Below, one piece after another: positions 1 to 64,000 of a stretch of 64,000 nucleotides of DNA. The DNA is from Gemmatales bacterium (GTDB lineage: Bacteria > Planctomycetota > Planctomycetia > Gemmatales > HRBIN36). The stretch's first letter is position 1, and every line of letters starts with the position of its first letter. Position numbers and translations under genes: made by a program. The stretch spans positions 448,001 to 512,000 of the forward strand of contig JBEPZY010000001.1 of assembly GCA_041640595.1 (NCBI GenBank). Direction: 5' to 3'. The notes beneath the pieces were generated by a model. The model was not told the origin of the DNA, did no database searches, and saw only the letters and a program-made list of their open reading frames with translations.

Positions 1-1359
1 CGTATCAGCGCTTGCGGTGTACTCGATTCGTGGCGGATCCTGCATGGGATTGGAGTTGGCCAGCTGTTTCCCCTGCGTGTCCTGCAGAACCAGATATACG
101 ACGGCAGGCGAACCGTACTCCCAACTTTGTGCTTCGATTTCGATACGCTGACCCTTTTTGGCAGCGAAGCGGTAATAGTCGCGGTCTCCAGCTTTTTCTA
201 ACCGACCGTGGACTGCCGTGGGAAAGGGCAACCGAGCGGCTTTTTCTGGTGTATCGTTTGGCTCCTGTTCAAGCAACTCGTCCATGTCGGAGAACCCAAC
301 CGGAACAGGCCAGCCAGGCGGCGAACCCGGACGTTGTGGTGTCACCAGCACCGCGATCGAGGAAAGTTGTTTCGGCACATCTGGCGAGGCAGGCAAAACG
401 CCATCTGTCAACGGTCCGGCAAAACTCACTTTGGCCTGGCTGCCTCGCCTGATCACGAACGGATACGCCGAGGTTACACAGGGAAAATCGCCGACCCGCA
501 GCCGATAGACGTAATTGCCACCGCCCTGGTAGCGGACATCTCGCAATTGCAGGATATATTCGCCGCTTTCCTTAGCGGTGTAGATGATTCGTGCATCACG
601 ACCCAGCCCGGGAGCGTCGTCGCAATAGGCTAGCTGGCGACCGTTAGCATCATGCAAGACCAGCACCGGATCAATTGGCGAGCCCATTCGCCTGCCCACT
701 ACTTCGAAACAAATGCGCTGTCCCGCTTGCAGCGCCAGCTGGTAGTAATGGCTGCTCTCGGCCTCCAATCGTCCGGAAACCACACACGGAACGGGAATTT
801 TCTGAGCCTGGGCAGGAGTGCGATGGTCGGTTGCCGCGCGAATTTCCGGCAACTCATCCACGCAAAACGGTACGGGATTCGACATCCCTCGTCGTGTGGT
901 CAGACGAAACAGGTGCACTCCGAGTGGCACTTCTTTGGGAATTTGCAAGCGTACCAGCGCCCGATTCGCGGGTTCCTTTTTGTCCGGAACGATGGTCGCC
1001 TGCACGGGAACCGTAGCGAGTAGCCCAAGTGCGTCGGCGAGTTCTCGCCCCTGCACTTCTACCTCGACGGTGGTGCCCCGTTGACCTCCGGGTGGGAACA
1101 GGTTTGCCACCGCTGGTGCTTGCGGCGATGGGCCAGGCAATGTTCCCGGCTTTTGCTGAGCAAGCGCGACCAGGCTTGCCAGCAGGACGACCGCTGACAG
1201 AACGGCAATTGCCCTTGGAGATAAACCAGACCACCAGAGCGTTGCAAAGCGCCTCAGCCCTGCAAGTAAACGAAGCATAAACAGACTCAGGCAGCGCGAA
1301 TGGCACGAAATGATCCGCGACTTGTCGGAATTTGCCAATCCCTGTTTGGTCTTGCACAT
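1..1359 (-). CDS. Exported PPC (pre-peptidase C-terminal)-domain protein of the planctomycete 'putative subtilase-type protease' family; runs off the left edge
   Basis: Not in the ORF track because there is no stop in the window. Manual translation from ATG 1359 (alternative 1278) gives a hydrophobic segment, then LFPPGGQRGTTVEVEVQG, GMSNPVPFCVDELPE, GRRMGSPIDPVLVLHDANGRQLAYCDDAPG, RDVRYQGGGNYVYRLRVGDFP. Confidence 0.8.
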   Translation of the reverse strand, partial: MCKTKQGLANSDKSRIISCHSRCLSLFMLRLLAGLRRFATLWWSGLSPRAIAVLSAVVLLASLVALAQQKPGTLPGPSPQAPAVANLFPPGGQRGTTVEVEVQGRELADALGLLATVPVQATIVPDKKEPANRALVRLQIPKEVPLGVHLFRLTTRRGMSNPVPFCVDELPEIRAATDHRTPAQAQKIPVPCVVSGRLEAESSHYYQLALQAGQRICFEVVGRRMGSPIDPVLVLHDANGRQLAYCDDAPGLGRDARIIYTAKESGEYILQLRDVRYQGGGNYVYRLRVGDFPCVTSAYPFVIRRGSQAKVSFAGPLTDGVLPASPDVPKQLSSIAVLVTPQRPGSPPGWPVPVGFSDMDELLEQEPNDTPEKAARLPFPTAVHGRLEKAGDRDYYRFAAKKGQRIEIEAQSWEYGSPAVVYLVLQDTQGKQLANSNPMQDPPRIEYTASADT

Positions 1360-1715
1360 GGTTAGCATGACGGCAACCCTTACTGAGGCAGGGCGGAAAT
1401 TCGGCGAGCTAGTCAGGATTCATCACTTGGTGGGAAATTCGCTACTACCTCTGGAGCTTCTTAGGTATGGAGACCAAAAGCGGCAAGGTGAAAACGAAAA
1501 CCTTGGAAAGGTCGCTGCTTCGTTTTTATCGTGGCGAGGTTCGCAATGTCAGGCGTAGCACCAGGGCAAATGGTGTCATGAGGAGTGTGAAGTACCTCGT
1601 GTGGATACTTGTCGCCGAGCCTGCAGGTTCATATTTTGCCGCTTAGAAACTGACCCGCCGCTGGATGACGCTGCCGGTAACGGCAGAGCTTCCCACCAAA
1701 AGAAGGAGTGTTGCG

Positions 1716-3179
1716 ATGACGCGTGTCCGACTGTGTGTGGTATGTGGTATCCTGGCGACCCTGCTGGCAGCGTGGCTATTGCTACGTCTGACCAGCGCCA
1801 CTCAGGCTCAGACTAAATCTGCCGGTAAACAGGTGAGTTTCCTGAACGACGTGGCCCCGATTTTGAAGGAAAATTGTTTCGCCTGCCATGATCCGAAAGT
1901 CCGCAAAGGTCGGCTGGACATGACGACTTTCGAAGGCCTGCTGGCAGGCGGTGACCGAGGCCCATCCGTTGTCGCTGGCAAACCCGAGGAAAGTCCACTG
2001 TATTTGCTCATCAGCGGCCAGAAAGAGCCGCACATGCCGCCCAGAGAAACTGGTGGCAGTCTGACGAAAGACCAGATCACCACCATCGAGCTCTGGATTC
2101 GACAGGGAGCCAAGTTCGATGGTCCATCGCCGAAAGCCAATTTGCTGGTCGAACTCCGCAAGCGCTGGAATCCACCAGTGCCGCCAACTCAATACCGCTT
2201 CCCGGCAGTTATCCGCGCTATGACGTTCACGCCCGATGGCAAGCAGTTGGTAGTCGGTGGCTATTTCGAACTGCTCGTCTGGGATGTGGAAAACGGGCAA
2301 CTGGTCAAGCGCATTCGCACGCGTGCCGAACGTGCTAACGCTATGGCGTTCTTGTCCGACGGTAAAACCCTTGCCGTTGCCGGAGGTCGGCCAGGCCAGG
2401 AAGGCGATGTTCGGATTTATAACTTCGCTGCCAGCCCGACGCGGCAGGACGCTGGGATTGCTTATTTGGATGGCGTTGATCCGAAAGCTGGGGTACTGCT
2501 GCGGGAGTTGGTGCAAACCGACGATGAAGTCCTCGCCTTGGCGGTGAGTAAAGACGGGAAACGTCTTGCCGCTGGTGGGTGTGACCGTTTGATCCGCGTC
2601 TGGGAAACTGAAAAGTGGTCACTCGAGCAGACCATCGAAAACCACGCCGATTGGGTGCTCGATTTATGCTTCTCCCCTGACGGCAAATATTTGCTATCCG
2701 CTAGCCGCGATAAGACCGCTAAAGTCTGGGATCTGTCAGCCAAGGAACCGGTCGCCACGTTCCCGGGCCATCAGGAGTACGTCACTGGCGTAACTGTGCA
2801 TCCGAATGGCAAAATGGGCATCAGTTGCGGTCGGGACAGGCAAATCCGGATGTGGAATCTGGCCAGCGACGCCAAGCAAATTCGCACCGCCGGGGGACAC
2901 AGCGACTTTGTCGAGAAGGTACGTTTTCATCCGACAAAACCCCTGATCGTTTCGTGCTCGCTGGACAAGACAGTGCGGTTGTGGAATCCGGATAACGGGG
3001 CGCAAATCCGCTCTCTCGAGGGTCATACCGACGCTGTTTTCGCCATTGCCATTAGCCCTGACGGCAACCGTATCGCCAGCGGTGCCTGGAACGGTGAGGT
3101 ACGCATCTGGAACGTGGATGACGGCAAGCTCGTCAAAAGCTTCATCGCCTCACCCATCGTGGCCACCGCTGGCAAATAG
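1716..3179 (+). CDS. Planctomycete cytochrome c domain (CxxCH) + WD40 repeat protein
   Basis: Signal-like N-terminus; VSFLNDVAPILKENCFACH; many GH...WD/WN repeats; AAGGAG upstream of ATG 1716 (track start 1665). Confidence 0.9.
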   Translation: MTRVRLCVVCGILATLLAAWLLLRLTSATQAQTKSAGKQVSFLNDVAPILKENCFACHDPKVRKGRLDMTTFEGLLAGGDRGPSVVAGKPEESPLYLLISGQKEPHMPPRETGGSLTKDQITTIELWIRQGAKFDGPSPKANLLVELRKRWNPPVPPTQYRFPAVIRAMTFTPDGKQLVVGGYFELLVWDVENGQLVKRIRTRAERANAMAFLSDGKTLAVAGGRPGQEGDVRIYNFAASPTRQDAGIAYLDGVDPKAGVLLRELVQTDDEVLALAVSKDGKRLAAGGCDRLIRVWETEKWSLEQTIENHADWVLDLCFSPDGKYLLSASRDKTAKVWDLSAKEPVATFPGHQEYVTGVTVHPNGKMGISCGRDRQIRMWNLASDAKQIRTAGGHSDFVEKVRFHPTKPLIVSCSLDKTVRLWNPDNGAQIRSLEGHTDAVFAIAISPDGNRIASGAWNGEVRIWNVDDGKLVKSFIASPIVATAGK

Positions 3180-3182
3180 CCT

Positions 3183-3566
3183 TTATTCGAGGCGGATTAC
3201 CAGCATGTTGGTTTGCTGCGGCAGGATTTGGCACTCTAGTCCAGAGCGGTCTGGATCGCAATACTTATCCGGCCAGCCGCGAGCGTCCGGACAAATTACG
3301 CTGATACGGTACCATCCCGGCGGAATTCCCTCGCGGCCTTCCCACTCGACAGAAAAGCGACCGTCGGGCTGAAGTTTCGCCACAGCCAGAACGTGCTGAC
3401 TATGCCGCTGTGGATCGCTGACGAAAGCCACCACCCCTGTTTGTAGCGGTTGACCGCGGTAGAGAACGGTACCGTGCACGGGAACCGTCTCGGCAGGGCG
3501 TGCACAGCCGCCTGTCGCTAGCAATACCGCCACTGCCAGACATTCCAACCAATTCCAGCGACGCAT
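3183..3566 (-). CDS. Small planctomycete lipoprotein (carboxypeptidase regulatory-like fold)
   Basis: Lipobox-like LATGGC; VPVHGTVLYRGQPL, DGRF, GIPPGWYRISV, PDKY..P..SGL motifs. Confidence 0.8.
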   Translation of the reverse strand: MRRWNWLECLAVAVLLATGGCARPAETVPVHGTVLYRGQPLQTGVVAFVSDPQRHSQHVLAVAKLQPDGRFSVEWEGREGIPPGWYRISVICPDARGWPDKYCDPDRSGLECQILPQQTNMLVIRLE

Positions 3567-3840
3567 GTTGGGGTAGCGAAATATCCAGGAATAGACAGCA
3601 AACCGCCAATTTGTTTCCGTGCTAAATGGCGCAGGCAGTTGCTGGGCGATTCGTTCTACGCAGACCGATTCGCCGATGGTCGCGCATCGGTGACTATCGG
3701 CACGACATGCTTCCGCAATTGAATTGGCTAAGTGGCGTCGAGGCTGGTTCCGTCGCAGCGAAGTTACTGAACTCGCATTTACGGCAGGGTTCGTGCCGAT
3801 ATAATCGCTGGCTCATTTATCCGCTGCAAAAAGGGCGGTT

Positions 3841-5817
3841 ATGGCCGGCTCGGTGATGGAATGCGGAACTGATTGGCGACCCTCATCCACGATCCCGCGA
3901 TCTCGATCGGGGACGCGCCATCGTTTTGCGAATGTCGCCACGGTAGTGGAACTGGCTTGCATCACGGTGTTAGCCGTATCTGGTTATCTGCTGGGAGCAG
4001 GGCAATACGATTTGTTGACCGACGACGAAATTCGCTACGCGGAAGCAGGTCGGCAGATGCTGCGCACCGGAGATTGGATAGTGCCTGTTTACAATGGCGA
4101 GCCACGTTACCAGAAACCGCTGCTGGTGTACTGGCTGCAGGCCATTAGTCAGGGGTTGTTTGGCAACCATGCCCTGGCCGCTCGGATACCTTCTGCGCTG
4201 GCAGCAGTGATAACGCTGCTGAGCACCTGGAGCATTGCCCGAACTGTCTGGGATGCCAGCACGGCACGGTGGACGGTGCTCGTGCTTGGTACCATGGTGG
4301 AGTTTGTATTGCTGGCGCGGATGGTGTTGATTGACATGCTGCTGGTGGCTTGCCTGCAGGCAAGCGTGGCGGCGATGCTATCGGCCTGGCACGCCAAATC
4401 CGTTCTGGCTCGCTCTTTTCGCTATCAGTGGGCTGGTCTGGCACTGGGATTGGCCGTTTGTGCCAAAGGGCCGCTCGCGGTGCTGTTGTTTGTCCTGTTT
4501 GCCCTGCCGCTAGTTATGGTCATGCGCGGGATGCGACGGCGAGGCGGCGATTCGTGTGGTGAGCCGCGTCAAAGTGCACGACTGGACGAACGCTCGCTTT
4601 TGTCAGGAAAGTGTGTGGTGAATTCTCCGATGGTGTCCGCGATAAGCGGGGATAATCCCGCCCGGTTCCCTCACCACGGCTGCTTCTGGGATCGGCGCGA
4701 GTTGCTGTTGTTGCTCCCGGCTGGACTGATTGCGTTGCTGGTGGGTCTGGGGAGTTACCTTCTTCCGCACTGGCGTACCGGTGGCGAATTCACCTGGCAG
4801 TTCCTCTTCGCTGAGAACTGGCAGCGTTTCACCAGCGTCATCAATGAACATCCGCAGCCGATCTGGTTTTACCTGGCCCTGGTGGTGCCGTTGTCGTTTC
4901 CCTGGACGGGTGCCATTCCTTTTGCACTGTGCCATGCCTGGCAGGGCGAGCGACATAACAGCTGCGAAGCGACCGGCGATGGGGCCGCCAAGTGCGGCTT
5001 AGGTGCAGCATGGAGTCGGGCTGCGCTGATACACATCGGACTGGTCTTCGCTTTTTTCACGTTCAGCCGGACGAAAGTGTGGACATATACGTTTCCGGCC
5101 ATGCCATCGCTGGCATTACTGATCGCCCGCTGGCTGGTTTGCCAGCTGCGTGTTCAGCCGCAACAATTACGCCGTTATTTGAACCTGGCATTGGGAGTCG
5201 GGGTGCTGGTATGTGCAAGTGCAGCCATCGTCGTTACTGCCTGGCCGGACAGACGATTACCGGAAGAGGTTCAGGACGAGGCTTTCCTGTTTGCCGTGCG
5301 CAGCTGGGCATGGTTCCTGGTGGGGATACTTTCGCTGTGCTGGTGGCTGAGTCGTGTTGCGTGTTCGGTACGGCTAGCGCTGGCCACTCTGGTGCTGGGA
5401 ACCGTTGCGTGGTACTCGGTCGCAGTCTATTACGTTCTTCCCACCGCGGACCGCATGTGGAACGAGCCGGTTCGTCTCGTGGCAGGATTGTGGCAACATT
5501 GTCCGGAGGCGGAGGTTTTCACGTACCATGTGCACGAATTGGGGCTGAATTTCCATGCTCGACGCGATCTGGTGCATCACTGGCGCAATGAAGCCCTGCC
5601 GGACCTGTACGAACGACTTCGCCATCCGCGACCAGCGATCGTTCTGGTAGATACCAAACTACTGCATCACCTGCGTGGTTTGCCAACGCACGTTTGGGAT
5701 AGAAACAGGCGTTTTGTGGTACTGGCAAACTTTGAAAGGCCCTCATTTCCGCAAATTCAAGCAGACCAGTTCGCGGTCATTGCGCACGAAGAGCCGACCG
5801 TTCGACACAGCCGGTAA
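3841..5817 (+). CDS. ArnT/PMT-like glycosyltransferase family 39 membrane protein
   Basis: DEIRYAEAGRQM..GDWIVP..NGEPRYQKPLLVYW, ARIPSAL, KGP, HPQPIWFYL, FPW, K..TY.FP motifs; multiple TM helices. Confidence 0.88.
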   Translation: MAGSVMECGTDWRPSSTIPRSRSGTRHRFANVATVVELACITVLAVSGYLLGAGQYDLLTDDEIRYAEAGRQMLRTGDWIVPVYNGEPRYQKPLLVYWLQAISQGLFGNHALAARIPSALAAVITLLSTWSIARTVWDASTARWTVLVLGTMVEFVLLARMVLIDMLLVACLQASVAAMLSAWHAKSVLARSFRYQWAGLALGLAVCAKGPLAVLLFVLFALPLVMVMRGMRRRGGDSCGEPRQSARLDERSLLSGKCVVNSPMVSAISGDNPARFPHHGCFWDRRELLLLLPAGLIALLVGLGSYLLPHWRTGGEFTWQFLFAENWQRFTSVINEHPQPIWFYLALVVPLSFPWTGAIPFALCHAWQGERHNSCEATGDGAAKCGLGAAWSRAALIHIGLVFAFFTFSRTKVWTYTFPAMPSLALLIARWLVCQLRVQPQQLRRYLNLALGVGVLVCASAAIVVTAWPDRRLPEEVQDEAFLFAVRSWAWFLVGILSLCWWLSRVACSVRLALATLVLGTVAWYSVAVYYVLPTADRMWNEPVRLVAGLWQHCPEAEVFTYHVHELGLNFHARRDLVHHWRNEALPDLYERLRHPRPAIVLVDTKLLHHLRGLPTHVWDRNRRFVVLANFERPSFPQIQADQFAVIAHEEPTVRHSR

Positions 5818-7320
5818 CGCCCAGGTACTATGCGAGTCGGGAAAGACACGGAATCGGCCACGAATGGCAAACCCGGTTTCGCCCGGCTCGACCAGCACCA
5901 GTTCTCCCTTTTCGGTGAACACAATCAGCCGACCATCAGTGTAGAGCAGGCAGCCTTTGTCTATTTCACGCCTGGTTTCCCAGATCAATTCGCCGGTGCG
6001 GAAATTGAGACAGGTAAGTCGCGCTGGTGAATATCCGTTGAAGCCATACAGTCGGTCGCCGACCAGCACCGAGGTGGCGATGTGATTCTGAAATTTCCTG
6101 GTCTGATAGACGGCATCTGCCTGCCATTTACCGTCGTTTCCCCGGCTAATTTCCAGAAGCACACTCCCGCGACCGTAGTCGGTGCTGACGAACACATAGT
6201 TACCGGCCACAATGGGCGTGGCGATATTGCAGTCGTAATCAGTTGTCCAGGGGTAACTCCAGAGTAACTCACCAGTTGTCAGTTCCAGGCCTGCGATCCG
6301 AGCAGCGGTCAGGACGACTACCTGGCGAATTTGCGGTGCGACAGGCATGTTAGCCAGCACCGGCGAACTGTAGGCGGGTTTGTCTTTCAGGGCTTTCCAC
6401 TTGAGTTCGCCAGTAATTCGGTCGAAAGCAAGGACGCAACCTTCGGCGTTACCGACGATGACGATCACCAGATTATCCACGACCAGTGGCGATCCGCTCA
6501 GTCCCCACCACGTCGAGGGCAGTTGCGGTGGAAATTCCTGGAACAAGTGTTTATGCCAGACCACCGGCAAGGCACCGTTTTTCGGTTCCGCTTCGCAACA
6601 AACCAGATCGCCATCCGCACCGAGAGCATAGATGTGCCGACCAGCGATTGCCGGGGTTCCCCGCGGCCCGTAGTCGCCGCCCCAGCGCGTGTCAATGTCG
6701 CGGTAGGCCACGGGCCAGCGATATTCGCCGAGCATTTTGCCGTCGGTCACATCGAAGCAGACGAGGCGTTCGTCCGGTTTGCGGTAGTCCATGACAAATA
6801 CCCGACCGCTGGCAACGACCGGCGAGGAGTAACCGCCACCGACGGGGGTACGCCAGAGGACAGGCAGACCGGTTTCCGGCCATTGGTCGAGTAAGCCGGT
6901 CTCACGCACAATACCATCGCGATGCGGGCCACGCCAGCCGGGCCAATCCAGACTTACGGGATTTCCTTCCACCGCGCTATCGGCTGGCCGGTGTGTCGCC
7001 TGGTCTGGTTGCGGTAGCGGCTGCTGGAGCAGGCGTTCGATGCGTTGTACATCGCGCTTTTCCGGTTGGCCAGGATTTTGGCCTATCTGGAAAAGCTCCT
7101 GCCAGCCTTCGGGATGAAGAACGATCAAGATGATAGCGAAGATTACCAGCGTATCCCCTAACCCCATCAGGACGACCCAACGCCAGCGCCTGGCCCGCAA
7201 CTGATGTGCTTCGGATTCGGGAACGTCGAGCCTCATGCTTTCCAACATGCGCATCAGACCCCAGACACTCAGCGACAATCCAACTACAATCAGCAGCACC
7301 TGTGTCCATAACATGGTCAT
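5743..7320 (-). CDS. PQQ-binding-like (BamB-like) beta-propeller protein with N-terminal TM helices
   Basis: DWPGWRGPHRDG, GGGYSSPVV, GPRGTP, YSSP, TWALPAVSNGRLFVRN. Confidence 0.88.
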   Translation of the reverse strand: MTMLWTQVLLIVVGLSLSVWGLMRMLESMRLDVPESEAHQLRARRWRWVVLMGLGDTLVIFAIILIVLHPEGWQELFQIGQNPGQPEKRDVQRIERLLQQPLPQPDQATHRPADSAVEGNPVSLDWPGWRGPHRDGIVRETGLLDQWPETGLPVLWRTPVGGGYSSPVVASGRVFVMDYRKPDERLVCFDVTDGKMLGEYRWPVAYRDIDTRWGGDYGPRGTPAIAGRHIYALGADGDLVCCEAEPKNGALPVVWHKHLFQEFPPQLPSTWWGLSGSPLVVDNLVIVIVGNAEGCVLAFDRITGELKWKALKDKPAYSSPVLANMPVAPQIRQVVVLTAARIAGLELTTGELLWSYPWTTDYDCNIATPIVAGNYVFVSTDYGRGSVLLEISRGNDGKWQADAVYQTRKFQNHIATSVLVGDRLYGFNGYSPARLTCLNFRTGELIWETRREIDKGCLLYTDGRLIVFTEKGELVLVEPGETGFAIRGRFRVFPDSHSTWALPAVSNGRLFVRNDRELVCLNLRK

Positions 7321-7542
7321 GGATGAGTCCCGGAGTTTTCCGCTTTGTTACAGGGTCAGTCGGTATTCCAGAGCAAGTTCAGTCCACGCACTTGTCGGCG
7401 CGAATAATCGGCGTGTTCGAGCCGGTGAGTTAGTCGGAGAATTTGGTTCACGGTAACCAGGTCGGGGTGGCGGAAGACCGCATCGCGTATTGTGGGCCTA
7501 CCCCTGCCGGTTGCTCGGCGTCGGACCGTATTCGGTTACGAT

Positions 7543-7628
7543 TGGCGCCGGGGGGACTCGAACCCCCACCCGCCTTGCGGCGGAGCGGATTTTAAGTCCG
7601 CTGTGTCTGCCACTTCCACCACGGCGCC
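7543..7628 (-). tRNA. tRNA-Leu (anticodon TAA)
   Basis: Reverse complement GGCGCCGTGGTGGAAGTGGCAGACACAGCGGAC-TTAAAA-TCCGC, long variable arm, GGGGGTTCGAGTCCCC, CGGCGCCA; 7-bp acceptor stem. Confidence 0.96.
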
Positions 7629-7665
7629 TCTGTGGACGCCAGTAATTGTACGGCGCCGGTGAGCT

Positions 7666-7770
7666 TGGCGAATAATCGGGAGAAACTTCCGCTGATGCCC
7701 TCCTGACCTCGCACGCAGCCAACACAGCGACGTTGCTGGCGAACAATCGGGACGAAATTCCTCTGATCCC
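7666..7770. repeat. Pair of ~34-bp imperfect direct repeats (period 71)
   Basis: tggcgaataatcgggagaaacttccgctgatgcc (7666) vs tggcgaacaatcgggacgaaattcctctgatccc (7737). Confidence 0.7.
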
Positions 7771-8041
7771 GCAACCAATTGGGAGGCCTTAACGTGATAG
7801 CCCGTCGAACTGCAGAGCGGCACAACCGGGAATCAGTGCTGAGATCACGAGAAACACAGCAAGATGATCGGCGGTGCGGCGCTTGCCCAGCGGCATGGAA
7901 TGTCAAAATGCACCGTACCATTACGCTGGGCTCACTCCCAGGGTTTCACTTGGCGGACGGGCCGGACAGTTCGCTGTCAGAATGCGTTGTAATACCCGGT
8001 TAGGGAGCTCGCGTGTTGCGTCTGTTTACCCACCGCCCGAC

Positions 8042-8905
8042 TCAGAGCGAAACAGCATGCCAGCCCGTCACTGACTTATGGACCGCCTGGGCGACTTGAG
8101 CCGGATGGCTGACGAAGGCCAGATGTCCCGCACCGGGGATGCGTACATGCTGAACTTGCGCAATTCGCTGTTCCATTTCTCGTAAGCCGGCGCCGGTCGG
8201 CAGAATATCCAGTTCGCCAGTGATCAACAGGGTCGGCGAGCGAATCGCCGGCAAGGATGGCCGTAAGTTGACCTCTGCAGCCAGACGGAACCGGTGAGCC
8301 ATGACACTCTGGTCGGTCGTCCAGCATTGCCGGGTTACGAATTCAAACAGCGCCGGATCATCGCAGCGCTTGCCGAAAAACAGGTTGAAAAACTGATTGA
8401 CGAAGGGGCTATCGGTAGGAAGCGGAAACTCGCGAAGCACAATGTCGGCAATGCGGCGTAACAGACTTGGGGCAAAGGTTACATCCACGCCTTGAGCGAT
8501 CACCGCGGAAAGACGGTGAGGAAACCTGGCCGCGAACCGCAAGGCGATAAGACCGCCGAAAGATACGCCCATGATCACCGGCCGTTCCAGGCACAGCAAA
8601 TCTACAAACTCGGCCAGGTCATCCACCAGGTCTTCCAGAGTAAATCTTCGCCTGAGAGCAAACGGGTCGTTCTCGCCACGCAGCTGGTAGGCTATGACCG
8701 AGAAGTCGCGGGCCAGGCGTGCGGCGAGCGGACTGACGAGTCCCACACCCCCTGCCAGACCTGGAATGAGCACAAGAGGTTGCCCGTCTCCCCAACATAA
8801 ATACTCGGCCGTGTAATCTCGAAGAACCGCAACGCCGGTTTCCGGAACAGAACACCTCGACCTTGGTAACGTCAGCAGATCCCAGCTAATGCTTGAAGCC
8901 AGCAC
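8042..8905 (-). CDS. Alpha/beta fold hydrolase
   Basis: GVSFGG nucleophile elbow, GELD, GAGH; GTG 8905 has AAGGAGG upstream (track start 8992). Confidence 0.88.
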   Translation of the reverse strand: MLASSISWDLLTLPRSRCSVPETGVAVLRDYTAEYLCWGDGQPLVLIPGLAGGVGLVSPLAARLARDFSVIAYQLRGENDPFALRRRFTLEDLVDDLAEFVDLLCLERPVIMGVSFGGLIALRFAARFPHRLSAVIAQGVDVTFAPSLLRRIADIVLREFPLPTDSPFVNQFFNLFFGKRCDDPALFEFVTRQCWTTDQSVMAHRFRLAAEVNLRPSLPAIRSPTLLITGELDILPTGAGLREMEQRIAQVQHVRIPGAGHLAFVSHPAQVAQAVHKSVTGWHAVSL

Positions 8906-9362
8906 AGTTGCACCTCCTTGCTGCCTCTTCCCCTGGCCAGACAGCATCGCGTTGCTGCCGGCTGGTGAAGCTCTTAGTAGTGCAGTTTCCATGCCCGACG
9001 GGCCGAAAATAACGCCCGAAAACGCGGATTTATCGCCTTTAGAGGCAAGGAGTCATCGCTGGCTGTCAAGCCACGTAGTTTTTGACCAATGATATAAAAA
9101 ATCTAGCTGTTGCCTGGGAACTTTCGAGCCGCTTTGAACTGAAGTTGCGCGACGTATCTGTGAACTACTACCGGCCAAACGCGGGTGACGAAGATATGGC
9201 GCCTTGTTACATCGGCGCCAGGTGCCGAATTTTCGACACCCAGGCAGCACCAGCCTGGCAAAATGAAAACGACCCTGGAAAATCGCGTATCCATATTAGC
9301 GGACGTGGAAGACGCACTCTAATCAGGCAGGTAAAAATGCGGAAAATAATCGGGGGCTTTAC

Positions 9363-11174
9363 CTAAGCGTGGATGATGAGGCGAACACTCTCGGGCAGGT
9401 ATTGACCCACTTCCTGAATAACATCGCCCTTCATGGCTTTCCATAGCGGACCGCGCTGGCTGGCACCGAGAATCAAGACGTCGGCTCCGTGTATGACGGC
9501 TGTTTCAGCGATCATCGCCGCCACGTTATCGCTGGCTGTATAGACGGGACGCCAGGGTACACCGGCTTCTCGTGCCAATTGGTCCACTTCCGCGAACAGC
9601 TTACTGGCTTCCTGATCGCTGCGAGGGTCCAGCAGTTCTTCGTCCGGCCCCATGGGTAAAATCGCCAGTTGACGTACAAACAGGACACGCAACTCTGCCT
9701 GGCGGCTCTTGGCTTCCTCAACCGCAAACTGCAACAGTCGGGGATTGCCTCCTCGTGCGGCAACCATGACGATACCTTTCGGCTCGTAGGCGTGCTTTGC
9801 TTCCGCCGCAGCTTCAGCAGTTTCCGACCCGGACTCGCCTTCGGTCGGGGCAGGGGTGAGGGCTTTCCGCAGCGGAGCAGGCAAGCGACTTATACTGTCG
9901 GCCAGCTCAGCCCGATGCCGCACCAGCCAGCGTGCACCCAGACCGGCTCCCAGAACCACCAGGGCGAAAATCAATGCGTGGACTTTGGTTACGGCAATGG
10001 TGAGCCAGACCACGAGCATGAGCGCGGCCAGCAATGCCAGCCCCAATCGCTCCCAGCTCGCCAAGTCGTTACGGCGAGCGGTAGCGGTGGCTCCCAGGTT
10101 GATGGTAATCGCTCCAACCACGCCAATGGCGTACAGGTCGGCGAGCTTGGCTACGTCGGGAAACAAGAGCAACACCGTCAGCGGCACGCCGGTCGCCAAA
10201 AGCAGGGGCAGCAATGGTACGCCATAACCGTTTAGCTGCAACATATTTTTGGGCAACTCACCGTCTCGCGCCATCATAAACTGGATACTGACCAGGCCGG
10301 ATAAGGCAGTGTTGACCGCCGATAATAGCAGTAGTGCAAAAACAATGGAAGAAACAGCGGCAAAGCGTGGGCCGACGTAGTACTCGGCAAGGGCACGCAA
10401 CATGTCATCGCGATGCGCTGTGTATTGTGCATCTACGTTGCCATCGCCCAGAAAAACTGCGGGTACCGCCAGCATGGCCAACGTAAGCAGCAGGTTCAGG
10501 GTAACAATCTCCGCCAGCACTGGGTAAATGGCCAATTTGGAAGTGCGTTCGACCGGGCGAACCATGATACCGGTCATGTTGGCGACAGCTTCGACGCCGG
10601 ACACCGCCAGGATGATAGAGACAAACTGTCGCCACATCTGCCAGGCATCGCCGCTTGGTCGCTCAATGTGTGCCTGGGGGAGCGAGGGGACGGCAAACGA
10701 GGCAATGACAATTGTCATGGCTACCGTAAGCACGGCGATAACCAGTGCCCCGGTTCCGGATTTGCGCGGCCCGAAGAAGTTGAACATACCGATAGCGGCA
10801 ATACTAACAGCCGCCCACCATTCCGGATGCGGCACATTGAGATAATGGAAAGCGTCGAGAGCCGATATTGATGCCGTGATGATGTAGTCAGCGCATAACA
10901 GTAAACCGCCCACCACGGCAAGCATTTGTGAGCGTTCCCGGGCCGAAGAATAGACTCCACCACCGTCCGGATGCAGCCGACAAATCACAGAATAGGCCCA
11001 GCCTAGCAACACCAGAAGAGCCGACATCGCCAGCATGAACCACAGCGAGGCGTGATGAGTGTAATAGAAGCACAATCCCAGCACGTACAACCGGCTGGTG
11101 CCCCAGTCGCCGAACAGCATGGGGCCAGCATGATACCAGTGGAGTTCCCGAGGCCGGCGCGGTCGCGGAACCAT
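9363..11174 (-). CDS. APC-superfamily permease with C-terminal universal stress protein (USP) domain
   Basis: HPDGGGVYS, LLCADYIIT, SGVEAVAN, LLSAVNTA, ARDGELP, LADLYAIGVV; about 12 TM helices; C-terminal ADVLILGASQRG..GDV USP motif; AAGAGG upstream of ATG 11174. Confidence 0.9.
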   Translation of the reverse strand: MVPRPRRPRELHWYHAGPMLFGDWGTSRLYVLGLCFYYTHHASLWFMLAMSALLVLLGWAYSVICRLHPDGGGVYSSARERSQMLAVVGGLLLCADYIITASISALDAFHYLNVPHPEWWAAVSIAAIGMFNFFGPRKSGTGALVIAVLTVAMTIVIASFAVPSLPQAHIERPSGDAWQMWRQFVSIILAVSGVEAVANMTGIMVRPVERTSKLAIYPVLAEIVTLNLLLTLAMLAVPAVFLGDGNVDAQYTAHRDDMLRALAEYYVGPRFAAVSSIVFALLLLSAVNTALSGLVSIQFMMARDGELPKNMLQLNGYGVPLLPLLLATGVPLTVLLLFPDVAKLADLYAIGVVGAITINLGATATARRNDLASWERLGLALLAALMLVVWLTIAVTKVHALIFALVVLGAGLGARWLVRHRAELADSISRLPAPLRKALTPAPTEGESGSETAEAAAEAKHAYEPKGIVMVAARGGNPRLLQFAVEEAKSRQAELRVLFVRQLAILPMGPDEELLDPRSDQEASKLFAEVDQLAREAGVPWRPVYTASDNVAAMIAETAVIHGADVLILGASQRGPLWKAMKGDVIQEVGQYLPESVRLIIHA

Positions 11175-11404
11175 GACAGTAACCTCTTTTAGTTGGCAGC
11201 TGGTAAAAACATCACGGAAAAAGTCGGGTACGGCCGTCGGCCTAACCGCAACCACGCAAGGCCAGGAACGATCCTGCCGCCCAGCTGTTCCTCGGCGGGT
11301 AGCAGAAACCCGAAGAGACTCCCGTCGTCAGCCGGGTCAATTCCCCGGCCGGATAGACTACGCCTGCACAAGCCAGAGCAAGAATCGGCCATAGAAATTC
11401 CTCG

Positions 11405-11578
11405 CGGACGCTTACGGGGTTAGCTGACGGGTTCGGGGCCGAGGTTACCCCTACCGGCCCGGATGACGGTTCCGCATCGTAACTGGCAGTCGTTATTTCT
11501 TGACCGCCAGGCGAGCCGGATTCACCCCAGTCTTTGGGTCCCCCGTTCCAACCGTGTCGCGGTCGGATTCAGCGACGT
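11405..11578 (-). ncRNA. Cyclic di-AMP (ydaO/yuaA) riboswitch
   Basis: Reverse complement contains, in order, CGCTGAATCC...GGAACGGGGGACCCA...TGGGGTGAATC...GTAGGGGTAACCTC..CCCGAACCCGTCAGCTAACCCCGTAAGCG, the conserved ydaO blocks; lies in the 5' leader of the permease. Confidence 0.93.
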
Positions 11579-11603
11579 TTGATATTCCATTTTACGGTAA
11601 GCC

Positions 11604-11631
11604 GTTATATCCCTACGCCTCCTCCCGTCAA
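11604..11631 (-). promoter_or_regulatory. Putative sigma70 promoter for the riboswitch/permease transcript
   Basis: TTGACG-N16-TATAAC on the minus strand, about 25 nt upstream of the aptamer. Confidence 0.6.
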
Positions 11632-11698
11632 GAGAACCCGGTGCACCTTCTATCCGAACTTATGTAGCAACCAGCGCATACGCTCCGCATGGTGAGTG

Positions 11699-13759
11699 TC
11701 AACCAGCCTGCGGACAACCGTCGATTACCAGTCGGCACGGTGGCAGTGCTTCCAGAAAACGCCGGCCATACGGTTTGGTGAGGATGCGTGGGTCGAGGAT
11801 CACGACCCGGCCTGTGTCGGTTTTGGTGCGAATCAGTCGGCCGAAACCTTGCTTCAACTTGATGACGGCCAGAGGCACCTGATACTCAAAAAACGGGTTT
11901 CGACCTGCTTCCCGGAGCGCATCAATTCTGGCTTCGACTAGTGGTCGGTCGGGGACGGCAAAGGGCAGGCGGGTGATGATCACCGTTTGCAGCGCCTCGC
12001 CCGGCACATCTACGCCTTGCCAGAAACTGTCCACGCCGAACAGTACAGCGTTGCCTGCTTCTCGAAACCGCTGCACCATCTGTTGCCTGGACAAATTTTC
12101 TCCCTGGCACAAAAACGGATAACCACGTTCCTGGAACCATGAACGTAACTGATCAGCCAGGCGTTGCATTTGCTCGGTATTGGTGAATAAGACAAAGGTC
12201 CGGCCACCGCTATCGGAAACATACTGGCGAATGTAACGTTTGAGCATTTCTTCCTGTTGCTGCGGTTCCGCGGCCGGGTCGGGAATCATGCGAAACAGAT
12301 GCAGCTCTGCCTGGCGACGGTAGTCGAAGGGGCTGCCGAGTTGTAGCGTCTGTACGGAAAGCGAGCCGTTTGTTGATGGGCCGGACGTTTCCGCGAGGCC
12401 GAGACGATCGGCGAAGAAAGCAAAACCAGAATTGCCCGGCCCGGTGCTCAGCGTGGCACTGGTAAGAATAACGCTCGGAATGCGGTCGAAGACGTGTTCA
12501 CGCAAAGCTGGTCCGACATGAATGGGTGCCGATGCCAGGACGATGCGTGGCTGAGCCCGACCGAAGCTGCGCTCCAGCCAGTAAACCTGGTTTTCGAGAC
12601 GCTGATCGAGCCAGCCGGTTATCAAATCCGCAAAACTTTCGCATCGCCGGGCTGCTGCCTGGAGTTCGATTCGCAATTCGTCAGTGCTTACCTCACCAGC
12701 CACTTTCTGGATGCGGTGGGCCAGCGCGTGTAATTCCACGCTGAGATGGGCGGGAATCGGGATTGGCTCACGAACTCGAAATGTATCGGCAAATGCAGCC
12801 TGAGTGGACACATTCCGGCGACCATTGTCGCTGCGAGAGGACGGTTGCCAGGTAGCCAGCTGGCCGAAAAATTCCTCCGCAGCCCGGCGAACAATGGCGA
12901 CCTGATCGCGGCTTTCTTCATCTCCCAGAGCAGTCAGCAAGCCTCGCCCCGATTTCGGCGAGAATAAGCGGTTGAGAAGGAAATTGACTTGCGTGTTGGA
13001 CAGGCTGATACCGAAATGCTCCGCCGCGACATCCTCCAGTGTGTGGGCTTCGTCGAAAATGACCGCTTCGTACTCGGGTAGCAAAGCAGCACCATCGCTG
13101 GCCAGCCGCAACGCCAGATCAGCGAAAAACAGGGCGTGATTGACGACCAGAATCTGTGCCTTACGTGCCAGTTGCCGCGACCGGAAGAAAAAGCAACCGT
13201 CGTAATAAGGACACCGTCGCCCCAGGCAATTATCCGAATCACTGGCGACCTGATCCCAGACGCTTTGTAAAGGCTGGAAATCCAGGTCGCTCAGGGTGCC
13301 ATCGTCCGTTTCATTCGCCCAGTTCACCAGCCGTGCCATCTGGGCCAGCTCTTCCTGGCGTTCGAACAATTGAGCGGCGCGAGGAGCAGCCACAGCCAGA
13401 CGTCGCCGGCTGAGGTAATTGCTTCGCCCCTTGAGCAGCACTGCCGTGAAAGGTTCCGGCAAGGCCCGACGCAACAGCGGCAAATCCTTGTGCACCAACT
13501 GCTCCTGCAGACTAATCGTGTAGGTGGAAATGACGATGCGAGTGTCGCTATGTTCCTGAGCAAAAAAGATAGCTGGCACCAGGTAGGCAAAGCTCTTACC
13601 GACCCCAGTTCCTGCTTCGACCATCAAATGCCGGCGAGATGCGAGCGCAGCCGCAACTGCTCGAGCCATTTCCAGCTGCTGCGGCCGGTTTTCATATTGC
13701 CCCAAACAGCGTGAGATATAACCACCCGGCCCTAAAGCCTGTTCCACTCGGTTTTCCAT
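11699..13759 (-). CDS. DinG/YoaA family ATP-dependent DNA helicase
   Basis: RPQQ Q-motif, VEAGTGVGKS, VVNHALF, DEAH, LTSATL, SFWQGVDVPG, QGFGRLIR. Confidence 0.93.
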   Translation of the reverse strand: MENRVEQALGPGGYISRCLGQYENRPQQLEMARAVAAALASRRHLMVEAGTGVGKSFAYLVPAIFFAQEHSDTRIVISTYTISLQEQLVHKDLPLLRRALPEPFTAVLLKGRSNYLSRRRLAVAAPRAAQLFERQEELAQMARLVNWANETDDGTLSDLDFQPLQSVWDQVASDSDNCLGRRCPYYDGCFFFRSRQLARKAQILVVNHALFFADLALRLASDGAALLPEYEAVIFDEAHTLEDVAAEHFGISLSNTQVNFLLNRLFSPKSGRGLLTALGDEESRDQVAIVRRAAEEFFGQLATWQPSSRSDNGRRNVSTQAAFADTFRVREPIPIPAHLSVELHALAHRIQKVAGEVSTDELRIELQAAARRCESFADLITGWLDQRLENQVYWLERSFGRAQPRIVLASAPIHVGPALREHVFDRIPSVILTSATLSTGPGNSGFAFFADRLGLAETSGPSTNGSLSVQTLQLGSPFDYRRQAELHLFRMIPDPAAEPQQQEEMLKRYIRQYVSDSGGRTFVLFTNTEQMQRLADQLRSWFQERGYPFLCQGENLSRQQMVQRFREAGNAVLFGVDSFWQGVDVPGEALQTVIITRLPFAVPDRPLVEARIDALREAGRNPFFEYQVPLAVIKLKQGFGRLIRTKTDTGRVVILDPRILTKPYGRRFLEALPPCRLVIDGCPQAG

Positions 13760-13918
13760 ACCGTTATTTTGCCAATTTCTCCTGTCGCCGACCAACCCGG
13801 TACTGCATCTGCGATAATCTTAGCGGCCAACCCGTGCCCTGGTGCAAAAAATTCGGTATGCGTTGCATCGGGCTTATCACGCTTCGATTGCTACGATGCG
13901 CCCGACGCACCAGCGAAG

Positions 13919-13943
13919 CCCTGACAAGACCTGTCTGTCAGGG
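13919..13943. terminator. Stem-loop downstream of the PQQ gene (possible terminator or processing stem)
   Basis: CCCTGACA...TGTCAGGG inverted repeat; no clear U-tract. Confidence 0.3.
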
Positions 13944-13975
13944 TTGCCGAGCGGTTATATCAGGGACGACGAAAC

Positions 13976-15394
13976 TTATTTTGCGCCGGTGTGCCGAATG
14001 CAATACACAACAGCACCGGTGCGAATGACCAAGGCTCCATCCACAACTGCGGCACCATACTGCACCGGGTCGGGAAAATCTAAACCGCCCGGCCCCTTAC
14101 GCGGTGTGCCTTGACCAGGTGCGGGTTTTGACTGTGCGGCGTGATGATCGTCCTTGACTTTTGCGACAGGCGACTGATTTTCCCACAGCTGGTTCTCAGC
14201 CAGCACTTCCAATTTTCGCCCGGCCCGCAGCACTGTCGTTAGCCCATCCTTGCCGAAGAAGTAAACGCGGTCACCGATGCCCATGGGGGTTGCCCAGCAG
14301 GATTGTTTCAGACGCGTAGTGTATAGTTCTTCACCTGTGGCTAAGTCATAAGCAAACAGTCCACCGACCTTGTTAGTCCAGTAGGCGACTCCCTGGTGCA
14401 CACATGGAGATGCAAAAGAGGCCAGAGCTTTCACCCGCCAGACCACTCGCGGTTGCCAGTCTGAGTCCTGGCAGGTAACTTCTAAGCAAAAGTTAGAACG
14501 CCGGGCTTCCTCCTGGTACTGGTCATTATGCCCTGGTGTAGCCGCTATAAGCATTTTTCCCGGAGCAAAGCATACGGGCGTCGGAACAACGTTCCCGCCC
14601 ACGTCCTTGACACTCCAGAGCAGTTTGCCTGTCTGGCAATCGTAAGCATCCACGCTGCCATTCGAACTGATTACCACCTGGGCTTTACCATTCGCCACGA
14701 AGATTGCGGGGGAAGACCAGCTCTGCCGGCTTGGCCGATCCACTTTCCATGCCGTTTTTCCCGTGGCTTTGTCTATAGCTAACAAATAAGAAGGTCCGGA
14801 ATGTTCTACTAGCACATAGATTTTATCCAGCCACTGCGCGGGACTGGCGCCTAAACCAAATGGTGCTATAAAGGCGCCATATTCCTTGACCAGGTCTCTC
14901 TCCCAGACCTTCTTGCCCGCGTGATCCAGGGCCACTAAGTTCCCAGTCTCAAAAAACGCATAAATGCGTTCGTCATCCACCACTGGAGTGGGCGCTGCCC
15001 GACTGTGATAATAGCTACTTTCAGCAGTCATCGCGGGAGGAATTGTTGCATCCCACACCACACTCCCATCACTGAGACGCAGCGCAGTTACATGGCATTT
15101 ATCCCGTATAGTTCCTTCCAAAGAGGTAACGTAAACCTTATCTCCCCAGATAACCGGCGATGATTGGCCCTGTCCCGGAAGTTTCGATTTCCAGGCGATA
15201 TTTTCTTTCGGCGACCAGCGTATAGGAATGCTATCGGGGTCCTTGATCGGCGTAGCTCCCGCACCTAAAAAAGCCGGCCAGCACGGCACAGCCTTGGGCT
15301 GCGATGCAGGTGTGGTAAGTATGCCTTTCAATAAGGTCGCCACTAACAAACCCGCGATGCAGCTGCACTTCGACAAAGGCTTGATCCTTAGCAT
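13976..15394 (-). CDS. PQQ-binding-like beta-propeller protein, exported
   Basis: Signal peptide, WPAFLG, PGQGQSSPVIWG, RAAPTP, GASP, SWSSP, WATP. Confidence 0.88.
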   Translation of the reverse strand: MLRIKPLSKCSCIAGLLVATLLKGILTTPASQPKAVPCWPAFLGAGATPIKDPDSIPIRWSPKENIAWKSKLPGQGQSSPVIWGDKVYVTSLEGTIRDKCHVTALRLSDGSVVWDATIPPAMTAESSYYHSRAAPTPVVDDERIYAFFETGNLVALDHAGKKVWERDLVKEYGAFIAPFGLGASPAQWLDKIYVLVEHSGPSYLLAIDKATGKTAWKVDRPSRQSWSSPAIFVANGKAQVVISSNGSVDAYDCQTGKLLWSVKDVGGNVVPTPVCFAPGKMLIAATPGHNDQYQEEARRSNFCLEVTCQDSDWQPRVVWRVKALASFASPCVHQGVAYWTNKVGGLFAYDLATGEELYTTRLKQSCWATPMGIGDRVYFFGKDGLTTVLRAGRKLEVLAENQLWENQSPVAKVKDDHHAAQSKPAPGQGTPRKGPGGLDFPDPVQYGAAVVDGALVIRTGAVVYCIRHTGAK

Positions 15395-15497
15395 AGCATT
15401 CTCCTAAGGTGTAAGGGGTTCCCGCGATCTATTCTCCTCGTGGGCAACTTTACGCTGGGCCAGTTCCCTTCTCTATGATATAGCCCCAAGCAAAAGT

Positions 15498-16493
15498 TTA
15501 TTGCTCGATAGAAACGATTTCTCCGCCTGCACGGGTGGAGATAGCGCGCCAAACTGTGATATCTACGCTGTTGCGCACGAAGCGGATGGCACCGTCTCCC
15601 AATAAGAGATTCACGCCGCCGGGATGATTGGAGCGGGCTGTGCTAAGCGACTTATTGTTCCAGCCGTTTCCACAGTCCCAGTTTACTGAATTCGGTGTGT
15701 AAAAATGGTTGTAAAGAGTGCTGCCATAATGGCCATCTATCCACTTAGCACCTCGCTGTCCATTCCAAGTGCCGCCGCTGGCCGACTCGCATTGAGCAGG
15801 TGTCGGGTCAGAGCCACTAGGCACCACGAAGCGGTGTCGCTTAGGATTAGCGTTGCTGGCACTGGCAGGGGTATTCCCGTCTCCAAGCAAGGATTCACTC
15901 AGCAAAGCCGTGTTTGAACTGCCATCGAAAATGTCGCTGACCCGCATTGGCTGATCGGTAAACACACCATCTCCTAAACTAACATTACCAAAGCCCACAG
16001 CACCGCTGCCAACACAGGCAACGTAATTCGTCGGGCCATAAGGTTGGTTAGGCACGCGAGGTCGTATTCCATCGCTGGGACAAACGAAGAGACTTATCAC
16101 GGCCTTCGAAGGACAATTGGGATTAGAGTTATCATTGGGATTAGTACCGGTGCCAAAAAAATCAAGGGGTGGTTGGCTAAAGTCCACTAGGTTATGTAGA
16201 TTATCTTGCTCAACATAAGGCAGCAACCGAGCTAATGGCGAGAAAACCATCGGAAAAGGCTGCCTTGCGGGAGGAAATTGATCCAGAGCGGCATGATGGT
16301 TGTGCAGGGCAATGCCTAACTGGCGCAGGTTGCTTGCACAGCGCATGCGATTGGCTGCTTCGCGTACCCGCTGAATCGCCGGGAGCAGCAGGGCCATGAG
16401 CAGGCCGATAATGGCGATCACCACCAATAGCTCAACCAGCGTAAAGCCGCGGGTTCCCCTTTTTATTGCAGTTAGCCGTTTCGTTTCTTGCAT
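15498..16493 (-). CDS. DUF1559 prepilin-type N-terminal cleavage/methylation, H-X9-DG domain protein
   Basis: [69 protein letters not shown] upstream of ATG 16493. Confidence 0.95.
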
Positions 16494-16679
16494 ATTATTC
16501 CCTCCTAATGAAAGACCGGTGTTGTCTAAGCAAATGGCGCATGGTTGAAGTGGTCTCCTAAATCCCTCAAAGACACCAGTTACAGGGAGCATAGCTATAG
16601 CGGCAGCGTTGCGAAAGTAGCTATGCCAAGCTGGCAACAGCTTCAGGCTCTATGTTCGTCCGCTTACCCAACCAAATGC

Positions 16680-17348
16680 TTAGACGCGAGGCGGAGGGGC
16701 TGCTGGACAAAGATCGCATTGCGGTTTCAGGAGTAACTCTGAGCAAACGTATGGTTGTTCGTCTAAGTTCAATCCGGCAAGCTTAGCTGGTCCGTTAGCG
16801 GGCAGACTTAGTATGGGACTGGTTAACTCGTCTCCTTCGCCTTGACAACGTTTTCGCAACTGAGGATGCACCCATTTGCAGTCTTTGGAAGCGAATGACT
16901 CCGTTTTCTCATTGTTGCAAACGTGATCGCGCCGAACATCTTCACGACAGCATTCCGGGCACCTGTGTTCATTGTCTTGGGCACAGGAGTTTGCCTCACA
17001 GCATGGCTCAGCCAACGTATTGGAGCCGCACGATTGGGAATCAAGGATAGGACTTAGTCCCTGTATCATTGGCGGATTATATTGTTTTGCCCAAGCGATT
17101 CGTTCGGCAAGACTTAGGCAGCAGCAGTTATGCCAGCAATCTTCCGCATTCTTACAACCGCAAGGTCGGTACATGCAGGGGAATGGCACACGTAAATCCT
17201 TATGCCAACCAACGCGCGAAATAAACGCCGGCAGCCCGAATAGGGATAACATGTGCCCTATCAGGGTTGCTAGGAGTATGCTGTTGCGAATTACCTGCTG
17301 TAGTCCTCTGCGCCTTATCATTTTTGGCAGGATATTAGCAAGAGTCAT
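16680..17348 (-). CDS. Cysteine-rich hypothetical protein with N-terminal hydrophobic segment and C-terminal PPPR
   Basis: 20 Cys in 222 aa (FPCMYRPCGC...CWHNCCC); ends CPAAPPPRV; co-oriented directly upstream of the DUF1559 gene. Confidence 0.75.
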   Translation of the reverse strand: MTLANILPKMIRRRGLQQVIRNSILLATLIGHMLSLFGLPAFISRVGWHKDLRVPFPCMYRPCGCKNAEDCWHNCCCLSLAERIAWAKQYNPPMIQGLSPILDSQSCGSNTLAEPCCEANSCAQDNEHRCPECCREDVRRDHVCNNEKTESFASKDCKWVHPQLRKRCQGEGDELTSPILSLPANGPAKLAGLNLDEQPYVCSELLLKPQCDLCPAAPPPRV

Positions 17349-17814
17349 ACCGTTATCACGTATTATTACCGAAACCGCACGGACGTCTAGATGGTTCTAG
17401 GTACTCGTAGCCAGTTCGGTATCGTCTTTGGCAGCCCGCAATAGTGCGGAAAGGTTGTCTGCGCAGTTGGGAGTTATTCCGGCGTAGGTTTGTCCCGCAC
17501 GGCCAGTTGAGGCGAAAACCAAAGCGGGCGAGCGTGAGGCAAGGCCGAAAGTTGAAGCAGTCCTGTATGGATGAACGACTGCGAGAATGAACGTCCGCCG
17601 AGCGCAGTGCTAAGTCGGTCAGGCTCGGGGGTTGGTGAGAGGGGCCTTTACCAAACGTCGCGGGTTGGTCCGTTCGTCAGTGCGTTGACCTCAGAGGTTG
17701 GTGGACAGTGGCCGGGCCGGTCATTAGCATATTAGGGGGGTCTATAAGTCCAAAGGTGGGCTAAAGATAACGATCACCGCAATTGCCTGTCGGGCGCAAG
17801 TTGGGAGGCTGGCC

Positions 17815-19413
17815 ATGAGCGAAAGAGCATCAGTTTCCCAGCAACCACCGGCACAAATTGTGTCGTCAGCGGGTAGTGCGAATTTAGGTGGGAATGCGAC
17901 AGTCGCATCCTCGGGTTGTGGATGCGGTCGGAAGGTAGCCCGTCTAACTGTGTGGCTGCTCGTTTTGTTGGCGGTGACGGTCATTTATTTTTCCCTGCGC
18001 TGGTACTACGTTTCCGCAGCAGGAGTGCAAATTTTGACGGAAGCCTTGACCGAGACCGAGCGACAGTTTCCCGGCTGGGACTGGGAATGCTTACGGCGTA
18101 ATCGGGATTTCGCGCCCAAGGACGACCAGGGATGTACGCTTCTGGAGTCGTTGTATCAGGAATTGACGGCTCGAGGATTTTCGGATGCGTTTTCGGTGTT
18201 CCATCAAGTCGGAGGCATTTACTGGCCACACGATTGGCGGAGGGAGTTGGACTTGAACCTACCGGAAATGCGTAGCACGCGGGGAATTCGCAAGCTGCGG
18301 AGCAATTGGCCGGAATTGCGTGACCGAATTCTGGAATTTCGCCGGGTTCCTCCAGGCGGTCGGATGGATGTATATCCGCTCAGCATCGTGGAGATTCCCA
18401 ATCACCATCGGGCGCTGGACATGCTGGTTCCCCTGACGACCAACTTGGCTTTGATGGAGATAGAAGACGGCCGCGCTGAACAAGCCCTGGATTATGTGGA
18501 CGCGTTTCTCGGCATGGCCAATGCTGTGCGCGACGAACCTACAGTTCTGGCATTTTGCCGCTGTGCCCAATTAGAGTTGTCAGCGGTGCGATTGCTGGAG
18601 TGGGTGTTGAGCAGGGGCGAGGTTTCCGACAAACGGCTCGGTGAAATTCAGGAGCGGCTCCTGGCGGCGTTGCCACAACGGTCGTTAGAGCGAGTTATTC
18701 GTGGCGAGCGTGCAAGGACGGATGTCGCGTTGAGTCGGTTCGGTATCCCTGAGTATCGGCGGGAATTTATGCGGCAGGTCAGGCAGACCTGTGCACCGTC
18801 GCGGCAATATTTTCTCGACGAACCTCTGGAACACATCCAGCAAACGGTGTTTGCTTTGCGGTTTCACTATCACGCCCATACCTGGCTTCCTTACACCCGT
18901 GCTCAGGCGCTTCGCTATTTCAACGAAGCCTACCAGATTGCACAACTACCGCCGCAGCAGTTTGACATGGAGGTTACAAGGTTTCTGTCTCGCTGGGAGG
19001 GCCGTTCGATACGCGGGTGGTGCGATTCTATGTGGCTGGCTGCGCTTGGTGGCAGCGGACCGGAACAGCCGATGCGAACGCTGGTCCGCATGCTGGATGA
19101 ACGGGATGGCGGTCTGAGTGCGGCTATCCTGGCGGTTGGCCTGGAGCGATACCGACTCCGGCACGGTCATTGGCCGGCCCGTTTCCAGTATCTTCCGGAA
19201 AACTGGCTGCCGAACCTGGCGCGATTCGACGCGAAGCGGGATTTTCGCTTACATTCCCTGTCAGACGGGTTGGTGGTGCAGGTACGCCGCCGGGAAAACT
19301 CGTTTCGTGGCTGGTCGTGGCCAGCACCAGAATGCAAAGAGTTTGCTTCCGACCCGGCTAGCTTTATCCTGTTCGAAACGGCGGATCGGCTGTACGTCCG
19401 GCAACGAGACTGA
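17815..19413 (+). CDS. Membrane-anchored hypothetical protein (helical; C-terminal LERYRLRHGHWP pseudopilin-like motif)
   Basis: 532-aa ORF with a single N-terminal TM; fills the gap between recognisable genes. Confidence 0.7.
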   Translation: MSERASVSQQPPAQIVSSAGSANLGGNATVASSGCGCGRKVARLTVWLLVLLAVTVIYFSLRWYYVSAAGVQILTEALTETERQFPGWDWECLRRNRDFAPKDDQGCTLLESLYQELTARGFSDAFSVFHQVGGIYWPHDWRRELDLNLPEMRSTRGIRKLRSNWPELRDRILEFRRVPPGGRMDVYPLSIVEIPNHHRALDMLVPLTTNLALMEIEDGRAEQALDYVDAFLGMANAVRDEPTVLAFCRCAQLELSAVRLLEWVLSRGEVSDKRLGEIQERLLAALPQRSLERVIRGERARTDVALSRFGIPEYRREFMRQVRQTCAPSRQYFLDEPLEHIQQTVFALRFHYHAHTWLPYTRAQALRYFNEAYQIAQLPPQQFDMEVTRFLSRWEGRSIRGWCDSMWLAALGGSGPEQPMRTLVRMLDERDGGLSAAILAVGLERYRLRHGHWPARFQYLPENWLPNLARFDAKRDFRLHSLSDGLVVQVRRRENSFRGWSWPAPECKEFASDPASFILFETADRLYVRQRD

Positions 19414-19499
19414 TAGGCTGACTGTCACTGTGGACATGTGGGCTGGGGACGGTGCGCGGCCTGCTTACGTCCGGCAACGAAACTCATACGCTGACTGTC
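19393..19499. repeat. Pair of 34-bp direct repeats, 31/34 identical (period 73)
   Basis: tacgtccggcaacgagactgataggctgactgtc vs tacgtccggcaacgaaactcatacgctgactgtc. Confidence 0.85.
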
Positions 19500-19542
19500 G
19501 CGGCTATTGAAACCTAGGCCGGTCAGACAAGGGTATGTTTCT

Positions 19543-20157
19543 ATGGATATGTCAGCCAGCGAAGGATGGCGGAGTGAACAGGAACTGGTGAAGGCGTGCC
19601 TGGCCGGGGACGTCCGAGCTACCCATCGGCTAGTAGCGACATTTCACCGTGAGGTGTATGCCCTGTGCTTGCGGCTTCTGGGGCATACCCACGACGCCGA
19701 GGATGTAACTCAAGAAGTATTTTTGCGGATTTTCCGTAGCTTGCGCTCCTGGGACAGGAAACGGCCTTTACGCCCCTGGATACTGGCAATTGCGGTCAAT
19801 CGCTGTCGCACCTGGTTGCGCAAGCGGCCTCGCAATAACGCTTTGCCGGACGAACTAAGTACCGGCCAGGGCGGCGGTGAAACTGATACCGCCTGGGAAT
19901 TGCAGGAAACTTTGAGCCAGGCACTTGCTTCCTTGCGGGAAGAGTATCGCACTGTTTTCGTGCTCTACCACGACCGACACCTGGCTTACGAAGAAATCGC
20001 GGAGGTGGTAGGCCGACCGGTCGGCACAGTCAAGACCTGGCTGCATCGTGCTCGATTGGAAATTCTGGCTTATCTGCGACGACGGGGATGGGACCATGAA
20101 ATTCGCACAGCCCTGTCGGGTTTGCCTGAACTGGATGCAAACCCTGCTGGATCGTGA
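19543..20157 (+). CDS. ECF-type RNA polymerase sigma factor
   Basis: DAEDVTQEVFL, WILAIAVNRC (region 2); YEEIAEVVGRPVGTVKTWLHRAR (region 4). Confidence 0.95.
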   Translation: MDMSASEGWRSEQELVKACLAGDVRATHRLVATFHREVYALCLRLLGHTHDAEDVTQEVFLRIFRSLRSWDRKRPLRPWILAIAVNRCRTWLRKRPRNNALPDELSTGQGGGETDTAWELQETLSQALASLREEYRTVFVLYHDRHLAYEEIAEVVGRPVGTVKTWLHRARLEILAYLRRRGWDHEIRTALSGLPELDANPAGS

Positions 20158-20821
20158 ATCCTGGAAAGAACCGCCGAGCCGCATTGCCCGACATCTGGAA
20201 AATTGCCAGGGTTGTCGAAACCAGTGGGCCGCGGTGCAGGCTTTGCTTCTGGGCTTACGTTATTGGCCCGTACCGGAGCCTGCTACTCCGGTCGCGCGGA
20301 TCGTTGAGCAAATCCTGTGCGATCGGCGGGAACGTGAATCGGCATGGCAGCGGGGCATTCTGGCGGCCAGTTTGCTGATTGCGGCGTCAGTATGGTTCTT
20401 TCTGATGACCTGCCCGGAGCCCGGGCCGATCTCAGGCCGCCTGGCAAGAACTTCGGCACAGTCGCTGGAAATGCCGACCGGCCAGCAGATGGCATCGCTT
20501 AGCCCCTTGTCCCTGACTGATTCGATGGCGCAGACATCACCTCCTGTTGCATCCGCGGACGAAATCGCGGCCGGCCAGTATTCAGTGCGTGAATTTGCCT
20601 ACTGGTTCTTACCCGAGGAGTATCGAGAGACTGCGGAAGCCGTTCTTGGAAGGTTATCTTCCGGATTAGCCATGTCGGAAGCGGAGAGCGGCGAGAACGG
20701 TTTGTTTCCAACTTTTCCAAGACTGGATCAGGTCTGGGAGCCTGTCTGGGACGCCGGTGTAAACAGTTGGCGCTTGTTCCGCAATGTAATTCCGCCGCTG
20801 CTCGATCAACCAAACTCCTGA
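20096..20821 (+). CDS. Putative zinc-binding (ZAS) membrane anti-sigma factor
   Basis: HLENCQGC (HxxxCxxC) followed by one TM helix; overlaps the 3' end of the sigma gene. Confidence 0.82.
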   Translation: MKFAQPCRVCLNWMQTLLDRESWKEPPSRIARHLENCQGCRNQWAAVQALLLGLRYWPVPEPATPVARIVEQILCDRRERESAWQRGILAASLLIAASVWFFLMTCPEPGPISGRLARTSAQSLEMPTGQQMASLSPLSLTDSMAQTSPPVASADEIAAGQYSVREFAYWFLPEEYRETAEAVLGRLSSGLAMSEAESGENGLFPTFPRLDQVWEPVWDAGVNSWRLFRNVIPPLLDQPNS

Positions 20822-20862
20822 GGTGCGAAATTGCTGCTGGCGTAAGCGTTAGCAAAATACCT

Positions 20863-23800
20863 TCATGCCGCCTGTGCCTGGACGGCGGAATTCTTCGCCA
20901 ATCGGGCTAACAGGGAGGCGATGCGCTGGGTGCTTTGCCCATCCAGCCAACCCCATTCTGAGCTGCGCTGGCCGGTCGGCGGAACGTGTTGACCGGGCGA
21001 TAATCGTCGCGCCAGGTTGGCCAGAGCATGCTCAAAGTCGCGGCGAGTTTGGACCGTATGCACGTTCGGTTCGCCGCGGAAGTAGTAATAACCAAAGCGG
21101 TACAGATCGTAGTCCACGACAGGTAAACCGCAAGCCAGAGCCCAGCGAATCACGGACGATACGCAGGCCACCAGAGCATCCGCCAGGGGCATAAGCTCAT
21201 ACGTAGGCCGATCGGAATAGCGAACGTTGCTACGTTCCAGTTGCCGTAACTTCGCGGGCGATATGCTCGGATGAGCCACGAGAATCGTTTGGCAATCGGT
21301 CAACGCAGCCAGCGTATCGGCCCAGTAAATGAGGATTTCCTCGAAGGAACTAAAATCGGTGACGAGACGGCGGTTGTGGAGCTGATTGGAAGGGAGTGCC
21401 GCCAGGATTAGCGGGCGGTGTGGTTCGAGGTGCAGTTCGCGGCATAGTTCCTCTCGTTTTCGGTGCCAGTAGGCCAAACCGTCCTGCAGAGCGTCATCGC
21501 ACCAGGAACCAGTCAGGTGTAACCAATGCTCTGGCACGCCCTGACTCCGGTAATGACGAAGCATCCAGGGACTCTCGACCGCTAAAGCGGCCGCGAAACC
21601 ACTATGGAAAGTCCAGGGGTCATCCGGCGCACACCCCAGAATCTCCAGAGCTGCCGCTTCGAAGACCGGCGCACGCACCAGTTCCCGTGTTCCGGAAAGT
21701 CGCCACTGCGGGAAGCGTTCGCAAAAACGTCGGGCCGACGGCGTGGTGGCATCGTAAAGCGGAATCACAGAAACTGCCGCTTCGAACTCTTCACGTGACG
21801 CCAGGCACCAGGGCACAATAGCTGTAGAGATGCGATACTCCAAAGCCGTGCGAGAATAAATCGTCGTGTATTTGGACACGTTTTCCTGACCGAGGACGAG
21901 TACTGCGGGCTGAAGCTGGTCGAGTACCCGGCGGAAAAACGCTTGTTCCCGCCGCAACATGTGCACATGCCCATCCAGTTCTGGCAAGTTCAGGGAACGG
22001 CACCAATCAAGTAGCTCTCGCTGCTGGGGAGCTAACGGAGACAATTCGATTTTCCCGGTGGACTGGTTATCGAAGAGAAATTGCTGCGGGTAAGCCTCCA
22101 GGACACGCGGGCCGGCCCAGACCGGCAGTTGCCATTGCCGACACCGCAGGACATGTTTGGTCAATTGCGGATAAGGCTCCGTGAAGTAAATGACCGGTTG
22201 CCATTCTCCCTGCTGCATCAGTCGCCTTGCCAGGTGCGCCAGTGCCGTGAACTCTGCCACCTCACCGACAATTGCCAGCATCCGTTTGCCTGCCTCTGGC
22301 TGAACATGGAGCGAGGAAGAAGATACGGCTATCGGGCCGACCGGAGCAGTGCCTGCAAGTCCGTTTTCACCCCCGTTAGATTCTGAGACCTTGCCCGAAA
22401 CAGTCCCAGCAGGTGTGAAGGATTTGCCTGTCTCTTGGACATCAGGTTCAGCAGGAACAACGCTCAGCGGGACAGTAAGGCCATGAGAAGCCCGCACGGC
22501 GGAAAATGGCTGACGGTCAGCTTGAAGGTCGGCGTCCAGACCGGAAAGAGCAGTAGCGGCAAAGCGTCGCAACCAGCCGACTATTTTCGGGTCGGTCACT
22601 GGGACTTCCAGGGAAAAAGTGCGCGGAACGGCGCGAATCGTGTAGTTTTGCCAGACGCGACGAATTTCCGCCAGGAATGCCGCCTTGACCGCGGCTGGCA
22701 ATTCCGCAAGACTACCGCAGCCGCCACAGGTTTCGAATGTCTGACCCAGCAATTCTCGCCGCACACGGGCCACGATCGGATTGACGTAAAGCTGACGCCA
22801 ATCGTCCTCGGCGTGGCCCAGTTCCAGGCTGGCCGAAAAATCCTGGCAGCATAATACCCGCTTGCCATCAAATGCGATGGTCAATTTTTCAAACGGATCC
22901 GAACAAGTCGGCAGGATGGCGGGCTCAAACCACCAGTAATCCTCGGCCAGACTCGGTTCGGGAACAGCACGGTGCCTGCCTTCCAGCACGCCAGCCGTCG
23001 GATACATCGGATGGAAGGAAATTTCATCGAAGAATTCGCCCCAGAGTAACGCGTACTGCTCGACGTCGGTCTTGCGAGTGAGCAGGCAATTGAGCACGTA
23101 GCGCTGACCGGCAGGACGACATGCCGCATATTCCCGCACGTTGCCGTAAACACGATCAAAACGCAGCGGATACCGGTAACGCTCATAGCTCACGCGATCC
23201 CAGCCCTCGATGGATACCTGTACGACATCGGCAAGTATCAGACCTCTCCTGCGCTGGTGCATCATCGAACCGTTGGTTGAGCACACCACTGTGTAGCCCA
23301 AATCTTTGGCCAGAGCTACGAAATCGTCGAAGCGTGGATGCAGTGTCGGCTCACCCGTCGAATACAGATAGAGCGTGCTGATGCCGGAAGCCCGGCCTCT
23401 TTCGAGGATGCGGCGAAAGAGGTCGAATTCCATGAAGCCCTTAGTGCGTTCAGCCGGCATGGCCACCCGCGGACAAAACGGACAGCGGGCATTACAACTG
23501 CCGACGATGTCCACGGTCAGCGAGCGGAAGTGATTTGCGGCAGCCAGGTCGTGCCAGGGATGCTGTGCCCACAATACCACTGCCTGGGCGAAGGCTTGCC
23601 AATCCCCCAGTCGCATTTTCGCGTGAGCGTGGCTTTGCCAGGCCTGACGGAGTTGTCCGGCAATGCGTTGAGCCCGCCTGGACAATTCGCCTTGGGATTC
23701 CAGGATTGCGGCTCGTTCCGGTGAAACCCATCGCAGGTACTGTTCAAGGTCCTGCTCCGAGCAAGTCGGGTCGTGTCGCAGAGGCGGCGTTTGCCAGTCA

Positions 23801-24408
23801 ATCTGCACGGCTCGTTGTCGCGCTTCCTCAAAAAGGGCCCGGCGACGATCGGGATTGGCCTTTTCCATGTCCGACCAGCTACGCTGTTGGTCATCCACCC
23901 AGTGAAGGACATTTTCCAGATGGGCTTGCAGAATGCCTCGCCGCCGTGCTTCCGCATAGCCTTCGGGTGCCGCCAGGCGTACCGCTTGTTCCAGCATTTC
24001 CAGCCAAGCTGCCGAATCTTTGGGGATCGAGGGTACGCTCGGCAAAGTAACAGGTGCAGCCGGCGTTGTCAGCGAAACCGTACCGATTTCTTTGGCCAGT
24101 TCCAGTTCGAGCAGACGACGCGCTTTTCTCCAGGAAACTCCATGCTGACGCAATTCCCTGTACCGCCGGCCGGCTCGTTCCAGCAACCGCTGCAAGTGCC
24201 GGTCGAGCAAATTGTCTTCCATCAGCCGAGCATAGGTCTCAGGAGAGGAGCGTTGGAGCCAGATGTTCAGGTCCTTCTTCCACTGCCGGGTTGACCAGCT
24301 CAGGTGCTCGGTTGCCCGGAGCAAACGCCAGAGCCGACGGCACAATCCCAGCAACCGCCGGCTCCACTGGCCCAACCGGATGCTGTTTTCCGTGGATTTG
24401 GTATGCAT
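20863..24408 (-). CDS. Multidomain protein: N-terminal helical repeats + radical SAM/SPASM + C-terminal GT-B-like (CDP-glycerol glycerophosphotransferase/capsule-type) domain
   Basis: CNARCPFC, STGEPTLHP, STNG, CSDPF..DGKRVLCCQD..CGGC; C-terminal VAHPS, ADALVACVSSVIRWALACGLPVV. Start 24408 or 24498. Confidence 0.82.
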   Translation of the reverse strand: MHTKSTENSIRLGQWSRRLLGLCRRLWRLLRATEHLSWSTRQWKKDLNIWLQRSSPETYARLMEDNLLDRHLQRLLERAGRRYRELRQHGVSWRKARRLLELELAKEIGTVSLTTPAAPVTLPSVPSIPKDSAAWLEMLEQAVRLAAPEGYAEARRRGILQAHLENVLHWVDDQQRSWSDMEKANPDRRRALFEEARQRAVQIDWQTPPLRHDPTCSEQDLEQYLRWVSPERAAILESQGELSRRAQRIAGQLRQAWQSHAHAKMRLGDWQAFAQAVVLWAQHPWHDLAAANHFRSLTVDIVGSCNARCPFCPRVAMPAERTKGFMEFDLFRRILERGRASGISTLYLYSTGEPTLHPRFDDFVALAKDLGYTVVCSTNGSMMHQRRRGLILADVVQVSIEGWDRVSYERYRYPLRFDRVYGNVREYAACRPAGQRYVLNCLLTRKTDVEQYALLWGEFFDEISFHPMYPTAGVLEGRHRAVPEPSLAEDYWWFEPAILPTCSDPFEKLTIAFDGKRVLCCQDFSASLELGHAEDDWRQLYVNPIVARVRRELLGQTFETCGGCGSLAELPAAVKAAFLAEIRRVWQNYTIRAVPRTFSLEVPVTDPKIVGWLRRFAATALSGLDADLQADRQPFSAVRASHGLTVPLSVVPAEPDVQETGKSFTPAGTVSGKVSESNGGENGLAGTAPVGPIAVSSSSLHVQPEAGKRMLAIVGEVAEFTALAHLARRLMQQGEWQPVIYFTEPYPQLTKHVLRCRQWQLPVWAGPRVLEAYPQQFLFDNQSTGKIELSPLAPQQRELLDWCRSLNLPELDGHVHMLRREQAFFRRVLDQLQPAVLVLGQENVSKYTTIYSRTALEYRISTAIVPWCLASREEFEAAVSVIPLYDATTPSARRFCERFPQWRLSGTRELVRAPVFEAAALEILGCAPDDPWTFHSGFAAALAVESPWMLRHYRSQGVPEHWLHLTGSWCDDALQDGLAYWHRKREELCRELHLEPHRPLILAALPSNQLHNRRLVTDFSSFEEILIYWADTLAALTDCQTILVAHPSISPAKLRQLERSNVRYSDRPTYELMPLADALVACVSSVIRWALACGLPVVDYDLYRFGYYYFRGEPNVHTVQTRRDFEHALANLARRLSPGQHVPPTGQRSSEWGWLDGQSTQRIASLLARLAKNSAVQAQAA

Positions 24409-24730
24409 GGGTCTTAGTCCGCAGATTCGCTCGGAAGGCTTTGTCTGAAAATGTCCATTTGTGCAGGCGGGTGCTGCTAAAGCCCCTAGCAAAATCATTG
24501 CTGGTCCAGGTCTGGCATCGCAGGTCTCCGAGCAGTGCTGGATGCCGGGTCTGGTTAGCCCGGACGAAATGTTTGATGGTCCCGGATGGTTTCTGCAGTA
24601 ACTCCTGAGTTGCAGGGTCAGCTAGCATAGATGAACCGGTTGGTGCTGGTCAATAGCAAACCGGACGAACAAAAGCCAAATGGAGTGCGGATCGCAAAGC
24701 CAATTCTTACGAAGCACCGGCCACGTAGTG

Positions 24731-26137
24731 TCAGGCTTCTCCAACATGCGTGGACTGCAACGTTGCGCTGAAATGGACGGGATACGGCTGCGGGGTTGGC
24801 TCCAGGTCTCGCAAATGGGCTGGTAAGCACGATAATTGTGAATGGCAGTGTTGCTGTATGGATTGCAGATCGGGCAGCGGTTGCAGCAAACGGCCCTGCT
24901 GCATGATGGGCACCAGCAACGGTTCGCCCGGCAATTTTTCCTCATGGCGACCTACCCAGTCTTCCAGGAACATGCCGGAACTATCGCGGCGACGGTACAC
25001 TTGCTTGGCGTAGGGGAAGGTCTGCTTTTGAGGCGAAGTTTTCAGGGTCCCGACCACGCCTCGGGGAGTGTGCAATTCCACCAGTTTGTAAACGGTATTG
25101 AGCGAAGGCTCATCGCGACTGGTGACCAGTTCCGTGCCCACGCCGAACATGTCAATCGGTGCCCCGGACGAAACCAGTTCGTGAATCCGATACTCGTTCA
25201 GGTCACCGCTGGCGATAATGCGGACGTCCTGCCGACCCGCCTCATCGAGCAAACGCCGGCTCTCACGACTCAAGGTCAGCAAGTCGCCGCTGTCTAAGCG
25301 GATGGCCCGCATGGGAACGCTGGCTTGCAAAGCGTGGCGAACTCCCTGCAACGTATCGTAGGTGTCCACCAGTAAGGTACCGACTTCGGGGAAAACTTGC
25401 CCGAAAGCTCGGAAAGCCTCGATCTCACCTGGAAATGCCATGATCCAGGAATGCGCCTGCGTGCCCACGGCGGGAATGTTCAACAGTCGAGCCGCTTCTG
25501 TGTTGCTCGTGCCTGAACAACCGGCGAGGAAAGCGGCACGGGCAGCCAGTAAGCCAGCCTGGGGGCCATGCGCTCGCCGTGAACCGAAATCCACCACGCT
25601 GCGACCTTGAGCAGCAAGCACCACCCGGGCAGCTTTGCTGGCGATCAGGGTCTGGAATGTGAGCGTTGTCATCAGGTATGTTTCCACGATCTGTGCTTGT
25701 GCGAGCGGAGCGGTTATGCGGAGCAACGGTTCACCCGCAAAAACTACCGTACCTTCAGGCACAGCCCAAACTTCCCCGCAAAAGCGAAACTCGCGCAAGC
25801 TGTCGAACCAGCTGGCCGGAACATGGCAAAACGCCGGGTACTGCCGCAGGTACTCGATCTGGGCCTCGGAAAAACTCAAATGCTGCAAGAAGTGAACGGC
25901 TTGCTCCAAACCGGCCGCTACGAGGAAATTCCGTCGCGGAGGTAATCGGCGAACCCATAGTTCAAAAGTGGCCGGCCAGTCGGCCATGCCGTGCACGTAA
26001 TAGCCGGCCGCCATCGTCAACTCATACAGGTCGGTCAACAGACCCAGCTCATCTTCGCGTGGCAACAAACCCTGGGGTTGGTGATTCTCACTCATGGGTG
26101 TCGAGACGCCAGACGGTTCTTCTAGCCGGTATGCCAT
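24731..26137 (-). CDS. pncB: Nicotinate phosphoribosyltransferase
   Basis: LLTDLYELTM, DFGSRRAHG, GTSN, GTQAHSW, LVDTYDT, IRLDSGD, FGVGT, YKLVE. Confidence 0.95.
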   Translation of the reverse strand: MAYRLEEPSGVSTPMSENHQPQGLLPREDELGLLTDLYELTMAAGYYVHGMADWPATFELWVRRLPPRRNFLVAAGLEQAVHFLQHLSFSEAQIEYLRQYPAFCHVPASWFDSLREFRFCGEVWAVPEGTVVFAGEPLLRITAPLAQAQIVETYLMTTLTFQTLIASKAARVVLAAQGRSVVDFGSRRAHGPQAGLLAARAAFLAGCSGTSNTEAARLLNIPAVGTQAHSWIMAFPGEIEAFRAFGQVFPEVGTLLVDTYDTLQGVRHALQASVPMRAIRLDSGDLLTLSRESRRLLDEAGRQDVRIIASGDLNEYRIHELVSSGAPIDMFGVGTELVTSRDEPSLNTVYKLVELHTPRGVVGTLKTSPQKQTFPYAKQVYRRRDSSGMFLEDWVGRHEEKLPGEPLLVPIMQQGRLLQPLPDLQSIQQHCHSQLSCLPAHLRDLEPTPQPYPVHFSATLQSTHVGEA

Positions 26138-26183
26138 TCGTTTCCATGCACGCGAGCAACCGACAATAACATTCTCGGCCGAT

Positions 26184-26275
26184 TCGACTGATCGGGTAGG
26201 GGGCCCAGGTAGGCACTGCCTACCAGGCGCGTCGTCAGTGCACCCGCTGGCTCGACTGGTCGGGTAGAAGGCCCA
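26184..26275. repeat. Pair of 24-bp direct repeats, 21/24 identical (period 68), flanking a 17-bp palindrome
   Basis: tcgactgatcgggtagggggccca vs tcgactggtcgggtagaaggccca; ggtaggca-c-tgcctacc lies between them. Confidence 0.75.
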
Positions 26276-26418
26276 CCTTCGATTACTGGGCGACGATCAG
26301 GGGGAATCGATTCCGGCGGCGGTAGAAATAGACGCTGCCATCATGTTAGTGGCCAGACGCTGGGCGACGCAGAACGGTCAGAAAAATCCGAGCGTTGCCT
26401 TGTGGACGAAGGCGGGCT

Positions 26419-27198
26419 TTATTTAGGCGAGACGAGAATCGGGCCCGATTCTGCTGCCGGTGGCGGAACTGGTGGCCGGACTGCTTTTGTCGGTGGCTGC
26501 AAAGTAGCGGGTGGTGCGTTGGTAGGAGCCAGCAACGGGGCTGTTTTGACGCTGACATCGCCGCCTGGTTGGACACGGGGCGGTGGAGCTACTTCCAATT
26601 GTGAAGGGGGCGGAACAGGAAATAGCAGTGGCGATTCTGCTGACGATGGGCTATTGTTCGTGCCGGCCGGGGAAGATGGTGCAGTGGAGACCGGCATTGG
26701 ACGAGGATTGCCTGGCAGTGAGGCTGGTTGCGTTGTGGTCGGTACGCTACCCGGGGTGGAAGATGCCTGGTGAGGTTTGGCGAGAGCGGGTGAGGCTTGC
26801 TTGGGGACACGATAACCGAGGCGTGCCCAGCGTGCTGCCACCCGCACCGACCAGCTGTCGTCGTGTTTGATGGCTCGATCGAGTGCTTCTGCCGCCTCCA
26901 CCGAGGGTGGTTGCAATTTGCCGAGGCTGGAGGCGGCTGCCTTTCGCACGCTGGCCGAGCCATCTTTTTGCAAAGCCTCCACCAGGGCCATAATCGCTTC
27001 CGGATACTGAGCAGCATCTGCGTCGGCCAGAGCTTCTGCCGCCTGGGCACGTTTGCCTGCGTCCGGATGGTTCAGTACAGTCTGCACCCATTCGGCCACC
27101 TGATTAGCAGACGGCTTGCTTTTCTTCGGGAAAATCCCTGCCTGCAGCGGACATAGCAACGACAGGGCTATTGCCATGGCCACGATGATCCGAAGCAT
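26419..27198 (-). CDS. Exported HEAT-repeat protein with Pro-rich tail
   Basis: Signal peptide; RAQAAEAL, VRKAAASSLG, VRVAA repeats; low-complexity C-terminus. Confidence 0.8.
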   Translation of the reverse strand: MLRIIVAMAIALSLLCPLQAGIFPKKSKPSANQVAEWVQTVLNHPDAGKRAQAAEALADADAAQYPEAIMALVEALQKDGSASVRKAAASSLGKLQPPSVEAAEALDRAIKHDDSWSVRVAARWARLGYRVPKQASPALAKPHQASSTPGSVPTTTQPASLPGNPRPMPVSTAPSSPAGTNNSPSSAESPLLFPVPPPSQLEVAPPPRVQPGGDVSVKTAPLLAPTNAPPATLQPPTKAVRPPVPPPAAESGPILVSPK

Positions 27199-27419
27199 GG
27201 TTCTCCTCCAGCCGTTCCCGGCAGTCGTGTCTAATCGTGTTCTCTATTGGGCCGCGCCCGACCGTTAGCTGTCGGACATTTGCGTTATTCGTCTGCCCGC
27301 ATCAAATTCCGCAATAAAATCATCCTGCGAACTTCGCGTTCGCTACAACCTCTTCGGCGTGGCAAGTGCATTGCGATTCCTTGAGCGAATCAGAAAACCG
27401 AGCGTATTTTGCGCCGCTT

Positions 27420-28361
27420 ATGCTCCCGTCAATCTTCAGCATCGCCGGATGGCTGGGATTGCTGTCATCCCTTATTTCCTTGTGGCGAAACTGGCGAAAC
27501 TCAGCATTGCGGTATGTCTTCCTGTGGGCCTTTTTAGCTGCCATTGTGAATGTCACGACCGCCCTGGTCGGAATGTTTGCGTTAGTACCGTTGCCTGGGC
27601 GATATCTGGCGTTACTTTTCGCGTTGACCGTGCCGGTTGCCGTGCTTGGTGCCCGCGAACCGGGGACGACGGCGTGGAATTTCGTGGTCGTCGGCTTTCT
27701 CGCTGTTGGACTTTTGCCAGTTTTGCAACAACCGTGGCACTCAGCAGAATGGCGACTCGATGGGCTTTACTCGACCCTGATGGCCACAATTCTGGTGGGC
27801 GGCTGGCTGAATTATCTGCCGACTCGTTCGGGCATCGCAGCCAGTGCACTGGCCTGGGCACTTGGCTGGCAGCTGGCAGCGCTTTGTGTCATCGAGCCAC
27901 GCCCACAACTGTTAACGCTCGCCGATGGTTGCACCTCAATAGGCGTGCTGTTGGCCGCCCTGATGACACTCCTTCAACTGAGGCTTGCCAGAAAACCTGG
28001 GTCTGCCGACATCGTTCCGTTACCGGACGGGATCGGGAGTCTATCCTTCGACAAACAACCAGACGCAATTCCGGCGGTGCAGCGATTCAACTCCACTTGG
28101 CGTGGCCTGCGCGATGGATGGGGTCTGGTCTGGGCCTGGCGTATCCGTGAACTGGTTGAAAGCTCGGCTCGCCATGCGCAGTTGCCGGGCGAATTTCGCT
28201 GGTCCGGGTTACATCTGGAGCTACCCACCAAAGCTGCGATGATCGGACAGCCAAACGCTGGCCAAGCGACCACGGTAAGCCCGATGAATGCGGACGCCAT
28301 CGCCGAGCAATGGTACCGTCTGTTGCAAGCGGTTGCTCGCCGATTTGCCCCGCCGGTTTAG
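27420..28361 (+). CDS. Hypothetical polytopic membrane protein
   Basis: About 7 hydrophobic segments; VLGAREPGTTAWNFVV motif. Confidence 0.75.
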   Translation: MLPSIFSIAGWLGLLSSLISLWRNWRNSALRYVFLWAFLAAIVNVTTALVGMFALVPLPGRYLALLFALTVPVAVLGAREPGTTAWNFVVVGFLAVGLLPVLQQPWHSAEWRLDGLYSTLMATILVGGWLNYLPTRSGIAASALAWALGWQLAALCVIEPRPQLLTLADGCTSIGVLLAALMTLLQLRLARKPGSADIVPLPDGIGSLSFDKQPDAIPAVQRFNSTWRGLRDGWGLVWAWRIRELVESSARHAQLPGEFRWSGLHLELPTKAAMIGQPNAGQATTVSPMNADAIAEQWYRLLQAVARRFAPPV

Positions 28362-28467
28362 TCCGCCCAGCGCGAAAGTCAGCGATAGACCAGGTTTTCA
28401 GCCGCAATTAGCTCAGGGGGTCGTGTTTGGTCACCACGTGAAAACAGCGGTTATGTTCGAGCCCAAA

Positions 28468-31359
28468 TCATTTCGGGCGGTATGTAATCCATAACGGGGA
28501 TGCCCAGGCCAGGTTGCCGTCGCTTTGTTCTATGCGGACGTAATAGTAGTGGGTCTTGCCTGGTTCCGCCTGCATATCGGTGTAGTGAAGCCGAAGCTCT
28601 CGCTGGTTGGGTTTGGCGGAATAGACGTAGCGGTTATCGCGGATGATGTGCACCTGGGCGATGTTGGCAGTGCCGTAGGCGTAAATGTCCAGCGTGGGCC
28701 GATCGCTGCTCTCGAAAATGTCCCCCATCAGATGTTCTCCGCTGCGGACGATGAGCAGGATGTTATCGGTAGCGGCGTAGCAGTGGCGCTGCCGGAAGGC
28801 ATCCAGGATACCCTGGCGAGTCTTCTGCTCGACAAAGCAAATACCGTAGCTCATGTGCGTGCTGATGTGGTCGCTGGAGCTCTGGAAGCCCAGGCGATAA
28901 CCCTTTTCGAAAGCGTTCCAGACAAACCCGGCTGGACGGAATCCACCGATCTGCGTCTCGGCAGTCGGGGAACGTGGTGCGCCAGGATGCTCATAATTGT
29001 GCCGATAGCCCTGGTAGATTTCGACGACAGGTTCGGCCCAGGGGTCATTGTCGCGCCAGTCCGTACCCATATCGGTAGCGCTGGTGTGGGAAGCACACAG
29101 CCCGCCAAAATGTTTGAGGTATGCGTAAAGCAATTTGGTATCGGGCGTACCGGTCTCCGGGTCACCGGCCAGGTTGCCCCGAGGCAACGGGCGAATACCG
29201 CGGCGGGGCAGTATCACATTGCGGTGGCCGTTCGGGTAGACACAGCTTCGTTCGTAGGAGTGAACCGAGACAAAATGTGGCGGCAGATAGAACAAGTCGG
29301 TAGTTTTCTGAATCCGCCACCACATGTATTCGTGATGAAAACCGTTGTCGTGGTCACCGTTGCCCATCCAGTCAAGGTGTCCAGCGTCCAGAGCATACCG
29401 CCAGGCATCTTCCAATGACCCATCGCCATCGCGGTGAGCGGAATACTCCGTATGGCGATGGAATTCGCCACGGTAAAGGGATAATGTGCGACCTTGCATC
29501 TGCAGTGTGAACTCGCGCAACTGCTTGACGGCTTCCAACTCGCGTTTATCCTGGTCGGTGAGCTGCGAGCTGGGCTTGTCAGTGTCGGCTACCAGCTGAG
29601 CCGGATGCACACCGCTGCCAGGTTGGAGCAGGCCCGCAAACAAGTCAGCCTGGTCACGATTCAGCGTTCGCAAACGGTTGTCGCCGGCATACACGGTCAA
29701 AACGCCCTCGCTGTAAGGCACCACGGCCGGGCGATTATCCATAAGAAAGGCTGAACCAGCAAGGCGGCGCAGCGGCGACCATCGCTTGCCGTCGAAGCGC
29801 GTGGCATAAGTTTCCCACACCTCGCCCGCACCTCCTGGTAAGGGATGCATGCGGAAAAAGAGCCAAACGCCATCGCTTTTATCCACCGCCAGGCGTGGCA
29901 GGCTACGATTGCGAACCGCCGCGGTCTTGAAAAAGGCTTGCAAGTCCGCTGCTGGTCGCCAGAGTTTGCCCTCGGCCAGACACTTAAGCTCAACTGTGCG
30001 TTGACGGTAAAGCGGGGCTCCAGGATTTCCCGGCAAGGGAATACGCTGGAACTGGTCCGTGGAATAATCCTTGCCCCAGAGTTCATCGCCATGTTCGTAA
30101 GCGATCCAGATTCTGTCGTGTGAATCTACGGCCAACGCAGGCCGCGCCTCAAAAGCCGGTGTGGCCGCCACGTCTATCACCTGCCCGATCCGCTGGCCGG
30201 TTTTGGCATCGAGTATGGCCAGGCGCACATCGTAATTGCCTCGCTCATAGGTATCCCAGGCGATACAAACACGCCCGCGCGAATCAGCGGCGATACTGGG
30301 GCTCCAATCGTTGGCAAGGCTTTCTGAAACATTGATCGGCTGACCACGTGGCTGGCCGTTTTCCAGTACCGTCGCGACGATATCGAACTGACCATCACGC
30401 CAGCTCTGCCAGGCTAACCACACGCGTCCTTCGGAATCAGTAGTCGCCACCACGTCAAAATCGCTTCCGGCAGCCTGGGTGAGTCGTTGAATCGGCGACC
30501 AGGTATTGTCCTTTGGTGAGTAAAAGCGATAGTAAATGTCCCAGTTGGCCTGACGTTGTTCGGCCCAGGCGACGCAGACCTGACCGCGACCATCCACGGC
30601 TACCGTCGGCCGCCGGACATCTACCGGATCCTCGCTTACCGGCATGCCAGGCGACCAGGTTTGCCCATCGAACTTCGCCAGGCGAATGAGGTCGCCGTTT
30701 CCCCTGGGCTCGAGTTCTTCGAAATTGCCCGCGAGAATGCGCTCTAAAACGTATGGGCGACCCGGTAAGTACTCGACGTAAGCCAGCCACACTGTACCAT
30801 CCGGTCCGCGGGCCAGTGCTGGGTAATCGTCTTCGGTCTGGCGACCGGTTAGCCGCACTCCACCTTCCTGCCGCTGCACCGCCACTCGACCATCCAGCAA
30901 CTCCAGGCTTTTTTCTGCGGAAAGGTCGCCTAAACGAAACTGGAACTCGCCCTGTTCGGTTTTAACGCGGATAGTAGCGGTGGCGGGGGCGTCCACTAAG
31001 AGCTGGAGTTGCGGCGATTGTACGCCTTGCTTTTTCATTTTCTTATCAAGAGCACTTCGAGCGATGAAACGATGGCCCTGGACTTTGGCTTGCGCACCTC
31101 CAAAGGCTACTCGCAAGTCAAGCAGTTTTCCTTCGCTCAGCTGGACTTCGCCATCCCAGCGAGTTGGCTCTTTGTCGCGCAGACCGAGCGTGATCTGTAT
31201 TGCCGTCACGCTGGCGGGCATGGCTACGGATGCCGGCTGCGGTCGAGCAGGACGTGCTAACTGGCTTGAGGCGGACGATTGCCACCAGTGCACCATAATT
31301 GCCAGCAAGCACATTCCTCCGGCCACGGCCAGGATCAGCGCGAGCGATCTGCGGTTCAT
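28468..31359 (-). CDS. Exported PHP-like (DUF3604/CehA-McbA-like) metallohydrolase with an N-terminal beta-propeller region
   Basis: GEFHRHTEYS, DHD, GHRN, SH, SSDH, CYAAT, YYVRIEQSDGNLAWASPLW. Confidence 0.8.
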   Translation of the reverse strand: MNRRSLALILAVAGGMCLLAIMVHWWQSSASSQLARPARPQPASVAMPASVTAIQITLGLRDKEPTRWDGEVQLSEGKLLDLRVAFGGAQAKVQGHRFIARSALDKKMKKQGVQSPQLQLLVDAPATATIRVKTEQGEFQFRLGDLSAEKSLELLDGRVAVQRQEGGVRLTGRQTEDDYPALARGPDGTVWLAYVEYLPGRPYVLERILAGNFEELEPRGNGDLIRLAKFDGQTWSPGMPVSEDPVDVRRPTVAVDGRGQVCVAWAEQRQANWDIYYRFYSPKDNTWSPIQRLTQAAGSDFDVVATTDSEGRVWLAWQSWRDGQFDIVATVLENGQPRGQPINVSESLANDWSPSIAADSRGRVCIAWDTYERGNYDVRLAILDAKTGQRIGQVIDVAATPAFEARPALAVDSHDRIWIAYEHGDELWGKDYSTDQFQRIPLPGNPGAPLYRQRTVELKCLAEGKLWRPAADLQAFFKTAAVRNRSLPRLAVDKSDGVWLFFRMHPLPGGAGEVWETYATRFDGKRWSPLRRLAGSAFLMDNRPAVVPYSEGVLTVYAGDNRLRTLNRDQADLFAGLLQPGSGVHPAQLVADTDKPSSQLTDQDKRELEAVKQLREFTLQMQGRTLSLYRGEFHRHTEYSAHRDGDGSLEDAWRYALDAGHLDWMGNGDHDNGFHHEYMWWRIQKTTDLFYLPPHFVSVHSYERSCVYPNGHRNVILPRRGIRPLPRGNLAGDPETGTPDTKLLYAYLKHFGGLCASHTSATDMGTDWRDNDPWAEPVVEIYQGYRHNYEHPGAPRSPTAETQIGGFRPAGFVWNAFEKGYRLGFQSSSDHISTHMSYGICFVEQKTRQGILDAFRQRHCYAATDNILLIVRSGEHLMGDIFESSDRPTLDIYAYGTANIAQVHIIRDNRYVYSAKPNQRELRLHYTDMQAEPGKTHYYYVRIEQSDGNLAWASPLWITYRPK

Positions 31360-31883
31360 GGGGACTCCTCCATTTCGGAAGTGGGCGGGTGAGTAAAAGC
31401 TGCCGGTGCCGTTACCGCTACCCCGAGCGGTGCCTCGCTGATGTGCGTACCAGGAGCAATCGGCGACTTTTCGGGTGGCAAATAGCTAATTCGTGCAATC
31501 AACCACGAGTTTCCCTGCTGGAAGAGATCGTACTGCACGGGATAAATCCAGCCATCGCGGTGCACTTCGTGAACAAGCACCTGAGCCGAGCCAGGCTGCG
31601 TCTGCGTGCGCACGATGAGCCAGCTAATAGTTTGCGCCAACCGCGACTGCTGCTGGGCAACAATCTGATCCTGCTGCGAACGCAGCTCTTGCGAAAGCAG
31701 AGTACGCAGGTTTTGCAAATCGTTCCGCGAAACGGCTTCACGGAAAGCCGACAGACAATCCTGGGGAGTATTCGGCGCCGTAGGGGCAACGTTACCGGGC
31801 TGCCCACGCCAGAGCACCAGCCCCAGTAACAAGCCCGTCACGCCTACCGCCAGCAATAATCTGGCTCGCCGATCCCGAAGCAT
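31356..31883 (-). CDS. Small exported hypothetical protein (NTF2-like), translationally coupled to the downstream metallohydrolase
   Basis: N-terminal hydrophobic segment; ends with ...QQGNSWLI; ATGA overlap at 31356-31359. Confidence 0.65.
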   Translation of the reverse strand: MLRDRRARLLLAVGVTGLLLGLVLWRGQPGNVAPTAPNTPQDCLSAFREAVSRNDLQNLRTLLSQELRSQQDQIVAQQQSRLAQTISWLIVRTQTQPGSAQVLVHEVHRDGWIYPVQYDLFQQGNSWLIARISYLPPEKSPIAPGTHISEAPLGVAVTAPAAFTHPPTSEMEESP

Positions 31884-32211
31884 CGCGCGTTCTCCGTCGC
31901 GGTTAGAGTAGCAACTGGCTCGGCCACCATCCAGGGCATCGTTGTGTAGGGTTGGGCATCTCGGAGGGAGATGAAGGTTATTGATTCGAGCCTTGCTCAG
32001 GTGCTTGAACACACCGGGCTGGACATCTGGGAGGGAAATGGCGGACAATTTTCGGCAGCGGTTACCGCGACCGGCCAATTGTCGAGAGCTTTCTACCCTG
32101 GCGACAACTGTTTTCCTGCTGGTCGGCACGGCGGTCTTTCCGTAGCCTATGGCCTGGAAGCAAAGTTACGGTAACCGACTTTCACCGCAAACCGCGAAGG
32201 AGAGACCTGCC

Positions 32212-34041
32212 ATGGCGAGAAGTTTCGCTAGTCCTATCGGCTTACTGGTGATAGTCCTGGCTCTCGGTGCCTCGATCCTGGTGAAGCTGGCGCCTGTGGG
32301 AGCTGAAGCAACCGCCGGTGGAAACGCCCCCAACTTGCAGGAAGAAACACGGACTCCTACCGAGGTAGTACGCCTCTTCAACGGTAAAGATTTGAGCAAC
32401 TGGGAGACCTGGTTGCGCAAAACCGGCCGCCAGGATCCCCAGCGGGTCTTCCGCGTTACCGACGGGTTGTTGCACATTACGGGTGAGGACCACGGTTACA
32501 TCGCCACTCCCCAATCCTGGAAGGATTACCACCTGGTGGTGGAGTTCAAATGGGGCAAGGAGACTTTTGGTAGTAAGTATGTCCGCAATTCGGGAATCCT
32601 GTTGCATGCTCGCGGTCCGCACGGCAATGCAGGCGGTGTTTGGATGGCCTCCATTGAGTGTCAGCTGGCCCAGGGATGCGTCGGCGACCTCATTGCCATT
32701 TCCGGGAAGGATGAACATGGGAAACCGCTGCCCGTCGAATTTACCAGCGAAGTGGTACTCGGCCCCGATAAAAGGCCCCGCTGGAAGCCTGGCGGCGAGA
32801 AACGCACTTTCACTCGGGGACAACTCTGGTGGAATCAGCACGACCCCGAATTCAAGGAGTTGATTGATACCCGAGGGCGGTTTGATGTCGAGAGTCCGTT
32901 GGGGGAATGGACGCGCGTGGAATGTATTTGCCGCGGTGACACCATCACCATCCGTGTCAACGGGCACACCGTGAACCACTGTTTCCAGGCCAAGCCGAGC
33001 GCGGGCAGGATTCTGCTTCAATCGGAAGGATTCGAGATGTTCTTCCGTCGCGTAGAATTGCGGCCACTGGAAAAGAACTCGAAGGGAGATTTCGGTGCCA
33101 ACCGCGCCGACGAACCGCTAGCCGGTCGTTTATCGCTGGAACAGGCGGCGGCATTTCTGGACAATGTCAGTCTGCAATGGACCCAGCAACGTCAGTGCGG
33201 CACCTGCCACACCAACTACCCGTATTTGCTTGCCCGCCCGCATGTGCGCGTGGGTAGCCGAGACGCCGAAGAGCAGGTTCGTCGCTTCTTCGAGCAACGC
33301 GTGGCCAATTGGGATAGCCCCGAACCGGGACGCAAGCCACGCTGGGACACGGAAGTGGTAGCGACGGCGGCGTTCCTGGCCATGCATGATGCTTTGACCA
33401 CAGGCAAACTTCATCCGCTTACCCGTCAGGCCCTGGATCGGATGTGGACATTGCAGAAACCGGAAGGGCATTGGAACTGGCTCAAATGTGACTGGCCCCC
33501 TGCGGAACATGACGATTATTATGGCGTCATCATCGCGCTCATCGGCGTGGGAATGGCTCCGGAGAATTACCGCGACACGCCGCAAGCCCAAGCGGGCATT
33601 GCTCGCGCGAAGCAATGGTTAGTGAAGAATCCGCCTGCCAGCCTGCATCATCGCGGCATGTTGCTGTGGGCATCGGCGTATTTCCCGGAATTGCTTTCGC
33701 CCGCAGAAAAACAGCAGATCATTGCCGACCTGAAAAGTGCACAGAATGCCGATGGTGGCTGGGCCTTGCCGAAATTAGGGGAATGGCTGGCACGCGGTAA
33801 ACGGCGAATTCCGCTGGAAGGACCAAGCGACGGTTACGCAACCGGTTTCGTCGTTTACGTGTTGCGTCAGGCAGGCGTATCCAGGGAGGATGCGGCGATT
33901 CAGCGAGGTCTGGCCTGGTTACGCAGCAATCAACGCGAGTCGGGCCGCTGGTTTACCCGTTCGCTGAACACGGACAACTACCACTTCGTTACGCACATGG
34001 GTACCTGTTTCGCCGTGCTGGCTATCACCAGCTGCCAGTAA
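32212..34041 (+). CDS. Fusion of DUF1080 (3-keto-disaccharide hydrolase-like) and a prenyltransferase/squalene-cyclase-like QW-repeat barrel
   Basis: LFNGKDLSNW, NSGILL, GEW..VNG, GRILLQSEG; then CGTCHTN, QKPEGHW, QNADGGW, SDGYATG, QRESGRW. Confidence 0.85.
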   Translation: MARSFASPIGLLVIVLALGASILVKLAPVGAEATAGGNAPNLQEETRTPTEVVRLFNGKDLSNWETWLRKTGRQDPQRVFRVTDGLLHITGEDHGYIATPQSWKDYHLVVEFKWGKETFGSKYVRNSGILLHARGPHGNAGGVWMASIECQLAQGCVGDLIAISGKDEHGKPLPVEFTSEVVLGPDKRPRWKPGGEKRTFTRGQLWWNQHDPEFKELIDTRGRFDVESPLGEWTRVECICRGDTITIRVNGHTVNHCFQAKPSAGRILLQSEGFEMFFRRVELRPLEKNSKGDFGANRADEPLAGRLSLEQAAAFLDNVSLQWTQQRQCGTCHTNYPYLLARPHVRVGSRDAEEQVRRFFEQRVANWDSPEPGRKPRWDTEVVATAAFLAMHDALTTGKLHPLTRQALDRMWTLQKPEGHWNWLKCDWPPAEHDDYYGVIIALIGVGMAPENYRDTPQAQAGIARAKQWLVKNPPASLHHRGMLLWASAYFPELLSPAEKQQIIADLKSAQNADGGWALPKLGEWLARGKRRIPLEGPSDGYATGFVVYVLRQAGVSREDAAIQRGLAWLRSNQRESGRWFTRSLNTDNYHFVTHMGTCFAVLAITSCQ

Positions 34042-35556
34042 CTACCGGACTCGTACCTGGAAGGAAATGATCCCCTGTGCCGCCGGAGGAAGTGGGTCGC
34101 GGATTTCCCAGCGCAACACCTGACCGCCCGCGGCGTTTTCTTGCAGCACAAAAATAGCTTCGCGGTCAGAACGAGCCGAGCCGGCCACATATTCCAGCCG
34201 CGGCGACAGACTATCCACGATGGCAACATCACGGAGGGGCTTGCCGCTGGCATTGCAGTAGCGGAGATAGAAGGTTACGATTTCACCGCTGCGGGCTGCC
34301 TGTGTGGATGACCATTTTTGCAGGCGAAGCGGCTGGCGTTGCGGATCGTCGCAAGGGTCGCATTGCAGGTGCGTAACCGACTCGGTCGTCAGTGGTACGC
34401 TCACAGCCTGGGCTTTCGGGATATCCAGCCTGGTGGCGGCAAGTTCCTGACTGGCGACCACACGCAGGCTCGGAATCTGACTCAGGTTCGCCCGCAACCC
34501 TGACTGACTCTGCAAGCGCTCCACTTCCGTTCGCGCACGTGTGTCGTTGGTAGTTTGGCGCTGTCCGATTATTTCCCGCCCGATCGGCGATGATACGGGG
34601 CGAAGGGAAAGCTCACTGCGTACCCGACCCAGACCATGAACCTGGTAAAAGGTCAGGAATCGAGGAGCCAGAAGGTACACCGGATTGGCGACGGCGATTT
34701 TGCGACGGCCTGCACTGTCGGCGAATTCGGCTACCGCATCCCCAGGTTCGATGCCACCCAGTTGCCCTTCCGGAGTGCGATGGGCAGGTTCGCCGCCGTC
34801 ACCACCATCCCGAATCGAGCCGGCAGGGGCATTCCTCGCTGGCGTGTGAACCGATGGGCTGTGCCAGTCCGGTACGAGTGAAGGCTGACGTGACCGTCGC
34901 GCTCGGGCATACGAACCTGGCGTCAAAGGCTGAGGAGGTTGCGACCATTCCTGCGGTTCGAGCTGACGATTGCCCAACCGCAGAATTATCAGAGGCTGGC
35001 CGAATCGCTCGGCTTCCCGAATCAGATCGCCGGAAGCCGGCACCTCATTCTCCTCATCGGGCAATCGAAACGAGGCCGGCGTCGCTCGTGTAGCGCTCAC
35101 CGTGGAAGGGTCATACTCCGCAACCACTACTTTGGTGATCAGTTTGCCATCCTGCAGTCGCAGCAGATCGTCGTCGGTGATCGTCAACGGCACGGGCAAA
35201 TCCCACGCTTTCAGCCGGGACGGGAGTGGCAAAGTATCAACTACTTCGAGCAGAGGGTAATACGTCTCTCGTTCGCCTGGGGGGCCCTGTAAACGGAGCC
35301 AGTACCCATAACCCGGTTTCAGCCCGACTGTGTTAGGAGTTTTTGACGCAGCGGTCGCTTCTGGTTTGCTGAGGAAAGTCAGCGTATAGCCGGTGGGCAC
35401 TTTGAGCTGCACATAGAGCAAAGGGGCGCGCGGGGCCGGAGATTCTGAGGTTGCCAGCACATTGGCCCAGAAAACTAACGCTGTTGCAAGGGTCAGCAGT
35501 CTGGCATACCAATTGCCCCCGGACGACCGGAGTTGCCCACGACGCAAGAGCAGCAT
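34042..35556 (-). CDS. DUF11-domain exported protein
   Basis: C-terminal GEIVTFYLRY.N...DVAIVDSLSPRLEYVAGSA; RDGGD motif; N-terminal domain related to the upstream gene. Confidence 0.8.
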   Translation of the reverse strand: MLLLRRGQLRSSGGNWYARLLTLATALVFWANVLATSESPAPRAPLLYVQLKVPTGYTLTFLSKPEATAASKTPNTVGLKPGYGYWLRLQGPPGERETYYPLLEVVDTLPLPSRLKAWDLPVPLTITDDDLLRLQDGKLITKVVVAEYDPSTVSATRATPASFRLPDEENEVPASGDLIREAERFGQPLIILRLGNRQLEPQEWSQPPQPLTPGSYARARRSRQPSLVPDWHSPSVHTPARNAPAGSIRDGGDGGEPAHRTPEGQLGGIEPGDAVAEFADSAGRRKIAVANPVYLLAPRFLTFYQVHGLGRVRSELSLRPVSSPIGREIIGQRQTTNDTRARTEVERLQSQSGLRANLSQIPSLRVVASQELAATRLDIPKAQAVSVPLTTESVTHLQCDPCDDPQRQPLRLQKWSSTQAARSGEIVTFYLRYCNASGKPLRDVAIVDSLSPRLEYVAGSARSDREAIFVLQENAAGGQVLRWEIRDPLPPAAQGIISFQVRVR

Positions 35557-35602
35557 GGTTCTTCCTCACAGTTGCCTGGGAAGAAGCAGGAGTGTGCGGT
35601 GA

Positions 35603-37012
35603 TCAGGGCAGGATGCTGTCCAGCAGACCTCGCCGGGATTTGCGGGTGTTGCCGGAGTTGTTGCTGCTGGAGTCGCTGTTTGCACTGCCGGCAATGTTAC
35701 CATATTCCCGCGGCACATACGTCATGGGATATGGAGGGGGAGAAGCGGGCGGTACTGCCACAGGGCGTGCATTGCCTTTGCTGTCAAGCTGATAAGCCAC
35801 GGGTTGGATTCCGGAGTTAGCGGGTTTGGAGCCCTGCTCGGCAGGCAATTCCGGCAAGAGGTTCGAACGATTCGGATTGGCCGGGACAATGGGTCCGGGC
35901 GGCCCTTGAGTGGGTGGATTGAATCGCGGTACCGGCGCGGATAGGGGCGGTGTGGACGGTTTGCCAGCGGGAACAGGTGCCACGACGCCTGGCGGCAACG
36001 GTGGGGCAGGGAGTTGTGGTGGACCGTAGGGGCCTGGATTGTCCAGAGGTGGGCTGTTCGGCGTCTCCAGCTGAATTCCACCCATGCGCACGATCAGCAA
36101 AATATGCCCGCGCTTATACGCTTCCGCTACCGGGTCCTGTCCGGGCTCCAATCGCGTCGAGGTAAGTTCCTCCGGAGCAGCTCCCAGAGGGCTCTGGAAT
36201 CGCGGATCGGGAAGATAAATGACCTTGGTGATGAAGTTGCCGTTCAACACCTGGTCGAAGTCCTCTTCCGTGAATTCAACAGGAATGGCGTTGTGTGCCA
36301 GGAAGGCTTCCGTCTTGGGATTACTGGGCACGACTTCAAGAGTCGGATACAGCTCTACGCCGGGACGGCCGGGAATGTTGTAAAGTTTGATGCGGTAAAT
36401 CGCACCCTGGACGAAATTGTAACGGCCAGGGATATCGAGAGTGTAGGGAACGAGCACAGGTTTACCGTCCTTATCCTGCACCGGTGCCTGAGCATACCAG
36501 CCAATTTTTGCGGCTTTCGGGGCGGTGAAATGAACCTGCGACCGGCGGATCGCAAACGGAGGCTGGGCGTGAGTCATCGCCCCTGGGGCAAAAACCTGGC
36601 CCTGCGGCACCATCATACTGGGAATGGGTGGGATGGCCCCCGGCACCACGCTAGCCGTGCCCGTACCCGGTAACCCAGCCGGCATTCCCGGAACGGGTGG
36701 CATACCAGGAACCGCTGGCGCTCCGGTGGGTATCCCCATCAATCCTGCACTCACCGAACCCGGGTTGGGCGTGTAACTGGCTTGCTGAATCGGGAACGGA
36801 TGCGGAATTTCGGGGCCTAAACCGTTCTGCGCACCGGGAGCGTGTGGCCCGACTGGTGGCAACATGGTGACCGGCTCCCCCCAGGGGCCTACTGCTCCGC
36901 GTAACACCGGCGGCATCGGTGGGCCACAGCTGATTGGCCCGCGTACCATATCCGGGCCCTGACATCCCAGCAGGCTTACCGCGGCGGCAACGAGTACCAC
37001 CATTCGTCGCAT
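35603..37012 (-). CDS. Pro-rich conserved planctomycete lipoprotein-like hypothetical
   Basis: LLGC lipobox; PGRYNF.QGAIYRIKL..IPGRPGVELYPTLEV; TEEDFDQV..GNFITKVIYLPDP; AAGGA upstream of ATG 37012. Confidence 0.8.
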   Translation of the reverse strand: MRRMVVLVAAAVSLLGCQGPDMVRGPISCGPPMPPVLRGAVGPWGEPVTMLPPVGPHAPGAQNGLGPEIPHPFPIQQASYTPNPGSVSAGLMGIPTGAPAVPGMPPVPGMPAGLPGTGTASVVPGAIPPIPSMMVPQGQVFAPGAMTHAQPPFAIRRSQVHFTAPKAAKIGWYAQAPVQDKDGKPVLVPYTLDIPGRYNFVQGAIYRIKLYNIPGRPGVELYPTLEVVPSNPKTEAFLAHNAIPVEFTEEDFDQVLNGNFITKVIYLPDPRFQSPLGAAPEELTSTRLEPGQDPVAEAYKRGHILLIVRMGGIQLETPNSPPLDNPGPYGPPQLPAPPLPPGVVAPVPAGKPSTPPLSAPVPRFNPPTQGPPGPIVPANPNRSNLLPELPAEQGSKPANSGIQPVAYQLDSKGNARPVAVPPASPPPYPMTYVPREYGNIAGSANSDSSSNNSGNTRKSRRGLLDSILP

Positions 37013-37084
37013 AGGTCGCTTCCTTTCCCTTTCAGCCTGGACGGGAGGATACACGACGGAGATTCTTCGGAATATATTTCGGCA

Positions 37085-38008
37085 ATGATGAGGCGATTCT
37101 TTCGTCAAACTGGCTATTTTCGGCAGAATCGGTACAAACCGCTGGTCGCGCTTGCGGTGTTTACCCTGGGATCCGTCGCTGGAATACTCGCCCAGAATCA
37201 GCCTGGAAGTGCCGCTTCGGTCGAAGGTAAGGCTCTTTTGGAAAAAGCCCTCAGGCACCTGCCGCAAGCAGAATTCTGGCGGGCGGAGTTTCGCCAGCAC
37301 TGGTTGCAGGGCGGGATTGTTGCTGAAACCGTCGGCAGTTACTGGGTTGGTCCCAAACGCCGTTCCAGACTGGAAATCCGTGCCCGTGTAGGTGACGTTC
37401 AGGCCGAACTTTTCATTTACTGCGACGGTCAGACTGTCTGGCGGCGTGAACGTATCGGCCAGGCTGAACCGCGGTTAGAACGGTTTACCGTTGAGGAGCT
37501 GGAACAGGCTATCCGCCAGGCGAACTTACCTGAAAACGAAGCGGCTCAGGTCCGCGAGGCCATCTGGGCGGAACTGGGTTATCTCAGCTTGCGAGGCCGA
37601 TTGCGGGAACTAGCAAACCGCCTTCAGTGGGGAACACCGCAAGCCAGTCAATTACCTGATGGGAGACATGCCTGGCTGCTGGAGGGAACCTGGAATGAAA
37701 AAACCTTGCACGATGCGTTTCGCGGTCAATTACCGCAGGCGCCTGACGTTCCCCGGCGGTGTCGGGTGTTTCTGTTGCGGCAGGATTGCTGGTGGGGCGG
37801 CGATTCGCTCTGGCCAGCACGCATCGAATGGCTCGGTGTTCCACGCGGTGAAAAAGACGAAAAGACACTGGTTGTAATCGAGTGGCATTTGCCCCAGCGT
37901 CTGGACGGGGAAGAATTCCGATCGCCCTTTTCGCCCCAGGAAATGCAGAACGCCACCAGTGCCAATACCGAGGCACTGGTCAAGGAAATGGTGCAACGGT
38001 TGCGTTGA
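37085..38008 (+). CDS. Exported hypothetical protein, possibly LolA-like fold
   Basis: Hydrophobic signal segment; RSRLE...IYCDGQTVW pattern. Confidence 0.65.
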   Translation: MMRRFFRQTGYFRQNRYKPLVALAVFTLGSVAGILAQNQPGSAASVEGKALLEKALRHLPQAEFWRAEFRQHWLQGGIVAETVGSYWVGPKRRSRLEIRARVGDVQAELFIYCDGQTVWRRERIGQAEPRLERFTVEELEQAIRQANLPENEAAQVREAIWAELGYLSLRGRLRELANRLQWGTPQASQLPDGRHAWLLEGTWNEKTLHDAFRGQLPQAPDVPRRCRVFLLRQDCWWGGDSLWPARIEWLGVPRGEKDEKTLVVIEWHLPQRLDGEEFRSPFSPQEMQNATSANTEALVKEMVQRLR

Positions 38009-38017
38009 TGGCTTACT

Positions 38018-39643
38018 TTAGCGCGGGCTGATCCGCAAGGCGTGAAGTCGGCGCTCCAGTTTTTCCTGTTGCTCTTTCACTTGCGGACTCGGGCCGAATT
38101 TGTCGAGCTGTTGGCGGGCACGTTTCGCCCAGAGTTCGGCTTGCTGGAGCCAGTGACGGCGCTGAGTTTGTTGCTTGGATTGGTCGGCCAGGGCAAGCTG
38201 GATCGCCAGATACGCTAGCTCTTGACAGGTTTCCACGTCGATCGTGTCGCTGAAGGTGGTGGCGATTTTTTCGGCGGATTGATAGATTTGCTCGCCCGCC
38301 TGCTGCCACCACTCAGGCAAAACGGAAAATCGTGTTTGAATCTGGCGCACAACGCTGGCGGATTCCCCCAGGGCACGCCAGGCATGCAAGGCTCGATGCG
38401 GCGGAAACGAGCTGGCCTGTTGCACCAATCGGACCGCGGACTCTGCCAGGTTACGCAGCCGGTTTTGGGCTTCTGCATCCGCGGTACTTGCGGTTTTACC
38501 AAGGTTTTGCAGCGCCAGCCGATACAGCCCGAAGACTCCTTCGATGTCCATCGGTGAAAGCTCAGCCAGGGTTTTTTCAGCACGTTGTCCTAAGGCTCCC
38601 GGCAACCCCGTCGTAGCGTCGAAAAGCAAGTGCTCGAGCAGACCCCGGTATTTTTCGGACTCGGAAGGGTCGCGCGGTGCTTGCCGGCGATAACTTTCTG
38701 CCAGCCATTGCCAGACCTGCGCTCGCAGATACACCGAACGGAAACGCAGAGGTTGCTCGATGCTTTCGAGTTTCTGCAACCATTGCAGCGACTCGAGCAT
38801 GGGGGAACGTTGCTTGTTTTCGGCGGGCGGCAACCGAAAGCCATCGCCGCTCGGTTCCGGCTGATGATAACCATACAGAGCCAGCACAAAGTAGGCACGC
38901 GCTAACAAATTTAGATCGGTGGCGTTGCCGGCTGCTACTGTATCCGCTAACTGTCGCAGGTGTTGCCAGTTCCAGTTGTCAAAAGGTTCATTCATGCGGT
39001 GCTTCAAGGCTTCCCGCAACACCGGGAGATTGTCCGGCCAGTAATGACTGGCACGGTACAGACAAACCAGCGCTTCCCTTCGGCTGGCGGCATCGGGAAT
39101 CATGAAAAGTTCCAGTACATCCTCCTTGTCAGCCTCTGGTAACCCCGCGGGTGGAGAACTCTGTTTTTCAGCAGCCTGGCTCTCCAACTGCACGGCCGCA
39201 ATACCGAACAAAGCACGTGCCCGCAGCCAGTATGCCTGTCCCAGAAGGCGTTTTTCCTGTTCCGTGAGAGATCGCTGGTTTTGTGCATTCTCGAGGGTGG
39301 TGATCACCGTTTCGGTGGCGCGTGCGGCCTGAGCAAATCGCGCGGCTGCCTGGTTCCAATTGCGATCTCGGCGAGCAAGCAATCCAGCCCGCCAGCTGGC
39401 TTCTGCGTTGTGCAGTCGCTGGGCAAGTGAGGGAAAAAACGTTTGCCAGGCGTATATGCCGCCCAGCACCAGCAGCAACACTACAGCCAGCACGGTAGCC
39501 CACCGACGCAGCGGCCAGCGATGGACTGTCCCTGCCAGCTTCACTTCCTCTGACGGTTGCGCTGGGGCTGAGCGTTGCGACGATTCTGAAGGTGCCGAAT
39601 CAGAACCCGGAGAATCTGGCTGGAAAATTTCCTCTTCGGCCAT
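38018..39643 (-). CDS. Membrane-anchored all-helical (TPR-like) hypothetical protein
   Basis: One TM helix; AYWLRARA and ARAYFVLA helices. Confidence 0.7.
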   Translation of the reverse strand: MAEEEIFQPDSPGSDSAPSESSQRSAPAQPSEEVKLAGTVHRWPLRRWATVLAVVLLLVLGGIYAWQTFFPSLAQRLHNAEASWRAGLLARRDRNWNQAAARFAQAARATETVITTLENAQNQRSLTEQEKRLLGQAYWLRARALFGIAAVQLESQAAEKQSSPPAGLPEADKEDVLELFMIPDAASRREALVCLYRASHYWPDNLPVLREALKHRMNEPFDNWNWQHLRQLADTVAAGNATDLNLLARAYFVLALYGYHQPEPSGDGFRLPPAENKQRSPMLESLQWLQKLESIEQPLRFRSVYLRAQVWQWLAESYRRQAPRDPSESEKYRGLLEHLLFDATTGLPGALGQRAEKTLAELSPMDIEGVFGLYRLALQNLGKTASTADAEAQNRLRNLAESAVRLVQQASSFPPHRALHAWRALGESASVVRQIQTRFSVLPEWWQQAGEQIYQSAEKIATTFSDTIDVETCQELAYLAIQLALADQSKQQTQRRHWLQQAELWAKRARQQLDKFGPSPQVKEQQEKLERRLHALRISPR

Positions 39644-39829
39644 TGCTTTCCTCAGACTTGCCTGTGATGTTGCTTCTGCGACAACTATAGGCCATGAATG
39701 TATTTCAGGACAGGCTCGAATCCATCATCGAGCGATGACCTGGAAGCGTGGACTTTTGTTACCGTACCGACACTCCTGCTTTTCCTACAATGATTTGGAT
39801 TTGTCGGAAGACACCGGTAAGGAGTGACT

Positions 39830-40777
39830 ATGCGAGTGCTTCTGGCGGAGCCGCGCGGATTTTGTGCCGGCGTGGTAATGGCCATTGAAAGTCTGGAACG
39901 GGCGCTGGAACTATTCGGCGCACCCGTTTACGTGTACCACGAGATCGTTCACAACCAGGTGGTGGTCGAGCGGTTCCGGCAGCGAGGCGTTGTTTTCGTC
40001 AATGACCTTGCTGACGTACCGGAAGGAAGTGTGGTGCTTTATAGTGCCCACGGAGTTGCACCGGAGGTGCGTCAGACCGCGGCCCGTCGTCGTCTGCGAG
40101 CCATTGATGCTACCTGTCCCTTGGTCACCAAGGTTCATCTGGAAGCCCAGCGTTTCGCCCGTGAAGGTTATACCATCTTCCTCATCGGTCATGCCGGACA
40201 CGACGAAGTTGTAGGCACCACTGGCGAAGCGCCGCACGCGATCCGGCTGGTGGAAAGCGTGGCCGATGTGGAAAAACTTGAGTTGCCTGCTAACGCCAAG
40301 GTGGCGTATCTGACCCAGACGACTCTGAGCGTGGATGAGGCCAACGAAATCGTCGAGGCCCTGCGACGCAAGTTCCCACAAATCGCCGGGCCGAACAAAG
40401 ACGATATCTGCTATGCCACCCAGAACCGGCAGGAAGCGGTCAAAGCTCTGGCGCCACTGGCGGATGTGGTACTGGTCTTCGGCAGTCAGAATAGCTCGAA
40501 CAGCCAGCGCCTTGCAGAAATTGCCCAGGCGTGTGGCAAACCGGCCTATCTCATCAACCACATTGGCGAACTCGATCCCTCGGTGCTCGACGGCGTAGAT
40601 ACGGTTTTGATTACAGCCGGTGCCAGCGCTCCGGAAGACGTGGTTCAGGAAGCGCTTGCCTGGTTCCGGGAACGTTATCAGGCTACCGTGGAAACTCGCA
40701 TTATCCGGGAGGAATTCGTGCAGTTTCCGTTGCCGCGAGAATTGCGTACACCCCCAGCCGAGCCAGTTGCGCTTTAG
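39830..40777 (+). CDS. ispH: 4-hydroxy-3-methylbut-2-enyl diphosphate reductase
   Basis: PRGFCAGV, EIVHN, SAHG, DATCPLV, TQTTLS, DICYATQNRQ, NSSNS, TAGASAPE. Confidence 0.98.
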   Translation: MRVLLAEPRGFCAGVVMAIESLERALELFGAPVYVYHEIVHNQVVVERFRQRGVVFVNDLADVPEGSVVLYSAHGVAPEVRQTAARRRLRAIDATCPLVTKVHLEAQRFAREGYTIFLIGHAGHDEVVGTTGEAPHAIRLVESVADVEKLELPANAKVAYLTQTTLSVDEANEIVEALRRKFPQIAGPNKDDICYATQNRQEAVKALAPLADVVLVFGSQNSSNSQRLAEIAQACGKPAYLINHIGELDPSVLDGVDTVLITAGASAPEDVVQEALAWFRERYQATVETRIIREEFVQFPLPRELRTPPAEPVAL

Positions 40778-40884
40778 GCATTTGCCAGGCACCCGCCAGC
40801 AAGCATCCCCCATTTATCCCGGCATAGCTGACCACTGCCCCCGATCACAGGGCCGCTAATCCGGCACTCACAGGAGAAAGCGAC

Positions 40885-41679
40885 ATGCGAACCAACGGCG
40901 TCAAACGGAAATTGCGTCAGGGCCAGCCCAGCATTGGCACCTGGCTGTCGTTGGGAAGTATTCTGGCGGCACGATTCATGGCGCGGGCCGGTTTCGATTG
41001 GCTCACTGTGGACATTGAACATACCTGCGTGGATTGGGAAACTGCTACCCACATGTTTGCCGCAATCGCGGAAGCAGGCTGTGTGCCGTTAGGGCGGGTG
41101 CCGATGAATCGCCTCGACCACATCAAGCGTGTTCTGGACAACGGAGCCTACGGTATCGTTGTGCCCATGGTCAACAGCCGCAAGGAAGCCGAAGAAGCAG
41201 TAGCGGCAGCGAAATATCCACCGCAGGGGGTGCGCAGTGTGGGTGGCAACGTGCACGCCCTGAACTTCGACGCCACCGCTGCGGAATATTACGAGCACGC
41301 CAACGAGGAAATCCTCGTTGTGCTCCAGTGCGAACATATCGAAGCGGTACGGCGAGCCGATGAGATTTTTTCTGTGCCGGGCATAGATGCGATTTTTGTT
41401 GGGCCCAACGACCTTGCCTGGTCCATGCGCAGCGCGGATGGCCGACCACCTTCCTCGGAAGCGTTTGAACAGGCGCTGAGCGAAATTCTGGCCGCTTGCC
41501 GACGGCATGGTGTGGCAGCAGGATTGCATTGCATGTCGGTTCGTGAGGCCCAAAGCCGCATCGCTCAGGGTTGGCAATTTGTGGCCATTAGCAGTGAATT
41601 ACGCATGATGCTGGACGGTGCTGCCCTGGCATTGCAGCCTTTCCTGGGCGAACGCCGCTCCGAAGGCGTCAAATATTGA
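40885..41679 (+). CDS. HpcH/HpaI class II aldolase family protein
   Basis: [34 protein letters not shown]. Confidence 0.93.
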
Positions 41680-41893
41680 AGCCCATTGGCCAGTCATTGG
41701 TAGCTAGCGCTTGGGGGAAAGTAGCAACAAATGGCCAGGGGTCTGGGGCCAGCACACTGGGTTGGCGGTCGGCAGATGGCGGGGCAATCGGTGGCCTTGA
41801 CCAAAAAAGATTCGCAGTGCCAGCCCCTTCCGATTGTTCTGGGCGGCAGGCTCGACGAGTGGTCGTCGGCAAGCAGTGGCAGAGGAAACGACC

Positions 41894-42805
41894 ATGCCGC
41901 AAGAGGAAATCTCCGGACTTTTAGTGGTCAATAAACCGCGCGGCATGACCTCGCGCGAGGCGGTAGATTGCGTGCAGGATTGGTTTCCTAAAAGCCGGCC
42001 CGGACACGCCGGGACACTGGACCCCCTGGCAACGGGAGTGCTGGTAGTCGCTTTAGGAAAAGCCACACGGTTGCTCGAATATATTCAGGCCATGCGGAAA
42101 GTGTATCGCACCACGTTGCATCTGGGCGCGCGGAGCGCTACCGATGATGCCGAAGGGCCGATTACACCAACTCCGGACGTTCGCCCCGTGCCTGTCGAAA
42201 CGCTGCGGGCTGCTCTGCAAAAGTTTCTCGGTGAACAGGAGCAGGTCCCCCCTGCTTATGCTGCGGTGAAAGTGCAGGGCCGGCGTGCCTGGAAGGCAGC
42301 ACGCCAAAATCAAGCCGTCCAGCTGGCACCACGGCGAATTGTCATTTACCGCATCGAATTGCTGGATTACTGCTGGCCTCGGGCGCAGTTAGAAGTGGAG
42401 TGCGGTCGCGGCACTTATATACGAGCACTGGCACGCGACCTGGGTGAAGCTCTAGGTTGCGGTGCCTATGTCGAAGAACTGACACGCCTGCGTATTGGTC
42501 ACTTTTGCCTCGAACAAGCCGTGCCGCTTACCGTTTCGCCCGAAGAGGCCCGAGCAGCGCTGTTGCCAATTGCGGAAGCGGTCGCGGAATTGCCGCGCTT
42601 CATCCTCGCCGACCATCAGCGTGTACAACGACTATGCCAGGGCCAACGGCTGCGGTTGCCCCATCATCTCTGGTCAGCTCAACTGGCAAACCTGACCGCT
42701 GGCGAGGTAGCCGTCTTTGATGAGCAGGGCCAGCTTGTCGCCATCGCTCACTGGGACCAGCAGCTCCAGGAGCTGGCGCCGACGAAGGTGCTCGCAACCG
42801 GCTGA
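41894..42805 (+). CDS. truB: tRNA pseudouridine(55) synthase
   Basis: NKPRGMTS, GHAGTLDPLATGVL, PPAYAAVK, CGRGTYIRALARD. Confidence 0.97.
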   Translation: MPQEEISGLLVVNKPRGMTSREAVDCVQDWFPKSRPGHAGTLDPLATGVLVVALGKATRLLEYIQAMRKVYRTTLHLGARSATDDAEGPITPTPDVRPVPVETLRAALQKFLGEQEQVPPAYAAVKVQGRRAWKAARQNQAVQLAPRRIVIYRIELLDYCWPRAQLEVECGRGTYIRALARDLGEALGCGAYVEELTRLRIGHFCLEQAVPLTVSPEEARAALLPIAEAVAELPRFILADHQRVQRLCQGQRLRLPHHLWSAQLANLTAGEVAVFDEQGQLVAIAHWDQQLQELAPTKVLATG

Positions 42806-42843
42806 TTGGCTCGGCCTTCAGTTGCAGGGCTAAAGCGAATCAG

Positions 42844-42877
42844 CATTTTCGCAGCCGCGACATTTTCGCAACCGCGA
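42844..42877. repeat. Tandem 17-bp repeat (16/17 identical)
   Basis: cattttcgcagccgcga / cattttcgcaaccgcga, adjacent to each other. Confidence 0.8.
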
Positions 42878-43086
42878 AAGAGAATAGCCATTCCTCTCGG
42901 CAAACAAAACCGAGACGCTGGTCTGACCGGCGATTGCCTGTTGCATGCGACCACCTGATCACAGTTCACAGGAATTTTCGGAGGTGCCTTCACCTCGACA
43001 GTTGCGAACAATACCCAGGGTGAACAATTTTCCCGGGGTAGTCAGGTAAACGGACCGGCTACCCAGAGCGAGAGGGCTTCTCACCC

Positions 43087-44097
43087 GTGAAGTGGGAACT
43101 GGCAAATCCCTGGGCACTGCTATTGCTGGCCGGGCTGCCAGTCTGGTGGTACTGGTGCAAGCGTCGGCAACCCGCTTTGCCTCATTCCCTGGTGCAATTC
43201 GTAGCCTCGCATTTGCCGATTCGGCGAGGCTGGCGTTATTGGGTTTCCCAGGGTCTCTGGAGTTTGGTACTCGCAACGGTGATTCTCGCACTGGCCAGGC
43301 CGCGTTACCCGGATCCGCAAGCGCGTGTGCCGGTTCGGGCGCTGGCCTGGATACTGGCGCTGGACGTGAGCGGCAGCATGGCCGAGCAGGATTACCTGAT
43401 CGCCGACCGACCGGTTACTCGCATGGAAGCCGCGAAACGCACACTGAAAAAACTAGTCCAGGATTGGTCTGGCAGTGAACATCAGCACGATCTGATCGGT
43501 CTGGTTACTTTCGCGGTATTTGTGCAAGACCTGGCACCGCCGACTCCCAACCACCATGCAATACTGCAAATGCTGGAGCGGGCTGAACCGATCAGCGCAC
43601 CACCCGAATCGGCCACTAATATCGGCGACGCTTTGCTCGTGTCCCTTTATTTGCTGCAACGCAGCGAGTTGCCGGGACGTCGGATTCTTTTGGTCAGTGA
43701 CGGCGAGCATAATGTGCCCGAGGAACTTCTGCGGGGAGCTCGCCATCCTGTAGAAGCAGCCCAACTGGCACGGTCGCTGGGCATCGCCATTGATTCCATC
43801 CGAATCGGCCCCGATCCGCAACAACTGGACGATCCGCGAGCGCGTCGCGATGCCGAAATCGGTCGGCAAATTCTGCGCGATGCTGCAGAACTGACCGGCG
43901 GCATTTTCCTAGAAGCTCCCGATAGCGCCGCTCTGGAACAGGCGCTGAGCAAATGGGTCCAGCTGACCCGGCCCGTAATTTCCCAGCCGCAGTATTACCG
44001 CTATCGAGAGACATATCCGTATTTAGCCGTCCTGGCCTTGCTGTCGGTGATGGCAGTCATCGCCTGGGAGTGTAAAAGCGGGGTGCTGGTTCCGTGA
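43087..44097 (+). CDS. BatA-like VWA domain membrane protein
   Basis: N-terminal ANPWALLLL, ALARP; MIDAS DVSGS, TNIGDAL, SDGE; C-terminal TM. Confidence 0.88.
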   Translation: MKWELANPWALLLLAGLPVWWYWCKRRQPALPHSLVQFVASHLPIRRGWRYWVSQGLWSLVLATVILALARPRYPDPQARVPVRALAWILALDVSGSMAEQDYLIADRPVTRMEAAKRTLKKLVQDWSGSEHQHDLIGLVTFAVFVQDLAPPTPNHHAILQMLERAEPISAPPESATNIGDALLVSLYLLQRSELPGRRILLVSDGEHNVPEELLRGARHPVEAAQLARSLGIAIDSIRIGPDPQQLDDPRARRDAEIGRQILRDAAELTGGIFLEAPDSAALEQALSKWVQLTRPVISQPQYYRYRETYPYLAVLALLSVMAVIAWECKSGVLVP

Positions 44098-44127
44098 TGC
44101 TGTGCTCTCCCGCAACGGATACCGACG

Positions 44128-45162
44128 ATGAGCTGGACGAATCATTTTGCTTATCCGTGGGCGTGGCTTCTGGTGGCGCTGGTCCCGGCCGTCTGGGGAT
44201 TATGGCGGTGTCGGCAGAGGCAGGCGCTGGCCACGGCGAAAACAGTCGCTGGGCTAGCTGGCGGGCAGCTGGTTCAGGGTTGGCGAGCTTGGCGAAAGGA
44301 GTTGGGGTTAGTGTTGGCATCGTTGTTCCTGGTGATTGCTGCGGCCGGGCCACAATGGGGCCATGATCCCAAAGGGCGGGTGGCATTTGGTCGGGACTTG
44401 ATAATCGCTCTGGATATTAGCCGGAGTATGCTTGCTCGAGATCGGCCTAACCCTGAGAATACGGCCATGCTCTCCCGACTGCAAAGGGCAAAAATTTATC
44501 TGGCCGACTGGCTTGACATACTGGAAAGGCAGGGGGGATACCGGGTCGGGATGGTTTGGTTTGCGGGACAGGCACGCCTGGTTTGTCCGCTGACGGATGA
44601 CTACCGACACATACGGGCATTACTCGACCTGGCAGACCCGGATTTCTGGGGGCCTGCTGGCCGGATAGCCGTAAGTGAACACGGAGCAATAGGAACCAGC
44701 TTACGACAGGGGTTGGAAGTTGCGCTGAATGCCCACGAGCCGCAAGCTGAAGGTTTCCAGGACATCCTGCTGATTAGCGATGGCGATGACCAGGATGCCT
44801 ATCCGTCTGAAGTGGCTGCCCAGGCGCAGGCCAGAAAAATTCGCATTCACGTACTGGGTGTGGGGCGACCCGAGTCGCCTTCCTACGTACCGGGACTGAC
44901 TCCTGGGGAGTTTCTATACCAGGACGGAAAAATCGTGGAAACACGCCGGCGCGACGAGTTATTGCAAGCTCTGACGGCTTCTACCGGCGGGGAATATGTT
45001 CCGGAAGAATTGGCGTCGCAACCAGTGGTACGGTGGTGGGTGCGGACGTATTCACGCGAACCAAAGCGAGCCTGGTCGCCGCTCGGCTCGCCGCAACCCA
45101 GGCAGCGGAGCGAACTGTTCTTCATTGCGGCCATCTTGTTCCTGTTGTTCACCCTGGCCTGA
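44128..45162 (+). CDS. BatB-like VWA domain membrane protein
   Basis: AAGPQWG, DISRSM, CPLTDD, SDG; C-terminal TM. Confidence 0.88.
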   Translation: MSWTNHFAYPWAWLLVALVPAVWGLWRCRQRQALATAKTVAGLAGGQLVQGWRAWRKELGLVLASLFLVIAAAGPQWGHDPKGRVAFGRDLIIALDISRSMLARDRPNPENTAMLSRLQRAKIYLADWLDILERQGGYRVGMVWFAGQARLVCPLTDDYRHIRALLDLADPDFWGPAGRIAVSEHGAIGTSLRQGLEVALNAHEPQAEGFQDILLISDGDDQDAYPSEVAAQAQARKIRIHVLGVGRPESPSYVPGLTPGEFLYQDGKIVETRRRDELLQALTASTGGEYVPEELASQPVVRWWVRTYSREPKRAWSPLGSPQPRQRSELFFIAAILFLLFTLA

Positions 45163-45337
45163 GTCGTGGGCCATTGCTGTGCCAGGTTCGTAACTGCAAA
45201 CGGCAGATGCCGGGCATTTATGGCGGTACCTCGCGGCGGCGATACGACGGCCGGGGTACAATTTCGACAGGCTGCGCTTTGTGTAACAACGTCCCGACTC
45301 CTCCGTGTGGGCGGGCCAACAGGAGCGAGGATACGCT

Positions 45338-45892
45338 ATGCAAATCCGCGTCAAGCCGATGGGCGTGCTCCGTCAACGGCTGGGCAAACAGGAACTTGTC
45401 GTGGAACTTTCTGACGGGAGCACTCTGGAACAGTTGCTCGAAAAATTGGCGTTACCCGCAGGAATGGTTCAGGTGGTTCTGGTTAATCAGGAGCGCGAGA
45501 CAAATCGGCAGCGTGTCCTGCACCACAATGACGAAGTTACCTTGCTGGCTCCGGTTGCAGGTGGGGGCGGCGGCGCCAGGGCTTCTACCGGTTACACTCT
45601 GGACGAGGTTCAGACCGTGATTCGGGCGCTGTACGGCGAAAAGGACACCAAACGCGGCTTACAGGGGTGTTTCTTGTGGTTTTTGGAAGAAGTGGGAGAA
45701 CTCTCGGCGGCCATCCGCACTAATACCGCATCTTCCATTGCCGAGGAACTGGCCGACACGCTGGCCTGGCTGGCGACGCTGGCCAATGTGGCAGGCGTAG
45801 ATTTGGCCGAAGTATTTCACCGTAAATACGGCCGACAGTGTCCCGGTTGTGGTCAACTGCCCTGCGTGTGTCCCTCCGAGGTTAAGCCCTGA
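45338..45892 (+). CDS. MoaD/ThiS ubiquitin-like domain fused to a MazG-like nucleotide pyrophosphohydrolase
   Basis: aa 1-76 show the beta-grasp pattern ending DEVTLLAPVAGG; then EEVGEL..EELAD MazG motif and a C-terminal CPGC..PCVC. Confidence 0.87.
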   Translation: MQIRVKPMGVLRQRLGKQELVVELSDGSTLEQLLEKLALPAGMVQVVLVNQERETNRQRVLHHNDEVTLLAPVAGGGGGARASTGYTLDEVQTVIRALYGEKDTKRGLQGCFLWFLEEVGELSAAIRTNTASSIAEELADTLAWLATLANVAGVDLAEVFHRKYGRQCPGCGQLPCVCPSEVKP

Positions 45893-46061
45893 CTGAGACC
45901 GACAAATGGAAGCGGAAGCCTGTACGTGCTCGCGCAAGTCAAGGCGTAGCCGAAGCGAGTCGGTGGGGAAAACGGGGAATATGCAACGCTGGAAATGACC
46001 CAAGCGGGTTGACTTAGCCTGCGGATGGCGACAACCTGACGAGGATGGAGCAGTCCGAAGC

Positions 46062-46799
46062 CTAGCGCAACAAGATATAGCGAGTCAGCACGAACAGTAT
46101 GGCCCCGATGCCGCCCAAATTTCCCAGCCAGAAGATGAACATCCATTTCAATAAATCCGCCCGAACCGCCTCGAGCCGCACTTCTAGCGAAGTAACTTTT
46201 TGCTGCAAATCTCGCAAATCCTGGCGCTGTTGCCGCATGTACTCCTCCAACTCCTGCACCTTAACCTGTAAAGCCACCATTTCCTGGCGTAACTGACTCA
46301 GCTCCGCTCGCAAATGTTGTAACTCCTGGCGTAACTGTTCAACATCGGTCCGCAGTTGCTGTAATTGCTGCTGTTGCTGGCTAACCTGGGCTCGCAACTG
46401 CTCCAAACCGTGGCGTAACTGTTCAACATCAGCCTGCAATACAGCAAATTCTTGGCGAAACTGGCCTAAATCGGCTAGCAACTGCTGCATGGTCTGTCGC
46501 AAATGAGCCGTTTCAACGCGCTGGTCTGCGATGCCCGCGGACAAAGGCGGTAGCTCTTGTTGCAAGCGAGCGCTTATCGCATCCAATTCCTGCTGTAATC
46601 GGTCAACCTGCGGGCGGAGTTGTTGCAACTGATCGAGATCGCTGCGCAAAGCGTGAAACTCAGCCTGAAGCTCCAGCAGGTCCTCTCGGGTAGCAGCGCG
46701 AGCCACTCCTGTGCTTTCGATGTAAGCCAGGAGCGCTTTCGTTTCATCTTCGCCCAGCCGCGGTTTGAGCTTCTCGTATAGTTCTAATGCTGCGGACAT
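46062..46799 (-). CDS. DUF1640/CCDC90-like coiled-coil protein with C-terminal TM anchor
   Basis: ELYEKLK..LGEDETKAL, ATREDL, long heptad run, ADLLKWMFIFW. Confidence 0.8.
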   Translation of the reverse strand: MSAALELYEKLKPRLGEDETKALLAYIESTGVARAATREDLLELQAEFHALRSDLDQLQQLRPQVDRLQQELDAISARLQQELPPLSAGIADQRVETAHLRQTMQQLLADLGQFRQEFAVLQADVEQLRHGLEQLRAQVSQQQQQLQQLRTDVEQLRQELQHLRAELSQLRQEMVALQVKVQELEEYMRQQRQDLRDLQQKVTSLEVRLEAVRADLLKWMFIFWLGNLGGIGAILFVLTRYILLR

Positions 46800-47039
46800 C
46801 CGCAGGCTGCCTGGTTGTCCAGTCGGAGACATTATACCTATCGCCAGGGGAGTGGATAGGAAATTCGCCTGAGGCTCCCGGCCGCATCAGGCATGCAATC
46901 GAGCGGAGGGCTCAGGCGAAGAAAAATACTCCTGCTTGCTCTTTCCCTTTGCTATTATGGTGAACAGGCGTAGGCTTATTGCAGGAGAGCATTGGCTCTG
47001 AGCGAACGCCGACTAACCATTACAGTAAGGTGATGCCTC

Positions 47040-47651
47040 ATGGAAATCGTGCAATATCCCCATCCGGCTCTGCGCTTTCCGGCATGTCCGGTTCGGCGGG
47101 TGGATCAGGCCATACGCGAGTTGGTTCGTGAGATGACTCGCTTGCTTTTGGAACATCGTGGATTGGGACTGGCCGCACCCCAGGTCGGTTATCCCTACCA
47201 GATTTTTCTCATGCGCTGCGACCGGGAGGGGGATGATCCGGGTGCAGTGCAGGTGATCGTCAATCCCGTATTGAGCGATTTCCGGGGTTCTGTCGAAGAA
47301 GACGAAGGATGCCTGAGTTTCCCCGGACTGTATCAGCCCATTCGCCGGGCTCGTTCCGTTCGTTTGCGGGCTTTCAATCTGGACGGGCAGGAAATTGACC
47401 GCACCGTCAGCGGACTGGAAGCGCGGGTGGTGCAGCACGAGACCGATCATTTGCACGGCATTTTGTTTATTGACCGTATGAGCGAGACAGCACGCCTGGC
47501 CAGCCGCGATTTCCTTGACGACCTGGTTCAGCGTTACCGCGATGCCCAGGCTCGGGGCAAAATCCCACCGGATAAGGTCATTATTGATCAGTTGCAGGCT
47601 CTCGTGGAACTGCAAAGCCAGAAGGCCGTTGGCGTGCGTGAGCCGGCATGA
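47040..47651 (+). CDS. def: Peptide deformylase
   Basis: GLGLAAPQVG, EGCLS, QHETDHL. Confidence 0.97.
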   Translation: MEIVQYPHPALRFPACPVRRVDQAIRELVREMTRLLLEHRGLGLAAPQVGYPYQIFLMRCDREGDDPGAVQVIVNPVLSDFRGSVEEDEGCLSFPGLYQPIRRARSVRLRAFNLDGQEIDRTVSGLEARVVQHETDHLHGILFIDRMSETARLASRDFLDDLVQRYRDAQARGKIPPDKVIIDQLQALVELQSQKAVGVREPA

Positions 47652-47704
47652 TCACCACCACTTAGTCACTTGCCGAGGCGGTGCGGAGAACTCTGGGCGA
47701 TGCC

Positions 47705-48658
47705 ATGCGGATTGTCATGATGGGAACCGGGCGGTTCGCGGAGCCGACGTTCCAGGCTCTGCTGGCAAGTCGGCACTGTGTCGCCGGACTGGTTGCCAAT
47801 CCTGACCGGCCCAGCGGCAGGGAAAAGGAAATGGTGCGCTCGATCAAAAAGATTGCTCTGGCACACGGCATCCCCGTTTTCCAGCCAGAAAAAATAAACA
47901 CGTCCGAAGGTATTGCGGGACTGAAAGCTTTTGAGCCGGAGCTTCTGGTAGTAGCAGCCTATGGGCAGATTCTTTCGCCAGAAGTGTTATCCGTAGCCCG
48001 GCATGGCGGAATAAACGTCCACGCTTCGCTTTTGCCCAAATACCGCGGAGCCGCTCCGGTCGCCTGGGCCATTTACCATGGCGAAACCCGTACCGGCGTC
48101 ACCATTATTCGCATGTCGCCACAGATGGACGCCGGAGATATTCTCGCTCAGGAAGCCGTGGACATTCTTCCCGACGAAACTGCCGGAGAATTGGAAGCAC
48201 GTCTGGCCGTGATCGGTGCCCGTTTAGCCTTGCAGGTCATTGATCAGATCGAATCGGGTCAGGTTCGTGCCATTGCTCAGGATTCCAGCCAGGCGACGCG
48301 AGCCCCGAAGCTGAAAAAAGAGCACGGTCTGGTTGACTGGTCGCGCTCGGCTCAGCAGGTGGTTAACCAGATACGGGCGATGCAACCCTGGCCCACTGCT
48401 TATACGTTCTGGCATCGCCGCGATAAACCACCGCTTCGCTTGATTATTCGCCGAGCGCGAGCCTGGCCGGAGACCACTGACGCTCGACCCGGCACAATCA
48501 TCGCGGTGCATCCTGATACCGTGCGAGTGGCCAGCGGACAGGGTACGGTCGAACTGCTCCAAATCCAACCGGCAGGAGGCAAGGTCATGTCCGTCGGGGA
48601 ATTTCTCCGCGGTCACCACATGCAGGGCGGCGAATTGTTAGGAGCGGAAAGACTATGA
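47705..48658 (+). CDS. fmt: Methionyl-tRNA formyltransferase
   Basis: MGT, VAAYGQIL, NVHASLLPKYRGAAP, MDAGD. Confidence 0.97.
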   Translation: MRIVMMGTGRFAEPTFQALLASRHCVAGLVANPDRPSGREKEMVRSIKKIALAHGIPVFQPEKINTSEGIAGLKAFEPELLVVAAYGQILSPEVLSVARHGGINVHASLLPKYRGAAPVAWAIYHGETRTGVTIIRMSPQMDAGDILAQEAVDILPDETAGELEARLAVIGARLALQVIDQIESGQVRAIAQDSSQATRAPKLKKEHGLVDWSRSAQQVVNQIRAMQPWPTAYTFWHRRDKPPLRLIIRRARAWPETTDARPGTIIAVHPDTVRVASGQGTVELLQIQPAGGKVMSVGEFLRGHHMQGGELLGAERL

Positions 48659-50043
48659 CGAAATCGGCTACAACGTTCCACTGGAAAGCACTCACTCCAC
48701 GCGCTGTTGCTGTCCAAGTGTTACTGGAATGCAGACGCCATCGCCGCTTCGCTCAGGAAATTCTCGATGAACAATTGCAACGCACTCCTCTGAACGCGGC
48801 GGATCGCCGTCTGGTAACTCAGCTGGTGTATGGTGTGCAGCGCCGTCGGCTGACGTTGGATCGTTTACTGCGGCCGTTCGTGAAACGTCCGCTCCATCGC
48901 GTCGAACCATGGATTTGGGAAACTTTGCGGGTCGGGGCATACCAGCTGGTCTTGCTGACGCACATTGCCGTACATGCCGCCATTCATGAAACTGTGGAAG
49001 TTGCGGAGCTGGCCGGTAAGCCTCGCGGTAAGGGCTTTATCAATGCCATCCTCCGCCGATTGGCAGAAACAATAACCGACGAGTTCAGCGACACCCCCAG
49101 CTCCCAGGCCGTGCCGTGCGAAGATGGGCGATACCGCTTGCTTCGCATGCCTCTTTTACCCGACCCGCAAACTCAGCCCTTGCAATACATTGCGATCGCT
49201 TTCGCCTTTCCACCCTGGTTGGTGAGCCGCTGGGCCGAACGCTATGACCAGGCCGAGCTCTACCGTCTCGGTTTCTGGTTTGCTGCCCCTCCGCCGACCT
49301 ACTTGCGGGTGAATTTACTGAAAACCGACCGAAATTCGCTGCTGGAGCGCTTGCGTGCAGCCGGCATAAAATGCCAGCCCGGTCAGCATCCTCAGTCTAT
49401 TCGTCTCGAGCAGCATGTTGCCCCTGCTGAGTTGCCGGGATTTGCTGAAGGATGGTTTACCGTTCAGGACGAATCTTCCATGCAGGTGGTTTCAGCGCTC
49501 GATCCGCAACCGGGCTGGAAGGTACTTGACCTGTGTGCTGCTCCAGGTGCCAAAACAACTCATCTGGCAGAATTGATGGCCAATCAAGGCCACATTCTCG
49601 CCTGCGATGTGGACAAACGTCGGCTAGCGGTGATTCCCCGACTGGCTGAGCGGCTTGGAATCAGTATCATCGAAACCTGTTTGTTGTCTCCCAAAGGTGA
49701 ACCACCCCCCGGCCCGTTCGATGCCGTTCTCGTGGATGTACCCTGCAGCAACACGGGTGTGCTGGGTCGGCGACCGGAAGCACGCTGGAAACTCTCTCCG
49801 CGTGCCCTACGCAAACTTGTTCCCCTGCAAACCAAACTGCTCATTTACGCCGCCGAACGTGTCCGGCCTGGGGGCGTGATTGTCTATTCCACCTGCAGCC
49901 TCGAACCGGAAGAAAATCGCACTGTCGTCCACAACGTCCTGAGCGTGATTCAAGACCTGGAACTGGATGTCGAGGTGGATCAGGTTCCTGGCCAGCCTGC
50001 CGATGGCGGTTATTACGCCCGCATCGTTCGCCGACAGCTATAA
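48655..50043 (+). CDS. rsmB: 16S rRNA (cytosine967-C5)-methyltransferase with NusB-like N-terminus
   Basis: VQDESS, LDLCAAPGAKT, DVPCSNTG, YSTCS..PEEN; follows def-fmt. Confidence 0.93.
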   Translation: MTKSATTFHWKALTPRAVAVQVLLECRRHRRFAQEILDEQLQRTPLNAADRRLVTQLVYGVQRRRLTLDRLLRPFVKRPLHRVEPWIWETLRVGAYQLVLLTHIAVHAAIHETVEVAELAGKPRGKGFINAILRRLAETITDEFSDTPSSQAVPCEDGRYRLLRMPLLPDPQTQPLQYIAIAFAFPPWLVSRWAERYDQAELYRLGFWFAAPPPTYLRVNLLKTDRNSLLERLRAAGIKCQPGQHPQSIRLEQHVAPAELPGFAEGWFTVQDESSMQVVSALDPQPGWKVLDLCAAPGAKTTHLAELMANQGHILACDVDKRRLAVIPRLAERLGISIIETCLLSPKGEPPPGPFDAVLVDVPCSNTGVLGRRPEARWKLSPRALRKLVPLQTKLLIYAAERVRPGGVIVYSTCSLEPEENRTVVHNVLSVIQDLELDVEVDQVPGQPADGGYYARIVRRQL

Positions 50044-50215
50044 CCCGTTGCGTTTTTCATAAACCCTTCCAGTGTTTTTTGCGATACGTTTGACAACGCC
50101 GATGCTTGAACCACCTTAGGTTTCCATCAACGTGCCAACTGAGCCAAGAAGCCCCGGGGCGTTTCTCGGTTGGGCATTGCTCTGCATTTGTGGCCCATCA
50201 GATCGGGAGGAAAAA

Positions 50216-51892
50216 ATGCGTGTGCTGCGATTCTTGGGGAGCGTGACTTGCCTCCTCTTGCTTTTTGCAAGCTTACTTCTGGCAACCGAGGAGGTGCCGC
50301 AGCAGAAACCTGCCAGCCCACCTCCAGGTCTGCAACAAGACTCGCAATCTTCTTCCCAGCCCGATCTTCAGGAATTATTGCGGCGCATCGAAATGCTCGA
50401 ACAACAAAATCGCGAACTCCGCACAGCGCTGGAAAGATTGCAGGAGCAACTGCCTAAAGCTCCTGCTTCGGTATCGGAGCCACCTACCGCTTTACCAGGG
50501 CAAGAACAGTCCGTTGAAGCCTCCCTTCCCATGGCTGGCCAGCAGAAGCCCGATCCCGATGAGCTAAAAAACAATCCCTGGCGGCTGGTCGAATTACGCG
50601 ATCCCTCCCCGTGGATTCGGGCGAACTGGCAAAATGGCCTGGGAATTCAGTCCACTGATGGTAGTTTTCGCATTCACGTCGGTGGCCGAACCCAGTTCGA
50701 TACCGTCTGGATGACTGCCTCCGACCGCGTGCAAAATGCCCCAGGCGGCATCGGAAAGCTGCAGGACGGCTTCTTTTTCCGCCGCGCCCGATTTACAGTG
50801 GACGGGAAGCTGTTTCATAATTTCGAATTCGTTTGCGAGTATGATTTCGTCAACGCTTTCGACTTCGAGCCTCTCGACCCCGCAAGAGAAACCGACGTGG
50901 CTAACACACCGGTCCCCACTGACCTCTGGGCTCAGCTTGTGGATATCCCCATTCTCGGCAATATTCGTGTCGGTAACCAAAAACCGCCGATCAGTTTCGA
51001 GCACCTCACCAGCAGTCGCTGGCTCAACTTCATGGAACGATCTTTCATGTTCGACGCGTTTATAGGCGGTCTCGATAACGGCTTCCGCCCCGGCGTGCAA
51101 ATATTCAACTGGACTCAAGATGAAAACATCACCTGGCAGATCGGAGTTTTCAAGAATAACACTACAGTATTCGGGTTCAACACCGGCGATGGAGAATATG
51201 ATGTTACTGGCCGACTTACCTGGACGCCTATCTATGCGGAAGGCGGCAAGTACCTGGTGCATCTGGGCCTCGGTGCCAGTGCCCGCGACTTAGACAACGA
51301 TCGCTATCGCTTGCGGGCACGCGGTTCATTGCGCAACGGGCCAGGACCTCTTAGTACGGCTTTCTCCGATGCTCGGTTTCTCGGCGACAGCATGTACATT
51401 CTAGTGCCAGAATTCGCATTAGTTTACGGACCCTGGTCTGTAGTGGCGGAATACTATACTACCTGGTTTACTGATGTGGCTTTCCCGATCGCGGCCCCGG
51501 TGCCTGTGGGCACCACCTTCTATCATGGCGGTTATGTCGAGGTACTATATTTCCTCACTGGCGAATATAGGCCTTATTTACGCCATGGTGGATCGGGGGC
51601 CAATTTCAATCGCGTGATCCCGAAGCAGAATTTCATCTATATAGACCGGGATGGCGAGGTCATTTTCGCACCAGGCGCCTGGCAAGTCGGTATTCGTTAC
51701 CAGTATATAGACCTTGCGGACAAAGGTATCCCCGGAGCTATCCTGCACGACATTACTTTAGGTCTCAACTGGTTCCTGAATCCCAATGCCAAGGTGCAGT
51801 GGAACTATAGTATTACCCATCGCGATGCTGTCGGCTCACCGGCGGACGGCTGGATACAGGGGTTTGGTATGCGGTTAGCTTTCGATTTCTAA
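50216..51892 (+). CDS. OprO/OprP-family porin with N-terminal coiled coil
   Basis: Signal peptide, GGRTQFD, FRRAR, FMERS, YFLTGE, LGLNWFLNP, terminal F; GGAGG upstream of ATG 50216. Confidence 0.88.
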   Translation: MRVLRFLGSVTCLLLLFASLLLATEEVPQQKPASPPPGLQQDSQSSSQPDLQELLRRIEMLEQQNRELRTALERLQEQLPKAPASVSEPPTALPGQEQSVEASLPMAGQQKPDPDELKNNPWRLVELRDPSPWIRANWQNGLGIQSTDGSFRIHVGGRTQFDTVWMTASDRVQNAPGGIGKLQDGFFFRRARFTVDGKLFHNFEFVCEYDFVNAFDFEPLDPARETDVANTPVPTDLWAQLVDIPILGNIRVGNQKPPISFEHLTSSRWLNFMERSFMFDAFIGGLDNGFRPGVQIFNWTQDENITWQIGVFKNNTTVFGFNTGDGEYDVTGRLTWTPIYAEGGKYLVHLGLGASARDLDNDRYRLRARGSLRNGPGPLSTAFSDARFLGDSMYILVPEFALVYGPWSVVAEYYTTWFTDVAFPIAAPVPVGTTFYHGGYVEVLYFLTGEYRPYLRHGGSGANFNRVIPKQNFIYIDRDGEVIFAPGAWQVGIRYQYIDLADKGIPGAILHDITLGLNWFLNPNAKVQWNYSITHRDAVGSPADGWIQGFGMRLAFDF

Positions 51893-51948
51893 TGCGCAAC
51901 TAAACTTGCCAGCTATCGTGCCTTAGCTGCACTCCTAAACTGGCATTT

Positions 51949-53526
51949 TCACTCCTGCACGCGGACCTCGGTGGCACTTTCGCGGTGATTCTGGGAATTC
52001 TGACTAATCGGGCGAAACTTCGCAGTCAGACTTTCCCAGTCGAGCACCAAAGTGCCACCGGTCTTATTATGTTGTTTTTCCCAGTTCGTGAGCAACTCAA
52101 AGCAAGCGTGGTCTATATAGGTCAGTCCCTCTAAATGGATGTGCAACTCGTAATCACCAGGTACCTGGCGCAATACTTCCGCCAATTTAGGTAACCGAAT
52201 AAACGTGGCGGCGCCTGACAGATAAAGATTCGCCAGCCGCCTATTTACGTCCAAATTGAGACGGATGTCAAGCTGCGAGAATATGTATAGGAGGCGAATT
52301 ATAGCCAGCACTATACCTGTTATGATCCCCGTGAGCAGGTCTATAACAACCACGGTGCCTAAGGTGGCTACGTAAACTAAGAATTCACCCTTGCCGAGGT
52401 TCCAGAAGGTTGCGAAATTGCGCCATTTGAAAAGCTTCGCACCAGTATAAACCAGAATAGCAGCCAAGGCAGCTATGGGTACTAACCGAAGAACTTGCGG
52501 AAACATGGCACAGAACAACAGTAACCAGACGCCATGTAAGATTGTCGCCAGGCGTGTTTGTGCACCGGCTTGGATATTAGTGGCAGTGCGAACAATAACA
52601 CCTGTCATCGGCAATAACTGGAAAATACCGTTGATGGAATTACCAATTCCTTGCGCTAGAAGCTCGCGGTCATAGTTTGTGCGTGGAGCGTGTTGCTGCA
52701 TCGTGTCTGCAGCGGTAGCGGTGAGTAAAGTTTCCGCACTCGCCACGAACGCCAGGGCTAAACCTGCCAGCAGTAACGGCAGGCCCATTTGCGACCAATC
52801 TATGTTGAAGGAAATAAGACCGGCTGCTTCCAGGATATTGTCCGGCATTTGCACATAATTCACCGAAGCGCCCATCAGGGCTGCCAAAGTCGCGCCGAAA
52901 ATGACACCCACAAGCGGTCCAGGAATAAATCGAATTCGTTGAGGAGCCAGGTTCACCCAGAGCGTGATAACCAGGATGGTGGCCAGTCCGACCAACGCCG
53001 CTGAACGGTGCTCCGGCATAGTGATGCCCTTATACACGGCCTCAGGAATGGTGACCAAGTTGATGACACCGCCGAATTCCTTGCCGGTACCCGGCGGTGT
53101 ATCATCTACCATGATGTGAAATTGCGAGGCGAAAATCAGCACACCGATGCCGGCCAGCATTCCTTCGATCACCGAAGGCGGAACGGCGCGAAACCATTGC
53201 CCTAAACGCAACAGACCCGCCAGCAATTGTATGGTACCTGCCACCAGGACGATGATGGCTAGCTGATCCCAGCCGAAACGTTCAATAAACTGGCTGACCA
53301 TCACGGCTAAACCAGCCGCCGGACCGGTGACCTGTAGCGGGCACCCAGCAAGAATGCCGACCAGAATACCGCCTACGATAGCCGTCAGAATGCCTACTCC
53401 CGCGGCTTTCTCCATTGGAACCCCCGAGGCGATGGCGATGCCCATCGAAAGAGGCACAGCCACCAGAAACACTACGATGGAAGCCAGGAAGTCCTGAATC
53501 AACCAGTGTCGTTTGTCTGTGCTCAT
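51949..53526 (-). CDS. SulP family inorganic anion (probably bicarbonate) transporter with STAS-like C-terminus
   Basis: DFLASIVVFLVAVPLSMGIAIASG, QVTGPAAGL, ELLAQGIGN, PMTGVIVRT, YIDHAC. Confidence 0.93.
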   Translation of the reverse strand: MSTDKRHWLIQDFLASIVVFLVAVPLSMGIAIASGVPMEKAAGVGILTAIVGGILVGILAGCPLQVTGPAAGLAVMVSQFIERFGWDQLAIIVLVAGTIQLLAGLLRLGQWFRAVPPSVIEGMLAGIGVLIFASQFHIMVDDTPPGTGKEFGGVINLVTIPEAVYKGITMPEHRSAALVGLATILVITLWVNLAPQRIRFIPGPLVGVIFGATLAALMGASVNYVQMPDNILEAAGLISFNIDWSQMGLPLLLAGLALAFVASAETLLTATAADTMQQHAPRTNYDRELLAQGIGNSINGIFQLLPMTGVIVRTATNIQAGAQTRLATILHGVWLLLFCAMFPQVLRLVPIAALAAILVYTGAKLFKWRNFATFWNLGKGEFLVYVATLGTVVVIDLLTGIITGIVLAIIRLLYIFSQLDIRLNLDVNRRLANLYLSGAATFIRLPKLAEVLRQVPGDYELHIHLEGLTYIDHACFELLTNWEKQHNKTGGTLVLDWESLTAKFRPISQNSQNHRESATEVRVQE

Positions 53527-53602
53527 ATAGGCTCTCCTTGTCCATTTCCGAAGGCGAAATCGCCAGAGCAACGGCATGTAGCTTACCCGTATCGGGTGCA
53601 AG

Positions 53603-54283
53603 TCATGGTGTCGCCAGATGCAGCGGCCACTGGAAAGAAAGCGGTTGTAAACCGACTTCGTGCAAGGGCATAAACTGGGCGCGATCCTGACAATAGACGT
53701 GGATTTGGCCGGTCTCAATGGAGTAGAGCCAGGCGTGCAAGCGAGCTGTGCCATTCTCGACTGCGGCAGCCACAGCGGGGTGGGTCAGCAAATTGTCCAC
53801 CTGGACGAGCACGTTCAGTCGCACGGCCAGCTCGAGCGGGTCTTTCGCGGTACTTGCGTCAGGATGAGCCTGAGCTAGCGTGGCCACTCGTAAATTGGGC
53901 TCCAGGGAGCGACACAACGCCGGCAACTGGGAACGCATTTGCTCAAAGTTGAGCATAGCGCGCACAGCCCCGCACTGAGTGTGTCCCATGACAACGATGT
54001 CTTGCACTTTCAAGCCGAGCACTGCAAATTCGATAGTTCCTGCTTCCGCAGACGCCGACTGGCCAAACGCAGGCACGATGTTGCCGGCGTTGCGCAACAC
54101 AAAGAGGTCTCCTGGCTCGGCGTGGAAAATCAAGCCAGGTTCGATTCGTGAATCGGCGCAGGTGATGAGCATCACCTGCGGCTGCTGACCCTTGGCGAGT
54201 TCGGCCAACTGTTCCCGATGACCGGGACAATAATGTTCGCAAAAGTGTTTGTATCCATTCAGCAATTGGTGCAATGCTTTCAT
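53603..54283 (-). CDS. Beta-class carbonic anhydrase
   Basis: GQQP, CADSR, PGDLFVLRNAGN, GHTQCGAV; GGAGG upstream of ATG 54283. Confidence 0.95.
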   Translation of the reverse strand: MKALHQLLNGYKHFCEHYCPGHREQLAELAKGQQPQVMLITCADSRIEPGLIFHAEPGDLFVLRNAGNIVPAFGQSASAEAGTIEFAVLGLKVQDIVVMGHTQCGAVRAMLNFEQMRSQLPALCRSLEPNLRVATLAQAHPDASTAKDPLELAVRLNVLVQVDNLLTHPAVAAAVENGTARLHAWLYSIETGQIHVYCQDRAQFMPLHEVGLQPLSFQWPLHLATP

Positions 54284-54375
54284 GGTAGGCCTCCCGTTTT
54301 TCGCGCGCAAAGCGCGGGGTCCGCAATTGCTGCCCGGGACTGCAGGGTTGCAACGCGATAAAACGCAGACGGCAA

Positions 54376-54765
54376 TTAGCAGCGCAACGGTGGCAAACGA
54401 AGATGCAGACTGAGGGGTAACTGCGTATAGCTCCACAAAAGTGCACGAAGCTCGGCAGGGAGCCTCGATGTTACACAGACCCGCAGCGATTTGGCAATCA
54501 GTTCCTGCGAATACTGGCGGTGAACCGCGCGACGCCAGCAAGTCCCACAATGGCCAGTCAACCCGAACTCATTGCAGAAAGGAGCTTCCCGCGAAGAACA
54601 CTCGGAGTTTTCACGCTCCGCTTCACCCTGAAGTTGCAATAGAGCCAGCGCGGGCTGGACAGGCAGAAAGCCCTGCGCCAGCGTTAGTATTGCCAGAACA
54701 CCGCAAAGCACAGCTTGGTAGCAGCGCGGAAGCGAGTAGCGGATGCTAAGTTGACTGGACCTCAT
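54376..54765 (-). CDS. Small hypothetical ORF upstream of carbonic anhydrase (possible leader protein)
   Basis: 129 aa; hydrophobic N-terminal segment, HCGTC, ends HLRLPPLRC; co-oriented, about 90 nt upstream of the CA start. Confidence 0.5.
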   Translation of the reverse strand: MRSSQLSIRYSLPRCYQAVLCGVLAILTLAQGFLPVQPALALLQLQGEAERENSECSSREAPFCNEFGLTGHCGTCWRRAVHRQYSQELIAKSLRVCVTSRLPAELRALLWSYTQLPLSLHLRLPPLRC

Positions 54766-55102
54766 GATTGATAATAGGTTGGCGGCGAGTTACTGTGCCT
54801 GGCTCCCAGCGCTTTGTTAGGTTCGAGTAATGCGAAAGGAAGCTGTGCCACTAATTACTAGGGGATAAGACTCGCCATGTCAAGTCGAAAACCCCGCGTT
54901 ATTCCCTTGAGTCGCCTGGAAAGATAGGAGCTCGGCTTCGTGGAATGTGAGTCGGGCTTGACAGATCAGCCGGACTTGTGGCACAAACCGACATTGGTGT
55001 GCCCGAACCACGCGCGGAAAATCCGACTTTTGAGCAGCCAGAGAACCGTGCATAGGCCGGCAGGGCAGAGATGATCCTGGCCCTATTCGACGTTGCGAAC
55101 CC

Positions 55103-57697
55103 ATGACATCTGACGAGCCAATTTTGCAAGGCGAAAAAGAGAGCCGGCAATCCCAGCCCGTGCAGGCGACGGTGGCGCAACTCCTGTTGTCCAGTTCAGC
55201 AGGCGCGAGCGAAAACACCAGTGTCGAAGGTTCGGATAGGTGCGGCTGGGGTCGGCGGTGGCAAATCCCGGTCTTCCTGGCCGGTGTGTTAGCTGCTCTG
55301 CTCACCTTATGGTGGCAACCGTGGCGAACTGAACGGGCTCGCGCCGATTGGCAAGCAATCACACTGCAAGCAATGGCTGCCGAAGAGGCCGGCGATTACA
55401 CAACGGCTCGTCAGCTAGCGGAGCGTGTATTAGAAGGACCGGCCCCAGCCCGTTTGCAAGCGATGGCAGCATTAGTGCTGGCCGGTTGTTGGCTGGCGGA
55501 CGCCGACGCGATTCTGGCCAACGCTCCCAATGCCTTAACGACAGGGTCGGTTGCGACAAAACCTACCGTAGTTCCTGCGGAATTGCTCGAGCAAATCGAA
55601 TCGGCACTGGAGCGGGCGGAGCGATTGGGCCTGCCACGCGATTGGCAGCCGCGCTGGGCTTACCGTAAACTCTGGTCTCAGGTCTTGCGCGGTCAGGCTC
55701 CGGCAGACTGGCCGCAACGAATTTACCAGTTGTTAGACGAAAATCCTTCCGAGCGCTCGCTGGGCTACGAACGATTGGTGCGTTACTATCTGCAACAGTT
55801 GGCTGTACAGTCGCAGCATAAAGCTCAGGAAGTTTCAGCAAACTGGCAGGCTGCTCTGGAAGCGAGTCAGAGGTTGTTATTGCAACCGCAAGTACGCGAT
55901 GTTCAAGCGGCACGGTTACGCCATGCTCAAATCCTCATACAACTGCAACGCTTCAGTGAAGCTCGGGAGGTTCTGGCACGTATCCCGGCTCTTGACCCGC
56001 TTTATCCCGAAGCTTTGCACCTGTCGGCAAAAGCCTGGATGGAAGAAAGCCGTTACGAGGAGGCCGTTCAGACGTGGAATCGGCTTTTACAGGTGGTTCC
56101 CGAAACCTGGCCCCATTTGCCGCAGGCGCTGTTGTGGTTGGGGAAATGCTATGCTGACGGACTGAATCAGTTAGCGGAGGCCGAAAATGTCTGGCAACGT
56201 TTGCTCAGCACTCAAGCACAGGCCACAGCGGAATGTCAGGTGGCACAGTTGCGGTTAGCGATGCTGCGACAGGTACGCGGCCAGGATTCAGAAGCACTCC
56301 GACTGGTGCAAAGTGCTCTGCAAACTGGCATTCTCAACAATCCCTATATTTCTGTCGGGCAACTGGAAGAGTGGTTGCAACAGTTGTGGCAGCACTGGAT
56401 GGAGGCCGGACACTACGAACTGGCCCGCGACCTGGCGCGAACCTGGCAGGAAGCGGTTGGCAAAAGGCCACGGGCCAATCTAGCCCTGAGCCGCGCCTTA
56501 TGGCATTGGGCTGACCGTTTCTGGCAGCGTCAGCAAGATGGGGAGGAGTTGAGCGCTGAACAGCAGCAAGTCATGCAAGCGGCCTTTCGCGAAGCAGGAG
56601 AGATGTTTGAACAAACTGCCCGAATCAGTGAGCTGACCGACGACGACCACCAACCCGCGCCTCAGGAAAAAATCATGTTGCTCCAGCAAGCAGCCGTTTC
56701 CTTCCAGCGAGCCCAGGACTATCCGAGAGCGATTCGTTTGCTCGAGCAAGCCCTGAGCGAGATGGATAAACTGGGCACAGGTAAACCCGAACAATGGAAC
56801 AGCCTCGATCACGACGCCCTGCGGCAACAGATGCTGGTAACTCTCGGCGAGTGCTGGCAGCAGTTGAAGCTAGCCCAGAAGGCAGTCGAGGCGTTGCAGA
56901 AGGCCCTGGTTCTGCAAGGCCCCGATCGCATCCGCGGCTATTATCAGCTGGCCCTGGCATGGATGGACCTGGGCAAGTTGGACGAAGCGGAGAATGCCTT
57001 GCGGGAAATCCTCGCCGTGCCGGTGAGCGGCAACGAACCGCCTGAATATCGCCGGGCTTTATCTGCCCTTGGACACATTCACTATCGCCGCGAGCAGTAC
57101 GAAACCGCTGCCGAGTATCTCGAAAAAGCCATCAGTCGCTACCGTCCGGACGCTCCCCAAAGCTATTCGTTGCGTTACTGGTTAGGAGAATGCTACCGTT
57201 TGGCGGGCAAACAGGAAGATCGCAAAGCCGTCGCTGCGGACACCGAAACCAGGCGGCAGTTCCACCGCCAGCAAAAACGAAAGCACCTCAGCCGCGCTGC
57301 TGAGGTATTTGACGCTTTGGCGCAAAGTCTGCTGGTACGGGAAAAAAAGCAGCCCCTTTCCAGCGAACTGGCCGTGCTGGTGCGAGAAAGTCGCTTTGCC
57401 CTGGCGGACTGCTATTTTCATCTCGGCGAATATGAAAAAGCGGCAGCGGTGTATGAAACCCTGGGACGAGAATACGAGCAGCAGCTGGCAGGCTTACGAG
57501 CATGGTTCGAGGCGAGGCGAGCTTACCTGGCTGCCCAGCGTTTCGACGATGCCCTGCGAGCAGTGGATCAGGCTCAGCGTGTCCTTGAGCGATTGCGCGA
57601 CGAAGACCTGGTTCCTACTCGCATGACCCGTCAACAGTGGCAGCAGTACCTCGAGGATGCACGTCAGAATAGCAGATTGCCCGATTTGAAACCGTAA
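55103..57697 (+). CDS. Membrane-anchored tetratricopeptide repeat protein
   Basis: One TM helix; repeated ALLWLGKCY, YYQLALAW, YWLGECY, FALADCYFHLGEYEKA. Confidence 0.88.
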   Translation: MTSDEPILQGEKESRQSQPVQATVAQLLLSSSAGASENTSVEGSDRCGWGRRWQIPVFLAGVLAALLTLWWQPWRTERARADWQAITLQAMAAEEAGDYTTARQLAERVLEGPAPARLQAMAALVLAGCWLADADAILANAPNALTTGSVATKPTVVPAELLEQIESALERAERLGLPRDWQPRWAYRKLWSQVLRGQAPADWPQRIYQLLDENPSERSLGYERLVRYYLQQLAVQSQHKAQEVSANWQAALEASQRLLLQPQVRDVQAARLRHAQILIQLQRFSEAREVLARIPALDPLYPEALHLSAKAWMEESRYEEAVQTWNRLLQVVPETWPHLPQALLWLGKCYADGLNQLAEAENVWQRLLSTQAQATAECQVAQLRLAMLRQVRGQDSEALRLVQSALQTGILNNPYISVGQLEEWLQQLWQHWMEAGHYELARDLARTWQEAVGKRPRANLALSRALWHWADRFWQRQQDGEELSAEQQQVMQAAFREAGEMFEQTARISELTDDDHQPAPQEKIMLLQQAAVSFQRAQDYPRAIRLLEQALSEMDKLGTGKPEQWNSLDHDALRQQMLVTLGECWQQLKLAQKAVEALQKALVLQGPDRIRGYYQLALAWMDLGKLDEAENALREILAVPVSGNEPPEYRRALSALGHIHYRREQYETAAEYLEKAISRYRPDAPQSYSLRYWLGECYRLAGKQEDRKAVAADTETRRQFHRQQKRKHLSRAAEVFDALAQSLLVREKKQPLSSELAVLVRESRFALADCYFHLGEYEKAAAVYETLGREYEQQLAGLRAWFEARRAYLAAQRFDDALRAVDQAQRVLERLRDEDLVPTRMTRQQWQQYLEDARQNSRLPDLKP

Positions 57698-57895
57698 TCT
57701 ATGGGCAACGCTTGGCGGCGTTTCGGTCATTTTGGCCACTGGCTCCTGGTTCAAACTGCCTGGGGCCGATGATGCGGTCTCTCCCCGCATTGATGCCCGA
57801 AGCAGCTTTGATTACGGACATGCGCGGGAACACTGCTCCGTCGTTCACGTCTGGGGCTGATTTCGCTTATAGTATTCAGCAAAAAGGCGAGCTTG

Positions 57896-58837
57896 ATGGC
57901 TGACGAGCTGGAGACAGTTGCCCGGATGCAACCAGACGCAGTGCCCGCACATAGCTGCCAAATAACTAGCGAACAAGGGCACCGGAACTCATCGCCCGGA
58001 GCGATCCGGCAAGTGAGAACCGCGTGCGCTGACCACGGACTGAGTGAAAGCGTGAACGCCTCCGCAGACGCTGAGCAAACCACTGCCGAAGCTCCACCGC
58101 CACTTGTGCGCATTATCGAAGCCTTGTGTTTCGTCGAAGGCAGGCCCGTTACCGCTCACCGAGCGGGAGAGGTTATTGCCGGTTTGACGGAGGAACAATT
58201 TCACCAGGCGGTGGCAGAATTGCAAAAGCGTTATCGCGAGCAGGGCCGTCCTTATGCTTTTGTGCGACAGGGCGAAGGTTACCTGCTTACCATACGGCCG
58301 CAGTACCGGTATCTGATAGAGCGTCTTTACGGGCAGAAGAAAGAAGCGGTTTTATCGCTAGCGGCCATCGAAGTGCTGGCGATTATCGCCTATCGGCAGC
58401 CAGTCACCCGCAGTACCATCGAAGCACTGCGCGGGCGCGATAGCACTGCGGCACTGCGGCAATTGTTGCGGCGTGGCCTGATAGCCGTGCAACCTGCCAG
58501 CGTAAGCGCATCCGCTGCCAACACCATGACACCAGTTGCCGGAGCTTTGCCGAACAGCGAGTCGGATGGCGAAGCAGCAAATAGCCAACCTTTGCAGGCG
58601 ACTTCGTCACCGAACACATCGCAAGCAATTGCCCAGTCGGTGGCCGATAGCGGTGATGGTAAGCAGGGCGATGATCCGGTGCCGGCAGGAAGACGAAACC
58701 AGGCGGCAGAGAAGGTGGGAGAATCCCCCAGAAACAGGCGAGAACAATGCTACGTTACAACGCGGCGATTCCTGGAAGTTTTTGGCCTGCGTGATCTCAG
58801 CGACCTGCCACGCACCGATGATTTACAGATTCTGTAA
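57896..58837 (+). CDS. scpB: SMC-ScpAB complex subunit ScpB (with an internal low-complexity insertion)
   Basis: IIEALCF, LSLAAIEVLAIIAYRQPVTR..IEALRG, YVTTRRFLEVFGL..LSDLP. Confidence 0.9.
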   Translation: MADELETVARMQPDAVPAHSCQITSEQGHRNSSPGAIRQVRTACADHGLSESVNASADAEQTTAEAPPPLVRIIEALCFVEGRPVTAHRAGEVIAGLTEEQFHQAVAELQKRYREQGRPYAFVRQGEGYLLTIRPQYRYLIERLYGQKKEAVLSLAAIEVLAIIAYRQPVTRSTIEALRGRDSTAALRQLLRRGLIAVQPASVSASAANTMTPVAGALPNSESDGEAANSQPLQATSSPNTSQAIAQSVADSGDGKQGDDPVPAGRRNQAAEKVGESPRNRREQCYVTTRRFLEVFGLRDLSDLPRTDDLQIL

Positions 58838-58942
58838 TCGGCCAGCCGCCGGCAGGTACGCAGCTTGCGATTGAACTGTACGCGAAGCGGTTGCAGCGTA
58901 GAATATGGCAACTGCCTGGCTGTCGGGATGGTTTGCGATGAT

Positions 58943-59014
58943 GCCGGCGTAGCTCAACGGCAGAGCACCGCTTTCGTAAAGCGGGGGTTGTGGGTTCAAA
59001 TCCCACCGCCGGCT
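58943..59014 (+). tRNA. tRNA-Thr (anticodon CGT)
   Basis: GCCGGCGTAGCTCAACGGCAGAGCACCGCT-TTCGTAA-AGCGG...GTGGGTTCAAATCCCACCGCCGGCT; no encoded CCA. Confidence 0.96.
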
Positions 59015-59319
59015 CTTTGCTGCAAAAGTATATCGCAGTTGCTTGCGTCTGAGCATTGTCTTGGTGCAGCTTGTTGCCCGGTGGATTGTTTTCACGCTGC
59101 GGTTTGACGCTGGCAGCGCCAGTCGGGCAGTTCGCAGCTCTACCTCTACTTTCTGCCGGATGATGAACGAAGGCGTTATGCAGGTTTGTACAGGAGAATT
59201 GCGTGCGGCGGACGCTGCTAAGGAAACCTGGTTTCGCAGTTATTCCATACCCGGCGAAGCTCGCTACAATGTGATGCGAGAAAAAGTCGCAAAACGGATT
59301 ACCAGCGATGAGGGACGGC

Positions 59320-60249
59320 ATGAAACTGGGCAAGAGCACACGGGAGGCATTTGGTTTGGCTTTAGCTGAGCTCGGCGAGCGTGATCCTGACGTCGTTGTT
59401 CTGGATGGCGATGTGCACAATTCGACACGCACCGAACATTTCGCGCGGCGGTTTCCGGAGCGGTTTTTCAACGTTGGCATTGCGGAATCGAATCTGGTAA
59501 GCGTGGCCAGCGGTTTGGCAGCCAGTGGTAAGCGGCCCTGGCTGGCAAGTTTCGCCTGCTTCGTGATGTGCAACGCTTTTGACCAGTTGCGCATGTCGGT
59601 GGCGTTCCCGGCTCTGGATGTCAAGGTAGTCGGTAGCCATGCTGGAATTTCCATCGGCGAGGACGGTCCGTCGCAGATGGGTATCGAAGACGTGGCGTTG
59701 GCGTGCGTTTTGCCAAACTTTACCGTCGTGGTTCCAGCCGATGAACACAGCACCCGTCAGGCGGTTTTTGCACTGGCACAAGAGCGAGGCCCGGCTTACC
59801 TGCGCGTGGGCCGACCTAATGTTCCGATTGTTTACCCGGAAAATCCTCCGTTTCGCCTGGGCAAAGCGAATTTGCTCCGCGATGGCCAGGACGCAACGAT
59901 CATCGCCAATGGTCTCATGGTAGCGGCAGCGTTGCAGGCGGCGGAAGAGCTAGCTCAGCAGGGCATTCGGACGCGGGTGCTCGACATGCATACGGTCAAG
60001 CCAATTGATCACGAGGCCATCGTGCAGGCAGCACGACAGACCGGTCGCATTGTCGTGGCGGAGGAACATCTCAAACACGGTGGCCTGGGGAGTGCAGTAG
60101 CGCAGGTCGTTGTGGAACATTGCCCGGTACCGATGCGGTTTGTGGCTCTGAACGATACCTACGCCGAATCGGGTTCGCCGGAAGATTTACTGCGCAAGTA
60201 TGGACTGACCGCGGCGGACATAGTGCGGGCGGTTCGCAACCTCCTGTGA
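59320..60249 (+). CDS. Transketolase family, C-terminal (pyrimidine-binding + C-terminal) subunit
   Basis: TREAFG, RFFNVGIAESN, GEDGPSQ, GPAYLR, TVKPID, EEH...GGLGSAV. Confidence 0.93.
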   Translation: MKLGKSTREAFGLALAELGERDPDVVVLDGDVHNSTRTEHFARRFPERFFNVGIAESNLVSVASGLAASGKRPWLASFACFVMCNAFDQLRMSVAFPALDVKVVGSHAGISIGEDGPSQMGIEDVALACVLPNFTVVVPADEHSTRQAVFALAQERGPAYLRVGRPNVPIVYPENPPFRLGKANLLRDGQDATIIANGLMVAAALQAAEELAQQGIRTRVLDMHTVKPIDHEAIVQAARQTGRIVVAEEHLKHGGLGSAVAQVVVEHCPVPMRFVALNDTYAESGSPEDLLRKYGLTAADIVRAVRNLL

Positions 60250-60344
60250 TTCGGACGGGGAAACTCGCTGCCTAAAATGATGTTGGACACAGCAGGCATT
60301 GCCCTGTGGAACTCGTGCTGGCCTGACCCCTACCGGTAAGAGCA

Positions 60345-61163
60345 ATGGACTGGCACCGTGTCAATGTGGTTTGCTTTAGTGCAAGCTACGGCGTGGCCTG
60401 GCTGGCGGAACTCTTACGTTTATGGAAGCCGGACTGGAAACCTTTGCGACTGATCGCCATAACTTTCATGGCAGCGGGGCTGCTGGCACATTCGCTTTAC
60501 CTCGCGGTGCGCTGGTCACCCCCGCCTGGAGAAGCCCGCTCGTTGTTGTGGCTGGGCTGGATAGTTGCCTTTCTGGGTTTGTATGGTGCAGTGCATTACC
60601 GGCGGATTGCGTGGGCCCTTTTTGTGTTGCCTGTGGTGCTGGGTTTGATCGGATTAGCCAGCGGTTTCGCCGGCGGTCAGGGTCTTCCGGAAATGTTTGG
60701 GCCGCTGGATAGCTGGCTGGTTACTGCTCACGTGGCGCTGCTGGTGCTGGGCGGGGTAGGGGTGTGTGTCAGTTTCATCGCCAGCCTGATGTATCTGGTG
60801 CAATCGTGGCGGTTGCGGCACAAGCAGCCTCTGGACGATCGGTTGCGGCTGTTGAGTCTGGAGCGGTTGGAAGCGATGATTCGGCACGGAGTCGCCTGGG
60901 CCTTTCCTCTGTGGACTGCCGGCGTGGTGATGGGGCTGATCTTGCTGATACCCCGGCAGCATTGGAGTTGGGTGGACCCCAAGGTGCTCAGCGGGCTGTT
61001 GTTGGTAGCGGTGTTCGTGCTGCTTCTGGACCTGCGTTATCGCAAACATGAGCGTGGCCGGAGATTTGCATGGGGAGCCATTTTGGCGTTCGTGTTGTTG
61101 TTACTGGCCCTGAGCATCGAGACGTTCGCTCCTAGCTGGCATCGGTTTGGAGGAGGCTCATGA
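60345..61163 (+). CDS. CcsA/HemX-like cytochrome c assembly family membrane protein
   Basis: About 8 TM helices, conserved His (AHV), MYLVQ..RL..K, LERLE, WVDPK; coupled to hemA. Confidence 0.85.
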   Translation: MDWHRVNVVCFSASYGVAWLAELLRLWKPDWKPLRLIAITFMAAGLLAHSLYLAVRWSPPPGEARSLLWLGWIVAFLGLYGAVHYRRIAWALFVLPVVLGLIGLASGFAGGQGLPEMFGPLDSWLVTAHVALLVLGGVGVCVSFIASLMYLVQSWRLRHKQPLDDRLRLLSLERLEAMIRHGVAWAFPLWTAGVVMGLILLIPRQHWSWVDPKVLSGLLLVAVFVLLLDLRYRKHERGRRFAWGAILAFVLLLLALSIETFAPSWHRFGGGS

Positions 61164-62470
61164 ACGTTACCGTAATTGGAGCAAACCACCGCACCATGCC
61201 GATGGCTTTGCGAGAACGGCTTGCCATTGGCCGGGATCGGCTTCCGAGATTGCTCGCCGATTTGCAGAGCCGATTTGCTGCTGAAGTGGTCGTGCTCAGC
61301 ACGTGCAATCGGGTCGAAATATATCTGGCTGGATTGTCCGACGAATCATTGCCCGATAAGTCTGCGCTGGCAGTGTGGTTCGCCGAATACCTGACGGCTG
61401 GTGGTTCGCCTGCATCTGGCGCCAGCGGAATAGCGCCGGCGGAGCTGCAAACCTATCTTTACCAGCACCAACAGCGCGAGGCAGTGCGACATTTGTTCCG
61501 CGTTGCCTGCGGTCTTGACAGCCTGGTTGTTGGCGAGGATCAGATCGCCAATCAGGTGAAATCGGCATACGAACAGGCACAGCAAGTCGGGACGGTTGGG
61601 CCGGTGTTACACGCGCTGTTCCAGCAGGCGCGCGTCGTCAGCAAGCGAGTACGGCGAGAGACCGGGATTGCCCACGGGAAAATGTCGGTGGCCAGTTTAG
61701 GATTGGACTATTTGCGGCAGGTTTTTGCGAGTTTCCGCGACAAGACGGTTTTGTTGCTCGGTGCCGGTAAGATCGGGGAATTGACGCTGAAGCATTTGCT
61801 GGAATTACGGCCCCGGCGAGTGCTGGTTTGCAACCGTAGCGTTGACAAAGCACTTGCCCTGGCACGCACTTATCGGGGCGAAGTCTGGCCCTGGGAGCAA
61901 CTCGACGAGGCTCTGGTAGAGGCGGACATTGTTTTGAGCTGCACCGGAGCACCCGAGGCGATAGTAACGCGGCCACGGTTTGAGAAAGTGCTGCCGCGTC
62001 GGCTGGGGCGGCATGTGGCCATTCTCGACCTGGCAGTACCGCGTGATTTCGACCCGGCTATCGCCGATCTCGAAGAAGTGGACCTCTTGCTCAACGTGGA
62101 TGACCTCAACCGTATCCGCGACGAGGTGTTGCGCGAACGGCTCAAGCATGTTCCAGCGGCGGAGGCACTGGTGCAAAGCGAAACCGATGCATTTCTCGCC
62201 AGCTGGTCGCGTCGCAGTCTCGGCCCTGCCATCACCAGACTCTGTCAGGAGTGGGAGCGGATTCGCCTGGAGGTGCAGCAACAGTGCCTGAGCCGGCTCA
62301 ACGGCAAGTTAACACCCGAAGACATGGCGATTATCGAGGGAGCTTTTCGCTTGCTGCAGAACAAATATCTTCACGTTCCCCTGAGCGCTCTGCGTGAGGA
62401 AGCGCAACAAGGCGGGCGATTGCTCGAAGCGCTTCTGCGATTGTTTAAGCTGGACCGCGGTTCGGAATGA
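61160..62470 (+). CDS. hemA: Glutamyl-tRNA reductase
   Basis: GANHRT, LSTCNRVE, HLFRVACGLDS.VVGE.QI, GAGKIG, DLAVPRD. Confidence 0.97.
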   Translation: MNVTVIGANHRTMPMALRERLAIGRDRLPRLLADLQSRFAAEVVVLSTCNRVEIYLAGLSDESLPDKSALAVWFAEYLTAGGSPASGASGIAPAELQTYLYQHQQREAVRHLFRVACGLDSLVVGEDQIANQVKSAYEQAQQVGTVGPVLHALFQQARVVSKRVRRETGIAHGKMSVASLGLDYLRQVFASFRDKTVLLLGAGKIGELTLKHLLELRPRRVLVCNRSVDKALALARTYRGEVWPWEQLDEALVEADIVLSCTGAPEAIVTRPRFEKVLPRRLGRHVAILDLAVPRDFDPAIADLEEVDLLLNVDDLNRIRDEVLRERLKHVPAAEALVQSETDAFLASWSRRSLGPAITRLCQEWERIRLEVQQQCLSRLNGKLTPEDMAIIEGAFRLLQNKYLHVPLSALREEAQQGGRLLEALLRLFKLDRGSE

Positions 62471-63116
62471 ACCGGCACAGTGGCCCACACCGACACCGCG
62501 TCCAAGAATTCAGCAGACAGCGCGGGCACAGTTTGGAACGATAGCACACACCGGAGCGAGTATATCTGTTCTGCGGCAGCCCCAAGCCTGAATTGGGCAT
62601 CTCTGGTGCCGACGAGTTACACGGGGGCGGTAAGGCGAGCCGATGTCTAATTGCGGTGAGGCAGGGGAATTCCGCAGCGGATGAAAGTGCCACTGCGGTC
62701 GGCAGGGAATGCCGACCCTGTCGGGCAAAGCGGCAGATAGTGATACCTGCTCCGCAAGATTCTACAGCTTTCCCTGGCGACCCAGGTGGGCGCCGTGGTG
62801 GCAACAGGACTTGCCTGGCCGCTTGACCCTACCCCTGTTCCCCGAGGCGAGGCCGATCCGCGGACCGGATCGGCTTCGTGCTTTAAGGACTACTCCCGTA
62901 GTTGCAAGGATAGCTCCGTTAGTTGCCTGGACTGGCGTGCGATAAGCCTATAACCGGCCTCAACACCGATGCCGCGAAAATTGCCGTTGCCGTTTCCCCA
63001 CTTCCCTGGCTATAAGCGAGCAAGGCCTGGCGCAGATGAATGCTGGTGGTGATACAACATGGTCGGGTATCGCCAGGCAGGCACCTGGTTGGCGCGGGCA
63101 GCTGGAGACAAAGATC

Positions 63117-64000
63117 ATGGCCGAGGACAACCTTGGCAATCAGACTTGCGAAGAGCAGGCCGCACGGCACGTGCCGGTGCTCTTGCAAGCGGTGCTGGAG
63201 TATCTGAATCCCCAACCGGGACAATGCATCGCAGACGTTACCGTTGGTGCTGGAGGCCACGCCGTGGCCATTGCGGAACGAATCGGCCCGAACGGAACAC
63301 TGCTGGCCATTGATCAGGACCCAACCATGCTGGCAATCGCGCAACGGCGGAACTATCCCTGTCGCGTGCTCTGGCGGCATAGCCGGTTCGAACACCTGGA
63401 CGAAATTCTGCGGGAAACAGGCCTGGGCCGACTCGACGGCGTGCTGGCTGATCTGGGATTTGCCAGTGACCAGCTGGCAGACCCTAAGCGTGGTTTCAGT
63501 TTCCAGCAAGATGGCCCTCTGGATATGCGGTTGGATCCGACCTCGAACCGACCCACCGCTGCTGATTTGCTCCAACGCCTGAGCGAACGGGAACTGGCGG
63601 ATATTCTCTGGCGCTACGGGGAGGAACGGTTCAGCCGTCGCATTGCCCGTCGCATTGTGCAGGTGCGGCAACGCCAGCCGTTACGCACCACTTTTCAGCT
63701 AGCTGAACTGGTGCGCTCCTGTGTACCGCGGGGAGCTGGGCGTATCGATCCCGCCACCCGCACTTTTCAAGCTCTGCGCATCGCCGTCAACGACGAACTC
63801 GGAGCGCTGCAACAATTCCTCGCTGTCTTGCCCGATTGCCTTCGCGGTGGCAGACGGGCGGTCATTATCAGCTTCCATTCCCTCGAAGACCGACTGGTGA
63901 AACGGGCCTTCCGCCAAAAAGAGTTGTGGATCGAGCTCACGAAAAAGCCGGTACGCCCGCAAGCGGCAGAAATTCAGGCTAACCCTCGGGCGCGCAGCGC
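63117..64000 (+). CDS. rsmH: 16S rRNA (cytosine1402-N4)-methyltransferase; runs off the right edge
   Basis: Manual translation from ATG 63117: HVPVLL, DVTVGAGGH, DLG, RGFSF..DGPLDMR, YGEE, PATRTFQALRIAVNDEL, ISFHSLEDRLVK, NPRARS. Confidence 0.96.
   Translation, partial: MAEDNLGNQTCEEQAARHVPVLLQAVLEYLNPQPGQCIADVTVGAGGHAVAIAERIGPNGTLLAIDQDPTMLAIAQRRNYPCRVLWRHSRFEHLDEILRETGLGRLDGVLADLGFASDQLADPKRGFSFQQDGPLDMRLDPTSNRPTAADLLQRLSERELADILWRYGEERFSRRIARRIVQVRQRQPLRTTFQLAELVRSCVPRGAGRIDPATRTFQALRIAVNDELGALQQFLAVLPDCLRGGRRAVIISFHSLEDRLVKRAFRQKELWIELTKKPVRPQAAEIQANPRARS

What the first reader, a model, noticed from the sequence alone, without database searches (positions are those of the whole stretch)
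45338..45892. Ubiquitin-like domain encoded as an N-terminal fusion, through its Gly-Gly, to a MazG-like enzyme
Seen: from ATG 45338 the first 76 residues are a complete MoaD/ThiS-like unit (MQIRVK...VLVN...DEVTLLAPVAGG, GG at 45560-45565). There is no stop; the frame continues GGGARASTG into an intact MazG-type domain (EEVGEL...EELAD) with a Cys-rich tail (CPGC..PCVC). Established: sulfur-carrier/conjugating Ubls need a free C-terminal GG, and MoaD-MoaE fusions (mycobacterial MoaX, Deinococcus MoaD-MoaE) are cleaved at the GG, in Deinococcus by a JAMM protease. Inference: this is either a polyprotein processed to give a free Ubl plus MazG (analogous to eukaryotic ubiquitin-fusion precursors), or a hard-wired Ubl tag that controls MazG stability or activity. 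I do not recall this fusion being described. The 76-aa length and MQIxVK start matching ubiquitin are probably coincidence. No E1 or JAMM gene is in this window.
Basis: partly seen in the sequence, partly recalled or inferred. Interest (0 to 1): 0.7.

Follow-up and report, generated by a model that had tools for sequence, protein, structure and literature searches.

The report
Sulfur carrier fused to unrelated enzyme
In one genus of hot-spring bacteria, the small ubiquitin-like sulfur carrier that normally serves a tungsten enzyme is made in one piece with an unrelated nucleotide-cleaning enzyme, and is probably cut free by a protease, much as ubiquitin is cut from ribosomal proteins in eukaryotes.

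Summary
The fusion is real. One 184-aa frame (45338-45892, +) joins a MoaD/ThiS domain (PF02597) through Gly75-Gly76 to a MazG domain (PF03819). Three other sequencing runs cross the junction without an indel. It occurs in 4 of 4 genomes of one thermophilic Gemmatales genus; 54 other genomes have a free MazG.

New here: the ubiquitin-like half is the AOR-linked (AorD-type) MoaD. Free relatives sit directly after aorC of the tungsten aldehyde oxidoreductase (23 of 29 loci). Among 267 genomes, all 11 with this carrier have aorC. In this genus the fused copy is the only one found, and both halves have left their ancestral operons.

PVAGG is invariant while the linker drifts (26% identity). All four ubiquitin-like proteins of this genome carry tails after GG, and a JAMM peptidase with an intact motif is present. 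Best reading (0.72): a JAMM-cleaved precursor giving free carrier plus MazG. Cleavage was not tested.

This is a new variant of known MoaD-MoaE and ThiS-ThiG precursors, unusual because the passenger is unrelated. The scan had not noted this fusion before; it holds two analogous Ubl-GG fusions from other genomes.

The parts
45338..45892 (+). Fusion gene, 184 aa: AOR-type MoaD - linker - MazG
   Evidence: same fusion in 8 clusters and 4 of 4 genus genomes
45338..45565 (+). Ubiquitin-like beta-grasp domain, residues 1-76, of the clade found after aorC (AorD-type MoaD)
   Evidence: PF02597; fold; relatives after aorC; tree
45551..45565 (+). PVAGG tail; Gly75-Gly76 at 45560-45565 is the predicted cleavage site (cut after Gly76)
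   Evidence: 100% identical among 8 fused proteins; Gly codons vary synonymously among 4 genomes; the cut itself is inferred
45566..45595 (+). Variable 10-residue linker with no ATG/GTG/TTG start for MazG
   Evidence: 26% pairwise identity; pN 0.46-0.87; pLDDT under 50 at residues 74-84
45596..45832 (+). Single-domain MazG NTP pyrophosphohydrolase of the 1VMG type; acidic motif E117/E118/E121 and E137/D140
   Evidence: PF03819; 1VMG E 1.2e-19; E117, E118, E121, E137 and D140 invariant in 9 fused sequences
45839..45871 (+). CPGC-x4-C-x-C tail, probably metal-binding (inference); shared with free MazG relatives
45321..45331 (+). Shine-Dalgarno-like AGGAG/GAGGA upstream of ATG 45338
   Evidence: seen in the sequence

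Best explanation
The gene encodes a two-in-one precursor. Its first 76 residues are the MoaD-like sulfur carrier that normally accompanies the tungsten aldehyde oxidoreductase AorABC (shown by synteny and co-occurrence). In the ancestor of this genus the carrier gene left the aor operon and mazG left its own operon, and the two were joined in frame at a new site (both moves shown by synteny; order of events not shown). The cell's JAMM zinc peptidase cuts after Gly76 (inferred). The freed carrier is adenylated by an E1, converted to a thiocarboxylate and delivers sulfur, presumably through MoaE, for the pyranopterin of the tungsten cofactor (inferred from established MoaD chemistry). The freed MazG works as an ordinary nucleotide-pool cleaning pyrophosphatase (inferred from family). 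The fusion persists because JAMM cleavage makes it nearly equivalent to a two-gene operon, and because MazG has no start codon of its own in this genome, so a stop in the linker would lose it.
For: (1) Origin: 23 of 29 close free relatives lie directly after aorC, and 23 of 29 end in GG-stop (some loci are duplicates across collections). (2) Co-occurrence in 267 Gemmatales genomes: carrier in 11, one copy each (the 12th weak hit is a canonical MoaD beside moaE); aorC in 12; all 11 carrier genomes have aorC, and the extra aorC is cut by a contig end. (3) All 4 genus genomes keep aorC with no carrier after it in the flank held, and the fused copy is the only one found. (4) Selection: synonymous sites largely saturated (pS 0.63-0.84); pN 0.10-0.25 in the carrier, 0-0.09 in residues 66-76, 0.14-0.19 in MazG, 0.46-0.87 in the linker. 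PVAGG 100% versus linker 26% identity. (5) Trimming must already operate: 4 of 4 ubiquitin-like proteins of this genome are extended after GG (MoaD GG-MM, CysO-like GG-EI, ThiS-ThiG, this one), as are 14 of 20 in five relatives. (6) A JAMM with E...HSH-x7-S-x2-D is in the genome, resembles PfJAMM1 and has orthologs in 58 of 61 genomes; ThiS-ThiG is one stop-free match in 48 of 61. (7) Precedent: HvJAMM1 cuts SAMP1-MoaE exactly after the last Gly and the uncut fusion is inactive (PMC4443979 passages); DR0402 cuts MoaD-MoaE (PMC8832034 passages); adding aorDE raised AOR specific activity from 4.5 to 16 U/mg (PMC9295118 passages).
Against: No cleavage was observed, and the specificity of this JAMM is unknown. 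No JAMM or E1 gene is near the fusion. The genome has a canonical MoaD beside moaE that could supply pyranopterin alone, and Ubls are partly redundant in Thermococcus (PMC11323500 passages). The role of AorD-type carriers is itself only putative; in the same table tungsten content fell with aorDE unless tungstate was added. A conserved PVAGG shows recognition, not cutting. aorB was not found in G003 (78% complete) and is cut by a contig end in G001. The carrier tree has only 80 columns and misplaces ThiS on a long branch. The 11 carrier genomes are kin, so their co-occurrence is not 11 independent events.
Confidence: 0.72

Rival explanations
1. The protein stays whole. The carrier domain helps AOR maturation without a free C-terminus, as a docking or scaffold module whose PVAGG tail still fits a partner's pocket, and MazG simply carries it.
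For: The sulfur-transfer role of AorD-type proteins has not been shown directly in the passages read. A canonical MoaD-MoaE pair exists in the genome. The linker is flexible, so MazG could stay active while fused.
Against: 23 of 29 free relatives end exactly at GG. Uncut Ubl-MoaE fusions are inactive. A JAMM that must trim the other three Ubls is present.
Confidence: 0.12
2. The fusion is selected for a functional link: MazG removes a damaged or side-product nucleotide of pterin or tungsten-cofactor synthesis, so one-to-one production with the carrier is useful, whether or not the chain is cut.
For: The fusion has survived to near saturation of synonymous sites. The pterin pathway starts from GTP (established).
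Against: Free mazG precedes an unrelated gene of about 780 aa in 26 of 26 non-genus loci, and is present in 58 of 61 genomes whether or not AOR is. The same carrier clade is fused to other unrelated passengers elsewhere.
Confidence: 0.08
3. The ubiquitin-like domain is a hard-wired tag that switches MazG activity or stability, released by JAMM under some condition.
For: Linear SAMP1 fusion inactivates MoaE until HvJAMM1 cuts it. The genome has a second JAB-E2-like-E1 cluster.
Against: The domain's presence follows aorC, not MazG. Orthologous MazG lacks the tag in 54 genomes outside the genus. The linker is unconstrained.
Confidence: 0.07
4. Assembly error or recent read-through with no meaning.
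For: The junction is G-rich in this genome.
Against: Three other runs give the same frame. Eight clusters and 4 genomes have it, with different junction DNA.
Confidence: 0.01

Closest known systems
AOR-linked MoaD (AorD/AorE of Aromatoleum aromaticum; AOR-adjacent MoaD class of Iyer, Burroughs and Aravind 2006, PMC1779556)
   Same: Free orthologs sit after aorA-aorB-aorC, and the clade co-occurs with aorC in 11 of 11 genomes.
   Different: Here it is outside the aor operon and fused through its GG to MazG. Sequence similarity to the Aromatoleum AorD itself was not tested.
MoaD-MoaE linear fusions cleaved by JAMM (Deinococcus DR2607 by DR0402; SAMP1-MoaE by HvJAMM1; mycobacterial MoaX, recalled)
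   Same: An N-terminal Ubl joined through GG to a second protein, in a genome with a JAMM peptidase.
   Different: In those cases the passenger is the carrier's own catalytic partner. Here the passenger is an unrelated housekeeping enzyme from another operon.
ThiS-ThiG fusion (PMC1779556)
   Same: Same architecture; present in this genome and as a stop-free match in 48 of 61 genomes searched.
   Different: ThiG is the pathway partner of ThiS.
Eukaryotic ubiquitin-ribosomal protein precursors (Ub-eL40, Ub-eS31; recalled, from no call)
   Same: Ubl first, unrelated housekeeping protein second, released by cutting after GG.
   Different: The Ubl here is a MoaD-type sulfur carrier about 20% identical to ubiquitin structures, the fusion was found in one genus only, and cleavage is not shown.
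Sulfolobus solfataricus single-domain MazG (PDB 1VMG)
   Same: 43% identity over 81 columns, target TM 0.90, acidic motif kept.
   Different: Extra Cys-rich tail (shared with Planctomycete relatives) and an N-terminal Ubl.

Membership tests
MoaD/ThiS sulfur-carrier Ubls | Beta-grasp fold and family profile match | tested here: met
   PF02597 over cut-off; model and Foldseek hits to MoaD/SAMP1
MoaD/ThiS sulfur-carrier Ubls | Gly-Gly at the end of the domain | tested here: met
   G75-G76 invariant in 9 fused sequences
MoaD/ThiS sulfur-carrier Ubls | Free C-terminal Gly in the primary translation product | tested here: not met
   The frame runs on for 108 residues; the Gly is free only if cleaved
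MoaD/ThiS sulfur-carrier Ubls | Adenylation and thiocarboxylate formation | not testable with these tools
   Two E1 genes and moaE exist in the genome; activity needs biochemistry
Canonical MoaD (NCBIfam TIGR01682 / TIGR01687) | Score over the curated cut-off | tested here: not met
   20.3 vs 66.15 and 30.4 vs 49.5 bits; the canonical MoaD is a separate gene beside moaE
AOR-linked MoaD (AorD type) | Orthologs adjacent to aor genes and co-occurring with them | tested here: met
   23 of 29 loci; 11 of 11 genomes; tree groups the fusions with aorC-linked carriers
AOR-linked MoaD (AorD type) | The gene itself adjacent to aor genes | tested here: not met
   aorABC is on contig C5 with no carrier after aorC
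JAMM-processed Ubl linear fusions | JAMM/MPN+ peptidase with intact zinc motif in the genome | tested here: met
   C1:644382-645047, E..HSH-x7-S-x2-D; also in the other 3 genus genomes
JAMM-processed Ubl linear fusions | Cleavage after the GG | not testable with these tools
   Needs enzyme assay or proteomics
JAMM-processed Ubl linear fusions | Passenger is the carrier's pathway partner (as in MoaD-MoaE, ThiS-ThiG) | tested here: not met
   MazG orthologs are unlinked to aor or moa genes in the loci seen and do not track AOR
MazG-like NTP pyrophosphohydrolases | Helical fold with ExxE...ExxD metal-binding motif | tested here: met
   PF03819; E118, E121, E137, D140 invariant; 1VMG match
MazG-like NTP pyrophosphohydrolases | NTP to NMP plus PPi activity; substrate | not testable with these tools
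   Needs assay

The most novel reading that the evidence does not exclude
Bacteria with a permissive JAMM peptidase use 'Ubl-GG-passenger' polyproteins as a general, ubiquitin-style way of expressing unrelated proteins: a sulfur carrier for tungsten-cofactor synthesis is delivered as the leader of whatever gene it lands in front of. The MazG fusion would be one fixed case. The same or neighbouring carrier clades fused to a membrane protein (P0078/P0081), an uncharacterised domain (P0082/P0233) and an APH-type phosphotransferase (P0088/P0094) would be independent repeats. This would be a living prokaryotic model for the origin of eukaryotic ubiquitin-ribosomal protein precursors.
Probability: 0.3. 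Interest if true: 0.75.

Novelty: new variant of a known kind. Interest (0 to 1): 0.5.

Why it matters
The bacterial Ubl-GG fusions in the papers I read join a carrier to its own partner enzyme. This one joins a carrier to an unrelated housekeeping enzyme and has kept both halves under strong selection. If cleavage is confirmed, it is a natural bacterial counterpart of ubiquitin-fusion precursors and a clean case of a fusion made harmless by an existing protease. It also gives a handle on an open question, what AOR-linked MoaD proteins do: their GG tail stays invariant even after leaving the operon and with a canonical MoaD present, which suggests a dedicated role. It is a small, easily expressed 184-aa test substrate for a thermophilic bacterial JAMM. 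Its reach is limited: one genus, known chemistry.

Tried and rejected
ESM Atlas gave no usable hit.

A wider spread of the MazG fusion was not found: not among 830 candidates of similar length, 8000 longer candidates, the best 150 of the 50%-representative search, 400 phylum genomes or 267 order genomes outside the genus. These searches are seeded on this carrier, so an independent fusion with a distant Ubl could be missed.

No pre-fusion state was found: no genome showed carrier and mazG adjacent but separate; the sister genus G004 has them on different contigs. An internal start for MazG was rejected for this genome (no ATG/GTG/TTG in the linker), though G001 has GTG and TTG codons there. 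A programmed frameshift releasing the carrier was rejected: the shifted frames give no conserved stop right after GG. No sigma-70 promoter match was found near the gene. The RNA-library contig X7 spans the gene but cannot show transcription.

An early impression that G002 had lost aorC was wrong: a degraded piece follows aorB, but an intact aorC is on another contig. The match of length and N-terminus to ubiquitin is coincidence: free relatives are 75-82 aa and structure hits favour MoaD/SAMP1.

Literature: MazG+MoaD+fusion as whole words gave 0 papers; MazG+ubiquitin-like+ThiS+fused gave 5, none on topic by title and abstract start ('ThiS' also matches the English word); 'MazG' has 0 occurrences in the main text of PMC1779556 and PMC1949818. 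Their supplements, and subscription journals, were not seen and could list the fusion.

Full report
OBSERVATION. The window holds one open frame from ATG 45338 to TGA 45892 on the + strand, 184 aa, with a Shine-Dalgarno-like stretch upstream. Residues 9-76 match Pfam ThiS and 112-169 match MazG, both over their cut-offs. A model built from 9 sequences (mean pLDDT 75, pTM 0.44) shows a beta-grasp domain, a low-confidence stretch at 74-84 and a helical domain. Its best structural matches are Sulfolobus MazG 1VMG and MoaD/SAMP1 chains. Contigs of three other runs (X2, X6, X7) cross the junction without an indel in the ORF; X1 may be the source of the window and is not counted.

DISTRIBUTION. Of 77 homologs found, 8 clusters are full-length fusions (65-98% identity; sources name Gemmatales and bacterium HR36) and 69 match only the MazG part. 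In 61 genomes, the fusion is in 4 of 4 of the window's genus; 54 others have a free MazG ortholog and 3 have no match. The best-matching runs are hot-spring and microbial-mat metagenomes. No MazG fusion appeared outside the genus in 267 order genomes or 400 phylum genomes.

ORIGIN OF THE UBIQUITIN-LIKE HALF. It is not the canonical MoaD, which is a separate gene beside moaE and about 30% identical. Its closest free relatives (42-51%) lie right after aorC in an aorA-aorB-aorC operon (Pfam AFOR, Fer4 and Pyr_redox). Of 53 loci fetched, 6 are the fusion, 29 are close free relatives and 18 are distant. Of the 29, 23 have aorC directly upstream and 23 end in GG-stop; two of the six without aorC have under 12 bases upstream, and a few loci are duplicates. 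In 267 Gemmatales genomes the carrier is in 11, one copy each; a twelfth weak hit is a canonical MoaD. aorC is in 12. All 11 have aorC; the twelfth aorC is cut by a contig end. Six of the seven non-genus genomes keep the carrier behind aorC and one (G461) has it on another contig. A tree groups the fused domains with aorC-linked carriers (87/98 support for fusions plus three aorC-linked rows), apart from canonical MoaD and CysO; it rests on 80 columns and places ThiS wrongly on a long branch. This class is known: AOR-adjacent MoaD (PMC1779556, section 11 and passages) and aorD/aorE of Aromatoleum (PMC6365974 passages), whose addition raised recombinant AOR activity (PMC9295118 passages).

BOTH HALVES MOVED. 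This genome has aorABC at C5:125748-130838 (67-79% identical to G048) with no carrier behind aorC. The other three genus genomes also have aorC without it; aorB was not found in G003 (78% complete) and is cut by a contig end in G001. Free mazG precedes a gene of about 780 aa in 26 of 26 non-genus loci and 0 of 4 genus loci (30 of the 58 matching genomes had loci fetched). The fusion instead sits between batA/batB-like VWA genes and def-fmt. No intermediate with adjacent but separate genes was seen.

SELECTION. Across four genomes synonymous sites are largely saturated (pS 0.63-0.84 in the two domains). pN is 0.10-0.25 for the carrier, 0-0.09 for residues 66-76, 0.14-0.19 for MazG and 0.46-0.87 for the linker; the two Gly codons vary synonymously. 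Among 8 fused proteins, pairwise identity is 100% for PVAGG, 66% for the carrier core, 77% for MazG and 26% for the linker. Among the five most divergent, 5 of 5 tail positions and 0 of 10 linker positions are invariant. The tail lies beyond the last strand, next to the drifting linker, so its constancy means that something still reads it (inference). The residue after GG is G, S or N, never Pro (few independent states).

PROCESSING MACHINERY. All four ThiS-family domains of this genome run past their GG: MoaD GG-MM, a CysO-like GG-EI, ThiS fused to ThiG, and this one; so do 14 of 20 in five relatives. Since MoaD and ThiS need a free C-terminal Gly (established), a trimming peptidase is already required. 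The genome has two JAB proteins, two E1s and MoaE. The JAMM at C1:644382 has an intact E...HSH-x7-S-x2-D motif and resembles 2KKS and PfJAMM1; orthologs are in 58 of 61 genomes. ThiS-ThiG is a full-length stop-free match in 48 of 61; 7 have a stop inside the match, 5 match ThiG only and 1 has none. JAMMs cut linear Ubl fusions exactly after the last Gly, and the uncut SAMP1-MoaE fusion is inactive (PMC4443979 passages; PMC8832034 passages).

MECHANISM. Shown: the fusion, the identity of both halves, their relocation, selection on both domains and on PVAGG, and the presence of JAMM, E1, MoaE and AorABC. Inferred: cleavage after Gly76; adenylation and thiocarboxylation of the carrier; sulfur delivery for the tungsten pterin; ordinary housecleaning by MazG. 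I put this at 0.72. Rivals: an uncut, non-covalent role (0.12); a selected link between MazG and pterin nucleotides (0.08); a regulatory tag on MazG (0.07); artefact (0.01). Against the best reading: no cleavage data, a canonical MoaD that could substitute (redundancy is reported in Thermococcus, PMC11323500 passages), no JAMM gene nearby, and the still putative role of AorD-type proteins.

RECURRENCE. Related carriers are fused through GG to other passengers, each in two diverged records: a membrane protein (P0078/P0081, 89% identical), an uncharacterised domain (P0082/P0233, 66%) and, for a more distant Ubl, an APH-type phosphotransferase (P0088/P0094, 78%). Single records add a second membrane protein and a pseudouridine glycosidase. 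I saw protein records only, not their DNA. Among 123 of 149 representative hits with a parsable GG, 87 end at GG, 20 have short tails and 16 have tails of 20 or more residues.

COMPARISON AND NOVELTY. It works like MoaD-MoaE and ThiS-ThiG precursors, but fails one shared feature: the passenger is not the carrier's partner. In that respect it resembles eukaryotic ubiquitin-ribosomal protein precursors (recalled). I found no paper describing it (0 occurrences of MazG in the main text of two surveys); supplements and subscription journals were not seen. The scan's index has no look-alike by sequence and two analogous Ubl-GG fusions in other genomes, which I did not check. Verdict: a real, genus-restricted new variant of a known kind; interest 0.5.

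Noticed in passing
G000:C9:157255-160200 (L047, L049): Second JAB protein (337 aa), a 60-aa ORF, a 192-aa ORF with a weak E2/UBC match (PF00179, E 0.18) and an E1: a candidate prokaryotic ubiquitin-type conjugation cluster. The JAB is present in 6 of 6 genomes checked.
   Followed up: partly
G000:C4:102171-103199 (L002): ThiS fused to ThiG through GGG; one stop-free match in 48 of 61 Gemmatales genomes.
   Followed up: yes
G000:C4:4349-4585 (L003) and G000:C1:38395-38670 (L001): Canonical MoaD ends GG-MM and the CysO-like Ubl ends GG-EI; both need trimming.
   Followed up: yes
P0078, P0081, P0079, P0082, P0233, P0088, P0094, P0215: Other Ubl-GG-passenger fusions with membrane proteins, an uncharacterised domain, an APH phosphotransferase and a pseudouridine glycosidase.
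   Followed up: partly
G002:C31 (L091:5907-6247): A degraded aorC remnant follows aorB while an intact aorC lies on C45; in G004 aorAB and aorC-carrier are also on different contigs. The aor operon looks fragmented in this family.
   Followed up: partly
window 46062-46832 (-): 256-aa heptad coiled-coil protein with a C-terminal hydrophobic segment, between the fusion and def; not seen at this position in G001-G003.
   Followed up: no
G000:C1:644382-645047 (L046): The JAMM of this genus carries a variable insertion of about 30-85 residues near its C-terminus, absent in G004 and G048.
   Followed up: no
G000:C3:151914-153788 and C1:741087-743006: Two further AOR-family tungsten enzyme genes besides aorB.
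   Followed up: no
G000:C5:131050-131300: Tandem direct repeats of roughly 100 bases downstream of aorC, near where relatives have the carrier gene (seen).
   Followed up: no
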